Shown here piece by piece: positions 1-64,000 of a stretch of 64,000 nucleotides of DNA. Below the pieces are notes generated by a model. That model did no database searches, had not been told where the DNA came from, and worked only from the letters and a program-made list of their open reading frames with translations. How positions within the stretch are numbered: position 1 is the stretch's first letter; the number at the start of each line of letters is the position of its first letter. Both the position numbers and the translations under genes were made by a program. This DNA comes from Patescibacteria group bacterium. Its GTDB lineage: Bacteria; Patescibacteriota; Patescibacteriia; UBA10025; JBIOWE01. Location: the NCBI GenBank assembly GCA_044868145.1, contig JBIOWE010000006.1, positions 78,558 to 142,557 of the forward strand, read 5' to 3'.

Positions 1-441
1 ATCATAAACTTTTTGGTGCTGTTATTCATATTGTATAAACTTGCGTACAAGCCGATCCTGAAGATTCTGCAGGAACGCAAGAACACTATTGAGCAAGGGC
101 TCCATAACGCAAAAAAAGCCGAAGATCGGTTGCAAGAGGTTGACGCACTGGCAAAAGCGAAGTTAGTTGACGCCAGTAAGGAAGCGCAACGCTTGCTAGA
201 TAATACGCAGAGCGACGCGGAATTGCTTCGACAAGAAAAGTTGACTGAGACGCAGCGCGAAGCCCACATTATCTTGGAAAAAACGAAAAAGGAGATTGAG
301 CGCGAACAAAAACAAATGTTTGAAGAAGCAAAATCCTCGGTCGCCAGTCTCGTCGTCAGCGCGACCGAGAAAGTGCTCGTAAAAAAGATCGACAGCCAGG
401 AAGATCAGCGGATTATTGAAGATGTCGTGAAACATCTCTAA
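1..441 (+). CDS. atpF: F0F1 ATP synthase subunit b, 5'-truncated at window edge
   Basis: Open frame from nt 1 with no upstream stop; residues ILKILQERK...KAEDRLQE form the coiled-coil stalk typical of subunit b; immediately precedes delta/alpha/gamma/beta/epsilon. Confidence 0.8.
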   Translation: MINFLVLLFILYKLAYKPILKILQERKNTIEQGLHNAKKAEDRLQEVDALAKAKLVDASKEAQRLLDNTQSDAELLRQEKLTETQREAHIILEKTKKEIEREQKQMFEEAKSSVASLVVSATEKVLVKKIDSQEDQRIIEDVVKHL

Positions 442-449
442 GGAAACAT

Positions 450-848
450 ATGTCGAAGATTCCAAGTAAAAAATATGCAGCCAGCTTGCTCGAAGCGTTG
501 GCTGAAACCCCGGAAGCGAAGCAGGATGCGATTTTTAATCATTTCCTTAGCCTCATGGTGCAACAGAATGACATGGCAAAAGCACCGGCGATTGTTCGCG
601 ACCTTGAACAAATGTTGAAAGTAAAAGCCGGCGTTCTGGACGTCGAGCTCACAACCAGCCATCCGCTTGATGACCAGACGCGTCAGCATATCGTTGAAAA
701 AGTCCAGGAACGGCTTGGCAAAAAGATAGAGGTGTTCGAGCGCCGCGATCCAAGCCTGTTGGGCGGCGTCGTGATAAAATACGGCGACACTGTCTTGGAC
801 GGTAGTATCAAGCGAAAACTTGCAGCCTTACGCGAACAATTGATTTGA
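450..848 (+). CDS. atpH: F0F1 ATP synthase subunit delta (OSCP), short form
   Basis: 132 aa; position between b and alpha; C-terminal LDGSIK.KL..L motif typical of delta; RBS AAGGAAACAT upstream. Confidence 0.85.
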
Positions 849-852
849 ACAT

Positions 853-2358
853 ATGGCAAATAAAGATTACATTATCGAACGACTCAAGGAAAAAATCATC
901 CACTTCAAAGCAGAGATGAAAAAAGAGAACGTGGGCACGGTCGTGGAAGTCGGGGACGGCATCGCGCGCGTTTCCGGTTTGTCCGAATGCCTTGCCTCGG
1001 AAATGCTGGCGTTTCCGCACAACACGTTTGGCGTCGCGTTAAACCTGGAAGAAGATTTTGTCGGCGCGGTCATTTTGGGCGATTATACGCGTATCAAGGA
1101 GGGTGATGAGGTGAAAACAACCGGACGCATTCTCGAAGTGCCGGTTGGCGACAGTCTTATCGGACGCGTGGTTGACCCGCTCGGCAGGCCGCTCGACGGC
1201 AAAGGGGAGATCAAAACAAAAACGTTTTATCCAGTTGAAAAGATTGCGCCACGCGTTATTACGCGTGAATCCGTGCGTACGCCCGTGCAAACGGGGATTA
1301 AGGCAATCGACTCGATGATTCCAATCGGTCGCGGCCAGCGTGAGCTCATTATCGGCGACCGTCAGACCGGTAAAACTTCACTTGCTATCGACGCGATCAT
1401 CAACCAAAAAGGCCAGAACATGATTTGTGTGTACGTCGCCATCGGCCAGAAGGAGTCCAAGATTGCGAAAATCGTTGCCAAGCTTGAGGAACGAGGGGCG
1501 ATGGACCACACGATTGTCGTTCTCGCCGGCGCGTCCGAGCCCGCCTCACTTTCGTTTATTGCGCCGTACGCCGGATGTGCAATGGCGGAATATTTCATGG
1601 ACCAGGGCAAAGATTGCCTTGTTATCTACGACGACCTCACGCGCCATGCCTGGGCGTATCGGCAAATTTCATTATTGCTCCGTCGGCCGCCGGGCCGCGA
1701 GGCGTATCCAGGCGACATTTTCTACTTGCATTCTCGTTTGCTTGAACGCGCCGCGAAGTTGAATAAAGAACACGGCGCAGGCTCTTTAACCGCGCTCCCT
1801 ATTATCGAAACGCAAGCAGGCGACATTTCCGCGTACATTCCGACCAACGTCATTTCGATTACGGACGGACAAATTTACCTTGAATCAGACCTTTTTTACC
1901 AGGGCATTCGGCCGGCCTTGAACGTCGGGCTTTCCGTTTCCCGCGTCGGCTCCACAGCTCAAATACCGGCGATGAAACGCGTGGCCGGCAAACTGCGGCT
2001 TGAACTGGCGCAATTCCGCGAGCTCGCGGCGTTCGCGCAATTCGGTTCGGAACTCGATGACGCCACGCGTAAGCAAATTGAACGCGGACGTAGGCTACAG
2101 GAAATTCTCAAGCAAAAGCAGTTTGTTCCCATGGCCGTGGAACACCAAGTAGCCATTCTCTATGCCGCGATCAATGGCTATGTTGACGACGTGCCTGTTG
2201 AACGTGTGCAAGAATTTGAACAGAAGTTCCACGATTACTTAAAGCGCAACAAGAAAGCACTTGAGCTCATTAGCAAAGAGCGCGACATCACGCCGAATGT
2301 CGAAACGGCGCTCAAAGCGGCAATCAAGGAATTTAAAACAGTTACGCCTCTCACTTAA
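853..2358 (+). CDS. atpA: F0F1 ATP synthase subunit alpha
   Basis: 501 aa; Walker [14 protein letters not shown]; strongly conserved alpha-subunit sequence throughout. Confidence 0.97.
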
Positions 2359-2361
2359 CAT

Positions 2362-3264
2362 ATGCCAGTTGCTACACGCGATATTAAACGACGTATTCGT
2401 TCCATCGGTAATACCCGCAAGATTACCAAGGCGATGGAACTGGTTGCCGCCGCGAAAATGCGGAAAGCCGTGCAAGCGGTTTTGGCAACGCGGGCCTATG
2501 CCCATGCGGCATGGGAAATAGTAACAGACCTCGCGCATCGTTCGCAGGAAGAATTGCATCCGCTCTTGCAGAAATCAAAAAAGACCCGCTCGCTCGCCAT
2601 TATTTTGATTACTTCGAACAGGGGTTTATGTGGCGGGTTTAATCGAGAAATTATTGAAGAAACCGGCACGTATATTCATGAACAAAAGAATGGTGGCGTT
2701 CAAACAGTTGATGTGATTTTATTGGGCAAGAAAGGAACGGATATAGTGTCGCGCCATGGCCAGCGGGTGACTGCTGCGTATCCGAAAGAGGACGTGGCTC
2801 GGGGAGTCTCCGATATCGCATCTATCAGCCGTTTCGTTGTCAACGATTTCTTATCAAAAAAGTATGACCGCGTGGTGGTGAGCTACACTGATTACGTTTC
2901 CGCGGTTTCGCAAGAGCCGTATATCAGGACGATTCTGCCCATCGAACGAGAAAGCCAAAAGCTCGGCGTGATCGGTAAAACAGCCAACGTTCCAACTCAT
3001 GCTTTTGGCGAGTATCTGTTTGAGCCGTCAGCCGATATTGTGCTGGATAATATGCTCTTCCGATTGATTGAGCTACAATTGTATCAAGCGCTGCTTGAGT
3101 CGAACGCCTCGGAGCATTCGGCCCGCATGTTCGCAATGCGTAACGCGTCTGATGCTGCCTCGGACATGATTGATGATCTGACGCTTACCTATAACCAAGC
3201 GCGTCAGTGGTCAATTACGGCGGAACTTGCGGATATCATTGGCGGACGCGCAGCGGTTGAGTAA
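2362..3264 (+). CDS. atpG: F0F1 ATP synthase subunit gamma
   Basis: 300 aa; N-terminal IKRRIRSIGNTRKITKAMELVAAAKMRKA and C-terminal ITAELADIIGG are gamma hallmarks. Confidence 0.95.
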   Translation: MPVATRDIKRRIRSIGNTRKITKAMELVAAAKMRKAVQAVLATRAYAHAAWEIVTDLAHRSQEELHPLLQKSKKTRSLAIILITSNRGLCGGFNREIIEETGTYIHEQKNGGVQTVDVILLGKKGTDIVSRHGQRVTAAYPKEDVARGVSDIASISRFVVNDFLSKKYDRVVVSYTDYVSAVSQEPYIRTILPIERESQKLGVIGKTANVPTHAFGEYLFEPSADIVLDNMLFRLIELQLYQALLESNASEHSARMFAMRNASDAASDMIDDLTLTYNQARQWSITAELADIIGGRAAVE

Positions 3265-3276
3265 AGAAAAAATTAA

Positions 3277-4707
<1,431 letters not shown>

Positions 4708-4748
4708 TCCCAGCGCACCTCTCCGCGGGTGCGATTGGACCATGCGAT

Positions 4749-5189
4749 ATGGCAAAAACATTCCATTTCGAAATAACGACACCCGAGAAAACCGTTCTCA
4801 AAGATGAGATTGACGAACTCATTGTGCCAACGCCAAACGGCGAGATTGGCATTTTGCCCAATCATGTGCCGCTTGTCTCGCTCGTTTCGCCCGGTGAAAT
4901 TCGTATTAAAAAGGGAAGTGACGTGACCCATATGGCGACGTCCGGCGGTTTCGTGCAAGTGCAACGCGACAAAGTAATTCTCCTTGCGGACACCGCTGAA
5001 CACGCGGAAGAAATTGACGTGGCAGCCGCGGAAGAGGCGCATAAACGAGCTGAAGCGATGATGAAGGAGAAGAAGTTAGATGCGCGAGAATTCGCTGCAC
5101 TGTCTGCTCGAATCGAAAAAGAGTTGGCACGCCTCAAAGTGGCGCGCAGGCGCCGAGAGCCAAAAATAAGACCAGGATCGCTTAAATAA
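4749..5189 (+). CDS. atpC: F0F1 ATP synthase subunit epsilon
   Basis: 146 aa; N-terminal beta-sandwich sequence (F.ITTPEK...E.D.LIVPT..GEIGILPNH.PL) plus helical C-terminus. Confidence 0.9.
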   Translation: MAKTFHFEITTPEKTVLKDEIDELIVPTPNGEIGILPNHVPLVSLVSPGEIRIKKGSDVTHMATSGGFVQVQRDKVILLADTAEHAEEIDVAAAEEAHKRAEAMMKEKKLDAREFAALSARIEKELARLKVARRRREPKIRPGSLK

Positions 5190-5219
5190 CAGCGCATCAC
5201 CCCTGAGTATATCGAGGGG

Positions 5220-5247
5220 TTGACAAATTCTTATTTTAGAATATACT
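5220..5247 (+). promoter_or_regulatory. sigma70-like promoter (TTGACA-16-TATACT) upstream of the 5300 gene
   Basis: -35 TTGACA at 5220-5225, 16-nt spacer, -10 TATACT at 5242-5247; AAAGGAGG RBS follows at about 5288. Confidence 0.5.
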
Positions 5248-5299
5248 AATGAGTCAGTAAAAAATAAAACCGGCACTCTAACAAACAAAAGGAGGATTG

Positions 5300-5860
5300 A
5301 TGGGAGATGCAACCGGAGGTGAAGCATATCGTCCGACCGAACTAGAAAGAATCCAAGACTGGATTGACGGAGGCCTTCTCCGTAATGTCGACCAAGGAAT
5401 TTTGAACGGCCGTTGTAAAGAAGGGTCCATTGTCCTTCTTTGCGGCGATGGTGACAAATCATTCGATAAGATTTTCAAACATCTTATCGAGAAGCTCGGT
5501 TTGTCCAAGCGGGTCCATCTGGAGGCAGTGAACGGCGGCGCATTTCGACTTATCGAAGACGCGCCAATACCCAACAATCAACGGATCCACCAGCAGCTTC
5601 TCGCAGAGCTGCATCAGAGTCGAGAGCTGAAGCAGATCTCCAACCTTCTTTTGTACGCGCACTATCCGTGTGGAATGGCAATAGCCTCTGGCATCGACTT
5701 GTCGCAAACAATTGAGTACACGCTCCAAGCCTCCCAATTATTGGTACGGACAGGATGGGATGCGAAGAGTATTGTGCCGTTATTTCATGTAGATCACGGA
5801 ACAAAACTCCGGACCTACTATATCGAAAAGACGATGCGTCATCTTCTGAATGCCGCATAA
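5300..5860 (+). CDS. beta-carbonic-anhydrase-like protein (divergent paralog; CxDxR replaced by CGDGD, HxxCG retained)
   Basis: ATG at 5300 after RBS AAAGGAGG; aligns along its length with the downstream 142-aa paralog; motifs LLCGDGD and HYPCG about 76 aa apart, matching beta-CA Zn-ligand spacing. Confidence 0.4.
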   Translation: MGDATGGEAYRPTELERIQDWIDGGLLRNVDQGILNGRCKEGSIVLLCGDGDKSFDKIFKHLIEKLGLSKRVHLEAVNGGAFRLIEDAPIPNNQRIHQQLLAELHQSRELKQISNLLLYAHYPCGMAIASGIDLSQTIEYTLQASQLLVRTGWDAKSIVPLFHVDHGTKLRTYYIEKTMRHLLNAA

Positions 5861-5865
5861 CGTTT

Positions 5866-5905
5866 CCGGGCAGTTGCATATTTGTGACTGCCCGTTTATT
5901 ATTAC
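5866..5905 (+). terminator. rho-independent terminator-like hairpin between the two beta-CA-like genes
   Basis: 8-bp stem CGGGCAGT/ACTGCCCG followed by TTTATTATT. Confidence 0.5.
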
Positions 5906-5917
5906 TAATGGACATCT

Positions 5918-6346
5918 ATGCATACGTGTAAAGCACTTGTTATCCATTGTATGGACTTTCGGTTCATCGAGAGTCTCCGGCAGTGGCTGAACAGCGTTGG
6001 GCTGAAGAATGATTACGATCTCGTATCCGTTGCCGGCGCTGCGAAAAATATCGTAAGCCCGAGTCAATCGTCTGACCGCGATTTTCTTTTGAGACAAATT
6101 GAGACAAGTAAGCGATTGCACCACATTTCAGAGGTATACTTGATCAATCATCTCGATTGCGGAGCGTACGGAGGCGCAAAAGCGTTTTCGGACCAAAACG
6201 CAGAGCGTAACCAACACGTGAGCGACCTGAAAGCCGCGAAAGAGATTCTCCAAAAACAATTTTCTGACCTTGCGGTAAAACTCGTGGTCGCGAAGCTGGC
6301 AAAAGACACAGGGGAATTTGAAGTGCAGTTCGAGATGATTGTATAA
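5918..6346 (+). CDS. beta-class carbonic-anhydrase-like protein (short, 142 aa)
   Basis: CMDFR (CxDxR) at residues 11-15 and HLDCG (HxxCG) at 78-82 with canonical spacing for beta-CA zinc ligands. Confidence 0.5.
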   Translation: MHTCKALVIHCMDFRFIESLRQWLNSVGLKNDYDLVSVAGAAKNIVSPSQSSDRDFLLRQIETSKRLHHISEVYLINHLDCGAYGGAKAFSDQNAERNQHVSDLKAAKEILQKQFSDLAVKLVVAKLAKDTGEFEVQFEMIV

Positions 6347-6488
6347 TTTCACCATATTTTTGCACAACGTAAACCCAGCGCAGGCCGCTGTGCCTGCGAT
6401 GGGTTATGGCTTTCGTCTCCGCACCCACAGCGGGGTGCTCTGGTTTTTGCAGCCTTGTTTCAAAAATATATTATTGCTATAATGTAAG

Positions 6489-6510
6489 CATGAAACATTT
6501 GTTTCATGCT
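6489..6510. repeat. perfect 10-bp-arm palindrome GCATGAAACA..TGTTTCATGC
   Basis: Read directly from sequence; sits in a 290-bp intergenic region. Confidence 0.6.
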
Positions 6511-6533
6511 GTGGAAAACTTTGAATAACTGAA

Positions 6534-6557
6534 GGGGCGAATTTTCGCCTCTTTTTT
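6534..6557 (+). terminator. rho-independent terminator (GGCGA-loop-TCGCC plus T7)
   Basis: GC stem followed by CTCTTTTTTG. Confidence 0.5.
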
Positions 6558-6640
6558 GTTTATTGCTCGCAGAGATTGGAGGTGAGACCTACGTAATGCG
6601 CGCACATAAAGCTCATTAACATTTCATAAAGGAGGGATCA

Positions 6641-7072
6641 ATGCTGCAGGTGGCTGAAAAGAACGTTATTGACTTTAAGAAACTCGTGAGTGAGCCCTTG
6701 GGTAATGGATACCCACGTTTCTCCGTCAACGGTGTAGCCTATGCGTCTGAAGGAGAGAAAATGATTGCGCTTATGCTGCACGGGAATAACATTAAGTTTC
6801 GTCCAAACCCGTCGTTTAAGTTATCAGACGGTCACACATATATTCCAGACTTTGTTTTAAAATTTCCTTTCACGTGGCTGGGCCAAGACGATGATCGTTA
6901 TAAGACGTTCCGCGTTCTCGAAGCAAAAAACGGAATCATCCACCCTACAGATCTCATAAAAGCAAAACTTCTTGAGGAGGAATGGGGGTTGCCTGTCAAG
7001 TTGCTGCTGTATCGTGAGATTAAAAACCATCACAAACAAGGAGCTTTGCCTCTTGAGCTCATTTTCGACTGA
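6641..7072 (+). CDS. VRR-NUC / PD-(D/E)xK-fold nuclease domain protein
   Basis: 143 aa; motif ...YIPDFVL...(21 aa)...VLEAKNG = D ... ExK catalytic signature; RBS AAAGGAGGGATCA upstream. Confidence 0.5.
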   Translation: MLQVAEKNVIDFKKLVSEPLGNGYPRFSVNGVAYASEGEKMIALMLHGNNIKFRPNPSFKLSDGHTYIPDFVLKFPFTWLGQDDDRYKTFRVLEAKNGIIHPTDLIKAKLLEEEWGLPVKLLLYREIKNHHKQGALPLELIFD

Positions 7073-7138
7073 AAAATGCGACTCGCCCAAGATATTGGGC
7101 GAGTTTTGCTTTTTACTTTCGTGTGTTAAAATACATCC

Positions 7139-10100
7139 ATGAATATTTCCGAGAACCTGAATGACGCGCAAAAAAAGGCGGTCACGTTTGGCGAAGGACC
7201 GCTTTTGATTGTGGCCGGCGCCGGAACTGGAAAAACGACCGTGATCACCCAGCGTATCGCATGGCTCATCCTCGAAAAAAAACTGAAAACAGATTCCATC
7301 CTCGCGTTGACGTTCACGGATAAAGCCGCGGGCGAGATGGAGGAGCGCATTGACGTCGCGTTGCCGTACGGCTACGTTGATCTTTGGGTGTCGACGTTTC
7401 ACGCGTTTTGCGAGCGTATCTTAAAAGACAATGCATTGGAGATTGGCTTGCCGCCGGATTTCAAGCTCTTGAATCAAGTTGACCAAGCGCTACTCGTTCG
7501 GGAACAGTTTGACCGGTTCAACCTTGATTATTATCGGCCGCTCGGGAATCCGACAAAATTTATTCAAGCGCTCGTTAAACATTTCTCACGCGCAAAAGAT
7601 GAAAATATTTTACCGCAAGATTACCTTGAGTATGCAAAGAACGTGAAACTCGATCGCGACCAAGCGGAGTTTTTGAAGAAGAAGGAGGGCGAGCGCATCT
7701 CTGAAAAAGAACGCATACAAGAGGTCGCGGACGCGTATCACGTCTATCAGCAGCTTTTGTTGGAAAAAAGCAGCCTCGATTTCGGCGACCTGATTCTGTA
7801 TGCGATTAAATTGCTGAAGGAACGGCCAAACGTGCTGAAGCGATACCAGGAGCAATTCGCGTATATTCTCGTGGACGAGTTTCAAGACACCAATCATGCG
7901 CAATACGAGCTCATCAAGCTCCTGGCCGCGCCGAAGAATAACGTAACTGTGGTCGGTGATGACGACCAGTCAATCTACAAATTCCGCGGAGCCGCCATAT
8001 CGAACATTTTGGAGTTTAAAAAGGACTTTCCGAATTCGCAGGAGATCGTACTCACAGAAAATTATCGTTCGAAACAAAACATCCTTGATTTGGCGTACAA
8101 GTTCATTCAACTGAATAACCCAAACCGCCTTGAGTATCAATTGTCGCACGGGCACATTGATCCGAAGGGCCGCCCGCTGCAAACAAAAATTTCCAAACAG
8201 CTCCATTCCACAACGGGCGATGCGGGGTTGATCGAGCATATGCATTTTCGAGGCCACACGGAAGAGGCGTCGGGCGTAGTGAAGAAAATTCTCGATTTGA
8301 AGCGCGACGACCCCAAGCTCACGTGGTCCGATTTTTCGATTCTTGTTCGTGCGAACAGCTACGCGAGCGACTTTCTGGCGGTCTTGCGACGATACGACGT
8401 GCCGTATCACTTTCTCGCATCCTCAGGGCTCTACAGCCAGCCTGAGGTTATGGACATTATCGCTTATTTGAAGATGCTTGATAATTATCACGAGAGCGCA
8501 AGCTTATGGCGCGTATTGAATTTTCCTCATTGGCAATTACCGCATAAAGATCTTATTGAGTTTTCCCGATATGCGTCAAGGCGAAATGTTTCGCTGTATG
8601 ACGCGATGAAGATTGGAAGATCGTTGCAATCGGTTTCGCAGGAGACCTTGAAAAAAATTGACGACGTGCTTGGCATGATTGAAAAACATACGGCGTTCGC
8701 GAAGCAGAAAACCGTGGGGCAAGTCGGTTTGCAGTTCATGCAGGATTCTGGATATCTCCAACATTTAACTGAAAATCAGAACCAAGAGAATCTTGACAAA
8801 ATCATGCACCTCAACCAATTTTTTCGAAAAATCGAGCAGTTCGAGTCGAACCATGACGATAAGTCGGTGCACTCGTTCTTGAAGGAGTTCGAGATGATGC
8901 AGGAAGCCGGTGAGGAGGGCGCTTTATTGCCACCGTTTGAAGAGGGCCCAGACGCGGTGAAACTGATGACGCTGCATAGCGCAAAGGGGCTCGAATTTTC
9001 CTACGTGTTCCTCGTCAACTTAGTTGATAAACGATTCCCATCCGTGGAGCGCAAAGAGCCGATTGAGCTTCCGGAAGCGCTGATTAAGGAGATTATCCCC
9101 GAAGGCGATGTGCACCTGCAGGAAGAGCGGCGGTTATTTTACGTCGGCATGACACGAGCAAAACAGGCGCTTTTCTTCACATCCGCTGATGATTACGGAG
9201 GAACGCGCAAGAAGCGGCCGTCGCGTTTTCTTGTTGAATTAGGATTCCAGCGCAAGGAGGGAACAGAAGAGGTTGACTTCAGCGAGCGACTAAGGCAGCC
9301 AGAACAAATGAGCCGTCAGGAAGTGAGCTATGTGGAATTTTTGCGAAAATCAATTCCGGAAAAAGCGAGCTTCACGCAAATACGCGCATTTGAAACGTGC
9401 CCGAAGCAATATAAGTATGCGCATATTTTTAAGATTCCTGTGGAAGGACGGTTCACCTTCAGTTTTGGAAAGTCCGTTCACAATACGTTATTTCGGTTTT
9501 TTAAGCTCGTGAAAGAACGGGCCACGAATAATCAAGCCAGCCTTTTTTCGACTTCCAAAGCGCCAAAATCAACGCAGCCGATTGTAACCCTCGAGGAGCT
9601 GCTCGTCATCTATGAGAATGCGTGGATTCCCGATTGGTACGAATCAAGCAAGCATCAGGAGGAATATCAGCGAAAAGGCAAACAGCAGTTGCAGCAGTGG
9701 TACCTTGCGATGCAAGGAAAGTTTCCGGTGCCTGTTCATCTTGAAAAATCGTTCAACGTGAAAATAGGCGAGCGTCTTTTGAAAGGGGTGATTGATCGTA
9801 TTGATCCAGTGGGGGAGAACGGGGAGGTCGAGATTATTGACTACAAAACGGGCGCGGTTCCAAAAGGAGGCAAGCTTGAAGAAGACGACAAGCGACAACT
9901 GTTCATCTATGACTTGGCCGTCCGCGACGTACTTGGCTTGAAGCCCAAGAACCTCACCTACCACTACCTTGAAGGCAACCAGCTCTTATCATTTGCAAGC
10001 GATCCTGCTACACTAGAGGAGACGCGAGAATACCTAACGCAGACCGTTGAAGCCATTCACGGGAGCACGTTCGCCGCTACTCCTGGGTATTGGTGCAAGA

Positions 10101-10144
10101 CATGCGATTTCTATCAAATTTGTGAAGACCGATGGAAAGGATAA
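7139..10144 (+). CDS. UvrD/PcrA-family SF1 DNA helicase fused to C-terminal AddB/Cas4-like PD-(D/E)xK Fe-S nuclease domain
   Basis: Helicase motifs GAGTGKTTV (I), VDEFQDTN (II), ENYRS, YVGMTRAK (VI); C-terminus has CPKQYKY ... IDRID ... EIIDYKTG ... CKTCDFYQIC (Cys cluster plus nuclease motifs). Confidence 0.85.
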   Translation: MNISENLNDAQKKAVTFGEGPLLIVAGAGTGKTTVITQRIAWLILEKKLKTDSILALTFTDKAAGEMEERIDVALPYGYVDLWVSTFHAFCERILKDNALEIGLPPDFKLLNQVDQALLVREQFDRFNLDYYRPLGNPTKFIQALVKHFSRAKDENILPQDYLEYAKNVKLDRDQAEFLKKKEGERISEKERIQEVADAYHVYQQLLLEKSSLDFGDLILYAIKLLKERPNVLKRYQEQFAYILVDEFQDTNHAQYELIKLLAAPKNNVTVVGDDDQSIYKFRGAAISNILEFKKDFPNSQEIVLTENYRSKQNILDLAYKFIQLNNPNRLEYQLSHGHIDPKGRPLQTKISKQLHSTTGDAGLIEHMHFRGHTEEASGVVKKILDLKRDDPKLTWSDFSILVRANSYASDFLAVLRRYDVPYHFLASSGLYSQPEVMDIIAYLKMLDNYHESASLWRVLNFPHWQLPHKDLIEFSRYASRRNVSLYDAMKIGRSLQSVSQETLKKIDDVLGMIEKHTAFAKQKTVGQVGLQFMQDSGYLQHLTENQNQENLDKIMHLNQFFRKIEQFESNHDDKSVHSFLKEFEMMQEAGEEGALLPPFEEGPDAVKLMTLHSAKGLEFSYVFLVNLVDKRFPSVERKEPIELPEALIKEIIPEGDVHLQEERRLFYVGMTRAKQALFFTSADDYGGTRKKRPSRFLVELGFQRKEGTEEVDFSERLRQPEQMSRQEVSYVEFLRKSIPEKASFTQIRAFETCPKQYKYAHIFKIPVEGRFTFSFGKSVHNTLFRFFKLVKERATNNQASLFSTSKAPKSTQPIVTLEELLVIYENAWIPDWYESSKHQEEYQRKGKQQLQQWYLAMQGKFPVPVHLEKSFNVKIGERLLKGVIDRIDPVGENGEVEIIDYKTGAVPKGGKLEEDDKRQLFIYDLAVRDVLGLKPKNLTYHYLEGNQLLSFASDPATLEETREYLTQTVEAIHGSTFAATPGYWCKTCDFYQICEDRWKG

Positions 10145-10151
10145 GAGTAAG

Positions 10152-10205
10152 AATGACTAATGTCTAATTAATTTAATTCCTAATCAATGTCTAATGTCCT
10201 AATGA
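10152..10205. repeat. cluster of CTAAT(G) direct repeats (5 copies in about 50 bp)
   Basis: aatgaCTAATGtCTAATtaatttaattcCTAATcaatgtCTAATGtcCTAATGac, upstream of the DUF721 gene. Confidence 0.5.
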
Positions 10206-10249
10206 CCAAACTTCTCATTTCGTTCGTGGGGAATTAGAAATTTAGTGTT

Positions 10250-10543
10250 ATGGCAACGCCGATCAAAGACATCTTGGACGATAACCTTGCGAAAGCGGGC
10301 ATTAAACAAAACGTGGAAGCCGCGATGATTTGCGACGCATTTCCTGATGTCGCCATTCAAGTGATTGGCGAGGGCGTGCGTAACAAAGTCAAGGCGCTTT
10401 ACGTGAAGAATAACACGCTCACCGTCGCGGTTATGAGCTCTGTCATTGGCCAAGAGCTCAAATTGCACGAACAAGAGATTCTTCAAAAGTTGAACCAAAA
10501 AGCTGGTAGAAAACTTGTTCAGAGTATTCGATTTTTTGTGTGA
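10250..10543 (+). CDS. DUF721-family small protein
   Basis: 97 aa; LYVKNNTLTVAVMSSVIGQELKLHEQEILQKLN resembles the DUF721 core (L.V....L.V.v.s...aqEL......ll.kln). Confidence 0.5.
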   Translation: MATPIKDILDDNLAKAGIKQNVEAAMICDAFPDVAIQVIGEGVRNKVKALYVKNNTLTVAVMSSVIGQELKLHEQEILQKLNQKAGRKLVQSIRFFV

Positions 10544-10586
10544 TTTTTTCGCTGTAGTTAGGGGAAAAATATACATTTATCAAAAC

Positions 10587-10615
10587 TTGTTTTAGGGCGC
10601 CTTCTGTGGTACAAT
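10587..10615 (+). promoter_or_regulatory. promoter with extended -10 (TTGTTT-17-TGgTACAAT) for the membrane-protein/pheST operon
   Basis: Read from sequence; followed by a short GTAGG/CCTAC hairpin plus T6 at 10623-10645 that overlaps the first possible start. Confidence 0.45.
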
Positions 10616-10648
10616 AAAGTAGGTTTGAAGGCCTACTTTTTTGATATT

Positions 10649-11047
10649 ATGTCGCTAAAAACATACCTGCTTTTCATGTCGATTCTCTCCCTGGTTTGTT
10701 GGATTGCCTGGATTTTTGTCTTGTCGTATCTCGATCCGGTTGAATCCGGCGCGCTTAGCCACGTGTTATTTTATCTCAGTTTATTCTTGGCGCTGATGGG
10801 CACGTTTTCCTTGCTCGGATTTTTTGGCCGTGTTTGGTTCTCAAAAGAAGAGGTGATCTTTCGACATCTCGGCGTGTCGTTCCGCCAAGCCATATTGTTC
10901 GCCCTTTTCTTGACGGGTTTGTTGATGTTGCAGGGTGTACGGTTTCTTCGGTGGTGGAACGTCCTGTTATTCATGATTCTACTCACGATAGCCGAATTTT
11001 TGTTCCTGTCGAAACGCCCGTATCGCCAATTGCCAAACGCATCATGA
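10649..11047 (+). CDS. hypothetical integral membrane protein (about 4 TM), translationally coupled to pheS
   Basis: Hydrophobic helices throughout; stop overlaps the pheS ATG (ATGA); alternative start at 10625. Confidence 0.5.
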   Translation: MSLKTYLLFMSILSLVCWIAWIFVLSYLDPVESGALSHVLFYLSLFLALMGTFSLLGFFGRVWFSKEEVIFRHLGVSFRQAILFALFLTGLLMLQGVRFLRWWNVLLFMILLTIAEFLFLSKRPYRQLPNAS

Positions 11048-12069
11048 AGGATCAAATTGAAAAAATCAAACAGGAGTTTTTCGACGTCATCGGGCGTGTC
11101 CGCGATGCGCAAAGCTTACGCGATCTTGAGGTACGATTTCTCGGCCGAAAGTCACAACTCACGAACGTTCTGCGGAATTTGAAAAATTTGAGCATTGACG
11201 AGCGCCGAACGGTTGGTTCGTTCGCCAATGCAGTGCGCCAAGAGATGGAGCAAGCGCTTAAACAGTCGCGCCAACGCCTTGCCGCATCCCGCAGTCGCAC
11301 ACCGCGACTCGACATCACCTGGCCAGGTCAACATGCGCCTGTCGGTCATTTGCATCCGATCACGCAGTTTTTGCGGAAGGTTGAAGACATCTTCGTCTCC
11401 ATGGGGTTTGAAATACTCGACGGTCCGGAAATTGAAACAGAACAGTATAACTTCGACTTGCTGAACATCCCTAAGGATCATCCAGCGCGCGATAAATGGG
11501 ACACGTTTTACGTCGAGTCGCCCAAAAGCAAGCGCGAAAAGCTTTTGTTACGAACACATACGTCGCCCGTGCAGTTGCGCGCTATGGAAAAACGGAAACC
11601 GCCAGTACGATTGATTGTCCCAGGGCGGGCGTTTCGTCATGAAGCAACGGACGCAAGCCACGAAACAACTTTTTATCAATGCGAAGGGCTCGTGATTGAT
11701 GAAGGCGTAAGCGTAACGAATCTCATTGCGACCCTTCAATTGTTTCTCCGATCGATATTTGTTGAGCAAGTTAAAACACGCGTGCGACCGGAATATTATC
11801 CATTTGTAGAACCGGGTATGGATATTGATATGTCCTGCCTTATTTGCGGTGGGAAAGGCTGTTCTGTGTGCAAGCACCGAGGTTGGTTAGAGATGATGGG
11901 TTCCGGTATGGTACATCCCCAGGTTCTAAAGAACATGAGGGTTGACCCAAAGAAGTATCGCGGATTTGCTTTTGGCATGGGCATCGATCGGTTGATGATG
12001 TTGTATTATGGCATCAATAATATTCGACTTTCATACGCTGGCGATTTGAGGTTTTTGGAACAATTCTAG
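11044..12069 (+). CDS. pheS: phenylalanine--tRNA ligase alpha subunit
   Basis: 341 aa from ATG 11044 (MKDQIEKIKQEF...); class II aaRS motifs (FRHEA..D, GMGIDRL). Confidence 0.93.
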   Translation: MKDQIEKIKQEFFDVIGRVRDAQSLRDLEVRFLGRKSQLTNVLRNLKNLSIDERRTVGSFANAVRQEMEQALKQSRQRLAASRSRTPRLDITWPGQHAPVGHLHPITQFLRKVEDIFVSMGFEILDGPEIETEQYNFDLLNIPKDHPARDKWDTFYVESPKSKREKLLLRTHTSPVQLRAMEKRKPPVRLIVPGRAFRHEATDASHETTFYQCEGLVIDEGVSVTNLIATLQLFLRSIFVEQVKTRVRPEYYPFVEPGMDIDMSCLICGGKGCSVCKHRGWLEMMGSGMVHPQVLKNMRVDPKKYRGFAFGMGIDRLMMLYYGINNIRLSYAGDLRFLEQF

Positions 12070-12070
12070 C

Positions 12071-16536
<4,466 letters not shown>

Positions 16537-16738
16537 AAAGCTGGGAGGAAGAACCTACGGTTCCCGGGGCCCCGTTGGTCACCCAAAGGTGACATCACCA
16601 GGCCCGTCTCGTCCCGCGTCAAGCAAAGCAGTTTGCTTCACTTCTTGGCTCGACCCCTCCCACGCCTCCCTTTCCCTTATTTGTGTCCCTCGTCGTAGGT
16701 AACCCGAGACTTACAACTCGGGACGGATTCCTTTTCAT

Positions 16739-16767
16739 TTGACAACCATTCTTGTCCATTCTACAAT
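16739..16767 (+). promoter_or_regulatory. consensus sigma70 promoter TTGACA-17-TACAAT for secE-nusG-rplK
   Basis: -35 at 16739-16744, -10 at 16762-16767; preceded by the conserved CT-rich upstream motif (see findings). Confidence 0.6.
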
Positions 16768-16811
16768 GGATTTAGTCCCCGCAGAGGGGATTTTAAAGAC
16801 CAGAAAATTCC

Positions 16812-17000
16812 ATGTTTAAGTGGTTATTGCGCTATTTTCGAGAATCCCGCGATGAGCTACGCAAAGTTGTTTGGCCTTCGAGGCGCGATTTGGTCCGATA
16901 TACGTTGATCGTGATCGGCTTTAGCTTGTTTATGGCTATTTTTTTGGGAGCGGTCGATTTTATACTGACAATAGCGCTTGAGAAAGTTTTTAGTCGTTAG
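16812..17000 (+). CDS. secE: preprotein translocase subunit SecE
   Basis: 62 aa; single C-terminal TM; ELRKVVWPSRRDL motif; immediately upstream of nusG. Confidence 0.85.
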   Translation: MFKWLLRYFRESRDELRKVVWPSRRDLVRYTLIVIGFSLFMAIFLGAVDFILTIALEKVFSR

Positions 17001-17011
17001 CCGGAGCTTTT

Positions 17012-17557
17012 ATGCCAAAACAAACAGCACAACTTGGTCGCCGATGGTACGTTCTCCATACGTATTCAGGATACGAAGAAAACGTTGCGCAAAACTTGCG
17101 CCAGCGTATTGAATCAATGGGTATGGAGGACAAGATTTTCAATGTGTTAATCCCGACTGAGAATAAGATTAAGATAAAAAACGGTACAAGGAAGATCGTG
17201 ACCGAGAAGATTTTTCCCGGCTACGTGCTCGTCGAGATGATCGTGACCGATGATTCATGGTATGTCGTGCGTAACACCCCGAACGTCACCGGGTTCGTTG
17301 GCTCAGGCACGACGCCGACCCCGATTTCCGACACAGAGGTGAAAGAGATCCAACGGCGCATGGGGATTGCCGAGCCGAAGTACAAAATCGATGTTACCCC
17401 GGGCACACCTGTTCGCATCACGGATGGGCCATTCAAAGAATTTGAAGGGAAAGTTTCCGAAGTGGATGAGTCGCGTGGTAAAGTAAAAGTACTTGTTTCA
17501 TTATTCGGACGCGAAACACCCGTTGAGCTGGACTTCTTGCAAATTAAGAAACTTTAA
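17012..17557 (+). CDS. nusG: transcription termination/antitermination factor NusG
   Basis: 181 aa; [14 protein letters not shown] domain and C-terminal KOW ([30 protein letters not shown]). Confidence 0.95.
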
Positions 17558-17562
17558 AGAAT

Positions 17563-17991
17563 ATGGCGACAAAAAAAATAAAGACGATCGTGAAGCTCCA
17601 AATACCCGCAGCCAAAGCAACGCCGGCGCCACCGATAGGGCCAGCGCTCGGGCAACACGGCTTGAATATTCAGGAGTTTTGCAAACAATTTAACGACCGC
17701 ACAGAGGGAATGAGCGGTGATATTGTGCCGGCAGAAATAACTATTTTTGAAGATCGTACGTTTAAGTTCGTCTTAAAAACTCCTCCCGCCGCGGAGCTCT
17801 TGAAAAAAGCGGCGAAGATCGAGAAAGGATCCGGTAGCCCGTTGAGCCAAAAAGTCGGCAAAGTCACAAAGCAACAAATTCGAGAGATCGCCGAGAAGAA
17901 AATGCCTGATTTGAACGCGAAAGACATCGAAGGGGCGATGCGGATTGTTGAAGGCACCGCGCGCAACATGGGTCTGACCGTGGAAAAGTAA
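17563..17991 (+). CDS. rplK: 50S ribosomal protein L11
   Basis: 142 aa; [30 protein letters not shown]. Confidence 0.97.
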
Positions 17992-17998
17992 GAGGTCA

Positions 17999-18964
17999 AT
18001 GCTTAGTTTGCTTATCCCGTTTGGGATTCTCATTATTATTATCTTTGCCATCGTGGCAATGATAGAAGGTAAAACAACAATGAAAAAAGGACGGGTGATT
18101 CGCAGTCTGTATTTCTATTTGACGTCGCTCATTACGCTCGCTATCGTGGTGGGCTCGTTGATTTATCTTATTAACCTTGGCTTGAAGAGCTACGCGTTTA
18201 AGGATGCCGATGCGGGGCTTGATTATGCGGGCGCGCCGCCGACATTATTCTTGGACGCCACAACAACTCCGGAGGCAGCGAAGCCGGTTGGACCGATAGA
18301 TGCAAAACTTTCGTGCGAAAAGGATTGTACGCTTACGGAAACGCAAAAAACGGGTATCGAGAGTTGGAAAACTAACTATCAGCAATGGCAAAGGACCGCA
18401 GCCGATCCCAGCGCAAGGCGGACGCGAGATGCGGTTGCCGCGCTTTCGTTTTTTCTCGTGGCGCTTCCATTTTTCATTATTCATTTTCGCGTAGTGCAAA
18501 AGGATGCAAAACAGCAAGACGAGTCTGAACCAGGCGCGATGCGGCCAATGTATTTTTACTTCGTGGCGCTGGCATCGCTCGTGATGATCGTTGTCGCCGG
18601 CGGTTTTCTCATTAACGTCGGTTTGAAAACATGGGTGTTCCCGAAAGCCGGCCAAGTAGACCAACAGGTGGTACGGCCGTATATTGCTGAATCTGATGCG
18701 AATAAAACCGTTATGGCAAGCCTGGTTGATTGTGCGGATAAGTGCGGTATTGACGCCGAAACAAAAGCGCTCGCGCAGAAGTGGCAAACTGATTACGATT
18801 CGTGGCAGGCACGGGTTAATAAACCGACGAACACGAACCAGCGTCAGGCCGCGACCTCCATTCCGTATGTGTTCGTCGGCATACCGCTGTTTTGGTACCA
18901 CTGGACCGTAGCGCGTCGCGAATCAAAAGAACGCAAGCAATCTCCGCCGACGATGGCTACATAA
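17999..18964 (+). CDS. hypothetical membrane protein with internal tandem duplication (2 x [2 TM + Cys-pair + W..Q.W motif]) inserted between rplK and rplA
   Basis: Repeat 1 RSLYFYLTSLITLAIVVGSLIYLINLGLKSYAF...CEKDC...WKTNYQQWQ; repeat 2 RPMYFYFVALASLVMIVVAGGFLINVGLKTWVF...CADKCG...WQTDYDSWQ. Confidence 0.6.
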   Translation: MLSLLIPFGILIIIIFAIVAMIEGKTTMKKGRVIRSLYFYLTSLITLAIVVGSLIYLINLGLKSYAFKDADAGLDYAGAPPTLFLDATTTPEAAKPVGPIDAKLSCEKDCTLTETQKTGIESWKTNYQQWQRTAADPSARRTRDAVAALSFFLVALPFFIIHFRVVQKDAKQQDESEPGAMRPMYFYFVALASLVMIVVAGGFLINVGLKTWVFPKAGQVDQQVVRPYIAESDANKTVMASLVDCADKCGIDAETKALAQKWQTDYDSWQARVNKPTNTNQRQAATSIPYVFVGIPLFWYHWTVARRESKERKQSPPTMAT

Positions 18965-18969
18965 AGAAT

Positions 18970-19653
18970 ATGACCGATCGATCAAAACGATATTCACAGG
19001 CAAAAAAGCTTGTTGATAGTACGAAGACGTACGATATTGACGAAGCTTTACAATTGGTCAAGAAAATTTCGACGACCAAGTTTGACGGAAGCGTCGAGGT
19101 CCATATCAAACTGGGCATTGATCCAAAAAAAGGAGATCAGTCCGTGCGCGGTTCCGTCACGCTGCCCCACGGAACCGGCAAAAAGAAGATCATCGCCGTT
19201 TTTGCAGAAGGCAAGGCGGCTGATGACGCCCGCGCGGCAGGCGCCGACATCGTTGGCGGCGACGAGCTGATTCAAGAAATAAAAAAGACCGGTAAAGTTA
19301 ATTTCGAGATTGGTATGGCGACGCCTGCGATGATGAAAAAGCTCGGTCCCGTTGCCAAGATTCTTGGGCCGAAAGGACTGATGCCCAATCCAAAGAACGA
19401 GACAATCACCGATGACGTTGCGAAGACTGTGGCTGCGCTCTCGAGCGGAAAGATTACTTTTCGAAATGATGAGTCCGGCAATATTCATCAAGTTATCGGA
19501 AAGACGTCTTTTGAGACGAAGCAGCTTGGTGAGAACCTGTCAACATTTCTCGAAGCGGTAAAACGTACAAAGCCCCAAGCCCTCAAAGGCACCTTTCTGC
19601 TTGGCATGGCGGTCGCATCGACCATGAGTCCTGCAATCAAGATTAAAAGTTAA
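18970..19653 (+). CDS. rplA: 50S ribosomal protein L1
   Basis: 228 aa from ATG 18970 (MTDRSKRYSQAKKLVD...); conserved L1 sequence. Confidence 0.95.
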   Translation: MTDRSKRYSQAKKLVDSTKTYDIDEALQLVKKISTTKFDGSVEVHIKLGIDPKKGDQSVRGSVTLPHGTGKKKIIAVFAEGKAADDARAAGADIVGGDELIQEIKKTGKVNFEIGMATPAMMKKLGPVAKILGPKGLMPNPKNETITDDVAKTVAALSSGKITFRNDESGNIHQVIGKTSFETKQLGENLSTFLEAVKRTKPQALKGTFLLGMAVASTMSPAIKIKS

Positions 19654-19669
19654 AACGTAAAAAGGAAAC

Positions 19670-20368
19670 ATGGGAGCCGCCGCAAAAAGGATTTTAAGGA
19701 TTGGACACCGCGGGGCTGCCGGGTATGCGCTTGAGAATACGGTCGCGTCATTTCAGAAAGCGATCGAACTTGGCTGCGACATGATCGAAGTTGACGTGGC
19801 GAAGACGTGCGATGACGAGCTCATACTCATGCACGACGCACTCGTAGACCGAACCACTGTCGCAACAGGCTTCGTACGAGACTTGCGACGGTCGGATGTC
19901 GAATCCATACGCACGAAGAACGGAGAACGGTTGCTGATGCTCCACGAGCTTCTGGATACATTCGGCGGACGCATCCGGCTCAACCTCGAATTAAAAAGTG
20001 CCGGGACAGCTGCACTGGTTGGGCGTCTACTCAAGAAGAAAGGAATCGATGGCCAGATAGTCGTTTCTTCGTTTTCGCATGAAGAGATACGCGAATTCAA
20101 AAAGCTCAATGCATCCGTGAAAGCAGCTATTCTGCTCGGTGGATCACCCGCGGATTTAAACGATCTTGCGATGCTCATACGCAAAGCCGATGCCGACGGT
20201 GTAAGCCTCGCTTACGAAACAGTGACTAGCGAGGTGGTTCAATTTCTCCATGAGAACAAATATTTTGTTTATGTTTGGACAGTCAACGACCCCCGTGAAA
20301 TCGCCTTAATGAGATCAATGGGAGTCGATGGGATTATCAGCGATTACCCGGACCGCCTAGTAAATTAA
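19670..20368 (+). CDS. glycerophosphodiester phosphodiesterase (GDPD family)
   Basis: IGHRGAAGYALENT ... EVDV ... HD motifs of GDPD/UgpQ fold. Confidence 0.8.
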   Translation: MGAAAKRILRIGHRGAAGYALENTVASFQKAIELGCDMIEVDVAKTCDDELILMHDALVDRTTVATGFVRDLRRSDVESIRTKNGERLLMLHELLDTFGGRIRLNLELKSAGTAALVGRLLKKKGIDGQIVVSSFSHEEIREFKKLNASVKAAILLGGSPADLNDLAMLIRKADADGVSLAYETVTSEVVQFLHENKYFVYVWTVNDPREIALMRSMGVDGIISDYPDRLVN

Positions 20369-20453
20369 AAATGAAAAATTAAAAAGTAAAAATATCGAAA
20401 GAATTTCTTTACATTTTTTTATCTTTACTATTTAGTTTTTTATTTGGTGTCGT

Positions 20454-22055
20454 ATGGCTGACGACAAACGAGACATCTTTGCAATCGTAGGATTACCACC
20501 CGAGGTACTCGCGGTCGCCATGGCGAAGTATTCCCGTTCTGCGAAATCCATCAAGGAAACGATTGATGAGTTGACCGAGGAAAAATCCGCAGAGTTTCAC
20601 GAAAAGTGGGTGTTGGGATACGGCGATGCGTCCGTCGCTGATATGGCAATTGTTGCGCTCGCGCTGGAGAATGTTTCCATTCTCGCGAGCAAAGTGATCG
20701 AAGACAACCGAATAGCCGCGTATCAAGAAAAATCCACGCGCTACCAGTCATTCGCGCTTGAAGATAAAGAATTATCAGCTCACTTGCTTGAGCGCAAAGA
20801 AACCGGAGAAGCATTCGCTCGAAAAAGGTACTTCAAGCCCCGGGCAATCATGGCGTCCGGCCAAGCGGCTTTGTTCACGCAAACGGCCGACTTTTTGTTT
20901 GAGCAATACACGGAGATAACAAAGAAGATGATGGAGTATTATTCGCGGAAGTACCCCAAGCCTGCGGACATGACGGATAAGGCCTACGCCGCAAAAGTGC
21001 GGGCACGCTCGCTCGACGTGGCCAGATATTTGTTGCCGGCGGCGACGTTGACGAATTTCGGCATGATCATCAATGCGCGCTCGCTCCGTCATGCGATTTC
21101 CAAAATGATGGGACATCAGCTGGAAGAATTACACGAGATCGGGGCGGAAATGCGGGAAGCCGCCATCAACCCGGCATACAATCCGCAGTCGAAAAAGATC
21201 GAGCAATTACTTGCCCAACTGCGTGCGCTCGGAGGAAAAACGCAGGAGTTAGCCGACCAAGTTCAACAATCCATTTCCCTCCAAGTGAAAGGAGCGCCGA
21301 CGCTTATCAAACATACGGACCCCAAAGAGTATTTAACAAAAACAAGCACGAAACTTGCGGCGATCGCCTCGGAATTACTGAAAGACGTGGTTCCGGAAGC
21401 GGGGGAGCGCGCGTCCTATCTGGGGGTGGATGAAACGTACGAAGACGAGCTGATCATCACCCTTCTTTACGGCGTATCTCATTGCGCGTATCGTCAGATT
21501 GCCGACGTCGTGAGGCGATTGCAAGAAGCGAAGAAAAAAGAAATTATTAAAATCGCAACAGCGCATCGCAGCCAGTGGGATTGGCCGACGCGCCACTTTG
21601 AAACCGGTCGTCAATTCACCTTTGACACGCTTATGGACTATGGCGCGTTTCGGGACCTCCAGCGCCATCGGCTCACGACGCAGATCAACCAAGAGCTGGG
21701 AGTTGAGCATGGCTATGAATTGCCGCTTGGCCTTGGCATTGACGAAGCGGGACTCACTGCACAAATGTCGCAAGCGCTTGAACGCGTGAAAGAAGTATAC
21801 CTCGAGCTGAAATACTCATTCCCGAACGAAGCGCAATACATTATCCCGCTCGGGTTTCGGAAGCGTACGCTTTTTAAAATGAATCTTCGCGAGCTCACGC
21901 ATATCGTGGAACTGCGGACAAAAGCGGGAGGTCACCTATCGTACCGCGACCTGTGCTATGAAATGTATGCAAAAGTATCCAAGCGGCACCCACTGCTCAC
22001 CATGCACATACGCGCCGTGAAGCCGGATTTCCCTAAGGAATTTTTTGAACGCTAG
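20454..22055 (+). CDS. thyX: FAD-dependent thymidylate synthase ThyX-like, fused two-domain (533 aa)
   Basis: Degenerate ThyX motifs in each half (YSRS...STRYQS in the N-half; QRHRLTTQ in the C-half); immediately followed by tmk. Confidence 0.6.
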   Translation: MADDKRDIFAIVGLPPEVLAVAMAKYSRSAKSIKETIDELTEEKSAEFHEKWVLGYGDASVADMAIVALALENVSILASKVIEDNRIAAYQEKSTRYQSFALEDKELSAHLLERKETGEAFARKRYFKPRAIMASGQAALFTQTADFLFEQYTEITKKMMEYYSRKYPKPADMTDKAYAAKVRARSLDVARYLLPAATLTNFGMIINARSLRHAISKMMGHQLEELHEIGAEMREAAINPAYNPQSKKIEQLLAQLRALGGKTQELADQVQQSISLQVKGAPTLIKHTDPKEYLTKTSTKLAAIASELLKDVVPEAGERASYLGVDETYEDELIITLLYGVSHCAYRQIADVVRRLQEAKKKEIIKIATAHRSQWDWPTRHFETGRQFTFDTLMDYGAFRDLQRHRLTTQINQELGVEHGYELPLGLGIDEAGLTAQMSQALERVKEVYLELKYSFPNEAQYIIPLGFRKRTLFKMNLRELTHIVELRTKAGGHLSYRDLCYEMYAKVSKRHPLLTMHIRAVKPDFPKEFFER

Positions 22056-22057
22056 CT

Positions 22058-22780
22058 ATGAAAAAACATAAAGGTATTTTTATCATGGTAGACGGCATTG
22101 ACGGTTCCGGCAAAGGAACCATCGTCCAAGGCCTTGGCGCTTGGATGCGCAAGAAAGGCAAGCGCATTTTAGACCTTCGCAGCTATATGAAACGCCGGCA
22201 TAGTTTGCCGGAGCCGGAAGCATTGAAGCCATACGACGTCATTCTTTCCGCAGAGCCGACTTTTTCTCTTATTGGCCGAGCGATTCGCGAAGAAATCGTC
22301 CGCGATAACAAACGGGAGTATTCCGCGCTTGCGACAGCACAGGCGTTTGCGCTCGATCGTTTTATTTTGTATAAACGGGTTATTATTCCGGCGCTCTTGC
22401 AAGGCAAGTCTATTTTTCAGGAACGAGGGATCTCAAGCTCGATTGCGTACCAGCCTATTCAGAAAGAGCGACTGTCGCTTCAGGCTATTCTTTCATTGGA
22501 AGGCAACAAACTCGCACTCCGCTACAGGCCGGATATTTTGCTGATTACCACAGTTGATCCAAGAGAAGCCGCCCATCGCTTAACCAAGCGTGATGGAAAA
22601 AAAGACAACGCGATTTTTGAGCACCTAACGTTCTTGGCGAGGTTAAAAAAGCGTTACGAAGCGCCGTGGTTTCGCTCGATATTCATGAAGCGCGGCACAA
22701 TCGTGCGTTATATCGATGCGAGCACGCCAAAGCCGGAAACTATCCGCCAAGCAATAAATGTTTTGTCAAAGAGCTCCTAG
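22058..22780 (+). CDS. tmk: thymidylate kinase
   Basis: P-loop VDGIDGSGKGT; dTMP kinase family; downstream of thyX. Confidence 0.85.
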   Translation: MKKHKGIFIMVDGIDGSGKGTIVQGLGAWMRKKGKRILDLRSYMKRRHSLPEPEALKPYDVILSAEPTFSLIGRAIREEIVRDNKREYSALATAQAFALDRFILYKRVIIPALLQGKSIFQERGISSSIAYQPIQKERLSLQAILSLEGNKLALRYRPDILLITTVDPREAAHRLTKRDGKKDNAIFEHLTFLARLKKRYEAPWFRSIFMKRGTIVRYIDASTPKPETIRQAINVLSKSS

Positions 22781-22784
22781 GCCT

Positions 22785-22813
22785 TGACACCGTTTTCCTA
22801 TCTGGTATTGTAA
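22785..22813 (+). promoter_or_regulatory. promoter TTGACA-17-TGgTATTGT upstream of sigma factor gene
   Basis: Read from sequence; RBS AAAGGAGG at 22876-22883. Confidence 0.45.
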
Positions 22814-22892
22814 GGACACTTAAAATGTGTTCTTTTTTTGTACCTTAACAATACTTCCATACGAGGGAGTCCCGAAAGGAGGTGTGAAAGAC

Positions 22893-23747
22893 ATGAAGCC
22901 GAAGCAAAGATGGAAACGTACTGCAGATAAAAGCTTGGATGTCTATTTGAAAGAAATAGGCAAAACCCCCCTCATTAACCATGAGCAAGAGAAAGAGCTT
23001 GCAAGACGTATTAAAGCAGGTGATGTGCAGGCGATCGAGGAATTGACAAAAGCAAATTTGCGATTCGTTGTTTCTGTCGCAAAACAATACCAAAATCAAG
23101 GCATTCCTCTTCCCGACCTGATCAATGAAGGGAACACAGGTCTTATTACGGCCGTGAAACGATTTGACGAAACCAGAGGCTTCAAATTTATCTCATACGC
23201 TGTTTGGTGGATTCGTCAGGCGATTCTTGCAGCATTAGCCGAACAGTCGCGTATTGTGAATATTCCGTTGAACAGAGTGGGAACAATGATGAAAATCGGT
23301 AGAATAGCGGGCGAATTAGAGCAGTCGCTCGGGCGTCCACCTTCACCTGGAGAAATCGCCAGCGAGCTTAATCTCGGGCACCTGGAGGTGGTTGATACGA
23401 TGAAGATCAAGAATTCTCATCTATCGATTGACGCGCCAATGCCTTTTGCTGAAGACAAGAACCTCATAGAAAACCTTGAGGATAAGCAGCAACCTTCGCC
23501 TGAAGACCTATTGTTAGAACAGTCTTTACGTAAGGAAATTTCCGCAGCTCTTGATTCGTTGACTCCACGTGAAGCAGAAGTCCTGTTATTGTACTTTGGA
23601 TTGAATGGCGAAAGAGCGCAAACTCTTGAAGAAATTGGCCGTGGGTATAATCTGACCCGCGAGCGGGTAAGACAAATCAAGGAAATAGCTATTCGACGGC
23701 TTCGTAAAACAAGTCGCGTCAATGCCCTTAGGGCTTATCTTAAATAG
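22893..23747 (+). CDS. RNA polymerase sigma-70 family factor (regions 1.2-4, no region 1.1)
   Basis: 284 aa from ATG 22893; region 2 NLRFVVSVAKQY, DLINEGNTGLITAVKRFD, region 4 TLEEIGRGYNLTRERVRQIKEIAIRRLR. Confidence 0.9.
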   Translation: MKPKQRWKRTADKSLDVYLKEIGKTPLINHEQEKELARRIKAGDVQAIEELTKANLRFVVSVAKQYQNQGIPLPDLINEGNTGLITAVKRFDETRGFKFISYAVWWIRQAILAALAEQSRIVNIPLNRVGTMMKIGRIAGELEQSLGRPPSPGEIASELNLGHLEVVDTMKIKNSHLSIDAPMPFAEDKNLIENLEDKQQPSPEDLLLEQSLRKEISAALDSLTPREAEVLLLYFGLNGERAQTLEEIGRGYNLTRERVRQIKEIAIRRLRKTSRVNALRAYLK

Positions 23748-23781
23748 GCATTCGTGTTACGGCACGGATGCCTTTTTTTAA
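23746..23781 (+). terminator. rho-independent terminator after sigma gene
   Basis: GGCATTCGTG-ttacgg-CACGGATGCC followed by TTTTTTT. Confidence 0.6.
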
Positions 23782-23876
23782 TCCTCGGAGAGCAAACCTA
23801 CGGTTTTCTCTTCCGATGCCTCTCTTTCCCTTTATTGTCTTCGTCAATTTCAGGAACCCGCCTGTCGGCACCCGAA

Positions 23877-23906
23877 ATTGACTCAGTGTTTTAAGAATAT
23901 GCTACA
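23877..23906 (+). promoter_or_regulatory. promoter TTGACT-18-TACAAT for gatB (ATG only 8 nt after -10, implying a leaderless mRNA)
   Basis: Read from sequence. Confidence 0.45.
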
Positions 23907-23914
23907 ATGTATGT

Positions 23915-25417
23915 ATGAAATACGAAGCGGTTATAGGTCTTGAGACGCATGTACAACTTCGGACGCGATCGAAGATGTTTTGTTCGTGCGACAACACCGG
24001 TGAGACGCAACCGCCGAACACAACCATTTGCCCGATTTGCATGGGCCATCCTGGTACGTTGCCCGTGGCGAACAAGCAGGCAGTTGAATGGGCTATGACC
24101 GCTGCGCTTGCGCTTAGCTGCACGGTAAAGGAACATTCCCGATTTGACCGGAAAAGTTATTTCTACCCGGATTTGCCTAAAGGCTATCAAATTTCCCAGT
24201 ACGACCAGCCAATCGGACGCGACGGTTTTTTGATTGTGGAAACGCCGTCCGGCAGTCGCCGTATTGGCATTGAACGACTGCATGTTGAAGAAGATACAGG
24301 CAAGCTGCTCCATGCGGCTGACGGTTCAAAGTCTTTTGTCGACTTCAACCGCGCAGGCACCCCTCTTCTTGAGATTGTCACAAAACCGGAAATTCGTTCA
24401 CCCGAAGAAGCAAAGATATTTTTACAGGAATTGCGTACGATCATGCGGTACCTAGGTATTTCGGACGCGGATATGGAAAAAGGGCATTTACGCTGCGACG
24501 CAAACATATCGTTGCGGCCGCGCGACGATAATCAGCTGTATCCGAAAACGGAAATCAAGAATATGAACTCGTTTCGAGCGGTTGAAAAAGCGCTGCAGTA
24601 TGAAATAAAACGGCAAACCAAGCTCTGGCAGGCGAACACGCCGCCAAGTACACTTTCCACCCGTGGTTGGGATGAAAAGCGCGAGCAAACTGTGGCCCAG
24701 CGTGAAAAAGAAGAACAGCACGATTACCGCTATTTCCCTGAGCCGGATTTGCCGCTCTTGTATTTCGACAAGGCATTCGTTGCTCACACGAAACAATCCA
24801 TCCGTGAGTTGCCGTTTGAAAAGCGCAACCGTTTTGAGGAAGAATTTGAGCTGTCAAAGTCCGATGCGCACATGATCAGCCAAGACAAGGAAACCGCAGA
24901 TTATTTTGAAAACGTCATTTCAGAGCTGCGGGAATGGCTCGGCACGGCCGAAGGTATGGAAGGGTCGAAGGAAGAACTGTGGGAACAAAACAAGAAAAAG
25001 TTGATCAAGCAAGTCGTGAATTGGCTTATCAGCCGGCTGTTCAATTTGTTGAACGAATCGCGGACCACGATTGATCATGTAAAAGTCACACCGGAAAATT
25101 TTGCCGAGCTCATGACCATGATTTTTCAACACCGCGTGAACGGCACAACCGCATTGGCAATCTTAAAAAAAATGTTTGCGACCGGTGAGGATCCCTCGAC
25201 GATCATGGAAGAAGGGGGGCTTGAACAAATCGGGACAAGTCAGGAATTGGACGGTATCGTTGCAGCCGTGCTTGACAACCACCCGGATATTGTGCGAATG
25301 TACCAACAGGGAAAAACGACAACTTTACAATTTCTCATTGGACAGGTTATGAAAAAGACAAAAGGTCGAGCAGACCCGGAAGTAGTACAAGATTTATTGC
25401 TAACACACTTACAATAA
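23915..25417 (+). CDS. gatB: Asp-tRNA(Asn)/Glu-tRNA(Gln) amidotransferase subunit B
   Basis: 500 aa; MKYEAVIGLETHVQL..SKMFCSC; conserved GatB throughout. Confidence 0.95.
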   Translation: MKYEAVIGLETHVQLRTRSKMFCSCDNTGETQPPNTTICPICMGHPGTLPVANKQAVEWAMTAALALSCTVKEHSRFDRKSYFYPDLPKGYQISQYDQPIGRDGFLIVETPSGSRRIGIERLHVEEDTGKLLHAADGSKSFVDFNRAGTPLLEIVTKPEIRSPEEAKIFLQELRTIMRYLGISDADMEKGHLRCDANISLRPRDDNQLYPKTEIKNMNSFRAVEKALQYEIKRQTKLWQANTPPSTLSTRGWDEKREQTVAQREKEEQHDYRYFPEPDLPLLYFDKAFVAHTKQSIRELPFEKRNRFEEEFELSKSDAHMISQDKETADYFENVISELREWLGTAEGMEGSKEELWEQNKKKLIKQVVNWLISRLFNLLNESRTTIDHVKVTPENFAELMTMIFQHRVNGTTALAILKKMFATGEDPSTIMEEGGLEQIGTSQELDGIVAAVLDNHPDIVRMYQQGKTTTLQFLIGQVMKKTKGRADPEVVQDLLLTHLQ

Positions 25418-25419
25418 TT

Positions 25420-25572
25420 ATGGAACGAGAAAGAATCGCACCGCACCAAGAGGCTGAGGGCGAGGAGGCAAGGAAAGAGTTGGAAAAGGGTATTCAGGAA
25501 GAGGAAGCGAAGGATCCAGATTTTTGGAAGAAGCATGATGAGCGCATTGGAAAAGAAAAACCCGGCGCTTGA
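25420..25572 (+). CDS. possible small charged protein (50 aa, Glu/Lys-rich), 2 nt after gatB stop
   Basis: ATG 25420 to TGA 25572; no similarity recognised; may be spurious. Confidence 0.2.
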   Translation: MERERIAPHQEAEGEEARKELEKGIQEEEAKDPDFWKKHDERIGKEKPGA

Positions 25573-25597
25573 CTCTTCACTCTGTCTAGAGTATCCT
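25569..25597 (+). promoter_or_regulatory. promoter TTGACT-17-TATCCT for carAB leader
   Basis: Read from sequence. Confidence 0.4.
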
Positions 25598-25662
25598 GAA
25601 TGAAGAATGTGGAAATATCTGGCAACCAAAATTCATTATTGTATTAATCGGTGACCTAAAAA

Positions 25663-25690
25663 CCCCTCCGAAACGGAGGGTGTTTTTTAT
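25663..25690 (+). terminator. intrinsic terminator/attenuator hairpin ending 6 nt before the carA ATG
   Basis: CCCTCCG-aaa-CGGAGGG followed by TGTTTTTTAT. Confidence 0.55.
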
Positions 25691-25695
25691 AAAAT

Positions 25696-26775
25696 ATGCC
25701 AAAGCGAGGAACTTTACTATTAGAAGACGGAACTGTTATTGAGGGTGTATCGTTCGGTTATCCACAGTCGCGTGCCGGGGAGGTCGTTTTTAACACAGGC
25801 ATGGTCGGGTACCCTGAGAGTTTCACAGACCCCTCATATTACGGACAGATTCTTGTGCTGACGTATCCCCTTATTGGCAATTACGGTGTGCCGCGCAATA
25901 CGACCGTTGGCGGCCTGCCTGCGTTTTTTGAATCTGATCGGCCGCATATCGCCGGTTTAATCGTGGCAAACTACTCGCACACGTATAGCCACTATCGGGC
26001 GGCCCAAAGTTTGGGCGCATGGCTCACGAAAACAAAAGTGCCGGCGCTAACCGGTATTGATACGCGGCAGCTCACAAAAAAACTTCGAGAGCGCGGAACA
26101 ATGTTGGGGAAAATCGTGATTGGTCGCGATGTCGAGCCATACGACCCAAACGCAGGAAACGTACTGCCGTTCGTGAGCGTGCGTAAATCCTTGTCGTATG
26201 GCAAAGGGCCGTTGCGCGTTGTGCTGTATGATTGCGGCGTGAAAAACAATATTATTCGGGAACTCGTGGCTCGCGGCGTGCAAGTGCTGCGCGTGCCATG
26301 GGATTATCCCTTATCCAAAAGTCGCCTTCAGTATGATGGCGTTGTCTTGTCTAACGGTCCAGGAGACCCCACAAAAGCGGGTGCAACAATAGCGGAAGTC
26401 GCACGATTGTTAAAACGGGATAAGCCGGTATTCGGTATTTGCCTAGGCATTCAACTAATGGCGCTGGCGGTGGGAGCCAAAACATATAAACTAACCTTTG
26501 GTCATCGTAGCCAAAACCAACCGTGTCAGGACATTGCAACTGGGCGATGCTATATCACAAGTCAGAACCACGGGTTTGCCGTGAACGACAAAACGCTGCG
26601 TGGCGGGTTCCTGCCATGGTTTGTGAATCTTAATGACAACACGCTTGAAGGAATGAAACACGCCTCCAAGCCATTCATGGCGGTCCAATTCCATCCAGAG
26701 GCAACGCCCGGCCCTTTGGATACCTCATTTTTATTCGACCAGTTTTTATCCATGGTAAAACGACATGGCACGTAA
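25696..26775 (+). CDS. carA: carbamoyl-phosphate synthase small (glutaminase) subunit
   Basis: 359 aa; GATase catalytic GICLGIQLMA and conserved N-domain. Confidence 0.95.
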   Translation: MPKRGTLLLEDGTVIEGVSFGYPQSRAGEVVFNTGMVGYPESFTDPSYYGQILVLTYPLIGNYGVPRNTTVGGLPAFFESDRPHIAGLIVANYSHTYSHYRAAQSLGAWLTKTKVPALTGIDTRQLTKKLRERGTMLGKIVIGRDVEPYDPNAGNVLPFVSVRKSLSYGKGPLRVVLYDCGVKNNIIRELVARGVQVLRVPWDYPLSKSRLQYDGVVLSNGPGDPTKAGATIAEVARLLKRDKPVFGICLGIQLMALAVGAKTYKLTFGHRSQNQPCQDIATGRCYITSQNHGFAVNDKTLRGGFLPWFVNLNDNTLEGMKHASKPFMAVQFHPEATPGPLDTSFLFDQFLSMVKRHGT

Positions 26776-29700
26776 CATGCGAAAAATTTTGTTACTTGGT
26801 TCCGGCGCTTTGAAAATCGGCGAGGCAGGGGAGTTTGACTATGCGGGCTCGCAGGCAATAAAGGCGTTGAAAGAACAGAAATTGGAGGTCGTGCTCGTCA
26901 ACCCAAACATCGCGACCATACAAACATCAGAGGGGATGGCAGACCGGGTGTATTTCCTGCCTGTTAATCTGGATTTTGTCACGCGTGTCATTAAAAAGGA
27001 ACGACCGGACGGCATCCTCTTATCATTCGGCGGCCAGACCGCTCTCAATTGCGGCGTGGCGCTCCATGATCAAGGCATACTAAAAAAATATCGCGTCAGC
27101 GTGTTAGGCACTCCCATTCGCGCCATTAAGCAAACGGAAGACCGCGCGCTGTTTGCCAAGAAATTACAATCCATCGGCGTTTCGATCCCTCGGAGCGCGG
27201 CGGTTCGCTCGCTTGCCGAATTGCGCAACCAAGCGAAAAGAATCGGTTACCCCGTTATGATCAGAAGCGCGTACGCGCTCGGCGGTCTTGGCTCAGGCGT
27301 CGCGCACGATGAGAAAGCACTGACCAGCCTTGCGACAAAAGCGTTTCACCACACAAAGCAAATTCTCGTCGAGGAATACCTGAAGCACTGGAAGGAAGTA
27401 GAATATGAGGTGGTGCGGGACAGGCATGATAATTGCATAACCGTTTGCAACATGGAAAATCTTGACCCGATGGGCATTCACACAGGTGAGAGTATTGTCG
27501 TTGCACCTTCGCAGACCTTGTCGAATTATGAATATCATAAGCTCCGCACCGTGGCTATGAATGTTATCCGCCGCATTGGCATTATCGGTGAATGTAACAT
27601 TCAATTTGCGCTCAACCCAAAGCGAGACGAATATCGCGTCATTGAAGTAAATGCTCGACTTTCGCGTTCCTCAGCCCTCGCTTCGAAAGCAACCGGCTAC
27701 CCGTTGGCGTACGTGGCATGCAAATTGGCGCTGGGCAAGACGTTGCCAGAACTAAAAAACTCGGTTACAAAAGACACGCCCGCGTTTTTCGAGCCGGCGC
27801 TTGATTATATCACGTTGAAATTCCCGCGTTGGGATTTGTCGAAATTCAAGAATGTGAGCCCGGAAATCGGCAGCGAGATGAAGAGTGTCGGAGAGGTAAT
27901 GGCGATTGGCAGGTCCTTTGAGGAAGTGCTCCAAAAGGCGGTGCGCATGCTTGAGATAGGCAGTGAGGGAATCCTTGATGGTGGAAACGGATCCGCGCAC
28001 GATCTTACGTTCGACACACCCACGCCCATGCGCGTTTTTGGGGTCGCCCGCGCGTTGAGCAAGGGTGTTCCGGTTCGCACCATTTACCGCAAGACGGGGA
28101 TTGATCCATGGTTTTTGGAGAAAATTCGCAATATCGCGGTGCTCCATAAGGCGCTTCGACGTAAAACGTTTTCCCGCTTGAATAAGGGATTATTGCTGCG
28201 GGCAAAACAACTTGGCTTTTCCGACAGATTTCTTAGTCGTATGTATTCCGTTTCCGAAGACACGGTCCGCATCACGCGCAAGCGATTGGGCATTGTACCG
28301 TTCGTGAAACAAATCGATACGGTGGCCGCAGAATATCCTGCAAAAACGAACTACCTGTACTTAACCTACAACGGCAGCGCTGATGATACACTGGTGAAGC
28401 AGGCACGAAAGTCCGTGATGGTGCTTGGTTCAGGCGTCTACCGGATTGGGTCGTCCGTCGAGTTTGATTGGTGTGGCGTACACACGATTAAAACACTGCG
28501 AGCTAAGGGCTACGAAACAATTATGGTCAATTTGAACCCGGAAACAGTTTCAACGGATTATGATATTGGAAATAAACTGTATTTCGACGAGTTGACCTAC
28601 GAGCGCGTGATGGATATTTACGATAAAGAGGGACCGCGAGGGGTGATTGTTTCCGTCGGCGGGCAGACGCCCAATAATCTTGTGGTGCAGCTGTCCCGTG
28701 CTAAGGTGCGCATTCTCGGGACGTCGGCATCGTCGATTGACGCCGCAGAGAATCGGTACAAGTTTTCGCGACTGCTCGATCGGCTCGGCATTGACCAACC
28801 GTCGTGGGATGAGCTGCGTACGGAAAAAAGCGCGCTCCAATTTGCTAACCAGGTCGGATTTCCAGTACTTGTCCGGCCGTCATACGTATTGAGCGGTCAG
28901 GCAATGAATGTTGCTTTTTCCGAGAATGAACTGCGTCGCTTTTTGCAGGTTGCGGGCGTTGTATCCCCGGACCATCCGGTGGTGATTACCAAATTCGAAG
29001 AAAATGCGAAGGAAATAGAGATCGACGCGGTTGCCCAGAACGGTAAGATGGTTATTTGGGCAATTTCCGAACACGTGGAAAACGCCGGAGTGCATTCAGG
29101 GGATGCCACAATCGTTTACCCGCCGCAAAAGCTGTACCTGGAGACGATTCGTCGCATCAAAGCGGCGACCTACAAAATCGCTCAAGTCCTGAGGATTTCC
29201 GGGCCGTTCAACATACAGTTCCTTGCCCGTGAAAATGCGATCAAAGTGATTGAATGCAATTTGCGCGCGTCGCGGAGCCTGCCGTTCATATCCAAAGTCT
29301 CTAAAATCAATTTCATTGAGCTTGCGACCAAGGTGATGTTGGGTGAAAAAATCACGCAAAAATTCCAGACGCTCGATTTTGACTATGTAGGCGTAAAAGC
29401 GCCGCAGTTCTCGTTTCAGCGGCTCAAGGGCGCAGATCCCATTCTCCGCGTGGAAATGGCTTCAACCGGCGAGGTGGCGGCGCTCGGTGATGACCTCGAG
29501 GAAGCGTTTCTGAAGTCCATTCTCTCAACCGGGTTCCGCTTGCCCAAAAAGAATATTCTCATCAGTTTGGGCGGAGAAGAAAATAAAATAAAGCTGCTCG
29601 ATTCCGTGCAGGAACTTTCCCGGCTCGGTTATGCGCTGTTCGCTACCGAAAAAACCGCACAGTTCTTGCGCGAAAATGGGATTCCGTGTAACCACCTCTT

Positions 29701-29950
29701 TAAAATTTATGAAGAAAAAAGTCCCAACATTCTGGAGTACCTGCAGGCCGGAAAACTCCACCTCGTCATACACATTACGGACGCCTATGTTCGTAAGATT
29801 ATTGACGACGACTACACAATGCGGCGTTACACGGTTGATTATAACGTGCCGCTCATTACCAACCGGCAGCTTGCCAGACTCATTGTCGATGCACTTGCGA
29901 AGAAGCGAACGCGCGATTTGAAAGTCAAGGCGTGGCAGGATTACAATTGA
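26765..29950 (+). CDS. carB: carbamoyl-phosphate synthase large subunit
   Basis: 1061 aa; duplicated ATP-grasp halves, MGS-like C-terminus; 11-nt overlap with carA. Confidence 0.97.
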   Translation: MARNMRKILLLGSGALKIGEAGEFDYAGSQAIKALKEQKLEVVLVNPNIATIQTSEGMADRVYFLPVNLDFVTRVIKKERPDGILLSFGGQTALNCGVALHDQGILKKYRVSVLGTPIRAIKQTEDRALFAKKLQSIGVSIPRSAAVRSLAELRNQAKRIGYPVMIRSAYALGGLGSGVAHDEKALTSLATKAFHHTKQILVEEYLKHWKEVEYEVVRDRHDNCITVCNMENLDPMGIHTGESIVVAPSQTLSNYEYHKLRTVAMNVIRRIGIIGECNIQFALNPKRDEYRVIEVNARLSRSSALASKATGYPLAYVACKLALGKTLPELKNSVTKDTPAFFEPALDYITLKFPRWDLSKFKNVSPEIGSEMKSVGEVMAIGRSFEEVLQKAVRMLEIGSEGILDGGNGSAHDLTFDTPTPMRVFGVARALSKGVPVRTIYRKTGIDPWFLEKIRNIAVLHKALRRKTFSRLNKGLLLRAKQLGFSDRFLSRMYSVSEDTVRITRKRLGIVPFVKQIDTVAAEYPAKTNYLYLTYNGSADDTLVKQARKSVMVLGSGVYRIGSSVEFDWCGVHTIKTLRAKGYETIMVNLNPETVSTDYDIGNKLYFDELTYERVMDIYDKEGPRGVIVSVGGQTPNNLVVQLSRAKVRILGTSASSIDAAENRYKFSRLLDRLGIDQPSWDELRTEKSALQFANQVGFPVLVRPSYVLSGQAMNVAFSENELRRFLQVAGVVSPDHPVVITKFEENAKEIEIDAVAQNGKMVIWAISEHVENAGVHSGDATIVYPPQKLYLETIRRIKAATYKIAQVLRISGPFNIQFLARENAIKVIECNLRASRSLPFISKVSKINFIELATKVMLGEKITQKFQTLDFDYVGVKAPQFSFQRLKGADPILRVEMASTGEVAALGDDLEEAFLKSILSTGFRLPKKNILISLGGEENKIKLLDSVQELSRLGYALFATEKTAQFLRENGIPCNHLFKIYEEKSPNILEYLQAGKLHLVIHITDAYVRKIIDDDYTMRRYTVDYNVPLITNRQLARLIVDALAKKRTRDLKVKAWQDYN

Positions 29951-29956
29951 CGAGAG

Positions 29957-30889
29957 TTAGTCATGGCAGATGTCCGTACCGCTGTCAGTAAAGGCTTCGC
30001 CGGCCGCGCGTATAAATTCCCATTGGTAACGGCCGGGCGACAGTACGAGCTTGAGCACCCCGTACGTTTTGTTTTGCTTTATTTCGCTGTTTGGCGCGGT
30101 ACGCAGGAACTGGTAGAGGCTGCGACCGCCTGTTCCGACGACGAATTCTCGAATGCCGCGTGCATCATCCCGATTGCCGCTGGCGTCTTGCGGTGCAAAC
30201 CGTTCATAGGTGTGGTCATGCCCGGAAATGACAACGTCCGCGCCTGCGTCGTAGAGCGCTTGCCAGAGGGGCTGAACCTCGTTGGTGTTTCCATGTAAGC
30301 CGGAGCTAAAGCGAGGATGGTGCCAATAGGCGAGCGTGCACTCTGTAGGGTGCGCTGCCAGGTCAGCCCGGAGCCATTGGCCTTGGCTAGACTCCGCGGA
30401 GCAGCCGCCGACTGCACTGCAGTTTGAGTTCAAAACCACAATGTGCCATGTGCCAAGGTCGTAACTGTAGTATCCCTTCCCTTGTTCGCCGGCCTTATCG
30501 CCAAAGTATGCAAAGTAGCCAGTCGCGTTCGCAGTGCCATAGTCATGGTTACCAGGTGCTGGGTGTGTTCTTTCTTTCAGCCTGCCCCAGGATGGTTCGT
30601 AGCAGTTAGCATAATCTTGAACGGATCCGTTTGGGTATGTGTTATCTCCTACGGCAAAAATAGTTCCCTGAATTGTGTCCAGTAGCCGCGCGGTTTCCTC
30701 GTCGTATAAACCATCACACGACGCAATGTCGCCGGCGCCAATAAGCACGGGCGCGTCGCTCGATTCATTCGAAGGCGTAAACGTCAGGGGTCGAATCTTT
30801 TTCGTGAAAATATATTGTTGGCCGATCAGTGCCCCCACAACGATCGCAAGGACAACGCCGAGGCCGATATGTGACAATACTTTTTTCAT
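29957..30889 (-). CDS. secreted/membrane-anchored calcineurin-like metallophosphoesterase
   Basis: N-terminal TM/signal; GDIASCD..GD..Y..GNHDY...GHDHTYERF metal-ligand motifs. Confidence 0.8.
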   Translation of the reverse strand: MKKVLSHIGLGVVLAIVVGALIGQQYIFTKKIRPLTFTPSNESSDAPVLIGAGDIASCDGLYDEETARLLDTIQGTIFAVGDNTYPNGSVQDYANCYEPSWGRLKERTHPAPGNHDYGTANATGYFAYFGDKAGEQGKGYYSYDLGTWHIVVLNSNCSAVGGCSAESSQGQWLRADLAAHPTECTLAYWHHPRFSSGLHGNTNEVQPLWQALYDAGADVVISGHDHTYERFAPQDASGNRDDARGIREFVVGTGGRSLYQFLRTAPNSEIKQNKTYGVLKLVLSPGRYQWEFIRAAGEAFTDSGTDICHD

Positions 30890-30916
30890 TTTTCAAATAA
30901 TGAAGGAAGCAACATG

Positions 30917-31129
30917 TTATGCAAAGTCCTCAATTGTTAGATTCGCTTGCCGGAGAATGGACCGGAACGTTCCAAAGGGAATCTCTTTACGGTTTGCAGG
31001 AACAATAACCGTAAGTGCTGGATTGCCTAATTTTCTAAACTTAATGTGACTTCCTTTTTGGGAAATAAAAATAAAGCCCTTCCGGAGAAGGACTTTTATA
31101 ATCCGGTTTGATGAATACAGTTTAGGCAT
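30917..31129 (-). CDS. hicA: type II toxin HicA (mRNA interferase, YcfA-like)
   Basis: 70 aa; KVLLRKGF...QKGSHIKF......VIVPANRKEIPFGTFRSILRQANL matches the HicA fold consensus. Confidence 0.8.
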   Translation of the reverse strand: MPKLYSSNRIIKVLLRKGFIFISQKGSHIKFRKLGNPALTVIVPANRKEIPFGTFRSILRQANLTIEDFA

Positions 31130-31340
31130 GCTGAAGCTGCTGCTTCACGATGGTTGGACTTTCTACATTGACGATCTGAGAGAATTTTTTATCTTCAAAA
31201 TACAATTCCAAGGCCTCTTTCAGGTTTGAAAGAGCTTCTTTTTTTGTTTTACCAAAGCTCGATACGTCGACATTTAAACATTGCGCCACGTAATACTTGC
31301 CTTCCTTCCAGACTATATTTTGTACCTTAATTTTTTGCAT
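31122..31340 (-). CDS. hicB: antitoxin HicB-like (UPF0150/RNase-H-like fold)
   Basis: 72 aa from internal ATG (MQKIKVQNIVWKEGKYYVAQCLNVDVSSFGKTKKEALSNLKEALELYFED); 8-nt overlap with hicA; the longer ORF to 31463 would overlap miaA. Confidence 0.65.
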   Translation of the reverse strand: MQKIKVQNIVWKEGKYYVAQCLNVDVSSFGKTKKEALSNLKEALELYFEDKKFSQIVNVESPTIVKQQLQHA

Positions 31341-31378
31341 AGACTTATTTTCAAGGATAGCAAAATTGCGACTTAGCG

Positions 31379-32272
31379 TCAAGTTCTTAGAAATTTTTTC
31401 ACGAGCGTGCTTGTTTTTTGGTTGTTCTGTATCCAATGAACACGAGAGTCGCGCTTGAACCAAGTCATTTGTCGTTTTGCGTAGTTCCGCGTGTTGCGTC
31501 TGATATGTGCTACTGCATCTTGCAAACTGAGTTTACCCTGAAGGTACATCCCTATCTCTTTGTATCCGATCCCAGACATAGCCGGTAGATTCGCATTATA
31601 CGTTTTTCTCAGAGTCTTCACTTCACGCACCAGGCCGCGCCGCATCATAGAATCTACCCGTCGAGCGATGTTTCGGTCGAGTTGCGCTTTTGGCAGGCTG
31701 ATGCCGATGAGTAAAACATCGTAGCGCGCGCTACCTTTTGTGATGTTCGGTACTTTCTTCAAGGCTTTTGCTACTTCGATTGCGCGGATTAATCGCCTTG
31801 GATTGTTTTTGTCAATTGTTTTTGCCCGACGGCTGTCGAGGCTTTCGAGTATTTTATATAGTTTTGACGTTGGGTATTTTGCGAGTTTGCGGCGCAGTCG
31901 TTCATTCGGTTCCACCTCGGGGAATTCAACATTGTCGACAATAGATTGAACGAAAAAGCCAGTCCCACCGACGAGCAAGGGGAGCTTGTCCCGCTTAAGA
32001 ATGCCGCGAATTGACCGTTGCGCTGCTTTTTTATAATGCGTTACGTTGAATGCCTGATTCGGGCGGACTACGTCTAGCAGGTGGTGTCGAACGAGCCGCT
32101 GCTCTTGCCGCGTGGGCTTGCCTGTTCCTATATCCATACCCTTATACAGTTGCCGGGAATCCGCAGACACGATCTCGCCGTTAAATTTTCGTGCGAGCTG
32201 TATCGCAAGCCTGGTCTTACCGGTAGCTGTTGGCCCAACAATTGCAATTATTTTTGGCAGATGGGTTGACAT
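31379..32272 (-). CDS. miaA: tRNA dimethylallyltransferase
   Basis: P-loop IVGPTATGKT; conserved MiaA. Confidence 0.93.
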   Translation of the reverse strand: MSTHLPKIIAIVGPTATGKTRLAIQLARKFNGEIVSADSRQLYKGMDIGTGKPTRQEQRLVRHHLLDVVRPNQAFNVTHYKKAAQRSIRGILKRDKLPLLVGGTGFFVQSIVDNVEFPEVEPNERLRRKLAKYPTSKLYKILESLDSRRAKTIDKNNPRRLIRAIEVAKALKKVPNITKGSARYDVLLIGISLPKAQLDRNIARRVDSMMRRGLVREVKTLRKTYNANLPAMSGIGYKEIGMYLQGKLSLQDAVAHIRRNTRNYAKRQMTWFKRDSRVHWIQNNQKTSTLVKKFLRT

Positions 32273-32351
32273 TGAACACTCTTTATGTTAGCATACCTAG
32301 ACGTTCTTTAAAAAACCACAACAAAAAAACATTAGGTAAGGAGGAGGCCAA

Positions 32352-32891
32352 TTGAATTTTGTTCATTTTGGATTTTCCGATCTGCTCGTCGCATTAATGA
32401 CGACCTTTAAGATTGAAGCGGGGATCCTGTACTTCCGTCTGAATGGTACGCCATTTTGGGAAGCATATGCGATAGGCGTTACGCTCTGTGCGCTACACTT
32501 ATGTCTGATTTTTGGATTCTTCGACATGATTGTGCGGATTTTGAAGAAACCCTATCTTTACTTTCTGCCGCGCTGGCGATGGTTACAAAAGGTGTCAACT
32601 CTGTTATCCGCACGGAACAATCATGTTACCGAGCGACGCGAGAAGATGAAGCGGTGGTTGATCAAAAAGCAGTATTTCTGGTTTTTTGTTCTCTACTCTC
32701 TGCCTTTCCTATTCATGTTGTCCGGCGCAGTGATCGCCACAGTGAAGATATCGCATGCGAGCTCAAAGAAGGGTTTTTTCGCAATGCTGGGGGCCGTGCC
32801 CGTCAAGGTCATGCTCACCACAATCATTGTGTACACTTTTCCCGATCTTGCCCAAAGACTTCTCCATCCAGTTCTCAACCTGTTTCGATAG
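32352..32891 (+). CDS. hypothetical membrane protein
   Basis: TTG start 6 nt after AAGGAGGAGG; multiple TM helices. Confidence 0.5.
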   Translation: MNFVHFGFSDLLVALMTTFKIEAGILYFRLNGTPFWEAYAIGVTLCALHLCLIFGFFDMIVRILKKPYLYFLPRWRWLQKVSTLLSARNNHVTERREKMKRWLIKKQYFWFFVLYSLPFLFMLSGAVIATVKISHASSKKGFFAMLGAVPVKVMLTTIIVYTFPDLAQRLLHPVLNLFR

Positions 32892-32926
32892 TGCCAGTAC
32901 TTGATAATCGTATTGGCACTTTTTTA
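32891..32926 (+). terminator. terminator-like hairpin plus T-run
   Basis: GTGCCA...TGGCAC then TTTTTTATTTT. Confidence 0.4.
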
Positions 32927-32942
32927 TTTTATCAAGGAGGCC

Positions 32943-32971
32943 TTGACAAGCGATACCTTCCGTGATATGCT
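32943..32971 (+). promoter_or_regulatory. promoter TTGACA-17-TATGCT for response regulator
   Basis: Read from sequence; GGAGGG RBS before ATG 33021. Confidence 0.55.
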
Positions 32972-33020
32972 CCTTGAGAAATAGAAAAAGAACTTTTCAC
33001 TATAAACAGAGGGAGGGATC

Positions 33021-33419
33021 ATGTTACACATGATTTTACTCGTTGACGATGACGCTTCCATTCGGAACGTTTTTCCGAAGCTGGTAGAAGCCATTACTCA
33101 AGAGTACAAGGTCGTACTAGCCAAAGATGGCCAAGAGGGATATCAAGCACTACTGGACCATGGAAGTAAGATTCACGCCGTCTTTTGCGATGGCCAAATG
33201 CCAAAGCTCGATGGCCCAGCGTTCGTGCAGAAGGTACGCGAGAATCCGCATTTTGAAGAAATCCCCATTGTCAGTATTACTTCCAATCAAGCCATGGCTG
33301 ACCAAATGGCTAAAGACGGAAAAACGCAATTCCACATGCCAAAGCCGTTTAATCTGGAACAGTTGGAAACTGCTCTTACCACCATAAAACTGCTCAAAAC
33401 TTCTACGCCATCATCGTAA
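33021..33419 (+). CDS. single-domain response regulator (CheY-like receiver)
   Basis: LLVDDD acidic pocket, phospho-acceptor D in FCDGQMP, conserved K in HMPKPF. Confidence 0.85.
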   Translation: MLHMILLVDDDASIRNVFPKLVEAITQEYKVVLAKDGQEGYQALLDHGSKIHAVFCDGQMPKLDGPAFVQKVRENPHFEEIPIVSITSNQAMADQMAKDGKTQFHMPKPFNLEQLETALTTIKLLKTSTPSS

Positions 33420-33430
33420 GTTGTTCTTAA

Positions 33431-33460
33431 AAGCTCACACGGAAATGTGAGCTTTTTTCT
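33431..33460 (+). terminator. rho-independent terminator
   Basis: AGCTCACA-cggaaa-TGTGAGCT followed by TTTTTTCTTGATTTTTTTT. Confidence 0.7.
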
Positions 33461-33504
33461 TGATTTTTTTTGAAAAAAAGAGTATACTGAAGTTAATTCA
33501 ACAT

Positions 33505-33651
33505 ATGGATTCAATCAACCAACGATCAGGGCTCGACGTCGAGACTGACATCAAGCTCGGTACAGGAACCAAGGTGCTCATTGCGGTCATTGTGATCGGC
33601 GCGATTGGCGCAGGCATTGTTGCGGCGCTCGTCATGACGAATCAGATTTAA
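33505..33651 (+). CDS. possible small single-TM protein (48 aa)
   Basis: Promoter-like CTTGAT-18-TATACT upstream; hydrophobic C-terminus VLIAVIVIGAIGAGIVAALVM. Confidence 0.3.
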   Translation: MDSINQRSGLDVETDIKLGTGTKVLIAVIVIGAIGAGIVAALVMTNQI

Positions 33652-33705
33652 GCAAACACCCAGTACATGCTTTCTAGCGTGCGATGGGTTGCTTGATTTT
33701 GACAA

Positions 33706-33870
33706 TTATTTAAGAAAGATATACTGTATGCTTGCCAGGATTACTGACCCTAGTCGGCCCTGGCTTGGAGAGGGGCGCGTATACTCCATATTTATACGCC
33801 GTTTGACGGGACCTAGGGGTCCGCGAGAATAGCCGGATGGCCATTAAGGCATCCGGCGTTTATTTACAGT
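33706..33870 (+). ncRNA. candidate small structured RNA (unclassified)
   Basis: TTGACA-15-TATACT promoter at 33706-33732, followed by about 140 nt with at least four stable hairpins (GCCAGG/CCTGGC, GCGTATA/TATACGC, GGACC/GGTCC, CCGGATG/CATCCGG) and a U-rich tail; no ORF. Confidence 0.3.
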
Positions 33871-33884
33871 AAACAACCAGTAGG

Positions 33885-33911
33885 TCGGGGCCTGGCCCCG
33901 ACCTACGATAT
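33885..33911. terminator. perfect 13-bp-arm palindrome (GTAGGTCGGGGCC t GGCCCCGACCTAC), likely bidirectional terminator after thrS
   Basis: Read from sequence, 5 nt from the thrS stop. Confidence 0.55.
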
Positions 33912-33915
33912 TTTA

Positions 33916-35688
33916 TTATTTCTTCTTCTCGATTTCTTCTTTTACTGTGTCGGTAAACTTTTTGGTTGTAAAGGGTTTCGTATCTTTTGAACCGCGCATG
34001 CGCACGGCGAGCTGCTTGCTTTTCATTTCTTTGTCGCCAATCACGAGAATGTACGGTACTTTCTGCTGTTCGGCCTTGCGGATGCGATAGGACACGGTTT
34101 CGTTCGCGGTGTCCGCTTCGGCACGGATACCCTCGTCCTTCATTTGTTGCGCTAATTTTTCGGCATACTTCTCATGCGCCTTGCCCACACTCACAAGCTT
34201 CACTTGCACAGGTGAGAGCCAGACAGGAAGATTGCCAGCCGTGTGTTCGAGCAGAATACCAATGAAGCGTTCGAATGAACCGTAGATGGCACGGTGGATG
34301 ATGACTGGTCTTGCTTTGCTGCCATGCTCGTCGGTGTAATGGAGATCGAATCGCTCCGGCAACTGAAAGTCCAGCTGAATTGTGGCGACCTGCCATTCAC
34401 GGTTCAAGCTGTCCTTGATGACGATATCTACCTTTGGTCCGTAAAAAGCGCCTTCGCCTTTGCTGACTTTATACTCCAGCTTGTTGTTGTTCAGTGCTGT
34501 CGAAAGCACTTCTTCAGCTTTTTTCCAGTCTGATGCTTCGCCGAGGTGTCCTGCTGGCATTGTGGACAGCGTGAACGATGGTTTGAGCCCGAATACTTTG
34601 TACGTGGCGGTAACGAGCTTGAGAACGCCGGAAATTTCTTGCACGGCCTGGTCAAATCTGCAATAGATATGGGCGTCGTCCATGGTGATCTGTCGAACCC
34701 GGAATAAACCACCAAGCGCCCCGCTTACTTCGTTGCGATGCAATCGTCCGATTTCCGACAGCCGAAGTGGCAGGTCGCGATAGCTTCGCAGTTTACTCGC
34801 GTAGATGTATGTAGAATCTGGGCAGTTCATTGGCTTCACGCTATATGTCTCATCCCCTTGTTTTACGATGAACATATTGTCACGATAGTGTTGCCAATGG
34901 CCCGATTTTTCCCACAACTCCTTTTTGTTCAAAATAGGCGTTGAAGTTTCTTGATACCCGGCCTTTGCGTGCTCTTCACGCCAAAATTTTTCCAGTTCTT
35001 TAAAAATAATCATACCGTTCGGATGCCAGAACGGCGCGCCAGGAGCAACGGAATGAAAGCTAAAAAGATCAAGATCCACGCCGAGCTTGCGGTGATCTCG
35101 CTTCGTGACTTCTTCCATATATTTGAGGTAATCTTCAAGCTCCTGCTTTGTCGCAAACGCCACGCCATAGATACGGGTGAGCATCTTGTTTTTTTCGCTC
35201 CCGCGCCAGTACGCGCCTGCGACCCGCGTAAGCTTGAACGCGTTTGAGTCAATCTGTTGTGTATTGTCCACGTGGCCTCCTGCGCATAGATCCATAAACG
35301 AGCCGGTCGCGTAAACACTGACATGATCTTTCCCTGCGCGTTGCGTGCCGCTTTGTATTTCGCCATAGTCGGTTGTGCCTTTTTCTTTGAGATCACGAAT
35401 CAGTTCGAGCTTGAATGGTTGATCGTGAAAGAGCTCGCGCGCTTCGTCGATGGTTTTTTCCTGCCCAGCAAAACCGAGTCCTTGCTTCATGAGCCGACGC
35501 ATTTCCTTTTCAATTGCCGGTAAGTCCTCGGCGCTCAGAGGTTTTGGCAAGTCAAAATCGTAGTAAAACCCGTTTTCAATGGCAGGGCCAATGCCGAGCT
35601 TTACACCCGTATAGAATTTGAGCACGGCCGCGGCAAGTACATGCGCCAGCGAATGACGAATATGTTCAATTGGTATTGTCGTTTTCAT
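33916..35688 (-). CDS. thrS: threonine--tRNA ligase
   Basis: 590 aa; class II motifs; conserved ThrRS catalytic and anticodon-binding domains (no N-terminal TGS extension). Confidence 0.95.
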   Translation of the reverse strand: MKTTIPIEHIRHSLAHVLAAAVLKFYTGVKLGIGPAIENGFYYDFDLPKPLSAEDLPAIEKEMRRLMKQGLGFAGQEKTIDEARELFHDQPFKLELIRDLKEKGTTDYGEIQSGTQRAGKDHVSVYATGSFMDLCAGGHVDNTQQIDSNAFKLTRVAGAYWRGSEKNKMLTRIYGVAFATKQELEDYLKYMEEVTKRDHRKLGVDLDLFSFHSVAPGAPFWHPNGMIIFKELEKFWREEHAKAGYQETSTPILNKKELWEKSGHWQHYRDNMFIVKQGDETYSVKPMNCPDSTYIYASKLRSYRDLPLRLSEIGRLHRNEVSGALGGLFRVRQITMDDAHIYCRFDQAVQEISGVLKLVTATYKVFGLKPSFTLSTMPAGHLGEASDWKKAEEVLSTALNNNKLEYKVSKGEGAFYGPKVDIVIKDSLNREWQVATIQLDFQLPERFDLHYTDEHGSKARPVIIHRAIYGSFERFIGILLEHTAGNLPVWLSPVQVKLVSVGKAHEKYAEKLAQQMKDEGIRAEADTANETVSYRIRKAEQQKVPYILVIGDKEMKSKQLAVRMRGSKDTKPFTTKKFTDTVKEEIEKKK

Positions 35689-36845
35689 TGCGAAAGAATG
35701 GTTTTGATTTCAATATGGTCGCTTAATGAAGGTGCGCGAGATACCCAAAACGGTGAAAAGTGAATGTCCACGGCTGAGACTTCGTCAAAGTCGGCGTAGA
35801 ACGTTTTGATCTCTTCGGTATTCAGTCCTTTAAGGCGCGCTTTTTCAAATAGAGCCGCCGTTTGCCCGGGAGTTTTCTTTCCTTCAAGGGTTACAAGTAA
35901 GGTGGCTGTTTGCTCATTTGCATTATACTCCTTTATCGAATAGTTGACTGCGGTTGAGGTGTTAAGCAGTTGTTCATCTTGGCGGATTTCCGCTTTGACG
36001 GTTTCCACACCTCGCGCCATAAGGTCGTCTCTATTCACGACGCAGGCAACCACCTTTGCGGTCAGCTCCATGGTAAAGTCTTGGGTTTCCTCGTTCGGCT
36101 CCGCGGACGATGTTTGTTTGATAACCTCGACCGTCATTGAAGCGAGCGGGATATCGACGGTTTGTCCTTGTCGCTTGAGCGCTGTTTCGATTTGCTCTTT
36201 TGCTTCTTTTTTGATTGACGATTCAAGCGTATCAGCCGCTGTTTTTAGATCGAGCGCCGTGATCACATGGGCGTTTTTTGTTCCGCCGGTCATGGCAGTA
36301 GACGATTCCGCAAATATTTTATCTTGAATGCCTGGCCAAAGCCCGGGGATCGTAAAACGGCTTGGCCCAATGTCTCCTTGTTTACCTTTTTGGTCCGCGT
36401 AGACGGCAATATTCTCCACCTTAGCACCCGCTGGGACAACTACATAGTTTTCAATGTGGAAGAGAACACCGTCGGACGAGAGTAGGCGAGTGGTCGCGGC
36501 GAGTTGCTGGTCTTGGGACCAGTTGTTGTAGATTGTCACAACACCTTCTGCTTGACCATCAATGGCAATCGCTTCCGAGGATGGGGTAAACGTTTCTGAT
36601 TGTGTGAGTTGTACTTGCTCAATTGATCCAGCCAGAACGGCATCGCGTTCGTCATCAGCCGGATTCTTTTTTACCTGAACGTCAAACGATGAAGTTACTG
36701 CCTTTGGTTTTATGGTGAGGGTAATGGTCGTTTTGGAAAAAGAAAAATACGCGATAAAGCCTAGCACAAAAACCGTGAGAATCGCAAATGCGACCACGAT
36801 TTTCTTATATGCGCTCGAGGTCGTGGTTTTTCCTATGCGATTCAT
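35685..36845 (-). CDS. hypothetical N-terminally anchored extracytoplasmic protein, translationally coupled between dnaE and thrS
   Basis: 386 aa; TM at residues about 15-37; overlaps the dnaE stop and thrS start by 4 nt each. Confidence 0.6.
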   Translation of the reverse strand: MNRIGKTTTSSAYKKIVVAFAILTVFVLGFIAYFSFSKTTITLTIKPKAVTSSFDVQVKKNPADDERDAVLAGSIEQVQLTQSETFTPSSEAIAIDGQAEGVVTIYNNWSQDQQLAATTRLLSSDGVLFHIENYVVVPAGAKVENIAVYADQKGKQGDIGPSRFTIPGLWPGIQDKIFAESSTAMTGGTKNAHVITALDLKTAADTLESSIKKEAKEQIETALKRQGQTVDIPLASMTVEVIKQTSSAEPNEETQDFTMELTAKVVACVVNRDDLMARGVETVKAEIRQDEQLLNTSTAVNYSIKEYNANEQTATLLVTLEGKKTPGQTAALFEKARLKGLNTEEIKTFYADFDEVSAVDIHFSPFWVSRAPSLSDHIEIKTILSQ

Positions 36846-39800
36846 ACTGATCTTCCATTCGACGCAAGCAGACTTTCTTCGCCAAGCAGTTTTTTTACCG
36901 ACTGGATGCAGGCTTCATCGATGGAGAAATTTGTGGCAATCAACCTCGAAGACTGATCTCTATCAATTTTGAGGCGTACTTTGTATGGACCGGGATGCTC
37001 CACGAACATGGCTTTGAGCCTTGCCATAAGGTCCTGCCCGACGTTTTCCCGCAGGTGCACGGTTATGGTGTTTGTCACGTCGGTTTGTTGATGCGTTCGC
37101 ATCGTTTGTAAATCAAGTGGCCGAGCAGCGTTGGCAATGACTTTTATTTCGCCGTCTTTGTCGGATAATTTTCCCTCGATAATGACGAGGGCGTCTTCCA
37201 GCCACAGCGACGGATTTTCTTTCAGGATGCTTGGAAAAACAAGCACTTCAATCCTGCTTGAGGTGTCTTCCAATTTCACAAAGAGCATTGGCTCGTTCGA
37301 TCGAGTAATAATCCGTTGGATTTGTGTGATAATGCCAGCGATCTTCAGAGGTCTCATCGTACCGGCCTGATGCCGAATTTCGGCAATGGGAGTCACGGTT
37401 TGTTTCAGAGCCTCTGCGTATTCTTGGAGCGGATGGTCGGAAATATACAACCCGAGATATTCTTTCTCCCAGCGCAGCATTTCGAATTTGGATGCCGGAT
37501 CGGTCTGCCGCAATTTTAGTCGCGGCGCATGGGACACCGGCGTGTGCGCAAACAAGCTGACTTGGTTGCTATCCACCGCTTTTTGCGAGTTTTTTACATG
37601 GGCGAGCAACACGTCCAGATTTTCGAGTAATTCATTTTGCTCGCCAAACTGGGCAAGCGCACCGGATTTGATCAAGCTCTCGAGCGATTTTTTGTTCATG
37701 TCCTTGGATTTGATACGCGTGAGAAAATCCTCAAGACTGTTGTATGGACCGTTTGCTTTTCGTTCCCGAATAATTTCTTTTGCGATGTTCGTACCGATGT
37801 TTTTGATTGCCATCAAGCCAAAGCGAATCGTATTGACCGGTATTTTCTTTTCCTGATCAAACACCGAGGTAAATGTTGAAAAGCTCTCATTAATGTCTGG
37901 CGGAAGGACTCGGATGCCCATGTCCTCGCATTCGTTTACCTCGATGGCGATGCGATCCATGTCTCCGTAATCCGAGGTGAGGAGGGAGGCCATGAATTCA
38001 TTCGGGTAATTCGCTTTGAAATAGGCGGTTTGATAGGCGATCAGTGCGTAACAGGCAGCGTGAGCCCTGTTGAATCCGTAGCGTGCGAATGGTTCGATGA
38101 ATTTGAAAATCTTTTCCGCCGTCGTTCTCGGTATTTTATTTTTGACGCATCCATCGATGAACTTATCTTTTTGTTCTTTGAGCAATTTCGCAATTTTTTT
38201 ACCAACCGCCTTACGCAGCACGTCGGCCTCCGCATAGGTGAATCCCGCAAGTTCACGCGCGATTTCCATGATTTGCTCTTGGTACACAATGACGCCGTAC
38301 GTTTTTTCGAGTATTGGTTTCAGCGCGGGGTGCACATAACTCATCTCCCGTCTTTTATGCTTGCCTGCGATGAAGTCCGGGATGAATTCCATTGGGCCTG
38401 GGCGATACAGGGAAACCATGGCGATAATGTCTTCGAGGGACGTGGGTTTGAGTTGGCTCAAATATCGCTTCATGCCTGACGATTCGAGTTGAAACACGCC
38501 AGTTGTTTTTCCTGCTTGGAGCAGCGCAAACGTGCGCTCGTCGTTCAACGAAATCGTGTCGATATCTATTTTTTTGCCGTGGGTTTTTTCGATTATTTCG
38601 ATAGTGTTTTCAAGAATCGTCAGGTTTTTTAATCCGAGAAAGTCCATTTTCAAAAGACCCAGATCTTCGATTGCGTGAAGCGAATATTGCGTAATGATGA
38701 TCCGCTCGTCCTGCGCGGCGTATTGTACCGGAACGTATTCGTCCAGCGGTTTTTGCGTAATCACAACACCGCACGCATGCGTTGATGCGTGGCGAACGAC
38801 GCCTTCGAGTTTTTTCGCCTGATCGAGCAATTTTCGTCCGTTGGCATCATGTTCGTAAATTTCTTTCATCTCCGGTATCGTTGCGAGCGCCTTGTCCAGC
38901 GTCGTGAACATAGGGATGAGCTTCGCTATTTTGTCGCAATAGGCATACGGATAGTCCAATACTCGGCCGACATCGCGCACGACGACGCGCGCCGCCATCG
39001 TGCCAAATGTAATGATCTGCGCTACGTGGTCTTTGCCGTATTTTTCTTCGACGTAACGGATTACCTCGTCCCGTCGCGTGTCAGTGAAGTCCAAGTCAAT
39101 GTCAGGCATTGAGATACGATCCGGATTCAAAAACCGTTCAAACAGCAAGTCATACTGAATCGGATCTATATTTGTGATATTCAGGAGGTACGACACGATG
39201 CTGCCGGCTGCAGAGCCGCGTCCCGGGCCAACAACAATGTTCCGGGTTTTTGCCCAGGCCACAAAATCGTGGACGATGAGAAAATATGGGGCAAAACCCG
39301 TGCGCTCGATAACGCTTAATTCATAGGCGAGGCGCTCTTGGAGCTGTTCATCTCTTGCTTTGCCGGGATATCGCTTCGATAGCCCCTTTTCGCACAGTTC
39401 TTGCAAGTAAGCATCGGCACTTTTGCCGTTGGGCACGGTAAAATGGGGGAGGGTTAGTTTGCCGAGTTCAATTTCAACGGTGCAACGTTCAGCAATTTTG
39501 ACGGAATTTTCAAGCGCTTCCGGGTGTTCGTGAAAGAGTCGAGCCATTTCGTCGGGTGTTCGGAGGGAAAAATTCTCGCCCAAGTAAGACATTCGGTCCT
39601 TATCGCTTTTTTTGCGTTTCGTTTGCAAACAGAGAAGAATGTCTTGCGCTTCTGCGTCTTCCTCTTCCAGGTAGTGGACATCGTTTGTTGCAACCAACGG
39701 GATGCCAAGCTTTTTACTCATGATCGCCAATTGTTGGTTGATTTCCATTTGATGCGGCACGCTTGGGTGATGCTGCATCTCGAGATAAAAATTGTCCTTC

Positions 39801-40300
39801 CCGAAAATTTCTTGATAGCGCAGTGCGGCTTGCTCCGCTTTATCTGCGTTGCCCGCGATAATCGCTTGGGCGATTTCGCCTTGTAGGCATGCGGACGTCG
39901 CGATGATTCCTTCAGCGTGCTTGGCGAGGAATTCGTGGTCGACGCGCGGCCGATAATAATAACCCCGAAGATGGGCGGCAGTTGTTATTTTAATCAGATT
40001 CTGATAGCCTGTAAGATTTTTCGCGAGCAAGATGATGTGATACGGACGATCGTCAACTCTTGCCCGCTTCATTTCCATGCCATTTCGCGCAAGGTACGCT
40101 TCGCAACCAATTATCGGTTTGATCCCGGCTTTTTTCGCCTTTTGATAAAATTCAATAGCGCCGTGCATCACACCGTGATCGGTGAGTGCAACGGCCTTCA
40201 TGTTTTTCCGTGCGACGTTTTCGATCAGCCGATCGATGGTTGGCAGACCGTCCAACAAACTGTAGTGGCTATGGACATGGAGATGGACAAAACCCTTCAT
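36842..40300 (-). CDS. dnaE: DNA polymerase III alpha subunit
   Basis: PHP domain FVHLHVHSHYSLLDG, polymerase core, OB fold; ATG at 40300 (MKGFVHLHVHS) preferred over TTG 40381. Confidence 0.93.
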   Translation of the reverse strand: MKGFVHLHVHSHYSLLDGLPTIDRLIENVARKNMKAVALTDHGVMHGAIEFYQKAKKAGIKPIIGCEAYLARNGMEMKRARVDDRPYHIILLAKNLTGYQNLIKITTAAHLRGYYYRPRVDHEFLAKHAEGIIATSACLQGEIAQAIIAGNADKAEQAALRYQEIFGKDNFYLEMQHHPSVPHQMEINQQLAIMSKKLGIPLVATNDVHYLEEEDAEAQDILLCLQTKRKKSDKDRMSYLGENFSLRTPDEMARLFHEHPEALENSVKIAERCTVEIELGKLTLPHFTVPNGKSADAYLQELCEKGLSKRYPGKARDEQLQERLAYELSVIERTGFAPYFLIVHDFVAWAKTRNIVVGPGRGSAAGSIVSYLLNITNIDPIQYDLLFERFLNPDRISMPDIDLDFTDTRRDEVIRYVEEKYGKDHVAQIITFGTMAARVVVRDVGRVLDYPYAYCDKIAKLIPMFTTLDKALATIPEMKEIYEHDANGRKLLDQAKKLEGVVRHASTHACGVVITQKPLDEYVPVQYAAQDERIIITQYSLHAIEDLGLLKMDFLGLKNLTILENTIEIIEKTHGKKIDIDTISLNDERTFALLQAGKTTGVFQLESSGMKRYLSQLKPTSLEDIIAMVSLYRPGPMEFIPDFIAGKHKRREMSYVHPALKPILEKTYGVIVYQEQIMEIARELAGFTYAEADVLRKAVGKKIAKLLKEQKDKFIDGCVKNKIPRTTAEKIFKFIEPFARYGFNRAHAACYALIAYQTAYFKANYPNEFMASLLTSDYGDMDRIAIEVNECEDMGIRVLPPDINESFSTFTSVFDQEKKIPVNTIRFGLMAIKNIGTNIAKEIIRERKANGPYNSLEDFLTRIKSKDMNKKSLESLIKSGALAQFGEQNELLENLDVLLAHVKNSQKAVDSNQVSLFAHTPVSHAPRLKLRQTDPASKFEMLRWEKEYLGLYISDHPLQEYAEALKQTVTPIAEIRHQAGTMRPLKIAGIITQIQRIITRSNEPMLFVKLEDTSSRIEVLVFPSILKENPSLWLEDALVIIEGKLSDKDGEIKVIANAARPLDLQTMRTHQQTDVTNTITVHLRENVGQDLMARLKAMFVEHPGPYKVRLKIDRDQSSRLIATNFSIDEACIQSVKKLLGEESLLASNGRSV

Positions 40301-40313
40301 TGGTGGATACAAA

Positions 40314-40643
40314 TCATGAGCGCGCTTTTTTTTGGTTTTGCACGGATTGTTTTTTTTCTTTGCGCTTCTTGAAAAATTCAAACAAATCCGTGATGCCTTT
40401 CATCACAAGCGGCAGGTAGGTGGCCGAATGTTTGATTTTTTCTTCAATGGAAAGGAAGAGCGCTTCTAATCGTTTTAATTGGTCTTTCAAGGAAGCCATG
40501 AACTCACGCACGTCATTGACCACCTCATTCATTCTTTTGAGCATCATGACAATGTAATAGAGCGCCCACGCGAAAAAAAAGGTCAGTATTATAATGGCGC
40601 CAGCAATGACGAGAAAAAGCACGTCTTTTGTGGTTTCTATCAT
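40314..40643 (-). CDS. small membrane protein with coiled-coil C-terminus, upstream of dnaE
   Basis: 109 aa; one TM helix then charged helical region; RBS AAGGAA. Confidence 0.45.
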   Translation of the reverse strand: MIETTKDVLFLVIAGAIIILTFFFAWALYYIVMMLKRMNEVVNDVREFMASLKDQLKRLEALFLSIEEKIKHSATYLPLVMKGITDLFEFFKKRKEKKQSVQNQKKARS

Positions 40644-40706
40644 AAAAAGAAATTCCTTGCGATTTCGCGGCTCAGCGAAACCGATTTAGTTATAAAAATC
40701 GATTTT

Positions 40707-40734
40707 ATTATACCACAAGCTCGTGGGTCCGCAA
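40707..40734 (-). promoter_or_regulatory. minus-strand promoter TTGCGG-16-TGgTATAAT (extended -10) for the dnaE operon
   Basis: Reverse complement of 40707-40734 reads TTGCGGacccacgagcttgTGGTATAAT. Confidence 0.55.
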
Positions 40735-40792
40735 AATCTTATTGAATGAAACGCGTGCCTTGTGATATGATAAGGGCAAATACTTTGATTGT

Positions 40793-41617
40793 ATGGCTGA
40801 CGGAAAGGACATTTGGCTCAAAGTGAACTATTGGCGGCTCGCCCACGCAAAGGAGTTGATGCGATGGTGGGTCATAGTTTTTTTGGCGATTGACGTTTTT
40901 GTTGTTGTGTTCGCTGCCACAAATGTGGGTGTGTATCTTTTGACGTCTCGGCGAAACGCAGCGTTGATTCTCTCGATACGCGATGATCACGTTGCATATC
41001 AGCAGCTGCGGAATCAGCTGGCTCCGCAGCAGTTGCAGGTGGGCAACGCGCAAGTGCTGGCTTCCGGACCCGGCACATACGACATCTTGACGCGCATTGA
41101 GAATCCTAACACCCAGTGGGCCGCCTCGAAGGTTGGATACACCGTCAGCGTTGACGGCGCACAAGTCGCGGAGGGCGACACCTATGCACTTGCCGGACGC
41201 ACCGCGTACGTTCCGATATTCGCCGTGCAGTCAAAAAGTAAACCAAACTCCGTGCAGTTCGCTATTACGAATATTACATGGCAACGGGTGACGAGCGGCG
41301 TCAGCGCGATACTCGACGATTTCAAAGTGCGGGACGCAGCTTATGTTACTCACGCGATATCAACGGGCGGGACTTCTGGTTCGGTTACCGCCACCGTACG
41401 CAACCAAGGCGTGCACAGTTTTTGGCGGGCTCGTTTCGTTGTTTTACTTTTGAACGGTTCGACGATCGTTGGCGTGCGACAGGTGTACATTGAACAATTT
41501 CGTTCGTTGGCCGATCGTCCGTTAAACGTTGTTTGGACGTCCGCGCCCTCTGGCGCTTCGCAGGTGCAAATCATTCCCGACGTGAATGTGCTGGACAAGG
41601 AGAATTTCATGGAATGA
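40793..41617 (+). CDS. hypothetical N-terminally anchored protein
   Basis: 274 aa; TM near the N-terminus; stop overlaps the SEDS gene start (ATGA). Confidence 0.5.
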   Translation: MADGKDIWLKVNYWRLAHAKELMRWWVIVFLAIDVFVVVFAATNVGVYLLTSRRNAALILSIRDDHVAYQQLRNQLAPQQLQVGNAQVLASGPGTYDILTRIENPNTQWAASKVGYTVSVDGAQVAEGDTYALAGRTAYVPIFAVQSKSKPNSVQFAITNITWQRVTSGVSAILDDFKVRDAAYVTHAISTGGTSGSVTATVRNQGVHSFWRARFVVLLLNGSTIVGVRQVYIEQFRSLADRPLNVVWTSAPSGASQVQIIPDVNVLDKENFME

Positions 41618-42729
41618 CCCTGCCTTTCACTTATCTCAGAAAAATCGATTGGATTTTGATTGGATGTACCCTCTTGCTCCTCGCGGTAAGTCTTATCACT
41701 CTTTTTAGTGTGGCGCAGGCGCAAGAGACACCGGATTTTTCCACGTTCACCAAGCAGCTCATCGTGGTTGGGGTCGGTTTATTGTTGCTTTTTGGAGTGA
41801 GCATGGTGAATTATCAAGTATTCCAAACGTTTGGATACTTTTTTTATGGCCTGGGCTTGGTATTTCTGCTTGCGGTACTTTTCTTTGGAACGGAAATCCG
41901 CGGGACCCAAGGTTGGTTTTTTTTGTTTAGCGATCTCGGCATACAGCCCGTCGAGTTTGCGAAGCTTGCCCTGATTATTGTGTTGGCAAAAGTATTTGCG
42001 CAATGGGACGGACTACAGCATCCTCTAAAACCGGTCATTGTGGGCGCCGGACTGACGGCTGTGTATATTTTCCTCGTACTCTTTCAACCTGATTTTGGTT
42101 CCGCCCTTATTTTGTTAATTACGTTTCTTGGCATGCTTTTTTTGACGAACATTAAGAAACGCACGATTTTTCTTGTCCTGGTCGGTTTGGTCATTCTCGG
42201 AACGCTCGGCGCCCTGTTCTTTTTGCAGGATTTTCAGAAAGAACGCATATTAACGTTTTTAGAGCCCAGTCGCGATCCGTATGGAAGCGGATACAATTTG
42301 CAGCAGTCAATTATCGCTATTGGTTCAGGCCAGATCTTTGGTCGCGGTCTCGGCCTTGGGTCGCAAAGCCGACTTAATTTTTTACCTTCCCAGCAAACAG
42401 ACTTTATTTTTGCCGTTATCGCGGAGGCATTCGGTTTGATCGGCGTGTTACTGATTTTGATTCTTTTTGGCGTGCTTGCTTTTCGAGTTGTTCGAGCGGC
42501 GCGGTTCGGCAGGGACGATTTCGGCGTCTATGTGACGAGCGGATTTCTTATTATGATCCTTTCTCAAACCATCATTAACATTGGCGGAAACCTTGGTTTG
42601 CTGCCCATCACGGGGCTGCCGCTGCCTTTCGTCAGCGCAGGCGGGAGTTCGCTCTTGGTCAGCCTGATTGGCCTTGGGATTGTGCAGAGTGTCTTTTCCA
42701 GGCGTGTGAGCATTCACCCAACGGTATAA
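41614..42729 (+). CDS. SEDS-family peptidoglycan glycosyltransferase (FtsW/RodA/SpoVE)
   Basis: 371 aa from ATG 41614; 10-TM topology and conserved FtsW/RodA motifs (QPVEFAKL, GSG.NLQQS, LPFVSAGGSS). Confidence 0.88.
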   Translation: MTLPFTYLRKIDWILIGCTLLLLAVSLITLFSVAQAQETPDFSTFTKQLIVVGVGLLLLFGVSMVNYQVFQTFGYFFYGLGLVFLLAVLFFGTEIRGTQGWFFLFSDLGIQPVEFAKLALIIVLAKVFAQWDGLQHPLKPVIVGAGLTAVYIFLVLFQPDFGSALILLITFLGMLFLTNIKKRTIFLVLVGLVILGTLGALFFLQDFQKERILTFLEPSRDPYGSGYNLQQSIIAIGSGQIFGRGLGLGSQSRLNFLPSQQTDFIFAVIAEAFGLIGVLLILILFGVLAFRVVRAARFGRDDFGVYVTSGFLIMILSQTIINIGGNLGLLPITGLPLPFVSAGGSSLLVSLIGLGIVQSVFSRRVSIHPTV

Positions 42730-42733
42730 GGGC

Positions 42734-42763
42734 TTGACAACACGCACGATTTTCATGTATACT
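42734..42763 (+). promoter_or_regulatory. promoter TTGACA-18-TATACT
   Basis: Read from sequence. Confidence 0.5.
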
Positions 42764-42795
42764 ATACGCAGGATGAACATTTTATTCGTGCATCA

Positions 42796-43128
42796 ATGAT
42801 CGCACCAAGAGGACAATCGTGGAACCGGTTTTCGCTTGACGGTTTGCGCATTATTTCCTATTGCCCGCTATGCAATGCGCATTTTAGTCCGTTTGATGCA
42901 AATGTTGTGGAAGAAGAAGGAGACTCGCATCTTATTCATATTATTTGTCGACGATGCTCGAGCTCCATTTTGATGCTCGTCTTGACCGGTGAGCTGGGGG
43001 TAAGCACCGTGGGCCTCGTGACTGATCTATCCGCCGACGAAATCTTTCGCTTGAAAGACGATGAATCAGTGAGGGTGGACGACGTCCTGGCGGTCCACGA
43101 ATATTTGCGTCAGCCCGTGCTAACATAG
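42796..43128 (+). CDS. hypothetical zinc-ribbon protein (CPLC...CRRC)
   Basis: 110 aa; Cys pairs 23/26 and 52/55. Confidence 0.4.
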   Translation: MIAPRGQSWNRFSLDGLRIISYCPLCNAHFSPFDANVVEEEGDSHLIHIICRRCSSSILMLVLTGELGVSTVGLVTDLSADEIFRLKDDESVRVDDVLAVHEYLRQPVLT

Positions 43129-43163
43129 CAGAGGACACAACCAGGGAGGCCTGATCTATTTTT

Positions 43164-43892
43164 TTGTTTATAAAACGGATGAAACTTCAGTTGCAAGCAC
43201 AAACTCGTAAGGCAAAAGGCAAACAGCTTGCCAAATTTCGAAAAGCCGGCACCGTTCCTGCGGTACTGTATGGTCATGGCATGAAATCCGTGTCGCTTGC
43301 CGTCGCGTATAGCCCATTTGAAAAAGTGTACCGTGAAGCCGGCGGCAGCAGCCTTATCGACATTGAGGTAGATAACGGTAAACCCGTCAAAGCCTTAATC
43401 CAGGACGTACAACGCGATCCGCTTTCCGGAAAGTTCCTCCATGTCGATTTTCACGCAGTACGAATGACCGAGAAAATCAATACCGAAGTAGTACTTAAAT
43501 TTACCGGTGAATCAAAAGCAGTGAAGGAGCTTGGAGGTATTTTGGTAAAAAATCTTGATGAGGTGAAAGTTTCGTGCCTGCCTAGCGATCTTGTTCATGA
43601 AATTGAAATTGACATTTCGCGCCTCACAACATTCGAAGATCAAATTCGTATTCGTGATTTGCGTGTACCCACCGGCATTGAGATTAAGGAAAAGCCCGAG
43701 GAAGTTGTGGTGCTTGTCCAGCCGCCTCGAACGGAAGAGGAACTGAAAGAACTTGAACAAACGGTGGTTGAAGACGTGCAGCAAGTTGAGAAGGTAGAGA
43801 AGGAAAAGAAGGAGGAGGAAGCCGAAGAAACTGCGGAAGAGGTGCCTAAGCAAGAAGAAAAGAAAGACGCTAAGGCGTCCGGCGCAAAGTGA
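43164..43892 (+). CDS. rplY: 50S ribosomal protein L25 / general stress protein Ctc form with acidic-basic C-terminal tail
   Basis: LQAQTRKAKGKQLAKFRKAGTVPAVLYGHG...; C-terminal E/K-rich extension. Confidence 0.85.
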   Translation: MFIKRMKLQLQAQTRKAKGKQLAKFRKAGTVPAVLYGHGMKSVSLAVAYSPFEKVYREAGGSSLIDIEVDNGKPVKALIQDVQRDPLSGKFLHVDFHAVRMTEKINTEVVLKFTGESKAVKELGGILVKNLDEVKVSCLPSDLVHEIEIDISRLTTFEDQIRIRDLRVPTGIEIKEKPEEVVVLVQPPRTEEELKELEQTVVEDVQQVEKVEKEKKEEEAEETAEEVPKQEEKKDAKASGAK

Positions 43893-43928
43893 TCCATCCT
43901 TGCTTCATGTCTCATTCTTCATGACGAT

Positions 43929-44990
43929 ATGACTTCACCAGGTAAGGACAAAGAATTCATTTGGGGCAAGAAGCGGAATAAAACGTGGATCCTCATCGTT
44001 GCGATTGCCGTGCTTGCTGTTGCCGCGCTCGTTGGTGGGGTTTTGTATTTTGGGAAAAAGACAGGGAAGCCGCAGGAGAATGCCAACACGACCAACAATC
44101 TCGTGAGACGGGCTATTGACGGCGTATTGGTCGAACCAGACCAGGCGAATTTCTACCCGGTTGCCGTGATGATTGAAAATCTCGTGTCTGTTCGCCCGCA
44201 GTCAGGCCTTAGCCATGCAAATGTTGTGTACGAAGCTCTCGCGGAAGGCGGCATTACCCGCTTTATGGCCGTTTTTGCGGGCAAGTATGATATAGCGATG
44301 ATTGGACCAGTCCGATCCAGCCGTTTGTACTATCTGGATTGGGCAAAGGAGTTGAACGCCCTGAACGCGCACGCTGGCGGCAGTCCCGAGGCGATATCCG
44401 CAATCAAGAAATACAGCATTATCGATTTAGATCAGTTTTACAACGCTCAATATTTCTGGCGGGATAAAGACCGTGCAGCGCCCCATAACCTGTTCACGTC
44501 CTCACAATTGCTCGCGTTCGCTTTGCGCGATAAAAAGATCGCACAAGAAGGGTCCTATGACAGGTGGCTTTTTAAAGACGATGCAGCTCTGCTTGAGCGG
44601 CCCGCAGACGCAAAAACAATAACGATTGATTTTTCCACGTTTAATTATAAGGTGGAGTACCAATACGACCGAGAACAAAATGATTATAAGCGATTCCAAG
44701 CAGGCCAGCCGCATGTTGATCGGGATGGTACGGTTATTCGCACAAAGAACGTAGTCGTTCAATATGTAAAAACGCGACTGGCCGATGAGCAGCGGTTGTC
44801 TATGGAAACGATTGGCGAAGGAGACGTGATTGTATTCCGTGATGGCAATGCCACGCTCGGGAGATGGAAAAAAACTGCGCGAGAAGAACGAACGCGCTAT
44901 TATGACACAAACGGCAATGAAGTATCGCTCAATGCTGGAACTACCTGGGTGGAGGTTGTTCCCTCGGATCGGACCATACAATATAATTGA
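43929..44990 (+). CDS. DUF3048-family (YerB-like) protein, paralog 1
   Basis: N-terminal TM; core VAVMIENLVSVRPQSGLSHANVVYEALAEGGITRFMAVF...GPVRSSRLYY. Confidence 0.7.
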   Translation: MTSPGKDKEFIWGKKRNKTWILIVAIAVLAVAALVGGVLYFGKKTGKPQENANTTNNLVRRAIDGVLVEPDQANFYPVAVMIENLVSVRPQSGLSHANVVYEALAEGGITRFMAVFAGKYDIAMIGPVRSSRLYYLDWAKELNALNAHAGGSPEAISAIKKYSIIDLDQFYNAQYFWRDKDRAAPHNLFTSSQLLAFALRDKKIAQEGSYDRWLFKDDAALLERPADAKTITIDFSTFNYKVEYQYDREQNDYKRFQAGQPHVDRDGTVIRTKNVVVQYVKTRLADEQRLSMETIGEGDVIVFRDGNATLGRWKKTAREERTRYYDTNGNEVSLNAGTTWVEVVPSDRTIQYN

Positions 44991-45023
44991 CGATTCGAGG
45001 ATAGAAAACCTTAGCTAAAAAAA

Positions 45024-46151
45024 ATGGATAAAACAAAAAAACAAACAAACAATCAACCGACAAACACGGCACTCTACAAGGGGTTGACGCTCGTGATATT
45101 TCTTCTTGCAGGAACCCTTGTGTCGTGGCTTATCGTGCACGCATACACTGCCGCAGTTGGCGATGCGGTAAGTTTTTATTTTGAAGAGGGTAATGTTTCT
45201 CACGTTGCAACCGCTGAAGGTATACAAACGACGCAACCCGCTCGCTTACTCGACGGTGTGCTCGTTCCTTCTGACCAAACATCGTATTGGCCATACGCCG
45301 TGATGATCGAAAACTTGCTTTCGGTTCGCCCGCAATCCGGGTTGTCGCAAGCGTCCGTGGTGTATGAGACCCTTGCGGAAGGAGGCGCCACGCGCTTTAT
45401 GGCAGTGTTCGATCCGTCGGAGGTGATGCCAGAAATTGGGCCGGTGCGCTCCAGTCGTCCCTATTACCTTGAATGGGCGTCAGAATATGCAGCGCTCTAT
45501 GCGCATGCGGGTGGCAGTCCGAAGGCGCTGACGGTTATCCGCGAGAACAGCGATTTGTCTAAGCAGAACCTGGAAGCGCTCGGACGCGACGGCGTGTACT
45601 TTTGGCGCGACCACGGTATTAGCGCGCCGCATAATTTATTCACGTCGTCAGAAAAAATGAACTTCGCCCTTCGGGACAAAGGATTCGCGGACCAAACCGC
45701 ATCGTTTCAGCCATGGCTCTTCAAGAACGACGCAGCTTTGGCAGATCGCGGGCAAGACGGAAAAACGGCGACGTTCAATTTTTCTTATGGGTTAACGTAT
45801 AAAGTTGGTTTTCAATATAACCGTGAGCGTAATGTGTATCTGCGATTCAACGCGGACCAGCCACACACCGATAAAAACACCGGCAAGCAAATTGAAGCGA
45901 AAAACGTGATTGTACAACTTGTTGAAGAACCCCAATTGGTCGGGGAAAAAGGACGACTGGACATCTATGTCGGTGGAACCGGCAAAGCTTGGATTTTCCG
46001 CGATGGCCAAGTGATTCCTGCCACATGGAAAAAAACCGAGCGCACCGAGCGGACACGTTTCTATGACGCTGACGATAAGGAAATAGAGCTGAACAGTGGG
46101 AACACGTGGGTTCAGGTTTTATCGAAGACGCAGGACGTTACCTATGAATAA
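45024..46151 (+). CDS. DUF3048-family (YerB-like) protein, paralog 2
   Basis: Same conserved core as the 43929 gene (AVMIENLLSVRPQSGLSQASVVYETLAEGGATRFMAVF...GPVRSSRPYY). Confidence 0.7.
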   Translation: MDKTKKQTNNQPTNTALYKGLTLVIFLLAGTLVSWLIVHAYTAAVGDAVSFYFEEGNVSHVATAEGIQTTQPARLLDGVLVPSDQTSYWPYAVMIENLLSVRPQSGLSQASVVYETLAEGGATRFMAVFDPSEVMPEIGPVRSSRPYYLEWASEYAALYAHAGGSPKALTVIRENSDLSKQNLEALGRDGVYFWRDHGISAPHNLFTSSEKMNFALRDKGFADQTASFQPWLFKNDAALADRGQDGKTATFNFSYGLTYKVGFQYNRERNVYLRFNADQPHTDKNTGKQIEAKNVIVQLVEEPQLVGEKGRLDIYVGGTGKAWIFRDGQVIPATWKKTERTERTRFYDADDKEIELNSGNTWVQVLSKTQDVTYE

Positions 46152-46187
46152 TGATTCTTTGTAGCTCAACAATGCAAAAAGAAAAAA

Positions 46188-46215
46188 GCCATAGGGTTAT
46201 TCCTATGGCTTTTTG
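46188..46215. terminator. bidirectional rho-independent terminator
   Basis: GCCATAGG-gttatt-CCTATGGC flanked by A-run on one side and TTTTT on the other, between convergent genes. Confidence 0.7.
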
Positions 46216-46231
46216 GTATTCTCCTGAGAGA

Positions 46232-46670
46232 TTAATCGGGTTGTGGCAGTTGACATTTGCAGACTGAGGGACGTGCGTGCAACGTAGGACCGTCGGGTCC
46301 TTCTTGCAGAACATATGCAATGCCGTCCACTGGATTTGGCCAAAACAGAATGTCGAGAAACTCACTCAGCGTGAGCTTGTCAACACGCAAGACTTTTGGT
46401 CCGTATAATGTGAAGGAAACAGACGGCTTATCCTTTTGCAAGTTGAACGACAGTTCCGTGAGCATCCCGGCATAAATCTTATCGCGGGTGTATATCCGTG
46501 TCAGAATTTGTAGTTCTGGGTCATTGGTAATAACCACTCTGCTTCGGCTGCTTACGCCCGGCTGCTTCAACAAATAGTCTGCTAACTTTTCAGCTGCCAT
46601 TGATTTGGAGGTAGCAACTGATACCTCTTGCCACAAAGCGATAACCTCTTGGAAGTTTTGAAGGATCATG
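46232..46670 (-). CDS. hypothetical protein
   Basis: 146 aa from ATG 46670 preceded by GGAGGTG RBS on the minus strand. Confidence 0.5.
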
Positions 46671-46829
46671 CTGCACCTCCTTAAGTAGGATGAGGATAGC
46701 ATGCGGGGGCTTCGTATGCAAGATGTCTTTTAAAGCCACTTCAGTGCAATCAAGGCTTCATCAAGTCAATCAATGGCTCACAGGATCAATGTCGCTTAAT
46801 GCAATTTTTCGTTATGTGGGTAAGAGCCC

Positions 46830-46858
46830 TTGACAAAATGTAACAAGTTTGCTAAAAT
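46830..46858 (+). promoter_or_regulatory. promoter TTGACA-17-TAAAAT for SPFH gene
   Basis: Read from sequence. Confidence 0.55.
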
Positions 46859-46888
46859 ACCGTGATTAAATAAAAAACAAACTTTATC

Positions 46889-46906
46889 AAGGAGGAAAAA
46901 ATGTAG
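46889..46906 (+). promoter_or_regulatory. start-stop minimal ORF (AAGGAGG-6nt-ATG-TAG) in the SPFH leader
   Basis: caAGGAGGaaaaaATGTAGtttg read directly from sequence. Confidence 0.4.
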
Positions 46907-46971
46907 TTTGAAAAATCAAACACAGGAATAAGCAACCAAACCTTAAACCTTTTTTACGAGGAGGTCCCGAA

Positions 46972-47952
46972 ATGGGCTATATTATCATTGTAATTTTGGC
47001 GGTTATCATTTTTATCATTCTCAGAAAGGTAAGTAGAAAATTGCTGAAGACAGGAGAAGATAAGGGTATCCGCGGCAAAGAGCGAGATGAGGATCATGAA
47101 GACATCCGGAAGGAACTGATTAGGACTGGTAAAATACTTCACGTAGCCGCTCCGGTATTTCTGGCTATAGTAGTTGTTTCCGCTACTCTGATCACGTCCA
47201 TTCATCAAGTCCCGGCGGGCCACATTGGTGTCGTCTATGAATTTAAGGCGATTAGGGGTCAAATAACCGAGGGGTTCCAGGTGATTGCTCCCTGGCGAAA
47301 AGTGCAGATCGCCAATGTCCAGGTGCAAAGCCACAAGATTGAACTCGTGGCTTTTAGCCAGGAAACGCAGGACGTTCGTGTAAAAGCAACGTTAAACATA
47401 AGAGTATCGCCGGATGCGATTCAGAAGCTCTTCCGTGAGGTTGGGCCAAACTACTTTGAGATAGTGGTCTTACCTCGAGTGTTGCAGAATTTTAAAGATG
47501 AGACGGTAAAATATAAGAGCGTAGACATAGCGCCAAGCAGGGAGCCTATTCGTAAAACAGTGCGTACCCGTCTTGAGGGTGAATTATCCTCGGCTTATTC
47601 TATTGAGGTAGTTGACCTTCTCCTTGATGATGTTGATTTCAACCCGAAGTTCAAGGAGGCTATCGAGAAGAAGCAGATCGCGACCCAGAATGCCCTTGAG
47701 GAACAGCAAAGAGTTGCTGTAGAAAAATACAAGGCTGACCAGGCCGTGGAGAAAGCAAAAGGCCAGGGTAATTCCATTCTTGTCGTAGCTGAGAAGCAGG
47801 CGGAGGCAAACAGAAAGCTGTCAGCATCCCTAACGCTCCAGCTTATTCAATATACAGCAATCCAGAAGTTGAGCGAGAATGTTCAAGTCATTATGCTGCC
47901 CTCCGGACAAAACATAATTCTGCCACCAGAAGTCTTAAAACCGGGTCGTTAA
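46972..47952 (+). CDS. SPFH/band-7 (stomatin/prohibitin/HflK-C-like) membrane protein
   Basis: N-terminal TM then conserved SPFH core (PAGHIGVVYEF..., coiled-coil EEQQRVAVEKYKADQAVEKAKGQG). Confidence 0.85.
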   Translation: MGYIIIVILAVIIFIILRKVSRKLLKTGEDKGIRGKERDEDHEDIRKELIRTGKILHVAAPVFLAIVVVSATLITSIHQVPAGHIGVVYEFKAIRGQITEGFQVIAPWRKVQIANVQVQSHKIELVAFSQETQDVRVKATLNIRVSPDAIQKLFREVGPNYFEIVVLPRVLQNFKDETVKYKSVDIAPSREPIRKTVRTRLEGELSSAYSIEVVDLLLDDVDFNPKFKEAIEKKQIATQNALEEQQRVAVEKYKADQAVEKAKGQGNSILVVAEKQAEANRKLSASLTLQLIQYTAIQKLSENVQVIMLPSGQNIILPPEVLKPGR

Positions 47953-47975
47953 AACGACATCCGAGTTTACTAATA

Positions 47976-48012
47976 GTCCCTTCAGAACTTCGATTCTGAA
48001 GGGACTTTTTAT
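47976..48012. terminator. bidirectional rho-independent terminator
   Basis: 11-bp stem GTCCCTTCAGA/TCTGAAGGGAC followed by TTTTTATTT. Confidence 0.75.
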
Positions 48013-48876
48013 TTAGCTAATAATCGCAACGCGGTCCATACCCGCCAGGTCCTGTTTAAAGGTCACTGTTCGATCTGGCAGATGGTGCTCCACGAGGTAT
48101 TCCAGTGCCTTTGTTTGTCGCGGTGAGATTTCAAGGAGGAGCACGCTTGACGGTGCGAGGACGCCGCTCGCTTGCATGAGTAGTCGCTCTATATATTCCA
48201 TGCCTAGCTTGCCTCCATAGAGTGCCTCTTTGGGTTCGTGAGGAACATTCGCAAGTTCGTCCTTTGTAAGGTAGGGAAGATTTGCGACAATAATATCTGC
48301 TTTTGCCCTGGTACCGTCCGGCCGCTTCACTCGTGCTAACGGCTTGACGAGGTCGCCGTGCAGAAACAGAATTTTGCTAAGCAGCTTATGAACCCTAGCG
48401 TTCTTTTTGGCAACTGTGAGTGCGCCGGGTGAACGGTCAATCGCAATGATTCTGGCAAATGGAACATATTTGGCAAGAACAATTGCAACGCAGCCAGAAC
48501 CAGTCCCAATATCGACAATGAGTGGAGGCGGTGTTCTCGACTTCATTGTTCTTGCCTGCTGAATCGTTTCATCAACCAGCAGCTCAGTTTCTGGCCGCGG
48601 GATCAGCACGCGTTTATCAACAAGAAATTCCAGACTGTAAAACTCTTTTTTCTTGATAAGATATGCGACCGGCTGGCCCTTAGCGCGCTTGGCGACCAGT
48701 ATCCGAAATTTTTTAATTTGTTTTGTTGTAAGACGTTGCCCAGTATGCGCAAGAAGCGATGCTCGGCTAATACGTAGGATAGAGGACAATAAAACTTCTG
48801 CGTCAAGATGAGCAGAAGGAATCTCATTGCCCCGAAGTTTTTCAACGGCTCTTGTGAGCGCTTCCTGTATGATCAT
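48013..48876 (-). CDS. prmC: release factor glutamine N5-methyltransferase
   Basis: SAM motif VDIGTGSGC and NPPY-like IIVANLPY. Confidence 0.9.
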
Positions 48877-49925
48877 CGCTGTTTTTCTTTGTTTTTGAGC
48901 GATTCAATGATCGGTTGTAAGTCGCCGTCCATAGTTGCTTGAATATTATGAAAGCTTTCTTTAATGCGGTGATCTGTTATGCGGTCTTGGGAGAAGTTGT
49001 AGGTCCGAATTTTTTCCGACCGGTCGCCAGTGCCGATTTGGCTTTTGCGCGCCCGGGATTGCTCTTTGCGTTTTTTTTCTTCTGCTAAGGCAAGCAGCCG
49101 CGAGCGCAATACTTGCAGCGCTTTTTCCCTGTTTTGGCGTTGGGATCGTTCGTCTTGGCATTGGACGACAAGGCCCGTAGGCAGGTGCGTAATGCGAACA
49201 GCCGAGTAGGTTGTGTTGACGGATTGCCCGCCATGGCCCGACGAGGTTGTTGCCTCAATGCGTAAATCCTCGGGTTTGATTTCTATGTCCACGTCTTCCG
49301 CTTCCGGCAGCACAACAACGGTTGCCGTAGACGTGTGCACCCGGCCGCTTTTTTCCGTCTCTGGTACCCGTTGGACGCGGTGAACGCCGCTTTCATACTT
49401 AAGGACGCTATACACGTTGTTTCCATTTATTTCAAAAATAATTTCTTTCATACCTCCAATACCAGTACGGTTCGCGGCGATGAGATGCGTTGTCCAACCC
49501 TGGCGTTCCGCGAATTGCGAGTACATGCGAAACAACTGTGCCGCGAACAACGCTGCTTCATCGCCGCCGGTTCCTGCTCGAATTTCGATAATGATGTCCC
49601 GCTGGTCCAGAGGGTCGGCCGGGTGGAGGAATTCGTTTATCACGCTTTCTCGTTCTTGTTTTTTTTGCAAGAGGGAGCGCTCTTCGTCTCTCGCGATAGA
49701 CGCGAGCTCATCGTCTCCATCGGTCTCCATGGTCTTTTTGGTTTCCGCAAGCGCTGCCTCGATTTTCTTGAGTTCCTCAATATCACGAAGCACCCCGCCC
49801 AGTTCGTTATAGCGTTTCATTTTTTTTTGCAGAACGTGCGGCTGCGCCAATACTTCTGGATCTTGCAGGAGGCGCTCCAGCTCTTCGCGTTCCTTTTGTA
49901 AGTTGTTGATTTCTCGCGTTTCCAT
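48873..49925 (-). CDS. prfA: peptide chain release factor 1
   Basis: GGQ motif [11 protein letters not shown]; PxT tripeptide region; overlaps prmC by 4 nt. Confidence 0.95.
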
Positions 49926-49990
49926 GGTTTTGATGAAAGAAAAATCCCTCCATTTGCATATGCAAAAAAGAGGGACTACGTTGAGCCTTG

Positions 49991-50233
49991 TTACTTCGCG
50001 TCGCGCTTTGTTCGTTTCTTGGAGAGTTCCTGTTTACGCTGTACCATTCGCTGGAATCGTTCCACACGCCCCCGGTCATCGACGAGCTTTTGTTTACCGG
50101 TGTAAAACGGATGACAATTTGAGCAAATTTCGGTGTGCATTTCTGCCAACGTTGAACCGACCGTGAACGTGTTGCCGCACGCGCAGGTTACCTTTGCTTC
50201 AGAGAAATAGGTTGGATGGATTGAGTTTTTCAT
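49991..50233 (-). CDS. rpmE: 50S ribosomal protein L31
   Basis: MKNSIHPTY...CxC...[10 protein letters not shown] zinc-ribbon L31. Confidence 0.9.
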
Positions 50234-50317
50234 ATTACGTACGCTCATAGTGTACCAGAATGACGCGTCTTGTCAAGATATCGTGGCCGGACAAAGACTT
50301 GTTTACCCATAAGGCAC

Positions 50318-50345
50318 TTGCATATTTTATTCGATATGGTACTAT
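50318..50345 (+). promoter_or_regulatory. promoter TTGCAT-16-TACTAT for rpsB-tsf, followed by about 105-nt leader
   Basis: Read from sequence; leader contains a GCTC-GAAA-GAGC tetraloop hairpin. Confidence 0.4.
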
Positions 50346-50452
50346 GAGAACGCTCGAAAGAGCGATTATCTCACATACTTTCTGACGACCCCATCCTGCC
50401 CAAATCGGCACGCGGGAAGAACGACGAAAGTAGCGGCTAAAAAAGGATTCCT

Positions 50453-51181
50453 ATGCAAGACATTACGCTTGTAGACATGCTACAACAAGGGGTTCACTTC
50501 GGACATCAAGAAAGCCGATGGCACCCCGGTATGAGGCCGTACATCCACTCTGTGCGAAACGGCATTCATATTATTGATTTAGAAAAAACAAAAGAAAAGC
50601 TGCTTGAAGCCTTGACGTTTGTGCGCGACATTGCCGCTTCAAACGGCACGATTCTGTTTGTTGGGACTAAGCGTCAAGCGCAGGCGGTTGTCGAAAAACA
50701 CAGCCGCGCGGTCGCAATGCCATTTGTTACACACCGGTGGATTGGTGGAACGTTGACGAATTTTTCCGTCATTCAGCAATTGATTCGTCGTCTAAAGAAT
50801 TTGAAACAGCAAGCGTCTTCGGGTGAACTGAAAAAGTACACAAAAAAAGAACAGCTTGATCTTCATCGGGAGATCGAACGGCTCGAAGAGGAGGTCGGAG
50901 GCATGCAGCAGATGGAACAGTTGCCGCAAGCGCTTTATGTGGTTGATATTAAAACAGAGAGGACCGCAGTTCGGGAAGCGCAGTCTAAGGGAATTCCGGT
51001 CGTGGCGCTCTGCGATTCAAACACAAATCCGACAATGGTAACGCACCCAATCCCCGCGAACGACGACGCGACAAAATCCATCGAGTTCATTACCAATTTG
51101 ATCGCCAAAGCGATCGAAGAAGGAAAAAAACACCCGAAACAGCCGGAGCCAAAGCCAACAGAAAAGAAGAAAGAGGCATAA
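50453..51181 (+). CDS. rpsB: 30S ribosomal protein S2
   Basis: 242 aa; conserved S2 sequence (GVHFGHQ..RWNP, FVGTKRQA). Confidence 0.97.
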   Translation: MQDITLVDMLQQGVHFGHQESRWHPGMRPYIHSVRNGIHIIDLEKTKEKLLEALTFVRDIAASNGTILFVGTKRQAQAVVEKHSRAVAMPFVTHRWIGGTLTNFSVIQQLIRRLKNLKQQASSGELKKYTKKEQLDLHREIERLEEEVGGMQQMEQLPQALYVVDIKTERTAVREAQSKGIPVVALCDSNTNPTMVTHPIPANDDATKSIEFITNLIAKAIEEGKKHPKQPEPKPTEKKKEA

Positions 51182-51184
51182 TCT

Positions 51185-51769
51185 ATGGCAGTGAATCAAG
51201 ACATTGTTACATTACGAGAGCGCACTGGTGCCGCCATCATGGATGCAAAGAAAGCACTTGAACAAGCAGGCGGCGACCTCGAGCAGGCTATTGGAATCCT
51301 CAAGAAGAAGGGGATGAAGATTGCGCAGGAAAAAAGCGGTCGTTTGGCAAAAGAAGGCACGATTGGATCCTACGTGCACGCGAACGGCAAGGTTGCCGCT
51401 TTGGTTCTCGTTTCATGCGAAACTGACTTCGTGGCGCGCACGCCAGAGTTTCAGGAACTGGCTCATGACATTGCCATCCAGGTCGCGGCAACAAATCCGC
51501 AATACGTGGCTCCTAACGACGTGCCTTCGGTCATTGTTGAAAAGGAACGACAGCTAATCATGGAGGAATTCAAGGGTCAAAAAAAACCCGTAGCCGTGCT
51601 GGAAAAAATTGTGCAGGGCCGGCTGGAAAAATTTTTCACTGAAGTTTGTTTAGTCAAGCAGCCGTTTGTGAAGGACGACACAAAAACAATTGAAGCATTG
51701 CTGCACGAAAAGACCGCACGATTAAAAGAGCATATTGAAATTAAGGATTTCAAACGACTCGCGCTATGA
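51185..51769 (+). CDS. tsf: elongation factor Ts (short form)
   Basis: 194 aa; UBA-like N-terminus LRERTGAAIMDAKKAL; adjacent to rpsB. Confidence 0.93.
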   Translation: MAVNQDIVTLRERTGAAIMDAKKALEQAGGDLEQAIGILKKKGMKIAQEKSGRLAKEGTIGSYVHANGKVAALVLVSCETDFVARTPEFQELAHDIAIQVAATNPQYVAPNDVPSVIVEKERQLIMEEFKGQKKPVAVLEKIVQGRLEKFFTEVCLVKQPFVKDDTKTIEALLHEKTARLKEHIEIKDFKRLAL

Positions 51770-52656
51770 TTGCCGATTACATTGCGATCGGGCTTATCGT
51801 GGTGTGCTTGACGGTCATCACCATAATTGTTTCGAAAAAATTCCCGGTCCTCGCTTCGATCAACACGCGCGCACTCCCGAAGCATCGTCAAGAAACAGTT
51901 CGGAAAGAGCTGATGGAAAATAGGTTGCGCCGAAAATTCATTTCACTCAAGGATACGGCTCTCACGCAGGCAAAGCCATTGCAAGAGAAGATGCGCACAG
52001 CGTTAAAGGGTTTTTATGGAAAACTGGTGCAGCTCGAGCATGAGTATAAACTCAAGGCGAGGCAATTGGGACTGAACGAATCTGACGCGATAAAAGTCAA
52101 GGTACAGCGTCTTCTGAGTGACGCAAAAACTCTGATTGAACAGGAGGATTTGCGAGCCGCGGAGCAAAAATGCATCGAAGCAATTAGCCTTGATCCGAAA
52201 GAGGAAAAGGTCTATAAACTGCTGGGAGATGTGTATCTGCATATGAAGGATTATCAGCATGCAAAAGAAGTGTTGCATCATGTCTTGAAGCTTCATGAAA
52301 AAGATGCGGATGCCCACAGTGGCTTAGGCCTGATCGCAGCGCAAGAAGGCAACCTTGAGGAGGCACAACGAGAATACCTTGAGTCGGTCACCTTAAATAA
52401 TCAAATCGCGTCTCATCACGTTAACCTTGGCGAAACCTATTTGGCGCTTGGAGATATGAAGAAAGCAATCCAGTCTTTTCAGGAAGCGGTGCGCCTTGAG
52501 CCGAATAATCCGCGCAACCTTGATGTGCTGCTTACCGTCGCATTGAAAAGTAAGAATGTAACACTCGCCAAGGAAACACTTGAACGTTTGCGTGCAGTGA
52601 ATCCCGAGAACGAGAAGCTTGCAGGGTTCCAAGAGCAAATCCGGACTATGAAGTAA
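51766..52656 (+). CDS. TPR-repeat protein with N-terminal TM anchor
   Basis: Multiple 34-aa TPR-like units (AIQSFQEAVRLEPNN etc.). Confidence 0.75.
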   Translation: MIADYIAIGLIVVCLTVITIIVSKKFPVLASINTRALPKHRQETVRKELMENRLRRKFISLKDTALTQAKPLQEKMRTALKGFYGKLVQLEHEYKLKARQLGLNESDAIKVKVQRLLSDAKTLIEQEDLRAAEQKCIEAISLDPKEEKVYKLLGDVYLHMKDYQHAKEVLHHVLKLHEKDADAHSGLGLIAAQEGNLEEAQREYLESVTLNNQIASHHVNLGETYLALGDMKKAIQSFQEAVRLEPNNPRNLDVLLTVALKSKNVTLAKETLERLRAVNPENEKLAGFQEQIRTMK

Positions 52657-52779
52657 CGCGCCGTTGTAGCTCCCCGTACAATCCTCATTTCACTCGGATT
52701 TACGGGGCAAGCAGTTGGCACCCCGCACAACGAATCGTTCCGCACGTCGTATGCAGGGCAAGGAGCAACTCCATTACAT

Positions 52780-52855
52780 GCCGAGATAGCTCAGTTGGTA
52801 GAGCATCCCCATGGTAAGGGGAAGGTCACGAGTTCGATTCTCGTTCTCGGCTCCA
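52780..52855 (+). tRNA. tRNA-Thr (anticodon GGT)
   Basis: Manual cloverleaf: acceptor GCCGAGA/TCTCGGC, anticodon stem TCCCC/GGGGA, loop aTGGTaa, T-loop TTCGATT, CCA encoded. Confidence 0.9.
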
Positions 52856-52999
52856 GTTTCAATCTACTAAAGCATGGCGACCTTGGAATGTCATATATAC
52901 TGAACGTTTTACAGCAAAAGCCGAAGCATATAAAAAAGAAAGACAGATAAAATCTTACAAGGGTGGCGAAGGGTTTAAAAAATTGTTGCGTTGAGGCTG

Positions 53000-53087
53000 T
53001 GGGTGGATACCGAAGCGGTCAAACGGGCCTGACTGTAAATCAGGTGGCCTCCGGCCTTCGTAGGTTCGAATCCTACTCCACCCACCA
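53000..53087 (+). tRNA. tRNA-Tyr (anticodon GTA), long variable arm
   Basis: Acceptor GGGTGGA/TCCACCC, anticodon stem CCTGA/TCAGG, loop cTGTAaa, T-arm GTAGG-TTCGAAT-CCTAC, CCA encoded. Confidence 0.9.
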
Positions 53088-53106
53088 TCGCGCTAGCTCA
53101 AATTTT

Positions 53107-53182
53107 GCCGAGGTAGCTCAGCCGGTAGAGCAACTGTTTTGTAAACAGTAGGTCGGAGGTTCGAATCCTCTCCTCGGCTCCA
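53107..53182 (+). tRNA. tRNA-Thr (anticodon TGT)
   Basis: Acceptor GCCGAGG/CCTCGGC, anticodon stem ACTGT/ACAGT, loop ttTGTaa, T-loop TTCGAAT, CCA encoded. Confidence 0.9.
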
Positions 53183-53198
53183 GGCGATCGGCAGGCGG

Positions 53199-53237
53199 GT
53201 AAACAGTAAGTCGTGGGTTCGAGTCCCACCTCCGGCT
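53199..53237 (+). pseudogene. tRNA-Thr(TGT)-derived 3' fragment (anticodon-loop remnant + variable + T-arm + 3' acceptor; no 5' half)
   Basis: GTAAACAGTAaGTCGtgGGTTCGAgTCCcaCCTCCGGCT parallels GTAAACAGTAgGTCGgaGGTTCGAaTCCtcTCCTCGGCT of the preceding tRNA; the complementary 5' acceptor strand is absent. Confidence 0.55.
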
Positions 53238-53335
53238 TTGCAAAATTTGGGCGGATAGGGCGTCGGTTTCGCCCTACGGGCGATCACCCGAAGGGTAACG
53301 AATCTTCTCCGATATTAACTCCATTAACCTACACT

Positions 53336-53491
53336 ATGTCACAAGATAATCTCATCAAATTAGAATGCACCGTGTGCCATCGGGTGAATTACTATAACTA
53401 TAGAAATAAGAAGACTGTTAAGGCACGGCTTGAGCTCAAGAAGTATTGCCAATGGGATAAGAAGCACACCCTCCATAAAGAAAGCAAGTAG
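53336..53491 (+). CDS. rpmG: 50S ribosomal protein L33
   Basis: 51 aa; LECTVCHRVNYYNYRNKK...RLELKKYCQWDKKHTLHKESK zinc-ribbon L33; the longer ORF from 53213 is an artefact. Confidence 0.9.
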   Translation: MSQDNLIKLECTVCHRVNYYNYRNKKTVKARLELKKYCQWDKKHTLHKESK

Positions 53492-53573
53492 CTTATGGCG
53501 TATGGCTTATAGTTAAGATGCGTCGCAATCAGTATTCCTATATGCGATAGGCTATAAGCCATAAGCTTTCTTT

Positions 53574-53607
53574 GGGGCTATCGTTCAATGGCAGGACACT
53601 GGTCTCC
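53574..53607 (+). pseudogene. 5' half of a second tRNA-Trp-like gene (acceptor + D-arm + anticodon stem up to CTCC of the CCA loop)
   Basis: GGGGCTATCGTTCAATGGCAGGACACTGGTCTCC parallels the 5' half of the intact tRNA-Trp; its partner lies at 53809-53845. Confidence 0.5.
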
Positions 53608-53684
53608 CCGCCCGCCTTCGAACGCCTTCACTGGGAGAGTAGTTTAGCGGCAGAACGCCGGTCTCCAACCCGCCCACCAACACT

Positions 53685-53755
53685 GGGGTCATCGTTCAAC
53701 GGCAGGACGTCGGTCTCCAAAACCGATAACCGAGGTTCGAATCCTCGTGACCCCG
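53685..53755 (+). tRNA. tRNA-Trp (anticodon CCA), intact
   Basis: Acceptor GGGGTCA/TGACCCC, anticodon stem TCGGT/ACCGA, loop CTCCAAA, T-arm CGAGG-TTCGAAT-CCTCG; CCA not encoded. Confidence 0.88.
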
Positions 53756-53808
53756 ATGTTGGTGGGCGGACGACTCCTTCCTCTCCCGCTGAAGGCGGTC
53801 GGGTGGGC

Positions 53809-53845
53809 AAAACCAGTAATCGGGGTTCGAATTCCTGTGGCCCCG
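53809..53845 (+). pseudogene. 3' half of the split tRNA-Trp-like gene (AAA of anticodon loop + ACCAG stem + T-arm + acceptor TGGCCCC)
   Basis: AAAACCAGTAATCGGGGTTCGAATTCCTGTGGCCCCG pairs with the 53574 half: acceptor GGGGCTA/TGGCCCC (one G-U), anticodon stem CTGGT/ACCAG. Confidence 0.5.
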
Positions 53846-53911
53846 TATCAATAAAACAATTGTTTATACGTATGAACTTAATTCGTCCTTAACATTAGCA
53901 ATGAACACAAT

Positions 53912-54337
53912 ATGAAAACAGCAATCGTCGTTATCGTCATCGTCGTGGTGGTCGGCCTCGGCGCATGGTATTTTTTAAGCCAGGACAAGGGTTTGTACTC
54001 AAACTCAAACACCACGACCAACACGGTATCGGGAAACACGAACGGAGTGCAAACCACGTTTGACAAACAAATGAGCATTAATGAGTATGCATTTTCGCCC
54101 AACACAGTGACGGTCGGCCTTGGGGAGACAGTTCGTCTTCTTGTGAAAAACAATGGATCGACTGACCACAACTTTATCGTTGACGAGCTGGGTGTGAGCT
54201 CCGGCTCGATCGCCCCGGGCAAGGAAAAAGTCGTGACAATCAACGGTTCAAAGGTGGGCACGTTTAAGTTCTATTGTGGTATTGATTCGCATCGAGGGCT
54301 GGGTCTCGAGGGTACCGTCACCGTTACGGCTCAATAG
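53912..54337 (+). CDS. membrane-anchored cupredoxin (plastocyanin/azurin-like blue-copper domain)
   Basis: N-terminal TM; Cu-ligand pattern H(NF)...C(GIDS)H(RG)...; TVTVTA beta-strands. Confidence 0.65.
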   Translation: MKTAIVVIVIVVVVGLGAWYFLSQDKGLYSNSNTTTNTVSGNTNGVQTTFDKQMSINEYAFSPNTVTVGLGETVRLLVKNNGSTDHNFIVDELGVSSGSIAPGKEKVVTINGSKVGTFKFYCGIDSHRGLGLEGTVTVTAQ

Positions 54338-54358
54338 ATTAGACGAGAAAATTTTTGT

Positions 54359-54781
54359 ATGACGCGAACAGTGAAGGTTCGTCAAAAAATTAACGACGAA
54401 CGTATTAAATTGCAAACTGGTAAGTCGCTTGCCGAATGGTCCCGCATCTTGAATACATGGGGTGCTCCAAAAAAGGGTCATACTGCAACTGCGAAATATC
54501 TCTTCGAGAAGTATAAGATTGGACCCTGGTGGTCGCAAGCGGTAACTGTCGAATACGAGTACGCCCATGGTTTACGCAGCGAGACACATACGATTCCTGC
54601 GGATTTTCTCAAGGCGCTAAAAGCCAACCAAAAAGCGCAGAAGATTTTCGACTCGCTTCCGCCATCGCACAAGAAAGAATACATTGAGTGGATAGTCGAA
54701 GCAAAGAGGCCGGAAACTCGATTGGCGCATATCCGGAAGAGCATTAGCAGATTACTTCAATGGAAAAAAGAACCACGTTAG
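54359..54781 (+). CDS. DUF4287 + YdeI/OmpD-associated domain protein
   Basis: N-half LQTGKSLAEWSRILNTWG..KKGH...LFEKYKIGPWWSQ; C-half LPPSHKKEYIEWIVEAKRPETRLAHI. Confidence 0.55.
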   Translation: MTRTVKVRQKINDERIKLQTGKSLAEWSRILNTWGAPKKGHTATAKYLFEKYKIGPWWSQAVTVEYEYAHGLRSETHTIPADFLKALKANQKAQKIFDSLPPSHKKEYIEWIVEAKRPETRLAHIRKSISRLLQWKKEPR

Positions 54782-55338
54782 ACAAAGCGACATTTGCCGG
54801 TGGTTGCTTCTGGTGCACAGAAGCGGTTTTCACGAGGTTAAAAGGCGTTGAAAGCGTTCTGCCTGGGTATGCTGGCGGCGACATGGAGAACCCATCATAC
54901 GAAGCCGTAAGCGCCGGCCAATCAGGTCATGCAGAGGCAATACAGCTTGCGTTTGATTCTTCGGTTATCCCGTATGAGAGATTACTTGATGTTTTCTTCG
55001 CCACACATAATCCAACCACGCTGAACCGGCAGGGGAATGACATTGGCGAACAATATCGCTCCGTTATTTTTTATCATTCAGACGCGCAGCGCAAAATAGC
55101 AGAAGCAACAAAAGCGCGATTAGAGCAAGAAAAAACATTTAAGAGTAAGATCGTTACGGAAATCGTGCCTTTTACGAATTTCTATCAGGCAGAAGAGTAC
55201 CACAGAGACTATTACGCAAAAAATCCTGATAAAGCTTACTGTCAAGCGATCATCAGCCCAAAGGTGGCGAAGCTGCGACAAAAATTCTCGAAATACTTGA
55301 AGGAGAATTCTTTATCAATACCAATCAGAAAGGTATGA
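54760..55338 (+). CDS. msrA: peptide-methionine (S)-S-oxide reductase
   Basis: ATFAGGCFWC active site; conserved MsrA. Confidence 0.93.
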   Translation: MEKRTTLDKATFAGGCFWCTEAVFTRLKGVESVLPGYAGGDMENPSYEAVSAGQSGHAEAIQLAFDSSVIPYERLLDVFFATHNPTTLNRQGNDIGEQYRSVIFYHSDAQRKIAEATKARLEQEKTFKSKIVTEIVPFTNFYQAEEYHRDYYAKNPDKAYCQAIISPKVAKLRQKFSKYLKENSLSIPIRKV

Positions 55339-56525
55339 GAAATCCCGAACGCCTCGGATCACCGATTGAAGAAGAGGTCTCATCTGACAGTGCAGAGCCT
55401 AAGGGAAGCATTGAGATTCAAAAAGGATCAGCTGAATTGCCCAGAGAACCGGAGCATGTAGAATCGACCAAGGAGAAGAAAGGTTTCCTCGAACAACTTC
55501 GTACATACCCCGCAATCCGTCCCATCGTCATTGGATTGGCACTGGAGATCGGTGCCCTCGCTTGGCACGTCAAGCAGAAATTTCAGGAGAAGGGAGAAAT
55601 TGAGCAGCTTGCAACATCAGTCAAGACAGAACTATCGAATATCGAGTACCTTAAAGAGAGGGGGGAACGTTTAAGGGAACTCTTTGGAAACAATTTACCG
55701 TTCTCCTTGGACGTTGCGGGACAGCTTGAGGCGCTTCAGGGGGGCGAGGAGCAAGTTCGAACGTTGGAGAAAAGTTTTAGCTGGTTTAAGGAAAAGAGGC
55801 CGATTCTCGCAGAACCGAGCGAATTGTTAGAGCCTCCCCCTTCATCAGAAGAACGCGAACAGGCGGGTGTTAAAGTCAACGATTTCGTACTACACCCTGA
55901 ATATTACGAAGTGGGTAAGGTCGAGCAACGGATCGATAGCGCGACCGTGGATCGTATCCTCGCCGAGACGTACCCGAAGGGTTGGATACGTGGGGAAGTC
56001 GCGTCGGTCGAGCAGTTGCCGGACACCCAACTGATGGGAGACAGGTATGGATTGGGAAAAGATGCAGAGTCGGTCGCTACGCACTATAAGGGGGGGGAAG
56101 GTGGGAAATCGAAAATCGTTTTCCACGGCATTTCGAAACAAGGCTACAGCGCAAATGAGATCTTCGGGATACTCGCTCACGAGCTTGGACATGCCAACGA
56201 TTGGTCAGGGGACAATGAGATGAACCGGGAGGAGAAGATGGATCTCCTGCTTCACGTTGGGGATCGATTGGACGACGAGGATCGATACTACTCCAGTTAC
56301 GTCGAGGCAATCCAAAATGATGACGAGCAGCGCGAACGATACCTGAAAGCGAGCGAGTATTGGGCAGAGATATGCGAGGCGTATTTTTCTGACCCCGGGA
56401 ACATGAACTATACAGACTACGCACTCGTTGAAGAACACCTGAAGAAACAAGACCCGAATTTCAATCGCGACCGGGCAATGAAATTGCGATTTGAACTCCT
56501 CCAGTCATCTCTCAGTAACCCCTAA
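55335..56525 (+). CDS. putative zinc metallopeptidase (HExxH)
   Basis: 396 aa; GILAHELGHANDW (HExxH) with downstream EAY; no other domain recognised. Confidence 0.5.
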   Translation: MRNPERLGSPIEEEVSSDSAEPKGSIEIQKGSAELPREPEHVESTKEKKGFLEQLRTYPAIRPIVIGLALEIGALAWHVKQKFQEKGEIEQLATSVKTELSNIEYLKERGERLRELFGNNLPFSLDVAGQLEALQGGEEQVRTLEKSFSWFKEKRPILAEPSELLEPPPSSEEREQAGVKVNDFVLHPEYYEVGKVEQRIDSATVDRILAETYPKGWIRGEVASVEQLPDTQLMGDRYGLGKDAESVATHYKGGEGGKSKIVFHGISKQGYSANEIFGILAHELGHANDWSGDNEMNREEKMDLLLHVGDRLDDEDRYYSSYVEAIQNDDEQRERYLKASEYWAEICEAYFSDPGNMNYTDYALVEEHLKKQDPNFNRDRAMKLRFELLQSSLSNP

Positions 56526-56529
56526 ACCA

Positions 56530-56952
56530 ATGACCACGGACATTTACCGAGGCACAACGCATTTAGGAACTCTCCAAGTTGATGAGAGTGGGTACACACT
56601 GAAGCCTATATCCGACTCCACGTTGAAGGCCCTTCTCGATCGTTCATTCAGAGAAGGAGTTCATCGTTTCCGCGACGTTCACGACGAAAATAGGCAGATC
56701 ATTGTTCGCGAGCCGATCAAACCTGAACATCCCGGTTTCCCGCTCGCCCTCTTTGAGTGGCTCCGGAGTCAAGGACTCGACGTTCGAATCCGTCACCCAG
56801 AAGTTGACGAAGAGATCCGTTTACTTCTTGCGAAGTTGCCAGACAATCAACTAATCAAGGGGCAGGTTCTTCAACAGCTATCATCGATGAATTACCTCGA
56901 GAAGACATTTATTATTGAGAAACTGAAGGAAAAATTTGGTCTGCCTAAGTGA
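56530..56952 (+). CDS. hypothetical protein
   Basis: 140 aa from ATG 56530, 4 nt after the upstream stop. Confidence 0.45.
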   Translation: MTTDIYRGTTHLGTLQVDESGYTLKPISDSTLKALLDRSFREGVHRFRDVHDENRQIIVREPIKPEHPGFPLALFEWLRSQGLDVRIRHPEVDEEIRLLLAKLPDNQLIKGQVLQQLSSMNYLEKTFIIEKLKEKFGLPK

Positions 56953-56964
56953 AAGGGAATAATC

Positions 56965-57354
56965 ATGGATAAAACATCAATCGACGACATGAAGAAAAAG
57001 CTCACCCCCGAGCAGTACAACGTCTGCTTCCTCAAAGGCACGGAACCGCCGGGGAGCGGGAAATGGCTGCACAACAAAGCAAAGGGGATGTACGTTTGCG
57101 TTGCCTGCGGCCAGGAGTTGTTCAGGTCGGACACGAAGTTCGATTCCCGTACGGGCTGGCCATCGTTTTGGGACCCAGTGAACAATGCGAACGTGAAGAC
57201 CGAGGAGGACTACTCGCTCGGGGCACGTCGGCTCGAGGTATTGTGCAGCAACTGTGGCAGCCACCTTGGCCACGTATTTGATGACGGGCCAGAGCCGACT
57301 GGGAAGCGCTATTGCATTAATTCGCTTGCCTTAGACTTTCAACCCAAGCAGTAA
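56965..57354 (+). CDS. msrB: peptide-methionine (R)-S-oxide reductase
   Basis: CVACGQELF...CSNCGSHLGHVFDDGP..TGKRYCINS (two CxxC pairs + catalytic Cys). Confidence 0.93.
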   Translation: MDKTSIDDMKKKLTPEQYNVCFLKGTEPPGSGKWLHNKAKGMYVCVACGQELFRSDTKFDSRTGWPSFWDPVNNANVKTEEDYSLGARRLEVLCSNCGSHLGHVFDDGPEPTGKRYCINSLALDFQPKQ

Positions 57355-57360
57355 ACAGCA

Positions 57361-57391
57361 AAAGCTCCGTTCAAATCGCGGAGCTTTTTTG
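57361..57391 (+). terminator. rho-independent terminator after msrB
   Basis: AAGCTCCG-ttcaaatcg-CGGAGCTT followed by TTTTTTGATT. Confidence 0.75.
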
Positions 57392-57401
57392 ATTGAGTGA
57401 G

Positions 57402-57623
57402 CTATTCATCGAGTGGCTCGATGGTGAACGAACTGCTTCCGACTTTTTGCAAGCCGTTCATTCTCGTCGTCAAGAAATTCCGTGTTTCAATCCACGCAGA
57501 ACTCATTGCCAATACTTCTTCCGCAGTTTTTTCCTCTTCCCACTCGAATGTGAGTAGGTCAAAATACTTTCCGTCTACAACCGCATCAGACATTGCAAGT
57601 TTGAATTTACATGACATTCTCAT
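57402..57623 (-). CDS. possible small hypothetical protein (73 aa)
   Basis: ORF only; no similarity recognised. Confidence 0.2.
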   Translation of the reverse strand: MRMSCKFKLAMSDAVVDGKYFDLLTFEWEEEKTAEEVLAMSSAWIETRNFLTTRMNGLQKVGSSSFTIEPLDE

Positions 57624-57709
57624 GGTCCCTCCTTGCTGTTTTTTTCAGATTAACCTGCTGCTGAGTATTTGTCAAGGGCAAAGGCAAAAAAGCGCAAACA
57701 TATCGCGAA

Positions 57710-57738
57710 TTGACGGGGATGTTTCCCCGTGGTACAAT
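57710..57738 (+). promoter_or_regulatory. promoter TTGACG-17-TACAAT for ftsB; spacer contains the palindrome CGGGGAtgtttCCCCG
   Basis: Read from sequence. Confidence 0.55.
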
Positions 57739-57768
57739 AGCAATACTTTATGAACGTGGAGATACGAA

Positions 57769-58188
57769 ATGCCTCAAGAACAGAGACAATCTTTTTTTTC
57801 TCGGCTCGCGTACTCTCGGCTCCTCCTGATTTTGGAAATCGTCATCCTTGTTCTTATCGGCGTTTCGTTCGGCCAAGAAACAGTCCGTAAATATCAAGTT
57901 GAGCACGAAATTAAAAAATTACAGGAACAGGTAGACACGTTGGAGCATCGGAATACGGAACTGGCGCAACTGATCGATTATTTTCAGAGCGATCAGTATA
58001 AGGAGAGGCAGGCGCGGACTAGACTTGGGCTTGTCAAAGAAGGTGAAAGTATTTTGGTTGTGCCAGGCGTCAGCGGAAGCGAGCCGGGCGGCCTTATTCA
58101 AGAGACCGCTAATTCGTCTCGAGCCGTATCTGCCTCGAATCCTCAAAAATGGTGGAATTACTTTTTCGAAAAAAAGATTGATTCATAA
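57769..58188 (+). CDS. ftsB: septum formation initiator FtsB/DivIC-like
   Basis: N-terminal TM then coiled coil IKKLQEQVDTLEHRNTELAQLIDYFQSDQYKERQAR..LGLVKEGE. Confidence 0.75.
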   Translation: MPQEQRQSFFSRLAYSRLLLILEIVILVLIGVSFGQETVRKYQVEHEIKKLQEQVDTLEHRNTELAQLIDYFQSDQYKERQARTRLGLVKEGESILVVPGVSGSEPGGLIQETANSSRAVSASNPQKWWNYFFEKKIDS

Positions 58189-58205
58189 TAAACAACATTC
58201 ACTAT

Positions 58206-59270
58206 ATGCCAACGAAAAAAACTCAGGCAGAAGCGGTGAAGGCTTTATTGGAAGATCCAAAAACAACTGAGGCAAAAAAACAACCGACTCGTTTGCCCGC
58301 AAAAAGATTAGTCCTTTTTGTTTTGCTTGTTCTCGCGAGTCTTGTTGTCGGCACGCTGATCGTGTTCGCCATGGGCATTTACGATTTTCAGTGGCGCGGC
58401 AGCGTGACTCGAGCGGCCATTGGCGTTGTTCCGTATCCCGCGGCGATCGTGAACGTGAGCATCGTGCCCTACAGTACGTTTCTTGATGATGTAGACACGT
58501 TGAACTTTTTTTATGCTGCGCAGCAAACATTGAATCCCGGCGTCCAGGCACCTTCGGAACAAGAACTCCGTCAAATAGTTCTGACACGCATGATCAAGGA
58601 TATTCTAATGCGCAAGAAGGCCCAAGCCTACGGTGTGAGCATTTCGCAAGCGGACGTTGATAAAGAGTTTCAATCAATTGTGAGCCAGGCCGGATCCGTT
58701 GAAGAGGTACGGCAAACGTTGACGACTCTTTATAATTGGGACGAGAAAACGTTCAAAGATAAAGTCTTGCTGCCGTTTCTCCTCAGCCGTGCCTTGGAAG
58801 AAAAACTTGCATACGATCCGCAATTGAATAAAGATGCAAAGCAAAAAGCGGAAGAGGTGCTCGCCAAGCTTCAAGCCGGCGGGGTGACCTTTGAAGATCT
58901 CGCACGTCAATACAGCGAAGACGTTACTGCAAGCTCCGACGGTGATTTAGGGTTTGTACAAAAAGGGGATTTAGTCCCGGAATTTGAGGACGCGATGCTC
59001 AAATTGAAAGAAGGCGAAACATCGGGAATTGTCCAGACACGTTACGGATTCCACATCATTAAGCTCGTGAAAATCGTGCCGGCGACCGATACGAAGCCGG
59101 AGCAATATAGCGTCAAGCATATTTTATTGAAAGCAAAAAGTCTTGACACGTGGCTCCAGGAAGAACTCGCGCGAACGAGAGTGCTCGTTGCCGTTCAGGG
59201 ATACTATTGGGCAGCTTCATGCGACCAGGTTCTGTTGAAAGGTGAACAATGTCCGAGTGCGTCGGGTTAG
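58206..59270 (+). CDS. PpiC-type peptidyl-prolyl cis-trans isomerase (PrsA/SurA-like), membrane-anchored
   Basis: Parvulin domain VKHILLKAKS ... GDLGFVQKGDLVPEFEDAMLKLKEGETSGIVQTRYGFHIIKL. Confidence 0.85.
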   Translation: MPTKKTQAEAVKALLEDPKTTEAKKQPTRLPAKRLVLFVLLVLASLVVGTLIVFAMGIYDFQWRGSVTRAAIGVVPYPAAIVNVSIVPYSTFLDDVDTLNFFYAAQQTLNPGVQAPSEQELRQIVLTRMIKDILMRKKAQAYGVSISQADVDKEFQSIVSQAGSVEEVRQTLTTLYNWDEKTFKDKVLLPFLLSRALEEKLAYDPQLNKDAKQKAEEVLAKLQAGGVTFEDLARQYSEDVTASSDGDLGFVQKGDLVPEFEDAMLKLKEGETSGIVQTRYGFHIIKLVKIVPATDTKPEQYSVKHILLKAKSLDTWLQEELARTRVLVAVQGYYWAASCDQVLLKGEQCPSASG

Positions 59271-59302
59271 GACGTTGTGTTATTAAAAACCCAAAAGCCA
59301 CT

Positions 59303-59330
59303 GGCCCCGCCGATGGCGGGGCGACCTCGT
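59303..59330. terminator. bidirectional terminator hairpin (GGCCCCGCC-gatg-GCGGGGCGACC)
   Basis: Between convergent ppiC-like gene and tRNA-Thr(CGT). Confidence 0.55.
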
Positions 59331-59335
59331 ACCGT

Positions 59336-59411
59336 GGAGCCACTGGTCGGAGTTGAACCGACAACCTCTCCCTTACGAAGGGATTGCTCTGCCAGTTGAG
59401 CTACAGTGGCG
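59336..59411 (-). tRNA. tRNA-Thr (anticodon CGT)
   Basis: Reverse complement: acceptor GCCACTG/CAGTGGC, anticodon stem ATCCC/GGGAG (one A.G), loop ttCGTaa, T-arm GTCGG-TTCAACT-CCGAC, CCA encoded. Confidence 0.85.
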
Positions 59412-59416
59412 TGACT

Positions 59417-59432
59417 TTGGAGCGGGATACCC
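59417..59432. repeat. 16-nt direct repeat TTTGGAGCGGGATACC, copy 1, embedded in a near-palindrome
   Basis: Identical 16-mer recurs at 59726-59741; the two copies bracket the GIY-YIG gene. Confidence 0.7.
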
Positions 59433-59446
59433 GCCCAAATTTTCTC

Positions 59447-59710
59447 CTACTGCCTTACTAATGCTAAACTATTTCTTATATGTTTCTTTACGAAATTGCG
59501 ACCCCATCCTGTTTTAAAATATTTTTCTCGTTCGCGCGCATCGGATTCTGCTAGGAACGCTTCATAATAGAGAAGTTTGAACGGAGTCCGCAGTTTTGTC
59601 GAAAATACTTTACCCGCGCGGTGTTTGTTAAGACGCTTCTTCAAATCATTCGTAAATCCGGTGTATAATTTATTATCTCTGGTACTGTACAGAATGTAAA
59701 CATAGTACAT
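59447..59710 (-). CDS. GIY-YIG nuclease superfamily protein (87 aa)
   Basis: MYYVYILYSTRDNKLYTGFTNDLKKRLNKHRAG...KLLYYEAF...REKYFK..GRNFV matches the GIY-YIG core; the longer 248-aa ORF extension is antisense to neighbouring features. Confidence 0.8.
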   Translation of the reverse strand: MYYVYILYSTRDNKLYTGFTNDLKKRLNKHRAGKVFSTKLRTPFKLLYYEAFLAESDAREREKYFKTGWGRNFVKKHIRNSLALVRQ

Positions 59711-59725
59711 AAAGGAGTCCGAAAA

Positions 59726-59741
59726 TTTGGAGCGGGATACC
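59726..59741. repeat. 16-nt direct repeat TTTGGAGCGGGATACC, copy 2
   Basis: See copy 1. Confidence 0.7.
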
Positions 59742-59766
59742 GGAATCCCTGCCCGCCCTCGCCTTT

Positions 59767-59837
59767 GCGGGTGTAGTATAGCGGCAGTACGCTTGCTTCC
59801 CAAGCAAGAAGAGGCGGTTCGACTCCGCTCATCCGCT
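59767..59837 (+). tRNA. tRNA-Gly (anticodon CCC)
   Basis: Acceptor GCGGGTG/CATCCGC (one G-U), anticodon stem CTTGC/GCAAG, loop ttCCCaa, T-arm GGCGG-TTCGACT-CCGCT, discriminator U. Confidence 0.8.
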
Positions 59838-59862
59838 CGGGCGAAGGCAGGCGGGGAACCGG

Positions 59863-59911
59863 CGCAACAACCTTGGGAAGGTTGTGTACTACCACTATAC
59901 GAATCCCGCAA
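59863..59911 (-). pseudogene. inverted partial tRNA-Gly(CCC)-like copy (5' half intact, 3' half degenerate)
   Basis: Reverse complement GCGGGATTCGTATAGTGGTAGTACACAACCTTCCCAAGGTTG has acceptor, D-arm and CCC anticodon arm but no valid T-arm/acceptor 3' strand. Confidence 0.4.
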
Positions 59912-59939
59912 CATTGTAACATACACTACTGTATCGAAT

Positions 59940-61469
59940 ATGCGTAAAATCGTCAACATATTTTTTTCACTCATCCTGCTCGGCACGTATTTCTTTGCGC
60001 CATTGAACGCACAGGCGTACGATGATCCGCTGCGACTCCGTTTCGCCATGGAGGCCATCCAACATGGGTACACAGCGGAATATCGCAATGCGGATTTTCG
60101 TTTGGCCGTCATGCCCAATCTAGTGAACGAAGCAATTACGCTTGAGATGAAACAGTTTGATGGTGCCGCTGAACTACCATTGCTGGACGGCAAGAAGCTG
60201 GTGAGCGACTACTTTATTTACGATATTTTAAGCCAGGCGGGTAACAACCCCATAGCTTTGAACCGCCCGCTCATTCTTGCGGTTCGTTTTCAATCCGACA
60301 CGCTTTATCGAAAAGTGATCCATTACTGGGCGAGTAACAAGCAACAATGGATACCGCTTCCTTCCACCACAGACTACACCGGCCGCTATGTTCGCGCGTA
60401 TTCCCATCTGCCTTTTTCTCGTATCGCGGTTTTTGAAGATCCGAATTCGTTTGAAGGCGTTGCGTCGTGGTACAGAGATTCCCGTTACCCGTATGGAGCT
60501 GCGATTGATGCGTACCCGATCGGCACCAAGCTGCGCGTCACGAGCATTGAAAATAATATATCAATTATTGTTCAGGTAACGTCTCACGGGTTGAACGCCC
60601 CTGGACGAGTCATTGATCTGACCTCGAACGGTTTCAGCAAGCTCGCGCCGCTCTCGCAAGGGTTAACGCGCGTAAAAGTTGAACCGGTTGATGGACTTGT
60701 GCTTGGCCTGCAGGCGCCTGGGCCAGCCGCGCCTGCTATAGTTTCAAAAGCCGCTATTGCTATCAATGAAAAGACGGGCGCAATTTTGTACGTGAAAAAT
60801 AAGGATATGCGACTGCCCATGGCGAGTCTAACGAAAATCATGACCGCCACCGTTTTTTTGGAGATGAACATACCGTGGGATAAAGTCGTGACCTACCAGG
60901 CGCAAGATAATGCGATTGGCTCGAAGCTCTATGTCAATGTCGGCGATACGATGACCGTGAAGGATTTGTATTATACAAGCCTTGTTGGTTCAGCGAATAA
61001 CGCCACGAATGCGCTCGTGCGCTCTACAGGACTTTCGCGGGCGGATTTTGTTAACCGCATGAACGCTAAGGCGAGCGCGTGGGGACTGACGAATACGCAC
61101 TTTGCTGATGTAACTGGGCTGGATCCCGCAAACGTCACGACAGTCGGGGATTACGCCGTTCTCGCCACTCGCGCGTTGAAGGACTTTCGCCTTCTGCAGG
61201 GCACAACCACGCACAGTTACTCTTTTACCACAATCAATACTGGGGTGGCACATACCATTGTGAATAAAGACAAAATGGTGGACAGCTCCTGGTATATTTC
61301 TGGAACAAAAACTGGCTATCTTGACGAAGCGTTGTATTGTCTCATGACAAAAGCGCGTAAGGACAAGCTGTCCTCGCCGGACGTTATTACTGTCGTGCTC
61401 GGCAGCGGATCAGACGCTCAACGTTACGCGGAAACGAATGCGCTTATTCAGTACGCCCTAAGTAAGTAG
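59940..61469 (+). CDS. secreted RlpA-like (double-psi beta-barrel) domain / D-alanyl-D-alanine carboxypeptidase (peptidase S11) fusion protein
   Basis: ATG 59940 (MRKIVNIFFSLILLG signal); VASWYRDSRYPYGAAIDAYPIGTKLRVT..IIVQVTSHGLNAPGRVIDLTSNGFSKL = RlpA DPBB; ASLTK (SxxK) and SAN(N) motifs of the PBP5-type C-terminal domain. Confidence 0.8.
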   Translation: MRKIVNIFFSLILLGTYFFAPLNAQAYDDPLRLRFAMEAIQHGYTAEYRNADFRLAVMPNLVNEAITLEMKQFDGAAELPLLDGKKLVSDYFIYDILSQAGNNPIALNRPLILAVRFQSDTLYRKVIHYWASNKQQWIPLPSTTDYTGRYVRAYSHLPFSRIAVFEDPNSFEGVASWYRDSRYPYGAAIDAYPIGTKLRVTSIENNISIIVQVTSHGLNAPGRVIDLTSNGFSKLAPLSQGLTRVKVEPVDGLVLGLQAPGPAAPAIVSKAAIAINEKTGAILYVKNKDMRLPMASLTKIMTATVFLEMNIPWDKVVTYQAQDNAIGSKLYVNVGDTMTVKDLYYTSLVGSANNATNALVRSTGLSRADFVNRMNAKASAWGLTNTHFADVTGLDPANVTTVGDYAVLATRALKDFRLLQGTTTHSYSFTTINTGVAHTIVNKDKMVDSSWYISGTKTGYLDEALYCLMTKARKDKLSSPDVITVVLGSGSDAQRYAETNALIQYALSK

Positions 61470-61472
61470 GTC

Positions 61473-62144
61473 ATGGCGTTTCTCGCGTTGCAGAACGTTT
61501 CTAAGGTGTATGATGTTGGCAAGCCGAATGAATACCGGGCTCTTCAGGGTGTTACCCTCGAGATTAATCGAGGCGAATTTGTCGCGGTGATGGGAGTGTC
61601 GGGATCCGGCAAATCAACGCTCATGCATATCCTTGGTTGCCTGGATAAGCCCACATCTGGCTCATTCGTCTTGGACGGTGAGAACGTGAGCGAGAAAAAA
61701 GCAAAAGACCTTGTCATGATCCGACGTAAAAAAATCGGATTTATTTTTCAAACATTTAATCTTTTGCCGAGATTATCGTCATTGGCGAACATTGAACTTC
61801 CTCTTATTTACAATCGCGTGCCGTCCACTGAGCGCAAGCAGCGAAGCTTGGCAATGTTGGACAGGGTTGGCTTAAAAGAACGCAGTCAGCACAAGCCCTC
61901 AGAACTTTCTGGCGGAGAACAGCAGCGCGTTGCAATCGCACGAGCGCTCGTGAACAACCCGTCTGTTATCCTTGCCGACGAACCAACCGGTAACCTTGAC
62001 ACAAAAAGCGGGGGAGAGATTATGACCATCCTTGAGAAGCTCAATCGTACAGGTACAACCATCATTGTCGTAACCCATGACCCGGCTATCGCTTCGCGCG
62101 CAAAAAGAACCATACGCATTCAGGACGGCGCTATTCTTACCTAA
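61473..62144 (+). CDS. ABC transporter ATP-binding protein (MacB/LolD-like)
   Basis: Walker A GVSGSGKST, signature [15 protein letters not shown], Walker [12 protein letters not shown]. Confidence 0.92.
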   Translation: MAFLALQNVSKVYDVGKPNEYRALQGVTLEINRGEFVAVMGVSGSGKSTLMHILGCLDKPTSGSFVLDGENVSEKKAKDLVMIRRKKIGFIFQTFNLLPRLSSLANIELPLIYNRVPSTERKQRSLAMLDRVGLKERSQHKPSELSGGEQQRVAIARALVNNPSVILADEPTGNLDTKSGGEIMTILEKLNRTGTTIIVVTHDPAIASRAKRTIRIQDGAILT

Positions 62145-62155
62145 CCCATTCTTTT

Positions 62156-63373
62156 ATGATACTGGAAAATATAAAGCTCGCACTCCTCGCCATTTGGACG
62201 AAAAAACTTCGTTCGTTTCTGACGATGCTCGGTGTGCTCATAGGTGTTTTTTCCATCACAACCCTGCTTGGTATTGGTCAAGGCGTCAAACAATCGGTTA
62301 CGCAAGAGGTGCAAGATTTCGGAACGAATCTGCTTTTTATCTTGCCGGGCCAACTCGTTGGCTCTGGCGGCGGCTTTAACCCATCGGCTTCAGTCGGCGC
62401 GTCGACCCTTACACAACAGGATATCGATACTCTTCGAACGTTGCCCGACGTCGAAGCGGTATCTCCGATTTCTCTGGCGTCCGGCCTACTGAAAGCCGAC
62501 GGCAGGTCCGAGAGTGGCCTTTTGGTCTTGGGTACGACGTCGGAAAACGATGAGATTCGCAATTTGGAGGTTATACAGGGAAGATTCATCGAACCAGATG
62601 ATGAAACAAAAAAGGCTCGCATTGTCGTGTTGGGCAGCGGAGCCGCCACGGCGCTTTTTCCCGATACCGCCGAACTTGCAGGAAAAACGATTACGTTCAG
62701 GAATGAAAGTTTTACCGTGATCGGGCTTCTGAAACAAACGGTTTCTAATGCCTCGTTCAGTGGCCCCAACTTTGATACAGCCGCCTACTTCCCGTTTTCA
62801 ACACTCGCTGACGTTACGGGTTCTTCCCAAATATTCCGCATTGCCGCCAAGGTACGATCCGCTGATCGGGTTGAAGCCGCCAAGGAGACAGTGAAACAAA
62901 CGATGTTGGCCAACCATGGAGGTGAAGAGGACTTCACAGTTTTAACGCAGGACGATCTTCTGAAAGTGTTTAATAGTATTCTTGGCGTTCTCACGGCGAT
63001 GGTGTCGGCAATTGCCGGCATCTCCTTAGTTGTCGGAGGTATTGGCATTATGAATACCATTCTTGTGGCAGTGACCGAGCGAACACGGGAAATCGGACTA
63101 CGCAAAGCTCTTGGTGCGTCTTCGGCAGACATTTTTGTCCAGTTTCTGACCGAAGCGGTTGTTCTCGGTATTTTTGGTGGGGTTGCCGGCATCGCGCTTG
63201 CTATTGTTGTCGGTATTGTCGTAAAGGCCCAAACGCCGCTTTCCATTGTCTTGAGTCCAACGTATATCGTCCTCGCAATCGCATTCTCCGTTGTGGTGGG
63301 TGTGCTGTTTGGCGTGCTCCCGGCCATCCGCGCGTCTCGACTGAACCCGATTGATGCGCTAAAATACGAGTAA
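62156..63373 (+). CDS. ABC transporter permease, FtsX/MacB-like (4 TM + large periplasmic domain)
   Basis: N-terminal TM, periplasmic domain, C-terminal 3 TM with FtsX-family signature (REIGLRKALGAS). Confidence 0.88.
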   Translation: MILENIKLALLAIWTKKLRSFLTMLGVLIGVFSITTLLGIGQGVKQSVTQEVQDFGTNLLFILPGQLVGSGGGFNPSASVGASTLTQQDIDTLRTLPDVEAVSPISLASGLLKADGRSESGLLVLGTTSENDEIRNLEVIQGRFIEPDDETKKARIVVLGSGAATALFPDTAELAGKTITFRNESFTVIGLLKQTVSNASFSGPNFDTAAYFPFSTLADVTGSSQIFRIAAKVRSADRVEAAKETVKQTMLANHGGEEDFTVLTQDDLLKVFNSILGVLTAMVSAIAGISLVVGGIGIMNTILVAVTERTREIGLRKALGASSADIFVQFLTEAVVLGIFGGVAGIALAIVVGIVVKAQTPLSIVLSPTYIVLAIAFSVVVGVLFGVLPAIRASRLNPIDALKYE

Positions 63374-63378
63374 GGGCA

Positions 63379-64000
63379 ATGATTCAATTCAAAAACGTTT
63401 CAAAAATCTATCCTCCAGACACGTACGCGCTACGTAACGTAAGCGTTGATATCGCGTCGGGCGAATTTGTTTCCGTTGTGGGTCAGTCGGGGACCGGTAA
63501 AACGACCTTCGTTAAGCTTGTTATTGCCGAAGAACGCCCCACAAAGGGCCGCGTCGTTATTGGCGACTGGGATATTACAGATATTCAACCAAAGGAAATA
63601 CCCATTCTCCGGCGACAGATCGGGGTTGTGTATCAGGATTTTAAGCTCTTGCAAAAAAAGACCGTTTACGAGAACGTGGCGTTTGCGCTTGAGGTGACGT
63701 TTGCGGACTCTGAAAAAACCAAGAACATCGTTCCCCAGGTGTTGAAAATCGTCGGTTTAGAGAATAAGGCGCAACGATTCCCGACCCAGCTGTCCGGCGG
63801 CGAGCAGCAACGCGTGTCCATTGCGCGGGCGCTCGTGCATCGGCCGAAGATTCTCGTGGCGGACGAGCCGACGGGCAACCTTGATTCCATTAATTCGCAA
63901 GAAATCGTCAATCTCCTGCGTAAAATTAATGAGTTCGGCACGACCGTTGTGCTCGTAACCCACAATCGGGAAATCGTGAATGCGCTTCGCAAGCGCGTTA
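63379..64000 (+). CDS. ftsE: cell-division ATP-binding protein FtsE-like, 3'-truncated at window edge
   Basis: [18 protein letters not shown]; Walker [10 protein letters not shown]; [15 protein letters not shown]. Confidence 0.8.

Follow-up and report, generated by a model that had tools for sequence, protein, structure and literature searches.

A three-layer nested tRNA-Trp locus in Patescibacteria points to a putative inverted-repeat cassette carrying replacement tRNA genes

In Archaea, disrupted tRNA genes contain bulge-helix-bulge introns at several positions, the introns of tRNA-Trp carry a C/D-box RNA and the split tRNAs of Nanoarchaeum have a complementary G+C-rich leader and trailer. 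Neither Rickettsia palindromic elements, which are inserted in functional genes, nor the hairpin intervening sequences of rRNA bring any cargo, and both are found as many dispersed copies. As reportedly described by Williams in 2002, islands and prophages bring a replacement segment of the gene when they integrate in tRNA genes, at anticodon-loop and T-loop sublocations.

Group I introns have been found in Patescibacteria tRNA genes at positions 35/36, 33/34 and 36/37 (Nakagawa et al. 2026, PMC13011429), those at 35/36 interrupting tRNA-Asn, tRNA-Asp and tRNA-Tyr (PMC13011429). Among 95 complete Patescibacteria genomes, only tRNA-Asn and tRNA-Asp were missed by standard tools, so that intact tRNA-Trp genes are the rule (PMC13011429). 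In the tRNA clusters of T4-like phages, the free-standing GIY-YIG homing endonuclease SegB has its cleavage site within tRNA genes, at a motif (RAWTSGAAC) that corresponds to the DNA of the T loop, and is responsible for a segmental amplification of these genes (PMC13096335). The literature on nested, split or interrupted bacterial tRNA genes, on CPR tRNA introns and on GIY-YIG enzymes with Patescibacteria tRNAs was searched, and the arrangement presented here was not found described in it.

This arrangement is a tRNA-Trp(CCA) locus made of three layers, an outer copy A, a middle copy B and an intact innermost copy C, which are kept apart by two nested inverted-repeat pairs, IR1 and IR2. It is located in a 64-kb stretch of Patescibacteria DNA, analysed as a whole and hereafter called the window. 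The initial annotation had listed an intact tRNA-Trp lying between the two halves of another one, a third partial 5' half-copy and both inverted-repeat pairs; all these elements were recovered in place. Copy C (53685..53755, + strand) is the only tRNA called at the locus by ARAGORN and Rfam (53684/5-53755/6; RF00005, 63.3 bits, E = 2e-11) and the only tRNA-Trp of the window called by standard tools. Its 3' CCA is not encoded and is therefore presumably added post-transcriptionally. A repeat finder detected three copies of the 5' half (53570-53609, 53629-53668 and 53681-53720) and two of the 3' half (53718-53755 and 53808-53845), as well as both inverted-repeat pairs.

Copy A is split in its anticodon loop. 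Its 5' exon (53574..53607, + strand) corresponds to tRNA positions 1-34/35, i.e., the acceptor strand GGGGCTA, the D arm, the stem strand CTGGT and CTC(C) of the loop. Its 3' exon (53808..53845, + strand) includes (C)AAA of the loop, ACCAG, the variable region, a T arm CGGGG/TCCTG, the acceptor strand TGGCCCC and the discriminator G; it is 86% identical to the 3' half of layer 2 of L130 (L-numbers denote loci in Patescibacteria relatives). Both exons were delimited by the repeat finder and by ARAGORN on the joined copy, 53574-53607 plus 53809-53845 giving a tRNA-Trp(CCA) with the acceptor stem GGGGCTA/TGGCCCC, the anticodon stem CTGGT/ACCAG and the loop CTCCAAA. Shuffling both halves never led to any tRNA call (0/2000), nor did shuffling the 3' half alone (0/2000), which supports the valid cloverleaf proposed for the outer halves. 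The split had been placed at 35/36; this position is possible, yet a single C leaves a choice between 34/35 and 35/36, and the other comparable nests are split unambiguously at 34/35. The T stem of A, already noticed as weak, contains two G.U pairs, one of them at the normally invariant pair 53:61.

The IR1 left arm (CCCGCCCGCCTTCGAACGCCTTC), followed by a 3-nt linker ACT (53607..53632, + strand), pairs with the IR1 right arm (GAAGGCGGTCGGGTGGG; 53791..53807, + strand) and, in the same way, the IR2 left arm (CCGCCCACCAACA; 53670..53682, + strand) is the perfect complement of the IR2 right arm (TGTTGGTGGGCGG; 53757..53769, + strand), both right arms being recovered in the fold and by the repeat finder. 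The flank TTGGTGGGCGGAC at the IR2 right arm resembles the flank that follows layer 2 of the L130 Trp nest. Between IR1 and IR2, the third half-copy is indeed present as the 5' part of copy B (53633..53668, + strand; repeat finder), with the acceptor strand GGGAGAG, the D arm, the stem strand CCGGT and the loop CTCCAA. Its 3' remnant (53772..53788, + strand), which comprises GACT of the T loop, the T-stem strand CCTTC, the acceptor strand CTCTCCC and the discriminator G, had been overlooked. With this remnant, the locus counts three layers, C being enclosed in B and B in A. The acceptor strand CTCTCCC pairs with GGGAGAG (53633-53639) both in the fold and in the repeat-finder output, whereas positions about 38-56 of B are missing. 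Compared with the intact inner tRNA-Trp carried as cargo by L124, B shows 89-94% identity (89% for the 5' part, 94% for the 3' end).

Folded as a whole, the region (53574-53846) adopts a fully nested minimum free energy structure of -133.8 kcal/mol (z = -5.9), and 0/200 shuffles fold as well. The two junctions are juxtaposed where a continuous helix begins, in a 3 x 4 internal loop for the Trp nest and in a fully paired helix for a Gly nest described below. No bulge-helix-bulge is present in these folds, which rules out an intron or a split tRNA of this type. The locus nevertheless resembles the archaeal disrupted tRNA genes by the complementary G+C-rich sequences at its halves, by the use of several sites including the T loop and, as in the archaeal tRNA-Trp intron, by a second functional RNA inside the interruption. 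It also differs from them by its bacterial host, by a passenger that is a tRNA with the same anticodon and by many defective outer copies.

With the group I introns of Patescibacteria, the locus shares the phylum, nearly the same insertion position, a precise interruption of the anticodon loop that hides a tRNA from standard tools and the lack of target duplication, most of the intron copies being also devoid of an endonuclease gene (PMC13011429). A self-splicing intron of this group is however hardly conceivable here. A cmscan of 53450-53950 with E up to 10 retrieved only tRNA and chance matches, without RF00028 or any ribozyme, and an Rfam scan of the whole window at the gathering threshold retrieved tRNAs only. 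The 5' exon of A ends in ...CTC or ...CTCC, so that the base at -1 is C and not U; a split after U33 would require CCAAAA at the 3' junction, where the actual sequence is GGGCAAAA. While a ribozyme would need about 200 nt or more of intron-specific sequence, the insert of L131 is about 115 nt long, including 74 nt of bona fide tRNA, and the content of the insert is wholly explained by tRNA copies and paired arms. Furthermore, unlike group I introns, the nests also use sites in the T loop and the D region, and an intact second copy is present in the loci seen. The suggestion of the initial annotation that a tRNA-encoding intron interrupts the gene is less likely, its group I and bulge-helix-bulge forms being rejected; other forms are considered below.

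The Trp nest recurs in relatives. Trp nests were retrieved with the right-arm motif alone, and the same precise insertion, with near-identical arms, was found in at least four other Patescibacteria metagenome loci. Different outer tRNA-Trp genes are split in L124/L125, L130 and L131, and a remnant is present in L132/L133. These nests share the junctions GGT(C)TC|CCCGCCCGCC... and ...GGTCGGGYGGG|CAAAACC, in genomes with 42-52% protein identity to the window; the closest relatives available show only about 50% identity in the TPR protein. Uninterrupted versions of the same site, which the initial annotation had suggested looking for, exist: a tRNA-Trp lies directly after rpmG in L128, L143 and L144. 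The plain gene of L128 is 89% identical to the outer gene of L124 with both inserts removed, and the latter, joined without its inserts, is called as a tRNA-Trp. All nests found are at orthologous tRNA clusters of one clade, which is also compatible with vertical inheritance of an old structure.

This recurrence makes it very improbable that the nest is an assembly artefact or a read chimera of several tRNA-Trp genes. The assembly is of metagenome type, repeats and palindromes can mislead assemblers and the contig of L163 ends inside a nest-type region. However, nests with the same junctions come from independent assemblies of different projects, L124 and L125 being identical nests in two independent assemblies; L132 and L133 are also identical to each other. 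Moreover, as the layers differ in sequence, no repeat is long enough to collapse.

The window contains a second nest (59728-59909), in which an intact tRNA-Gly(CCC) is located in antisense inside the T loop of another tRNA-Gly(CCC). On the - strand, exon 1 of the outer gene (59856..59909) ends in the T loop after TTC (position 56) and gives a sub-threshold Rfam tRNA match (59850-59909, 24 bits). It is separated from exon 2 (GATT-CCGGT-ATCCCGC-T-CCA; 59728..59747, - strand) by a 108-nt insert (59748..59855, - strand), whose arms CCCGCCTGCCTTCGCCC and GGCGAGGGCGGGCAGG belong to the IR1 family and enclose the intact cargo in antisense (59767..59838, + strand; ARAGORN, Rfam 60.8 bits). Joined, the two exons give a canonical tRNA-Gly(CCC) according to ARAGORN, which also miscalls half of the outer gene as a second tRNA. 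In the orthologous Gly nest of L130, which has the same arms, the cargo is in sense orientation; the occurrence of cargo in either orientation argues against a co-transcribed, intron-encoded tRNA.

Similar traces are found at tRNA-Thr genes. An arm-like motif, GGCGATCGGCAGGCGGG (53183-53199, + strand), lies directly 3' of the intact tRNA-Thr(TGT) (53107-53182) and precedes the displaced 3' half, from the anticodon loop, of a different tRNA-Thr(TGT) (53200-53237, + strand), a half very similar to the 3' half in layer 2 of the Thr(TGT) nest of L048. The window contains the arm-like motif at two places only, both immediately downstream of an intact tRNA. Upstream of the intact tRNA-Thr(GGT) (52780-52855), the probable 5' pieces of an outer tRNA-Thr(GGT), as read from the sequence (GCGCCGTTGTAGCTC / AGCAGTTGG / GAGCAACTCCAT; 52658..52779, + strand), are split by two hairpin plugs, an architecture common to L163, L124 and L143. 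Nests or fragments of Thr(TGT), Thr(GGT) and Tyr genes are present in L048, L124, L128, L131, L143 and L163. Both the three layers of the Trp locus and the nesting of other tRNA genes of the window by the same element family had escaped the initial annotation.

The arms are of the type CCCGCCYGCC...CGCCTT / AAGGCG...GGCGGG. In the 64-kb window, CCCGCCYGCCTTCG occurs only at the Trp nest and the Gly nest; arm motifs of 14-17 nt are shared by cargo of four tRNA specificities, which they flank, and the window contains none of them elsewhere. The IR1 left arm is near-identical in L124, L130 and L131, and AAGGCGGTCGGGCGGGC of the right arm is identical in L124, L130, L131 and L132. Furthermore, a change in one arm is matched by a change in the other, CGCCTTC/GAAGGCG of the window and L130 corresponding to CGCCTTT/AAAGGCG in L124. 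Across distant genomes, the arms are more conserved than the tRNAs that they flank, and arms that are otherwise identical enclose different cargo (of the B type in the window and L124, of other types in L130 and L131). This arm conservation with a change of cargo is explained by a sequence-specific role of the arms no less well than by a recent spread. No free cassette copy was seen outside tRNA genes. Three arm-motif scans of viral contigs gave nothing, or chance matches in G+C-rich phage coding regions, and the matches listed (at least 120) in a scan of genome contigs with GGCAGRACNNNGGTCTCC are mostly chance matches in coding DNA and ordinary tRNA-Trp genes.

The insertion points are between the third and the fourth position of the 7-nt anticodon loop (34/35) or of the T loop (56/57). 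There is no target duplication, the joined flanks being exactly CTCCAAA or TTCGATT. The base triplets that precede the insertions and end at the third loop base are CTC, TTC, CTG, ATG and TTT; the common feature of the sites is structural, and not a fixed tetranucleotide. 

The nests were also compared with known mobile elements. As in MITEs and other transposons with terminal inverted repeats, the inserts are bounded by such repeats (IR1, IR2), but target-site duplications and dispersed copies are lacking, the arm motifs being found only at the tRNA genes of the window. The ends pair with each other and do not form the separate subterminal hairpins of IS200/IS605-type single-strand elements or of their miniature derivatives. 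A general dispersed REP-like repeat was also rejected, arm motifs and CCGCC...GGCGG hairpins being essentially limited to the tRNA loci of the window. Like Rickettsia palindromic elements and rRNA intervening sequences, the inserts include short hairpins in loops of structured RNAs and encode no enzyme; unlike Rickettsia palindromic elements, their motif is limited to tRNA genes and they carry a replacement gene. With the islands and prophages of tRNA genes, they share the same loop targets, the provision of a working tRNA and the displaced tRNA fragments that remain. However, the nests have neither an integrase nor a duplicated crossover segment, measure 100-200 nt, carry a whole tRNA rather than its 3' part and are nested instead of tandem. 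An integrase att structure was rejected for lack of a duplicated core at GGTCTC|CCCGCC... / ...GGGTGGG|CAAAACC and of an integrase in the window.

Serial duplication and decay had been another explanation offered for the locus. Copies A and C differ by compensatory changes at the pairs 5:68, 27:43, 28:42 and 51:63 and, since such changes affect three stems, they are marked as xenologues. Together with the nucleotide-exact junctions in independent genomes, these changes contradict a simple serial duplication in situ. A foreign origin is also suggested for B by its match to the L124 cargo.

No recombinase, transposase, integrase, TnpA or full-length homing endonuclease was found in the 64-kb window, and the neighbour ORFs of the Trp nest encode no nuclease or recombinase (cupredoxin, OmdA-like, MsrA, MsrB, DivIC and unknowns). 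The window does contain an 87-aa GIY-YIG nuclease ORF (59447..59710, - strand; Pfam PF01541, E = 2.6e-17), lying between direct repeats of the outer tRNA-Gly 3' end (about 59726-59741 and 59418-59433), whose product may be a trans-acting nuclease. A 5'-truncated GIY-YIG pseudogene (…RPWNVIYTERFTAKAEAYKKERQIKSYKGGEGFKKLLR*; 52857..52994, + strand), recognized by comparing its translation with a GIY-YIG alignment, directly follows tRNA-Thr(GGT). Homologues are present in the tRNA clusters of L128 (PF01541) and L131 (alignment only). As in GIY-YIG homing cassettes, a gene for the catalytic domain is thus found next to target genes in the window (59447-59710) and in L128; such genes often adjoin nests or fragments in relatives, and none is inside or directly beside the Trp nest. 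The situation is comparable to that of SegB, also a GIY-YIG enzyme encoded among tRNA genes, which promotes the duplication or preferential inheritance of tRNA segments (PMC13096335). It differs in that the ORFs of the window type, predicted only, are 79-87 aa long and have the catalytic domain without the DNA-binding domain, and in that the nests are bounded by inverted repeats whereas the products of SegB are tandem repeats.

The nests could also be no discrete mobile element but the debris of repeated double-strand-break repair and foreign-DNA uptake at tRNA clusters. The local GIY-YIG nucleases would perhaps introduce the breaks, recombination facilitated by homology would be anchored in the conserved loops and stems of the tRNAs, and the G+C-rich palindromes would either be local repeats or have been left by repair. 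The clusters are littered with tRNA 5' pieces, 3' halves and tandem partial copies, the GIY-YIG ORFs or remnants lie among these fragments and are flanked by duplicated tRNA segments, and SegB provides a precedent by cutting tRNA genes and driving their amplification (PMC13096335). The variable cargo between otherwise identical arms points in the same direction. This explanation is nonetheless rather unlikely, as the nucleotide-identical junctions of independent genomes restore the outer gene, which illegitimate joining would not do. Arm motifs of 14-17 nt that are common to four cargo specificities, and their co-variation between the window or L130 and L124, are not expected from it either.

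A new bacterial tRNA intron has also to be considered. In this case, a pathway involving neither a ribozyme nor a bulge-helix-bulge, probably a protein-dependent, Patescibacteria-specific endonuclease-plus-ligase, would excise the plugs at 34/35 and 56/57; the outer genes would be functional and the inner tRNA would be a passenger released from the same precursor. Several observations agree with it. Canonical tRNAs are restored exactly upon removal of the inserts, and the insertion sites correspond structurally, each following the third base of a loop of 7 nt. Hairpins preserve their stems despite divergent sequences, as in the double hairpin at Tyr 34/35 of L124 and L131, and arms and small exon pieces are kept across genomes with the low protein identities given above. 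Every stem is still paired in the outer Gly gene and in the outermost copy A, which is nearly intact though it would be expected to have been dead the longest. The transition-type imperfections noted in the arms read as G.U wobble pairs on the sense strand of the outer gene, on which the stems of arms and hairpins also tend to have the higher stability (7 vs 2 cases with a gap of more than 2 kcal/mol among 19 plugs and arms, which is not significant). In addition, unusual tRNA and rRNA introns are already known in Patescibacteria (PMC13011429).

However, such an intron is quite unlikely. A spliced intron does not predict that an intact partner with the same anticodon is present beside or inside every interrupted copy seen with its locus intact. 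Several outer copies are visibly decayed or truncated and would not be functional even if spliced: besides B, the outer gene of L131 is not recognizable as a tRNA even with its inserts removed, the outer Thr gene of L143 lacks 4 nt of the D arm, the outer Thr gene of L124 is also defective and the outer Thr(GGT) gene of the window has lost its 3' half. The outer gene of L124 contains a C.A mismatch, and its T loop is interrupted by a second plug. Furthermore, the Gly cargo of the window is antisense to its outer gene, the putative splice sites are juxtaposed at the foot of an uninterrupted helix, the last base of the 5' exon is C, no ribozyme core was detected and neither a splicing endonuclease nor an RNA ligase is encoded among the roughly 55 ORFs of the 64-kb window. 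Lastly, tRNA-Trp was found by standard tools in all the complete Patescibacteria genomes surveyed (PMC13011429).

The explanation that seems probable, with a modest degree of confidence, is a DNA-level cassette that inserts precisely into a loop of a tRNA gene and carries a replacement tRNA. The first of the proposals made in the initial annotation, and the one favoured there, an inverted-repeat element bringing its own tRNA-Trp, is indeed the one that best fits the recurrence, the empty sites, the decay of the outer copies and their intact partners. Several observations speak against this explanation: neither a mobility enzyme in the 64-kb window nor a free cassette copy was found, the arms are more conserved than the tRNAs, the outermost copy A is nearly intact, short exon pieces that should be dead are kept between distant genomes, the arm imperfections read as G.U on the sense strand and the nests come from a single clade. 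The three-layer nest would result from two successive, nucleotide-precise insertions. The resident tRNA-Trp A would have been split after the third base of its anticodon loop (34/35) by a first short cassette with G+C-rich inverted-repeat ends and a complete foreign tRNA-Trp B inside. A related cassette carrying tRNA-Trp C would later have struck B, removing its positions about 38-56. Only C would be a working gene, the outer copies being presumably dead pseudogenes. The region is probably transcribed as one precursor, in which arms and outer halves would pair into a long rod with C at its tip, and C would be released by the normal tRNA end-processing enzymes.

Since this cassette would destroy a tRNA gene and supply a substitute, the host would depend on the cargo, and imprecise loss of the cassette would be lethal. 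The same cassette family would also nest the Gly(CCC) and Thr genes in this Patescibacteria clade. How it moves can only be speculated upon: the flanking tRNA halves may mediate recombination or a repair of the homing type, with the small GIY-YIG nucleases of these clusters as possible triggers. Insertions that are exact, duplication-free and set at a fixed place in 7-nt hairpin loops imply an enzyme specific for site or structure, which could have practical interest.

If the cassette is confirmed, it would represent an undescribed strategy of selfish elements, in which a precise hit kills a tRNA gene, a substitute with the same anticodon is supplied and successive invasions pile up as nested genes. 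This would explain the repeated foreign replacement of tRNA genes in the ultra-small, streamlined genomes of Patescibacteria, and also why their tRNA clusters are strewn with tRNA fragments. Should the plugs be introns instead, they would reveal a new type of bacterial RNA splicing, with one precursor giving two or more mature tRNAs, and nesting would be a functional architecture and not wreckage.

It should be emphasized that tRNA annotation in Patescibacteria misses or miscalls the nested loci. Another observation concerns the evolution of their parts: the short, apparently dead exon pieces are kept between distant genomes, and the plugged hairpins diverge.

The locus at 53574-53845, described in the initial annotation as an intact tRNA-Trp lying inside a split copy of the same gene, is a real nest according to tRNA calling on the joined halves, shuffling, a repeat finder and folding. 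Once 53574-53607 and 53809-53845 are joined, ARAGORN calls a tRNA-Trp(CCA), so that the outer halves (copy A) do form a valid tRNA; shuffling both halves or the 3' half alone never gives a tRNA call (0/2000 in each case). The intact inner tRNA-Trp(CCA) (copy C, 53685-53755) is the sole call made by standard tools (63.3 bits). The repeat finder recovers three copies of the 5' half, two copies of the 3' half and both inverted-repeat pairs, the outer one being IR1 (53607-53632 region and 53791-53807) and the inner one IR2 (53670-53682 and 53757-53769). The minimum-free-energy structure of the locus is fully nested (-133.8 kcal/mol, z = -5.9) and leads inwards from the outer acceptor, D and anticodon stems through the IR1 helix, a GGGAGAG/CTCTCCC helix and the IR2 helix to the inner cloverleaf. 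The third partial 5' half-copy proposed initially is present (copy B, 53633-53668), but it is not a 5' part alone: 53772-53788, made up of the T-loop GACT, a T-stem strand, an acceptor strand and the discriminator, is what remains of its 3' part, and positions ~38-56 are missing from B. Thus, the locus is three genes deep, A containing B and B containing C. The split of A, first placed at 35/36, is ambiguous by one C and can be read as 34/35 or 35/36.

The nest follows the gene series rpsB-tsf-TPR protein-tRNA-Thr(GGT)-tRNA-Tyr-tRNA-Thr(TGT)-rpmG, and related nests are found in relatives and metagenomes. For example, the contig L124, whose TPR protein is 52% identical to that of the window, carries a split outer tRNA-Trp directly after rpmG, with the junctions ...GGTCTC|CCCGCCCGCC... 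and ...AAGGCGGTCGGGCGGG|CAAAACCAG, arms nearly identical to IR1 and an intact tRNA-Trp between them. This inner gene is an undamaged version of B (89% identity for the 5' part and 94% for the 3' remnant). The outer gene holds an additional 67-nt hairpin in its T loop and is called as a tRNA-Trp when both inserts are removed. An identical nest is present in L125, an independent assembly from another run. Furthermore, a metagenome scan using the right-arm motif as sole query returned four contigs, every one with this kind of nest: L130, with at least three layers; L131, where the outer gene is decayed, the arms are the same and the inner gene is intact; and L132 and L133, with identical nest remnants. 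The nests of L124, L130 and L131 adopt the same nested fold. An uninterrupted tRNA-Trp at the same site, the comparison suggested in the initial annotation, exists in L128, L143 and L144 as a plain gene immediately after rpmG. Since the L128 gene is 89% identical to the outer gene of L124, L128 represents an empty site.

The remnant in L132 (7400-9588, minus strand) and L133 consists of the right arm and the outer 3' half only, the latter with a T-loop plug, i.e., a hairpin insert. The inner tRNA is cut down to its last 11 nt, which abut a putative type I restriction R-subunit gene (hsdR-like from reading of the translated sequence), and no tRNA-Trp is called in the 9.6 kb of these contigs. 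We read this as a probable island integrated into the 3' end of the inner tRNA-Trp. A hairpin, CCTGCCTGCCGSCAGGCAGG, lies beside the Trp nests of two unrelated contigs (L131, ~8900-9000, minus strand; L132, ~7350, minus strand) and may be another small palindromic repeat family. In another comparison locus (L002, 1000-1140), an intact tRNA-Trp is preceded by three direct repeats of ~60 nt that include a G+C hairpin. Each repeat opens with the 12 nt found at the start of this tRNA-Trp (ACGGGCGTAGTT), and they appear to be 5'-end fragments in tandem.

The tRNA-Trp copies of the nest are xenologues. A and C are 83% identical, with compensatory changes at 5:68, 27:43, 28:42 and 51:63; the nearest match of C is a tRNA-Trp from Paceibacterota (L022, 87%), and that of B is the inner gene of L124. 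Layer 2 of L130 resembles A (86%, 3' half), has a right flank (TTGGTGCGGGAC) resembling the IR2 arm, and is enclosed by a layer-3 gene that has the same 3' end as the L124 outer gene. The same few tRNA-Trp types and two arm types are thus found in a nesting order that differs by genome, and layers also recombine across genomes.

Nesting is not restricted to tRNA-Trp. A tRNA-Thr(CGT) and a tRNA-Gly(CCC) are located ~5.5 kb downstream, and the back-to-back tRNA-Gly(CCC) pair called by ARAGORN at 59767-59910 is actually a second nest (59728-59909, both strands), exon 1 of the outer gene and part of an arm having been taken for a second tRNA-Gly (59839-59910). Exon 1 (59909-59856) and exon 2 (59747-59728), both on the minus strand, join into a canonical tRNA-Gly(CCC) split after the TTC of the T loop (56/57). 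The 108-nt insert has arms of the same family as IR1 (CCCGCCTGCCTTCGCCC and GGCGAGGGCGGGCAGG); its cargo is an intact tRNA-Gly(CCC) that lies on the plus strand, antisense to the outer copy. Across the 64 kb, CCCGCCYGCCTTCG has exactly two matches, one at the left junction of each nest (Trp and Gly), and 0/100 shuffles reach two. Synteny with L130 extends over Trp nest-DivIC-PpiC-Thr(CGT)-Gly nest at 42-44% protein identity; the L130 Gly nest has the same arms, a cargo in sense orientation and an extra outer layer split at 34/35.

Nesting of tRNA genes in tRNA genes is general: further nests were found by matching each tRNA to its own locus and then reading the matches. Two intact tRNA genes of the window, tRNA-Thr(TGT) and the Gly cargo, are directly followed by a related motif, GGCG-N2-3-GGCAGGCGGG (at 53183 and 59840, respectively), which in L124-L126 is located 3' of tRNA-Thr(GGT). 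Directly after the intact tRNA-Thr(TGT), 53183-53237 consists of GGCGATCGGCAGGCGGG followed by the displaced 3' half (anticodon loop to discriminator) of a different tRNA-Thr(TGT). Its acceptor strand CTCCGGC matches layer 2 of the L048 nest described below, and CAAATTTTGC...GCAAAATTTG borders the whole unit. L048 (2080-2400, minus strand) carries a three-layer Thr(TGT) nest split at 34/35, with A+T-rich leader/trailer inverted repeats (TTTAGGTTTTGC/GCAAAACCTAAA) and no G+C-rich arms; nest architecture is therefore independent of the G+C-rich motif. The outer tRNA-Thr(GGT) genes of L143, L124, L163 and the window are in 3-4 pieces, cut by hairpins and by an arm-flanked intact copy. In L143 (4410-4660) and L124 (4130-4400), the cuts are at 10/11, in the D loop and at 34/35; the L143 exon pieces are 100% identical to the intact copy in the D-loop insert, but the D arm lacks 4 nt. 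In the window, the stretch that leads up to the intact tRNA-Thr(GGT) (52658-52779) comprises three short pieces like the 5' part of such a tRNA, with two C-run...G-run hairpins between them and no matching 3' half following; L163 (3270-3436, after the TPR gene) has the same layout. Tyr copies carry a homologous double G+C hairpin at 34/35 (L124 and L131) or a plug at 56/57 (L128). Both recurrent sites lie in 7-nt loops on 5-bp stems, just after the third loop base, and the insertions there are exact, without duplication.

Each named family of inserts fails on at least one defining feature. Group I introns at 35/36 were recently shown in tRNA-Asn, tRNA-Asp and tRNA-Tyr of Patescibacteria (PMC13011429). 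Such an intron is excluded here: the catalytic core is absent, the last base of the 5' exon is C and not U, the homologous L131 insert is just ~115 nt, 74 of which are a tRNA, and tRNA copies and paired arms account for the whole insert. Rfam families other than tRNA have no match in the 500 nt around the Trp locus (E up to 10). A bulge-helix-bulge intron is excluded because the two junctions lie opposite one another at the base of a single helix, so that the motif cannot be drawn, and integrase insertion because the junctions lack a duplicated crossover core.

The best-supported reading is a DNA-level insertion of cassettes made of inverted-repeat arms and a complete tRNA. A cassette would enter exactly into the loop of a tRNA gene with the same anticodon, killing this gene and providing its replacement, and successive invasions would generate nests. 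In the window, ordinary end processing would free C from a precursor that is long and structured, with CCA added afterwards since C ends in ...CCCCG followed by ATG and does not encode it. Several observations argue that the outer copies are dead: an intact partner with the same anticodon accompanies each interrupted copy seen, cargo occurs in either orientation, and many outer copies would be nonfunctional even if spliced (B, the L131 outer gene, the outer Thr of L143 and L124, and the outer Thr(GGT) of the window). Moreover, standard tools missed only tRNA-Asn and tRNA-Asp in 95 complete Patescibacteria genomes (PMC13011429).

However, other observations fit cassette insertion poorly. Across genomes at 42-52% protein identity, the arms are more conserved than the tRNAs that they flank. 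Cargo differs between arms that are identical, and hairpins have diverged whereas small pieces of outer exons are conserved. The middle copy is gutted but the outermost one, A, is nearly intact; the pattern of the middle copy (5' part to the anticodon loop, 3' part from the T loop) is also seen in layer 3 of both L130 nests. Stem imperfections lean to G.U on the sense strand of the outer gene (7 versus 2 cases, not significant). These misfits keep alive two other readings: that the inserts are true introns, which seems quite improbable, and that they are repair debris with no discrete element, which we regard as unlikely. Cassette insertion could possibly be reconciled with them if outer halves and arms were kept as leader and trailer of the cargo precursor and as homology arms for recombinational spread.

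Small GIY-YIG ORFs, limited to the catalytic domain, are present in nest-bearing tRNA clusters and could be linked to the nests. Phage provide a precedent: SegB, also a GIY-YIG enzyme, shows a statistical association with tRNA genes, within which it cleaves at RAWTSGAAC (the opposite-strand form of the T-loop DNA motif), and it drives tRNA-segment duplication (PMC13096335). In the window, an 87-aa ORF (59447-59710, minus strand; PF01541, E = 2.6e-17) is flanked on both sides by a 16-nt direct repeat of the 3' end of the outer tRNA-Gly (GGTATCCCGCTCCAAA, span 59418-59741), a layout that looks like a cassette integrated at this end; GGGCGG directly precedes the second repeat. Other ORFs are located between partial and intact Tyr copies in L128 (5332-5580) and L131 (9952-10191). 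A 5'-truncated GIY-YIG pseudogene (52857-52994), readable over its C-terminal 45 residues, begins one base after tRNA-Thr(GGT); the equivalent position in L128 is occupied by an intact GIY-YIG gene.

In function, the Trp nest is nearest to homing-type insertions and to elements whose integration into a tRNA gene also restores it. This likeness, joined to the failure of every named family on at least one test, suggests a known kind of insertion, though the mechanism behind it may well be new. Full-text literature searches recovered group I tRNA introns as already known in the phylum, and no account of a tRNA gene lying inside another with the same anticodon, of bacterial tRNA genes with hairpin plugs at 34/35 and 56/57, or of GIY-YIG with tRNA in Patescibacteria.

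The window represents ordinary chromosomal DNA from a member of the Patescibacteria (CPR). Its ~55 ORFs are housekeeping genes (ATP synthase, PheRS, gyrase B, NusG, L11, L1, DnaE, ThrRS, RF1, S2, EF-Ts and others), with no integrase, transposase, reverse transcriptase, RNA ligase or splicing endonuclease among them. The L33 protein encoded just upstream of the Trp nest has its best matches (57-80% identity) almost all in Patescibacteria, and for the nearest relatives on record, identity in the TPR protein is just ~50%. In the same tRNA cluster of L144, an ORF for a 23S rRNA intervening-sequence protein (bAvd-like, 4813-5187) lies between tRNA-Thr(TGT) and rpmG. A long A+T-rich imperfect hairpin (53477-53573; 36-nt arms, 78% complementary) covers the rpmG stop codon and ends exactly where A starts; the scan found no terminator-like T run there. 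The nusG-rplK-rplA genes (17012-19650) are 34 kb from rpmG-tRNA-Trp (53339-53845) and no secE-nusG follows the tRNA-Trp, a layout unlike the arrangement common in bacteria. Finally, a ThyX-like ORF (20454-22052) matches the Thy1 domain twice and, with 533 aa, is about double the normal length, which suggests a duplication or fusion.

What the first reader, a model, noticed from the sequence alone, without database searches (positions are those of the whole stretch)
59417..59741. GIY-YIG nuclease mini-cassette flanked by identical 16-nt direct repeats between two tRNA genes
An 87-aa GIY-YIG-superfamily gene (59447-59710, minus strand) lies between tRNA-Thr(CGT) and tRNA-Gly(CCC). It is bracketed by two identical copies of TTTGGAGCGGGATACC (59417-59432 and 59726-59741). 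The first copy is embedded in a near-palindrome, TTTGGAGCGGGAT-A-CCCGCCCAAATTT. The 309-bp unit (repeat to repeat) therefore looks like an insertion with duplicated flanks, as expected for a mobile free-standing GIY-YIG homing-endonuclease-like gene. Just downstream, a degenerate inverted half-copy of tRNA-Gly(CCC) faces the intact tRNA-Gly (59863-59911), which suggests recombination around this tRNA hotspot. Alternatively the repeats are promoter or processing elements shared by the two tRNA genes, since each lies directly 5' of a tRNA on its respective strand.
Basis: partly seen in the sequence, partly recalled or inferred. Interest (0 to 1): 0.7.

Follow-up and report, generated by a model that had tools for sequence, protein, structure and literature searches.

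The report
GIY-YIG mini-element at a split tRNA-Gly
The 16-base repeat is the tail of a hidden, interrupted glycine tRNA gene, duplicated around a tiny 300-base selfish element that encodes one small nuclease; the same layout recurs in many ultra-small (Patescibacteria) bacteria, next to tRNA genes nested inside other tRNA genes.

Summary
The 16-mer occurs exactly twice (59416-59431, 59726-59741) around an 87-aa GIY-YIG gene.

The reverse complement of the 16-mer is GGT-ATCCCGC-T-CCA-AA. This tRNA is split in its T-loop by a 108-bp palindrome-bounded insert carrying the plus-strand tRNA-Gly(CCC). Removing the insert in silico gives a perfect cloverleaf.

The AT-rich 294 bp between the repeats is a miniature element: one stand-alone GIY-YIG nuclease gene between ~20-nt inverted ends whose cores copy the tRNA-Gly acceptor stem.

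- Eight distinct loci, including the window, show tRNA-Gly, then the ORF, then a hairpin plus a 12-16-nt copy of that tRNA's own 3' end.
- About 60 of 83 homologous loci have such inverted ends.
- ORF-less hairpin derivatives exist.
- Syntenic relatives have tRNA-Gly(CCC) and tRNA-Thr(CGT) without the gene.

The closest known system is Ssn nucleases with flanking hairpin repeats, but the published Ssn motif is absent and the protein looks UPF0213/Slx1-like. How it moves is inferred, not shown. Nesting of a tRNA inside a same-anticodon tRNA recurs (Trp, Leu, Gly elsewhere) and I found no description of it.

The parts
59294..59308 (-). Terminator-like hairpin plus T run. It ends the minus-strand unit tRNA-Gly / GIY-YIG / tRNA-Thr.
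59335..59410 (-). tRNA-Thr(CGT). In relatives it is the immediate downstream neighbour of tRNA-Gly(CCC).
59416..59431 (-). Repeat copy 1: a displaced duplicate of the last 16 nt of the outer tRNA-Gly (GGTATCCCGCTCCAAA on the minus strand), 5 nt from tRNA-Thr.
59416..59439 (.). End hairpin (acceptor-stem-like minihelix), formed by the inner inverted-repeat core GGGCGGG and repeat copy 1.
   Evidence: the same hairpin is seen in L004 and L017
59423..59444 (-). 3'-side terminal inverted repeat of the element (GAAAATTTGGGCGGGTATCCCG on the minus strand).
   Evidence: (I3, 22 nt, 77%)
59447..59710 (-). 87-aa stand-alone GIY-YIG nuclease gene.
59721..59742 (-). 5'-side terminal inverted repeat (CGGTATCCCGCTCCAAATTTTC on the minus strand). 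It overlaps the tRNA 3' end, which is repeat copy 2 (59726-59741).
59728..59747 (-). 3' segment of the outer tRNA-Gly(CCC): GATT of the T-loop, T-stem CCGGT, acceptor ATCCCGC, discriminator T, CCA.
   Evidence: (in-silico joining gives a perfect cloverleaf)
59748..59855 (.). 108-bp insert in the T-loop (between positions 56 and 57) of the outer tRNA. It is bounded by imperfect 16-nt inverted arms at 59748-59763 and 59840-59855.
59767..59837 (+). Inner, intact tRNA-Gly(CCC) carried by the insert. It has a different acceptor stem (GCGGGTG/CATCCGC) and no encoded CCA.
59856..59909 (-). 5' segment of the outer tRNA-Gly(CCC): acceptor 5' strand, D arm, anticodon arm, T-stem 5' strand and TTC.
   Evidence: the intact orthologue is in L091
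59928..59956 (-). Promoter-like site (TTGACG-17-TACAGT) just upstream of the outer tRNA 5' end.
   Evidence: consensus match only

Best explanation
The 310-bp repeat-to-repeat unit is a miniature selfish DNA element that is mobile now or was mobile in the past.

Shown:
- It is about 294 bp of AT-rich DNA carrying a single 87-aa stand-alone GIY-YIG nuclease gene.
- It is bounded by ~20-nt terminal inverted repeats (ATCCCGCTCCAAATTTTC ... GAAAATTTGGGCGGGT).
- The cores of these repeats reproduce the two strands of the tRNA-Gly acceptor stem.
- It sits exactly at the 3' end of a minus-strand tRNA-Gly(CCC), between that tRNA and tRNA-Thr(CGT). These two tRNAs are neighbours in relatives.
- The last 16 nt of the tRNA are present on both sides, so the tRNA end stays whole.
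- This architecture recurs in other genomes, the ORF is absent from syntenic relatives, ORF-less derivatives exist, and the base composition is foreign.

Inferred:
- The nuclease recognises the hairpin or cruciform formed by the paired element ends on single-stranded or extruded DNA and cuts beside it. This would resemble Ssn nucleases with their flanking hairpin repeats, or Slx1 on branched DNA.
- tRNA-Gly genes are preferred landing sites because their acceptor stem mimics that hairpin. Insertion or recombination within the shared ...CCCGCTCCA stretch would give the 12-16-nt duplication.

The tRNA-Gly that hosts the element is itself split in its T-loop by a second kind of palindrome-bounded insert. 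That insert brings a complete replacement tRNA-Gly(CCC) on the other strand.
For: 1. The repeat is the tRNA 3' end. Joining 59909-59856 to 59747-59726 gives a perfect tRNA-Gly(CCC) with CCA. The orthologous uninterrupted tRNA is in L091.

2. The architecture recurs. In 8 distinct loci (the window plus L010, L013, L014, L016, L017, L018, L028), a tRNA-Gly (TCC, GCC or CCC) lies 11-19 nt upstream of a 59-70%-identical ORF (L010-L028; the window is the query itself). The ORF is followed by AAAxTTTGG-GCGGG plus a 12-16-nt copy of that locus's own tRNA 3' end.

3. Every tRNA within 400 nt of a homologue is co-oriented with it: 31 of 31 rows.

4. Inverted ends are general. 58 of 83 distinct loci have an inverted repeat scoring at least 10 between the start and stop regions, against 8 of 83 with mismatched partners. 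Complementarity is 70-100% per position against 26-45% when partners are shuffled, and all four Watson-Crick pair types occur.

5. Arm mismatches show no sense-strand wobble bias: G.T 19 against A.C 16. This argues for a DNA-level rather than an mRNA-level constraint.

6. ORF-less derivatives exist. L032 has three 36-38-nt solo hairpins within 4.2 kb. Pairs of ~100 nt occur in L031, L042, L058, L076, L089, L106 and L095.

7. Empty sites exist. Syntenic loci L091, L092/L093 and L095, and metagenome loci L119, L121, L134, L154 and L159, have tRNA-Gly(CCC) followed by tRNA-Thr(CGT) with no GIY-YIG.

8. Cassette GC is 38.4% against 48.8% for the window, the 1st percentile of equally sized windows.

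9. The protein is a confident GIY-YIG fold (pLDDT 92). Y5, Y16, R26, H30 and E62 are invariant across the 29 aligned homologues and N72 across the 9 closest; I take these, from my own knowledge of the family, to be the catalytic residues. The nearest structures are UPF0213 BH0048 and the structure-specific nuclease Slx1.

10. Precedent. Ssn single-domain GIY-YIG nucleases cut ssDNA next to hairpin repeats that flank their own genes, an 'IS-like' layout (PMC11893778). GIY-YIG genes in CPR rRNA-gene insertions lie in non-intron insertions (PMC11270868).
Against: - No transposition event, excised circle or cleavage has been seen.
- Identical proteins P0029 and P0039 sit in one and the same genomic context in every contig read (24 each), so there is no sign of recent jumping.
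- The window has only one intact copy.
- At non-tRNA sites no target duplication is evident, so the duplication at tRNA-Gly may come from recombination rather than a staggered cut.
- The published Ssn-related motif is absent: 0 hits in 83 loci.
- An 87-aa domain acting alone as a transposase has no precedent.
- Strict co-orientation with tRNAs, and element ends that supply stop codons and Shine-Dalgarno-like sequences to neighbouring genes, also fit a long-resident, co-transcribed gene.
Confidence: 0.6

Rival explanations
1. The gene is a resident accessory gene of tRNA operons. It would be a host nuclease, for example for DNA or tRNA maintenance, transcribed together with tRNA genes. The inverted ends and the acceptor-like minihelix with CCA would then be RNA signals. 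They would let RNase P, RNase Z or RNase III cut the mRNA out of the tRNA precursor, or protect its 3' end. On this view the repeat is functional mimicry, not an insertion scar.
For: - Strict co-orientation with tRNAs.
- Promoter-like and terminator-like sites bracket the unit tRNA-Gly / ORF / tRNA-Thr.
- The hairpin ends in ...CCCGCUCCA, like a tRNA acceptor end.
- Identical proteins stay at one locus across many samples.
Against: - There is no G.U over A.C bias in the arms.
- The same inverted ends bracket homologues far from any tRNA.
- The duplicated segment includes 2-4 T-stem nucleotides that fall in the hairpin loop and still match the locus's own tRNA. That fits duplication, not selection for pairing.
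- Solo hairpins and ORF-less pairs exist.
- Syntenic relatives lack the gene.
- The base composition is foreign.
Confidence: 0.17
2. It is a classical free-standing homing endonuclease using intron-less homing, like T4 SegB in the tRNA cluster. The enzyme would cut tRNA-Gly genes that lack it, and repair from a filled allele would copy it in using the conserved tRNA flanks as homology. The T-loop insert with a divergent tRNA-Gly would be an immune replacement allele.
For: - It belongs to the GIY-YIG superfamily.
- It is adjacent to tRNA genes, as is SegB (PMC2330249).
- Empty and filled loci both exist.
- The inner tRNA-Gly lacks the CCCGCTCCA motif.
Against: - There is no DNA-binding domain: the protein is only 87 aa.
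- TIGR01453 scores 19.3 bits against a cutoff of 56. I-TevI is only a weak structural match.
- Terminal inverted repeats, solo hairpins and many different non-tRNA sites are not features of homing genes.
- Tsurumaki et al. judged CPR rRNA GIY-YIG insertions to be 'outside the context of homing' (PMC11270868).
Confidence: 0.12
3. The arrangement is a chance repeat or an assembly artefact at repeated tRNA sequences.
For: tRNA genes are repeated and can mislead assemblers. The source is probably a metagenome-assembled genome (its closest protein relatives come from Patescibacteria MAGs and metagenome contigs), though the source record itself could not be retrieved or named.
Against: - A chance exact 16-mer recurrence is expected about 3e-5 times.
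- The same architecture appears in independent assemblies from NCBI, JGI, ENA and Logan.
Confidence: 0.02

Closest known systems
Ssn nucleases with NTS/SRM hairpin repeats (Chenal et al. 2025, PMC11893778)
   Same: - A single-domain GIY-YIG protein of about 90-100 aa.
- The gene is bracketed by hairpin-forming GC-rich repeats with a CCCGC/GCGGG core, an 'IS-like' repeat-gene-repeat layout.
- Extra solo hairpins occur in the genome (L032).
   Different: - The published SRM pattern is absent: 0 of 83 loci.
- Here the two flanks pair with each other (terminal inverted repeats overlapping the stop codon), rather than each flank being a separate oriented hairpin.
- The sequence is nearest to UPF0213/YazA and Slx1; assignment to cd10448 could not be checked.
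- The link to tRNA-Gly ends is not mentioned in that paper (0 occurrences of 'tRNA').
- No biochemistry has been done for this protein.
REP/RAYT and IS200/IS605 (HUH transposases acting on ssDNA hairpins)
   Same: A small nuclease gene flanked by its cognate palindromes, with ORF-less palindromic copies dispersed in the genome.
   Different: The enzyme fold is different (GIY-YIG, not HUH). The ends pair with each other. Targeting of tRNA ends with a 12-16-nt duplication is not a feature of those systems (from my own knowledge of them).
GIY-YIG-encoding non-intron insertions in CPR rRNA genes (Tsurumaki et al. 2024, PMC11270868)
   Same: The same phylum, and the same kind of small GIY-YIG gene inside or next to structural RNA genes. 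They are not group I or II introns and were judged not to spread by homing.
   Different: Those were described in rRNA genes. The four passages of that paper that mention GIY-YIG describe no inverted ends, tRNA-end duplication or acceptor-stem mimicry.
Integrative elements that target tRNA 3' ends (phage/ICE att sites; casposons with TIRs and a 14-15-bp duplication at tRNA-Pro; from my own knowledge)
   Same: A direct repeat made of the tRNA 3' end brackets the insert and the tRNA stays intact. In casposons, TIRs occur together with the duplication.
   Different: There is no integrase, Cas1 or any other recombinase. The whole element is about 300 bp and has one 87-aa ORF.
T4 SegB, a free-standing GIY-YIG homing endonuclease in a tRNA cluster (PMC2330249)
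   Same: A GIY-YIG gene embedded among tRNA genes.
   Different: SegB has a DNA-binding region, makes site-specific double-strand cuts, and has no inverted ends or tRNA-end duplication.
Disrupted tRNA genes: archaeal introns at non-canonical positions, split or permuted tRNAs, and Patescibacteria group I introns at 35/36 (PMC4390854, PMC13011429)
   Same: The tRNA coding sequence is interrupted in a loop (T-loop here; anticodon loop for tRNA-Trp) by a sequence closed by a long helix.
   Different: The interruption carries a complete second tRNA gene of the same anticodon, sometimes on the opposite strand. No group I or II intron model matches. Outer copies are decayed in some loci (L092, the middle Trp copy), which argues against splicing.

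Membership tests
GIY-YIG nuclease superfamily (PF01541) | Significant match to the GIY-YIG catalytic domain model | tested here: met
   E = 2.6e-17, 63.3 bits against a cutoff of 22.6
GIY-YIG nuclease superfamily (PF01541) | Conserved catalytic residues (GIY Tyr, YIG Tyr, Arg, His, Glu, Asn) and the alpha/beta fold | tested here: met
   Y5, Y16, G18, R26, H30 and E62 are invariant in 29 homologues and N72 in the closest 9. The model has pLDDT 92 with a three-stranded sheet plus helices.
UPF0213 / bacterial Slx1-like cluster (YhbQ, YazA, BH0048) | Single-domain protein under 110 aa with significant sequence similarity to UPF0213 members | tested here: met
   The profile hits BH0048 at 6.5e-16 and EF2693 at 2.2e-12, then SLX1 at 1e-4. 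Top Foldseek hits are 1zg2 and then Slx1. tblastn against plasmids hits YazA at 39% identity.
Ssn family (Chenal et al. 2025) | Assignment to CDD cd10448 (GIY-YIG_unchar_3), or clade membership with SsnA | not testable with these tools
   No CDD search and no SsnA sequence were available. The paper's supplements are not held.
Ssn family (Chenal et al. 2025) | Gene flanked by SRM elements as defined by HGTCWYN(0-2)YYVSBRHN(0-5)WNVSBRGN(0-2)RNCYNB | tested here: not met
   0 matches in the +/-500-bp flanks of 83 loci (103 kb), against 1 in shuffles
Ssn family (Chenal et al. 2025) | Flanked on both sides by 20-50-nt hairpin-forming inverted repeats; extra copies in the genome | tested here: inconclusive
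   Inverted repeats bracket 58 of 83 loci, but the two flanks pair with each other. Local hairpins occur at tRNA-linked copies. Solo hairpins occur in L032.
Ssn family (Chenal et al. 2025) | Site-specific cleavage of ssDNA only | not testable with these tools
   This needs biochemistry.
Free-standing or intron-encoded GIY-YIG homing endonuclease (I-TevI / Seg type) | Catalytic domain joined to a C-terminal DNA-binding domain; match to TIGR01453 | tested here: not met
   87 aa in total, all catalytic domain. TIGR01453 scores 19.3 bits against a cutoff of 56.05.
Insertion sequence / MITE-like DNA transposon | Terminal inverted repeats | tested here: met
   Mean arm length 18 nt in 60 loci, with covariation across loci
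Insertion sequence / MITE-like DNA transposon | Target-site duplication | tested here: inconclusive
   A 12-16-nt duplication of the tRNA 3' end is present at all 8 tRNA-Gly-linked loci. None is evident at non-tRNA sites.
Insertion sequence / MITE-like DNA transposon | Several copies per genome and presence/absence polymorphism | tested here: inconclusive
   Polymorphism among syntenic relatives is shown, and ORF-less copies exist. However, the window has one intact copy plus one remnant, and identical proteins occupy one context only.
Insertion sequence / MITE-like DNA transposon | A recognised transposase or recombinase | tested here: not met
   The only ORF is the 87-aa GIY-YIG domain.
tRNA intron (group I/II) for the 108-bp T-loop insert | Match to an intron covariance model; a plausible splicing route | tested here: not met
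   Rfam at E <= 1 finds only tRNA models in 58500-60500. The insert is a 16-bp helix plus an antisense tRNA. Outer copies are decayed in L092 and in the middle Trp copy.

The most novel reading that the evidence does not exclude
Patescibacteria may harbour an undescribed two-part mobile system centred on tRNA genes.

(a) The first part would be ~300-bp elements encoding a bare GIY-YIG nuclease. Their inverted ends mimic the tRNA-Gly acceptor stem, and they would use that mimicry, through hairpin or DNA-guided recognition on single-stranded DNA, to land at tRNA ends.

(b) The second part would be palindrome-bounded cassettes with ends CCGCCYRCC...GGYRGGCGG. These carry a whole replacement tRNA gene and insert into the loop-coding positions (T-loop, anticodon loop, D-loop) of the resident tRNA gene of the same anticodon, producing 'Russian-doll' tRNA genes.

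The nuclease would be the enzyme that cuts the tRNA-gene cloverleaf DNA and mobilises both parts.
Probability: 0.3. Interest if true: 0.85.

Novelty: new variant of a known kind. Interest (0 to 1): 0.72.

Why it matters
If the inference holds, a protein of only 87 residues together with ~20-nt hairpin-forming ends would be among the smallest autonomous mobile units known. It would choose its target by mimicking a tRNA acceptor stem.

That would extend the newly described biology of Ssn nucleases and their hairpin repeats to the UPF0213/Slx1-like branch and to Patescibacteria. It would also give a rationale for the many unexplained small 'GIY-YIG nuclease family' genes: 8193 clusters at E <= 1e-3.

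There are practical consequences:
- Standard tRNA finders mis-call these loci. A split but complete tRNA-Gly was reported as a poor 'tRNA' (24 bits).
- Gene callers add false N-terminal extensions made of translated tRNA.

The nested same-anticodon tRNA genes (Gly, Trp, Leu, Cys) appear not to have been described. They bear on how essential tRNA genes are replaced in reduced genomes.

Tried and rejected
- **Promoter or processing-signal idea.** The 16-mer is absent from the other tRNAs of the window, even allowing 3 mismatches.
- **Group I/II intron or other known RNA.** For the T-loop insert and the cassette, Rfam at E <= 1 gives only tRNA.
- **Classical homing endonuclease.** TIGR01453 is far below its cutoff and there is no DNA-binding domain.
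- **Ssn SRM motif.** 0 hits.
- **mRNA 5'/3' stem.** There is no G.U bias in the arms.
- **Recent transposition.** Identical proteins P0029 and P0039 were looked up. Each had a single genomic context in all 24 contigs read.
- **Exact look-up of the window's own protein or contig.** It is not retrievable and carries no name.
- **Phage vector.** Viral contigs hold only relatives at 48% identity or less, and only 2 of the 13 loci scanned carry any tRNA genes, none next to the gene.
- **Generic scan for tRNAs restored by deleting any inverted-repeat-bounded segment.** It did no better than its control, 9 against 12. A targeted scan requiring the same anticodon worked.
- **Retroelement idea.** The inner end resembles a primer-binding site for tRNA-Gly. 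Rejected because there is no reverse transcriptase.
- **Tandem tRNA-Gly duplication with decay of the second copy.** Rejected as the sole cause. The 5' strand of the end hairpin is the constant GGGCGGG rather than each tRNA's own 5' strand, and the inverted repeat extends into locus-specific non-tRNA sequence.
- **L128.** It carries the most similar outer tRNA but is not a close genome relative.
Full report
**1. Observation**

- The 16-mer TTTGGAGCGGGATACC occurs exactly twice in the 64-kb window, at 59416-59431 and 59726-59741. No further copy appears even with 3 mismatches allowed. The spacing is 310 nt.
- A chance exact recurrence is expected about 3e-5 times.
- Between the copies lies ORF 59447-59710 (-), 87 aa, matching PF01541 GIY-YIG at E = 2.6e-17.
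- Copy 1 is part of a hairpin, TTTGGAGCGGG-ATA-CCCGCCCAAA. As DNA it folds at -9.8 kcal/mol, z = -4.35.

**2. What the repeat is**

- Read on the minus strand, the 16-mer is GGT-ATCCCGC-T-CCA-AA: the end of a T stem, an acceptor 3' strand, a discriminator and CCA.
- The matching 5' part (GCGGGAT, D arm, anticodon arm CAACC-TTCCCAA-GGTTG, T-stem GCCGG, TTC) is the stretch 59909-59856. ARAGORN and Rfam call this stretch only as a poor tRNA, at 24 bits.
- Deleting 59748-59855 in silico gives a perfect 74-nt tRNA-Gly(CCC) cloverleaf with a TTCGATT T-loop and CCA.
- The 108-bp insert sits between T-loop positions 56 and 57. It consists of a 16-bp imperfect helix (59748-59763 / 59840-59855) enclosing the plus-strand tRNA-Gly(CCC) at 59767-59837.
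- The minus-strand RNA is predicted to keep the acceptor, anticodon and T stems with the insert as a long extra arm (z = -5.1).
- The orthologous tRNA is uninterrupted in the syntenic locus L091.

**3. The cassette is one member of a family**

- Homologues of the ORF are mostly from Patescibacteria MAGs. There are 8193 clusters at 50% identity with E <= 1e-3.
- I collected 80 genome loci plus loci from exact look-ups. Every tRNA within 400 nt of a homologue is on the same strand (31 of 31 rows).
- The closest homologues (59-70% identity) lie 11-19 nt downstream of a tRNA-Gly (TCC, GCC or CCC). After the stop codon they are always followed by AAAxTTTGG-GCGGG plus a copy of that locus's own last 12-16 tRNA nucleotides:

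| Locus | Copied tRNA 3' end |
|---|---|
| Window | GGTATCCCGCTCCAAA |
| L017 | GGTCGCCCGCTCCAAA |
| L018 | GTTACCCGCTCCAA |
| L010 | CCTACCCGCTCCA |
| L013, L028 | GTCTCCCGCTCCA |
| L014 | GGTATCCCGCTC |

- The copy includes 2-4 T-stem nucleotides that end up in the hairpin loop. That points to duplication rather than selection for pairing.
- A mirror arrangement exists in L020 and L001: the ORF lies directly 5' of tRNA-Gly, with a hairpin upstream.

**4. Inverted ends**

- In 58 of 83 distinct loci, the 70 nt before the ATG and the stop-codon region form an inverted repeat scoring at least 10. With mismatched partners the figure is 8 of 83.
- The consensus is (ATTN)ACCCGCC(A/T)AAAyTTTT...ATG and ...AAAAyTTT(A)GGCGGGT(NAAT). 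The right arm contains the stop codon.
- Other arm families occur (ATCCCGTACGAAAT, ACCTGTCAAAGTTTTAGCTGA, ACCCCCACACCAAATT).
- Own-partner complementarity is 70-100% per position over 19 positions, against 26-45% when partners are shuffled. All four Watson-Crick pair types are present. The register was defined by the best repeat, so the outer ~10 positions are partly circular.
- Mismatches show no wobble bias for the sense strand: G.T 19 against A.C 16. The constraint therefore looks DNA-level.
- In the window the arms are 59721-59742 and 59423-59444 (I3).
- The arm cores ACCCGC / GCGGGT are the two strands of a tRNA-Gly acceptor stem. At tRNA-linked copies the tRNA's own 3' (or 5') strand serves as one arm.

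**5. Evidence for insertion and mobility**

- The neighbour protein (DPBB/S11, 59940-61469) has relatives at 58-62% identity. Their loci keep DivIC / SurA-like / gap / DPBB-S11 / ABC / FtsX.
- In L091, L092, L093 and L095 the gap holds minus-strand tRNA-Thr(CGT) and tRNA-Gly(CCC) and no GIY-YIG ORF; L094 starts at the contig end, so its gap is not covered.
- A metagenome scan with the outer anticodon arm found further Patescibacteria-type loci with tRNA-Gly(CCC) followed 2-260 nt later by tRNA-Thr(CGT) and no GIY-YIG (L119, L121, L134, L154, L159, L128).
- L095 keeps a direct repeat AGCGGGTAACGG around a ~90-bp ORF-less spacer at the same place. It also has an ORF-less inverted-repeat pair on the other side of the tRNA.
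- ORF-less derivatives occur elsewhere. These include three 36-38-nt solo hairpins within 4.2 kb of L032.
- The cassette is 38.4% GC in a 48.8% GC window, the 1st percentile.
- Against very recent movement: two identical proteins, P0029 and P0039, always sit in the same context in the 24 contigs read for each. The window holds one intact copy, one C-terminal remnant and one extra end-like motif.

**6. The protein**

- The model is confident (pLDDT 92).
- The nearest solved relatives are UPF0213 BH0048 and EF2693, then Slx1, a nuclease for branched DNA. I-TevI is a weak match.
- The conserved residues Y5, Y16, R26, H30, E62 and N72, which I take to be the catalytic set, are present.
- There is no second domain, and TIGR01453 is far below its cutoff.

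**7. Comparison with what is known**

- Chenal et al. 2025 (PMC11893778) showed that single-domain GIY-YIG 'Ssn' proteins (CDD cd10448) cut ssDNA next to hairpin repeats (NTS/SRM) that flank their own genes. They noted the IS-like layout and the analogy to REP/RAYT and IS200/IS605. They also showed that half-sites supplied in trans can guide cleavage.
- This is the closest mechanistic precedent, but there are differences. Their SRM pattern is absent here (0 of 83 loci). The flanks here pair with each other. This protein looks UPF0213/Slx1-like. I could not test cd10448 membership. That paper does not mention tRNA.
- Tsurumaki et al. 2024 (PMC11270868) reported GIY-YIG genes in non-intron insertions of CPR rRNA genes and judged them not to spread by homing.
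- Nakagawa et al. 2026 (PMC13011429) describe group I introns at position 35/36 of Patescibacteria tRNAs. That is not this.
- Four full-text searches found no description of acceptor-stem-mimicking ends, tRNA-Gly-end duplication, or nesting of a tRNA inside a tRNA.

**8. Mechanism (inference)**

- I think the most likely course is as follows. The paired ends form a hairpin or cruciform that the nuclease recognises and cuts beside. A tRNA-Gly gene in single-stranded form presents the same GCGGG/CCCGC helix and is therefore a preferred site.
- Integration by recombination or guided cleavage within the shared ...CCCGCTCCA stretch reproduces the observed layout exactly: tRNA[...ATCCCGCTCCAAA]TTTTC-ORF-...AAATTTGGGCGGGT[ATCCCGCTCCAAA]GTCAC.
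- It is unresolved whether the duplication is a staggered-cut target duplication or an att-like crossover. No duplication is visible at non-tRNA sites.
- Element ends often supply the stop codon of the upstream gene (TAA/TGA-CCCGCC). They also supply an SD-like AGGCGGGTAAATG for the downstream gene. This would make insertions in tight intergenic spaces tolerable.

**9. Nested tRNAs**

- The T-loop insert is not unique.
- In the window, deleting 53608-53808 restores an outer tRNA-Trp(CCA) around a decayed middle copy and an intact inner tRNA-Trp, which is flanked by a perfect 13-nt inverted repeat.
- tRNA-Thr(TGT) is followed by a second 3' half.
- L092/L093 have the orthologous outer tRNA-Gly(CCC) split in the anticodon loop by a different, same-strand tRNA-Gly(CCC).
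- L001 has nested Gly(GCC) and Cys(GCA). L013 has a triple-nested Leu(TAA).
- All five CCGCCYRCC motifs in the window lie at such insert borders.
- The different positions and different cargo at one orthologous tRNA imply repeated independent events.
- Decayed outer copies argue for DNA-level replacement rather than splicing. The perfect outer Gly and Trp copies leave splicing formally open.
- Their link to the GIY-YIG nuclease is circumstantial: co-location and similar CCCGCC/GGCGGG ends.

**10. Verdict**

It is sharpened in two ways. The flanks are a tRNA 3' end, and the element is a TIR-bounded, Ssn-like or UPF0213-like mini-element rather than a homing gene.
- This is a new variant of a known kind. 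The unexplained nesting of tRNAs inside same-anticodon tRNAs may be more novel than the cassette itself.

Noticed in passing
window 53574-53846: 'Russian-doll' tRNA-Trp(CCA). The outer gene (53574-53607 plus 53809-53846) is restored by deleting 53608-53808. Inside are a decayed middle tRNA-Trp and an intact inner tRNA-Trp (53684-53756), the latter flanked by a perfect 13-nt inverted repeat CCGCCCACCAACA / TGTTGGTGGGCGG.
   Followed up: yes
window 53107-53256: tRNA-Thr(TGT) is followed by GGCGATCGGCAGGCGG and a second tRNA-Thr(TGT) 3' half (53199-53237). After that comes an element-end-like motif AAAATTTGGGCGGAT (53242-53256).
   Followed up: partly
window 52857-52994: A remnant of a second, different GIY-YIG gene: the C-terminal 45 aa, ...WNVIYTERFTAKAEAYKKERQIKSYKGGEGFKKLLR*. 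It starts right at the 3' end of tRNA-Thr(GGT). The Pfam GIY-YIG match is E = 0.003, below threshold.
   Followed up: partly
window 53190, 53608, 53670, 53761, 59846: The motif CCGCCYRCC occurs five times in 64 kb, against 1.5 expected. Every occurrence lies at the border of a tRNA-carrying insert inside another tRNA.
   Followed up: yes
L032 1773-1808, 3545-3582, 4123-4160: Three 36-38-nt solo hairpins (CCCGCCTAAATTTTTGCG-CAAG-CAAAAACTTGGGCGGG) lie within 4.2 kb of a contig that also carries one GIY-YIG element. This is a REP/SRM-like dispersal of the joined element ends.
   Followed up: partly
L092 2700-2960; L091 2540-2840: Syntenic relatives show the orthologous tRNA-Gly(CCC) split in the anticodon loop by a different tRNA-Gly(CCC). 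They also show tRNA-Thr(CGT) embedded in remnants of another tRNA-Thr(CGT), with extra GC-rich hairpins in D- and T-loop positions.
   Followed up: partly
L013 3300-3650; L001 1240-1430 and 3274-3491: Triple-nested tRNA-Leu(TAA) in L013, and nested tRNA-Cys(GCA) and tRNA-Gly(GCC) in L001. In L001, part of the outer tRNA is deleted, and the insert ends read CCAGCAC...GTGCTGG.
   Followed up: partly
L052, L069/L087, L050, L029, L071 (about 100 nt upstream of the ORF): A second style of GIY-YIG cassette sits upstream of tRNA-Lys, Pro, Asn, Val or Ser. Upstream of the ORF is a duplicated 5' part of that tRNA, and this pseudo-fragment carries a ~45-nt GC-rich hairpin in its D-loop.
   Followed up: no
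proteins P0005, P0079, P0113 (e.g. L004 3001-3072): Database gene calls for several homologues carry false N-terminal extensions that are translated tRNA sequence (..GGSIPPTRS..).
   Followed up: yes
L022, L026, L031, L033, L034, L036, L059 (element ends): At non-tRNA sites the element is wedged between genes. Its left end often contains the upstream gene's stop codon (TAA/TGA-CCCGCC). Its right end (AGGCGGGTAAATG) looks like a Shine-Dalgarno sequence plus start codon for the downstream gene.
   Followed up: partly
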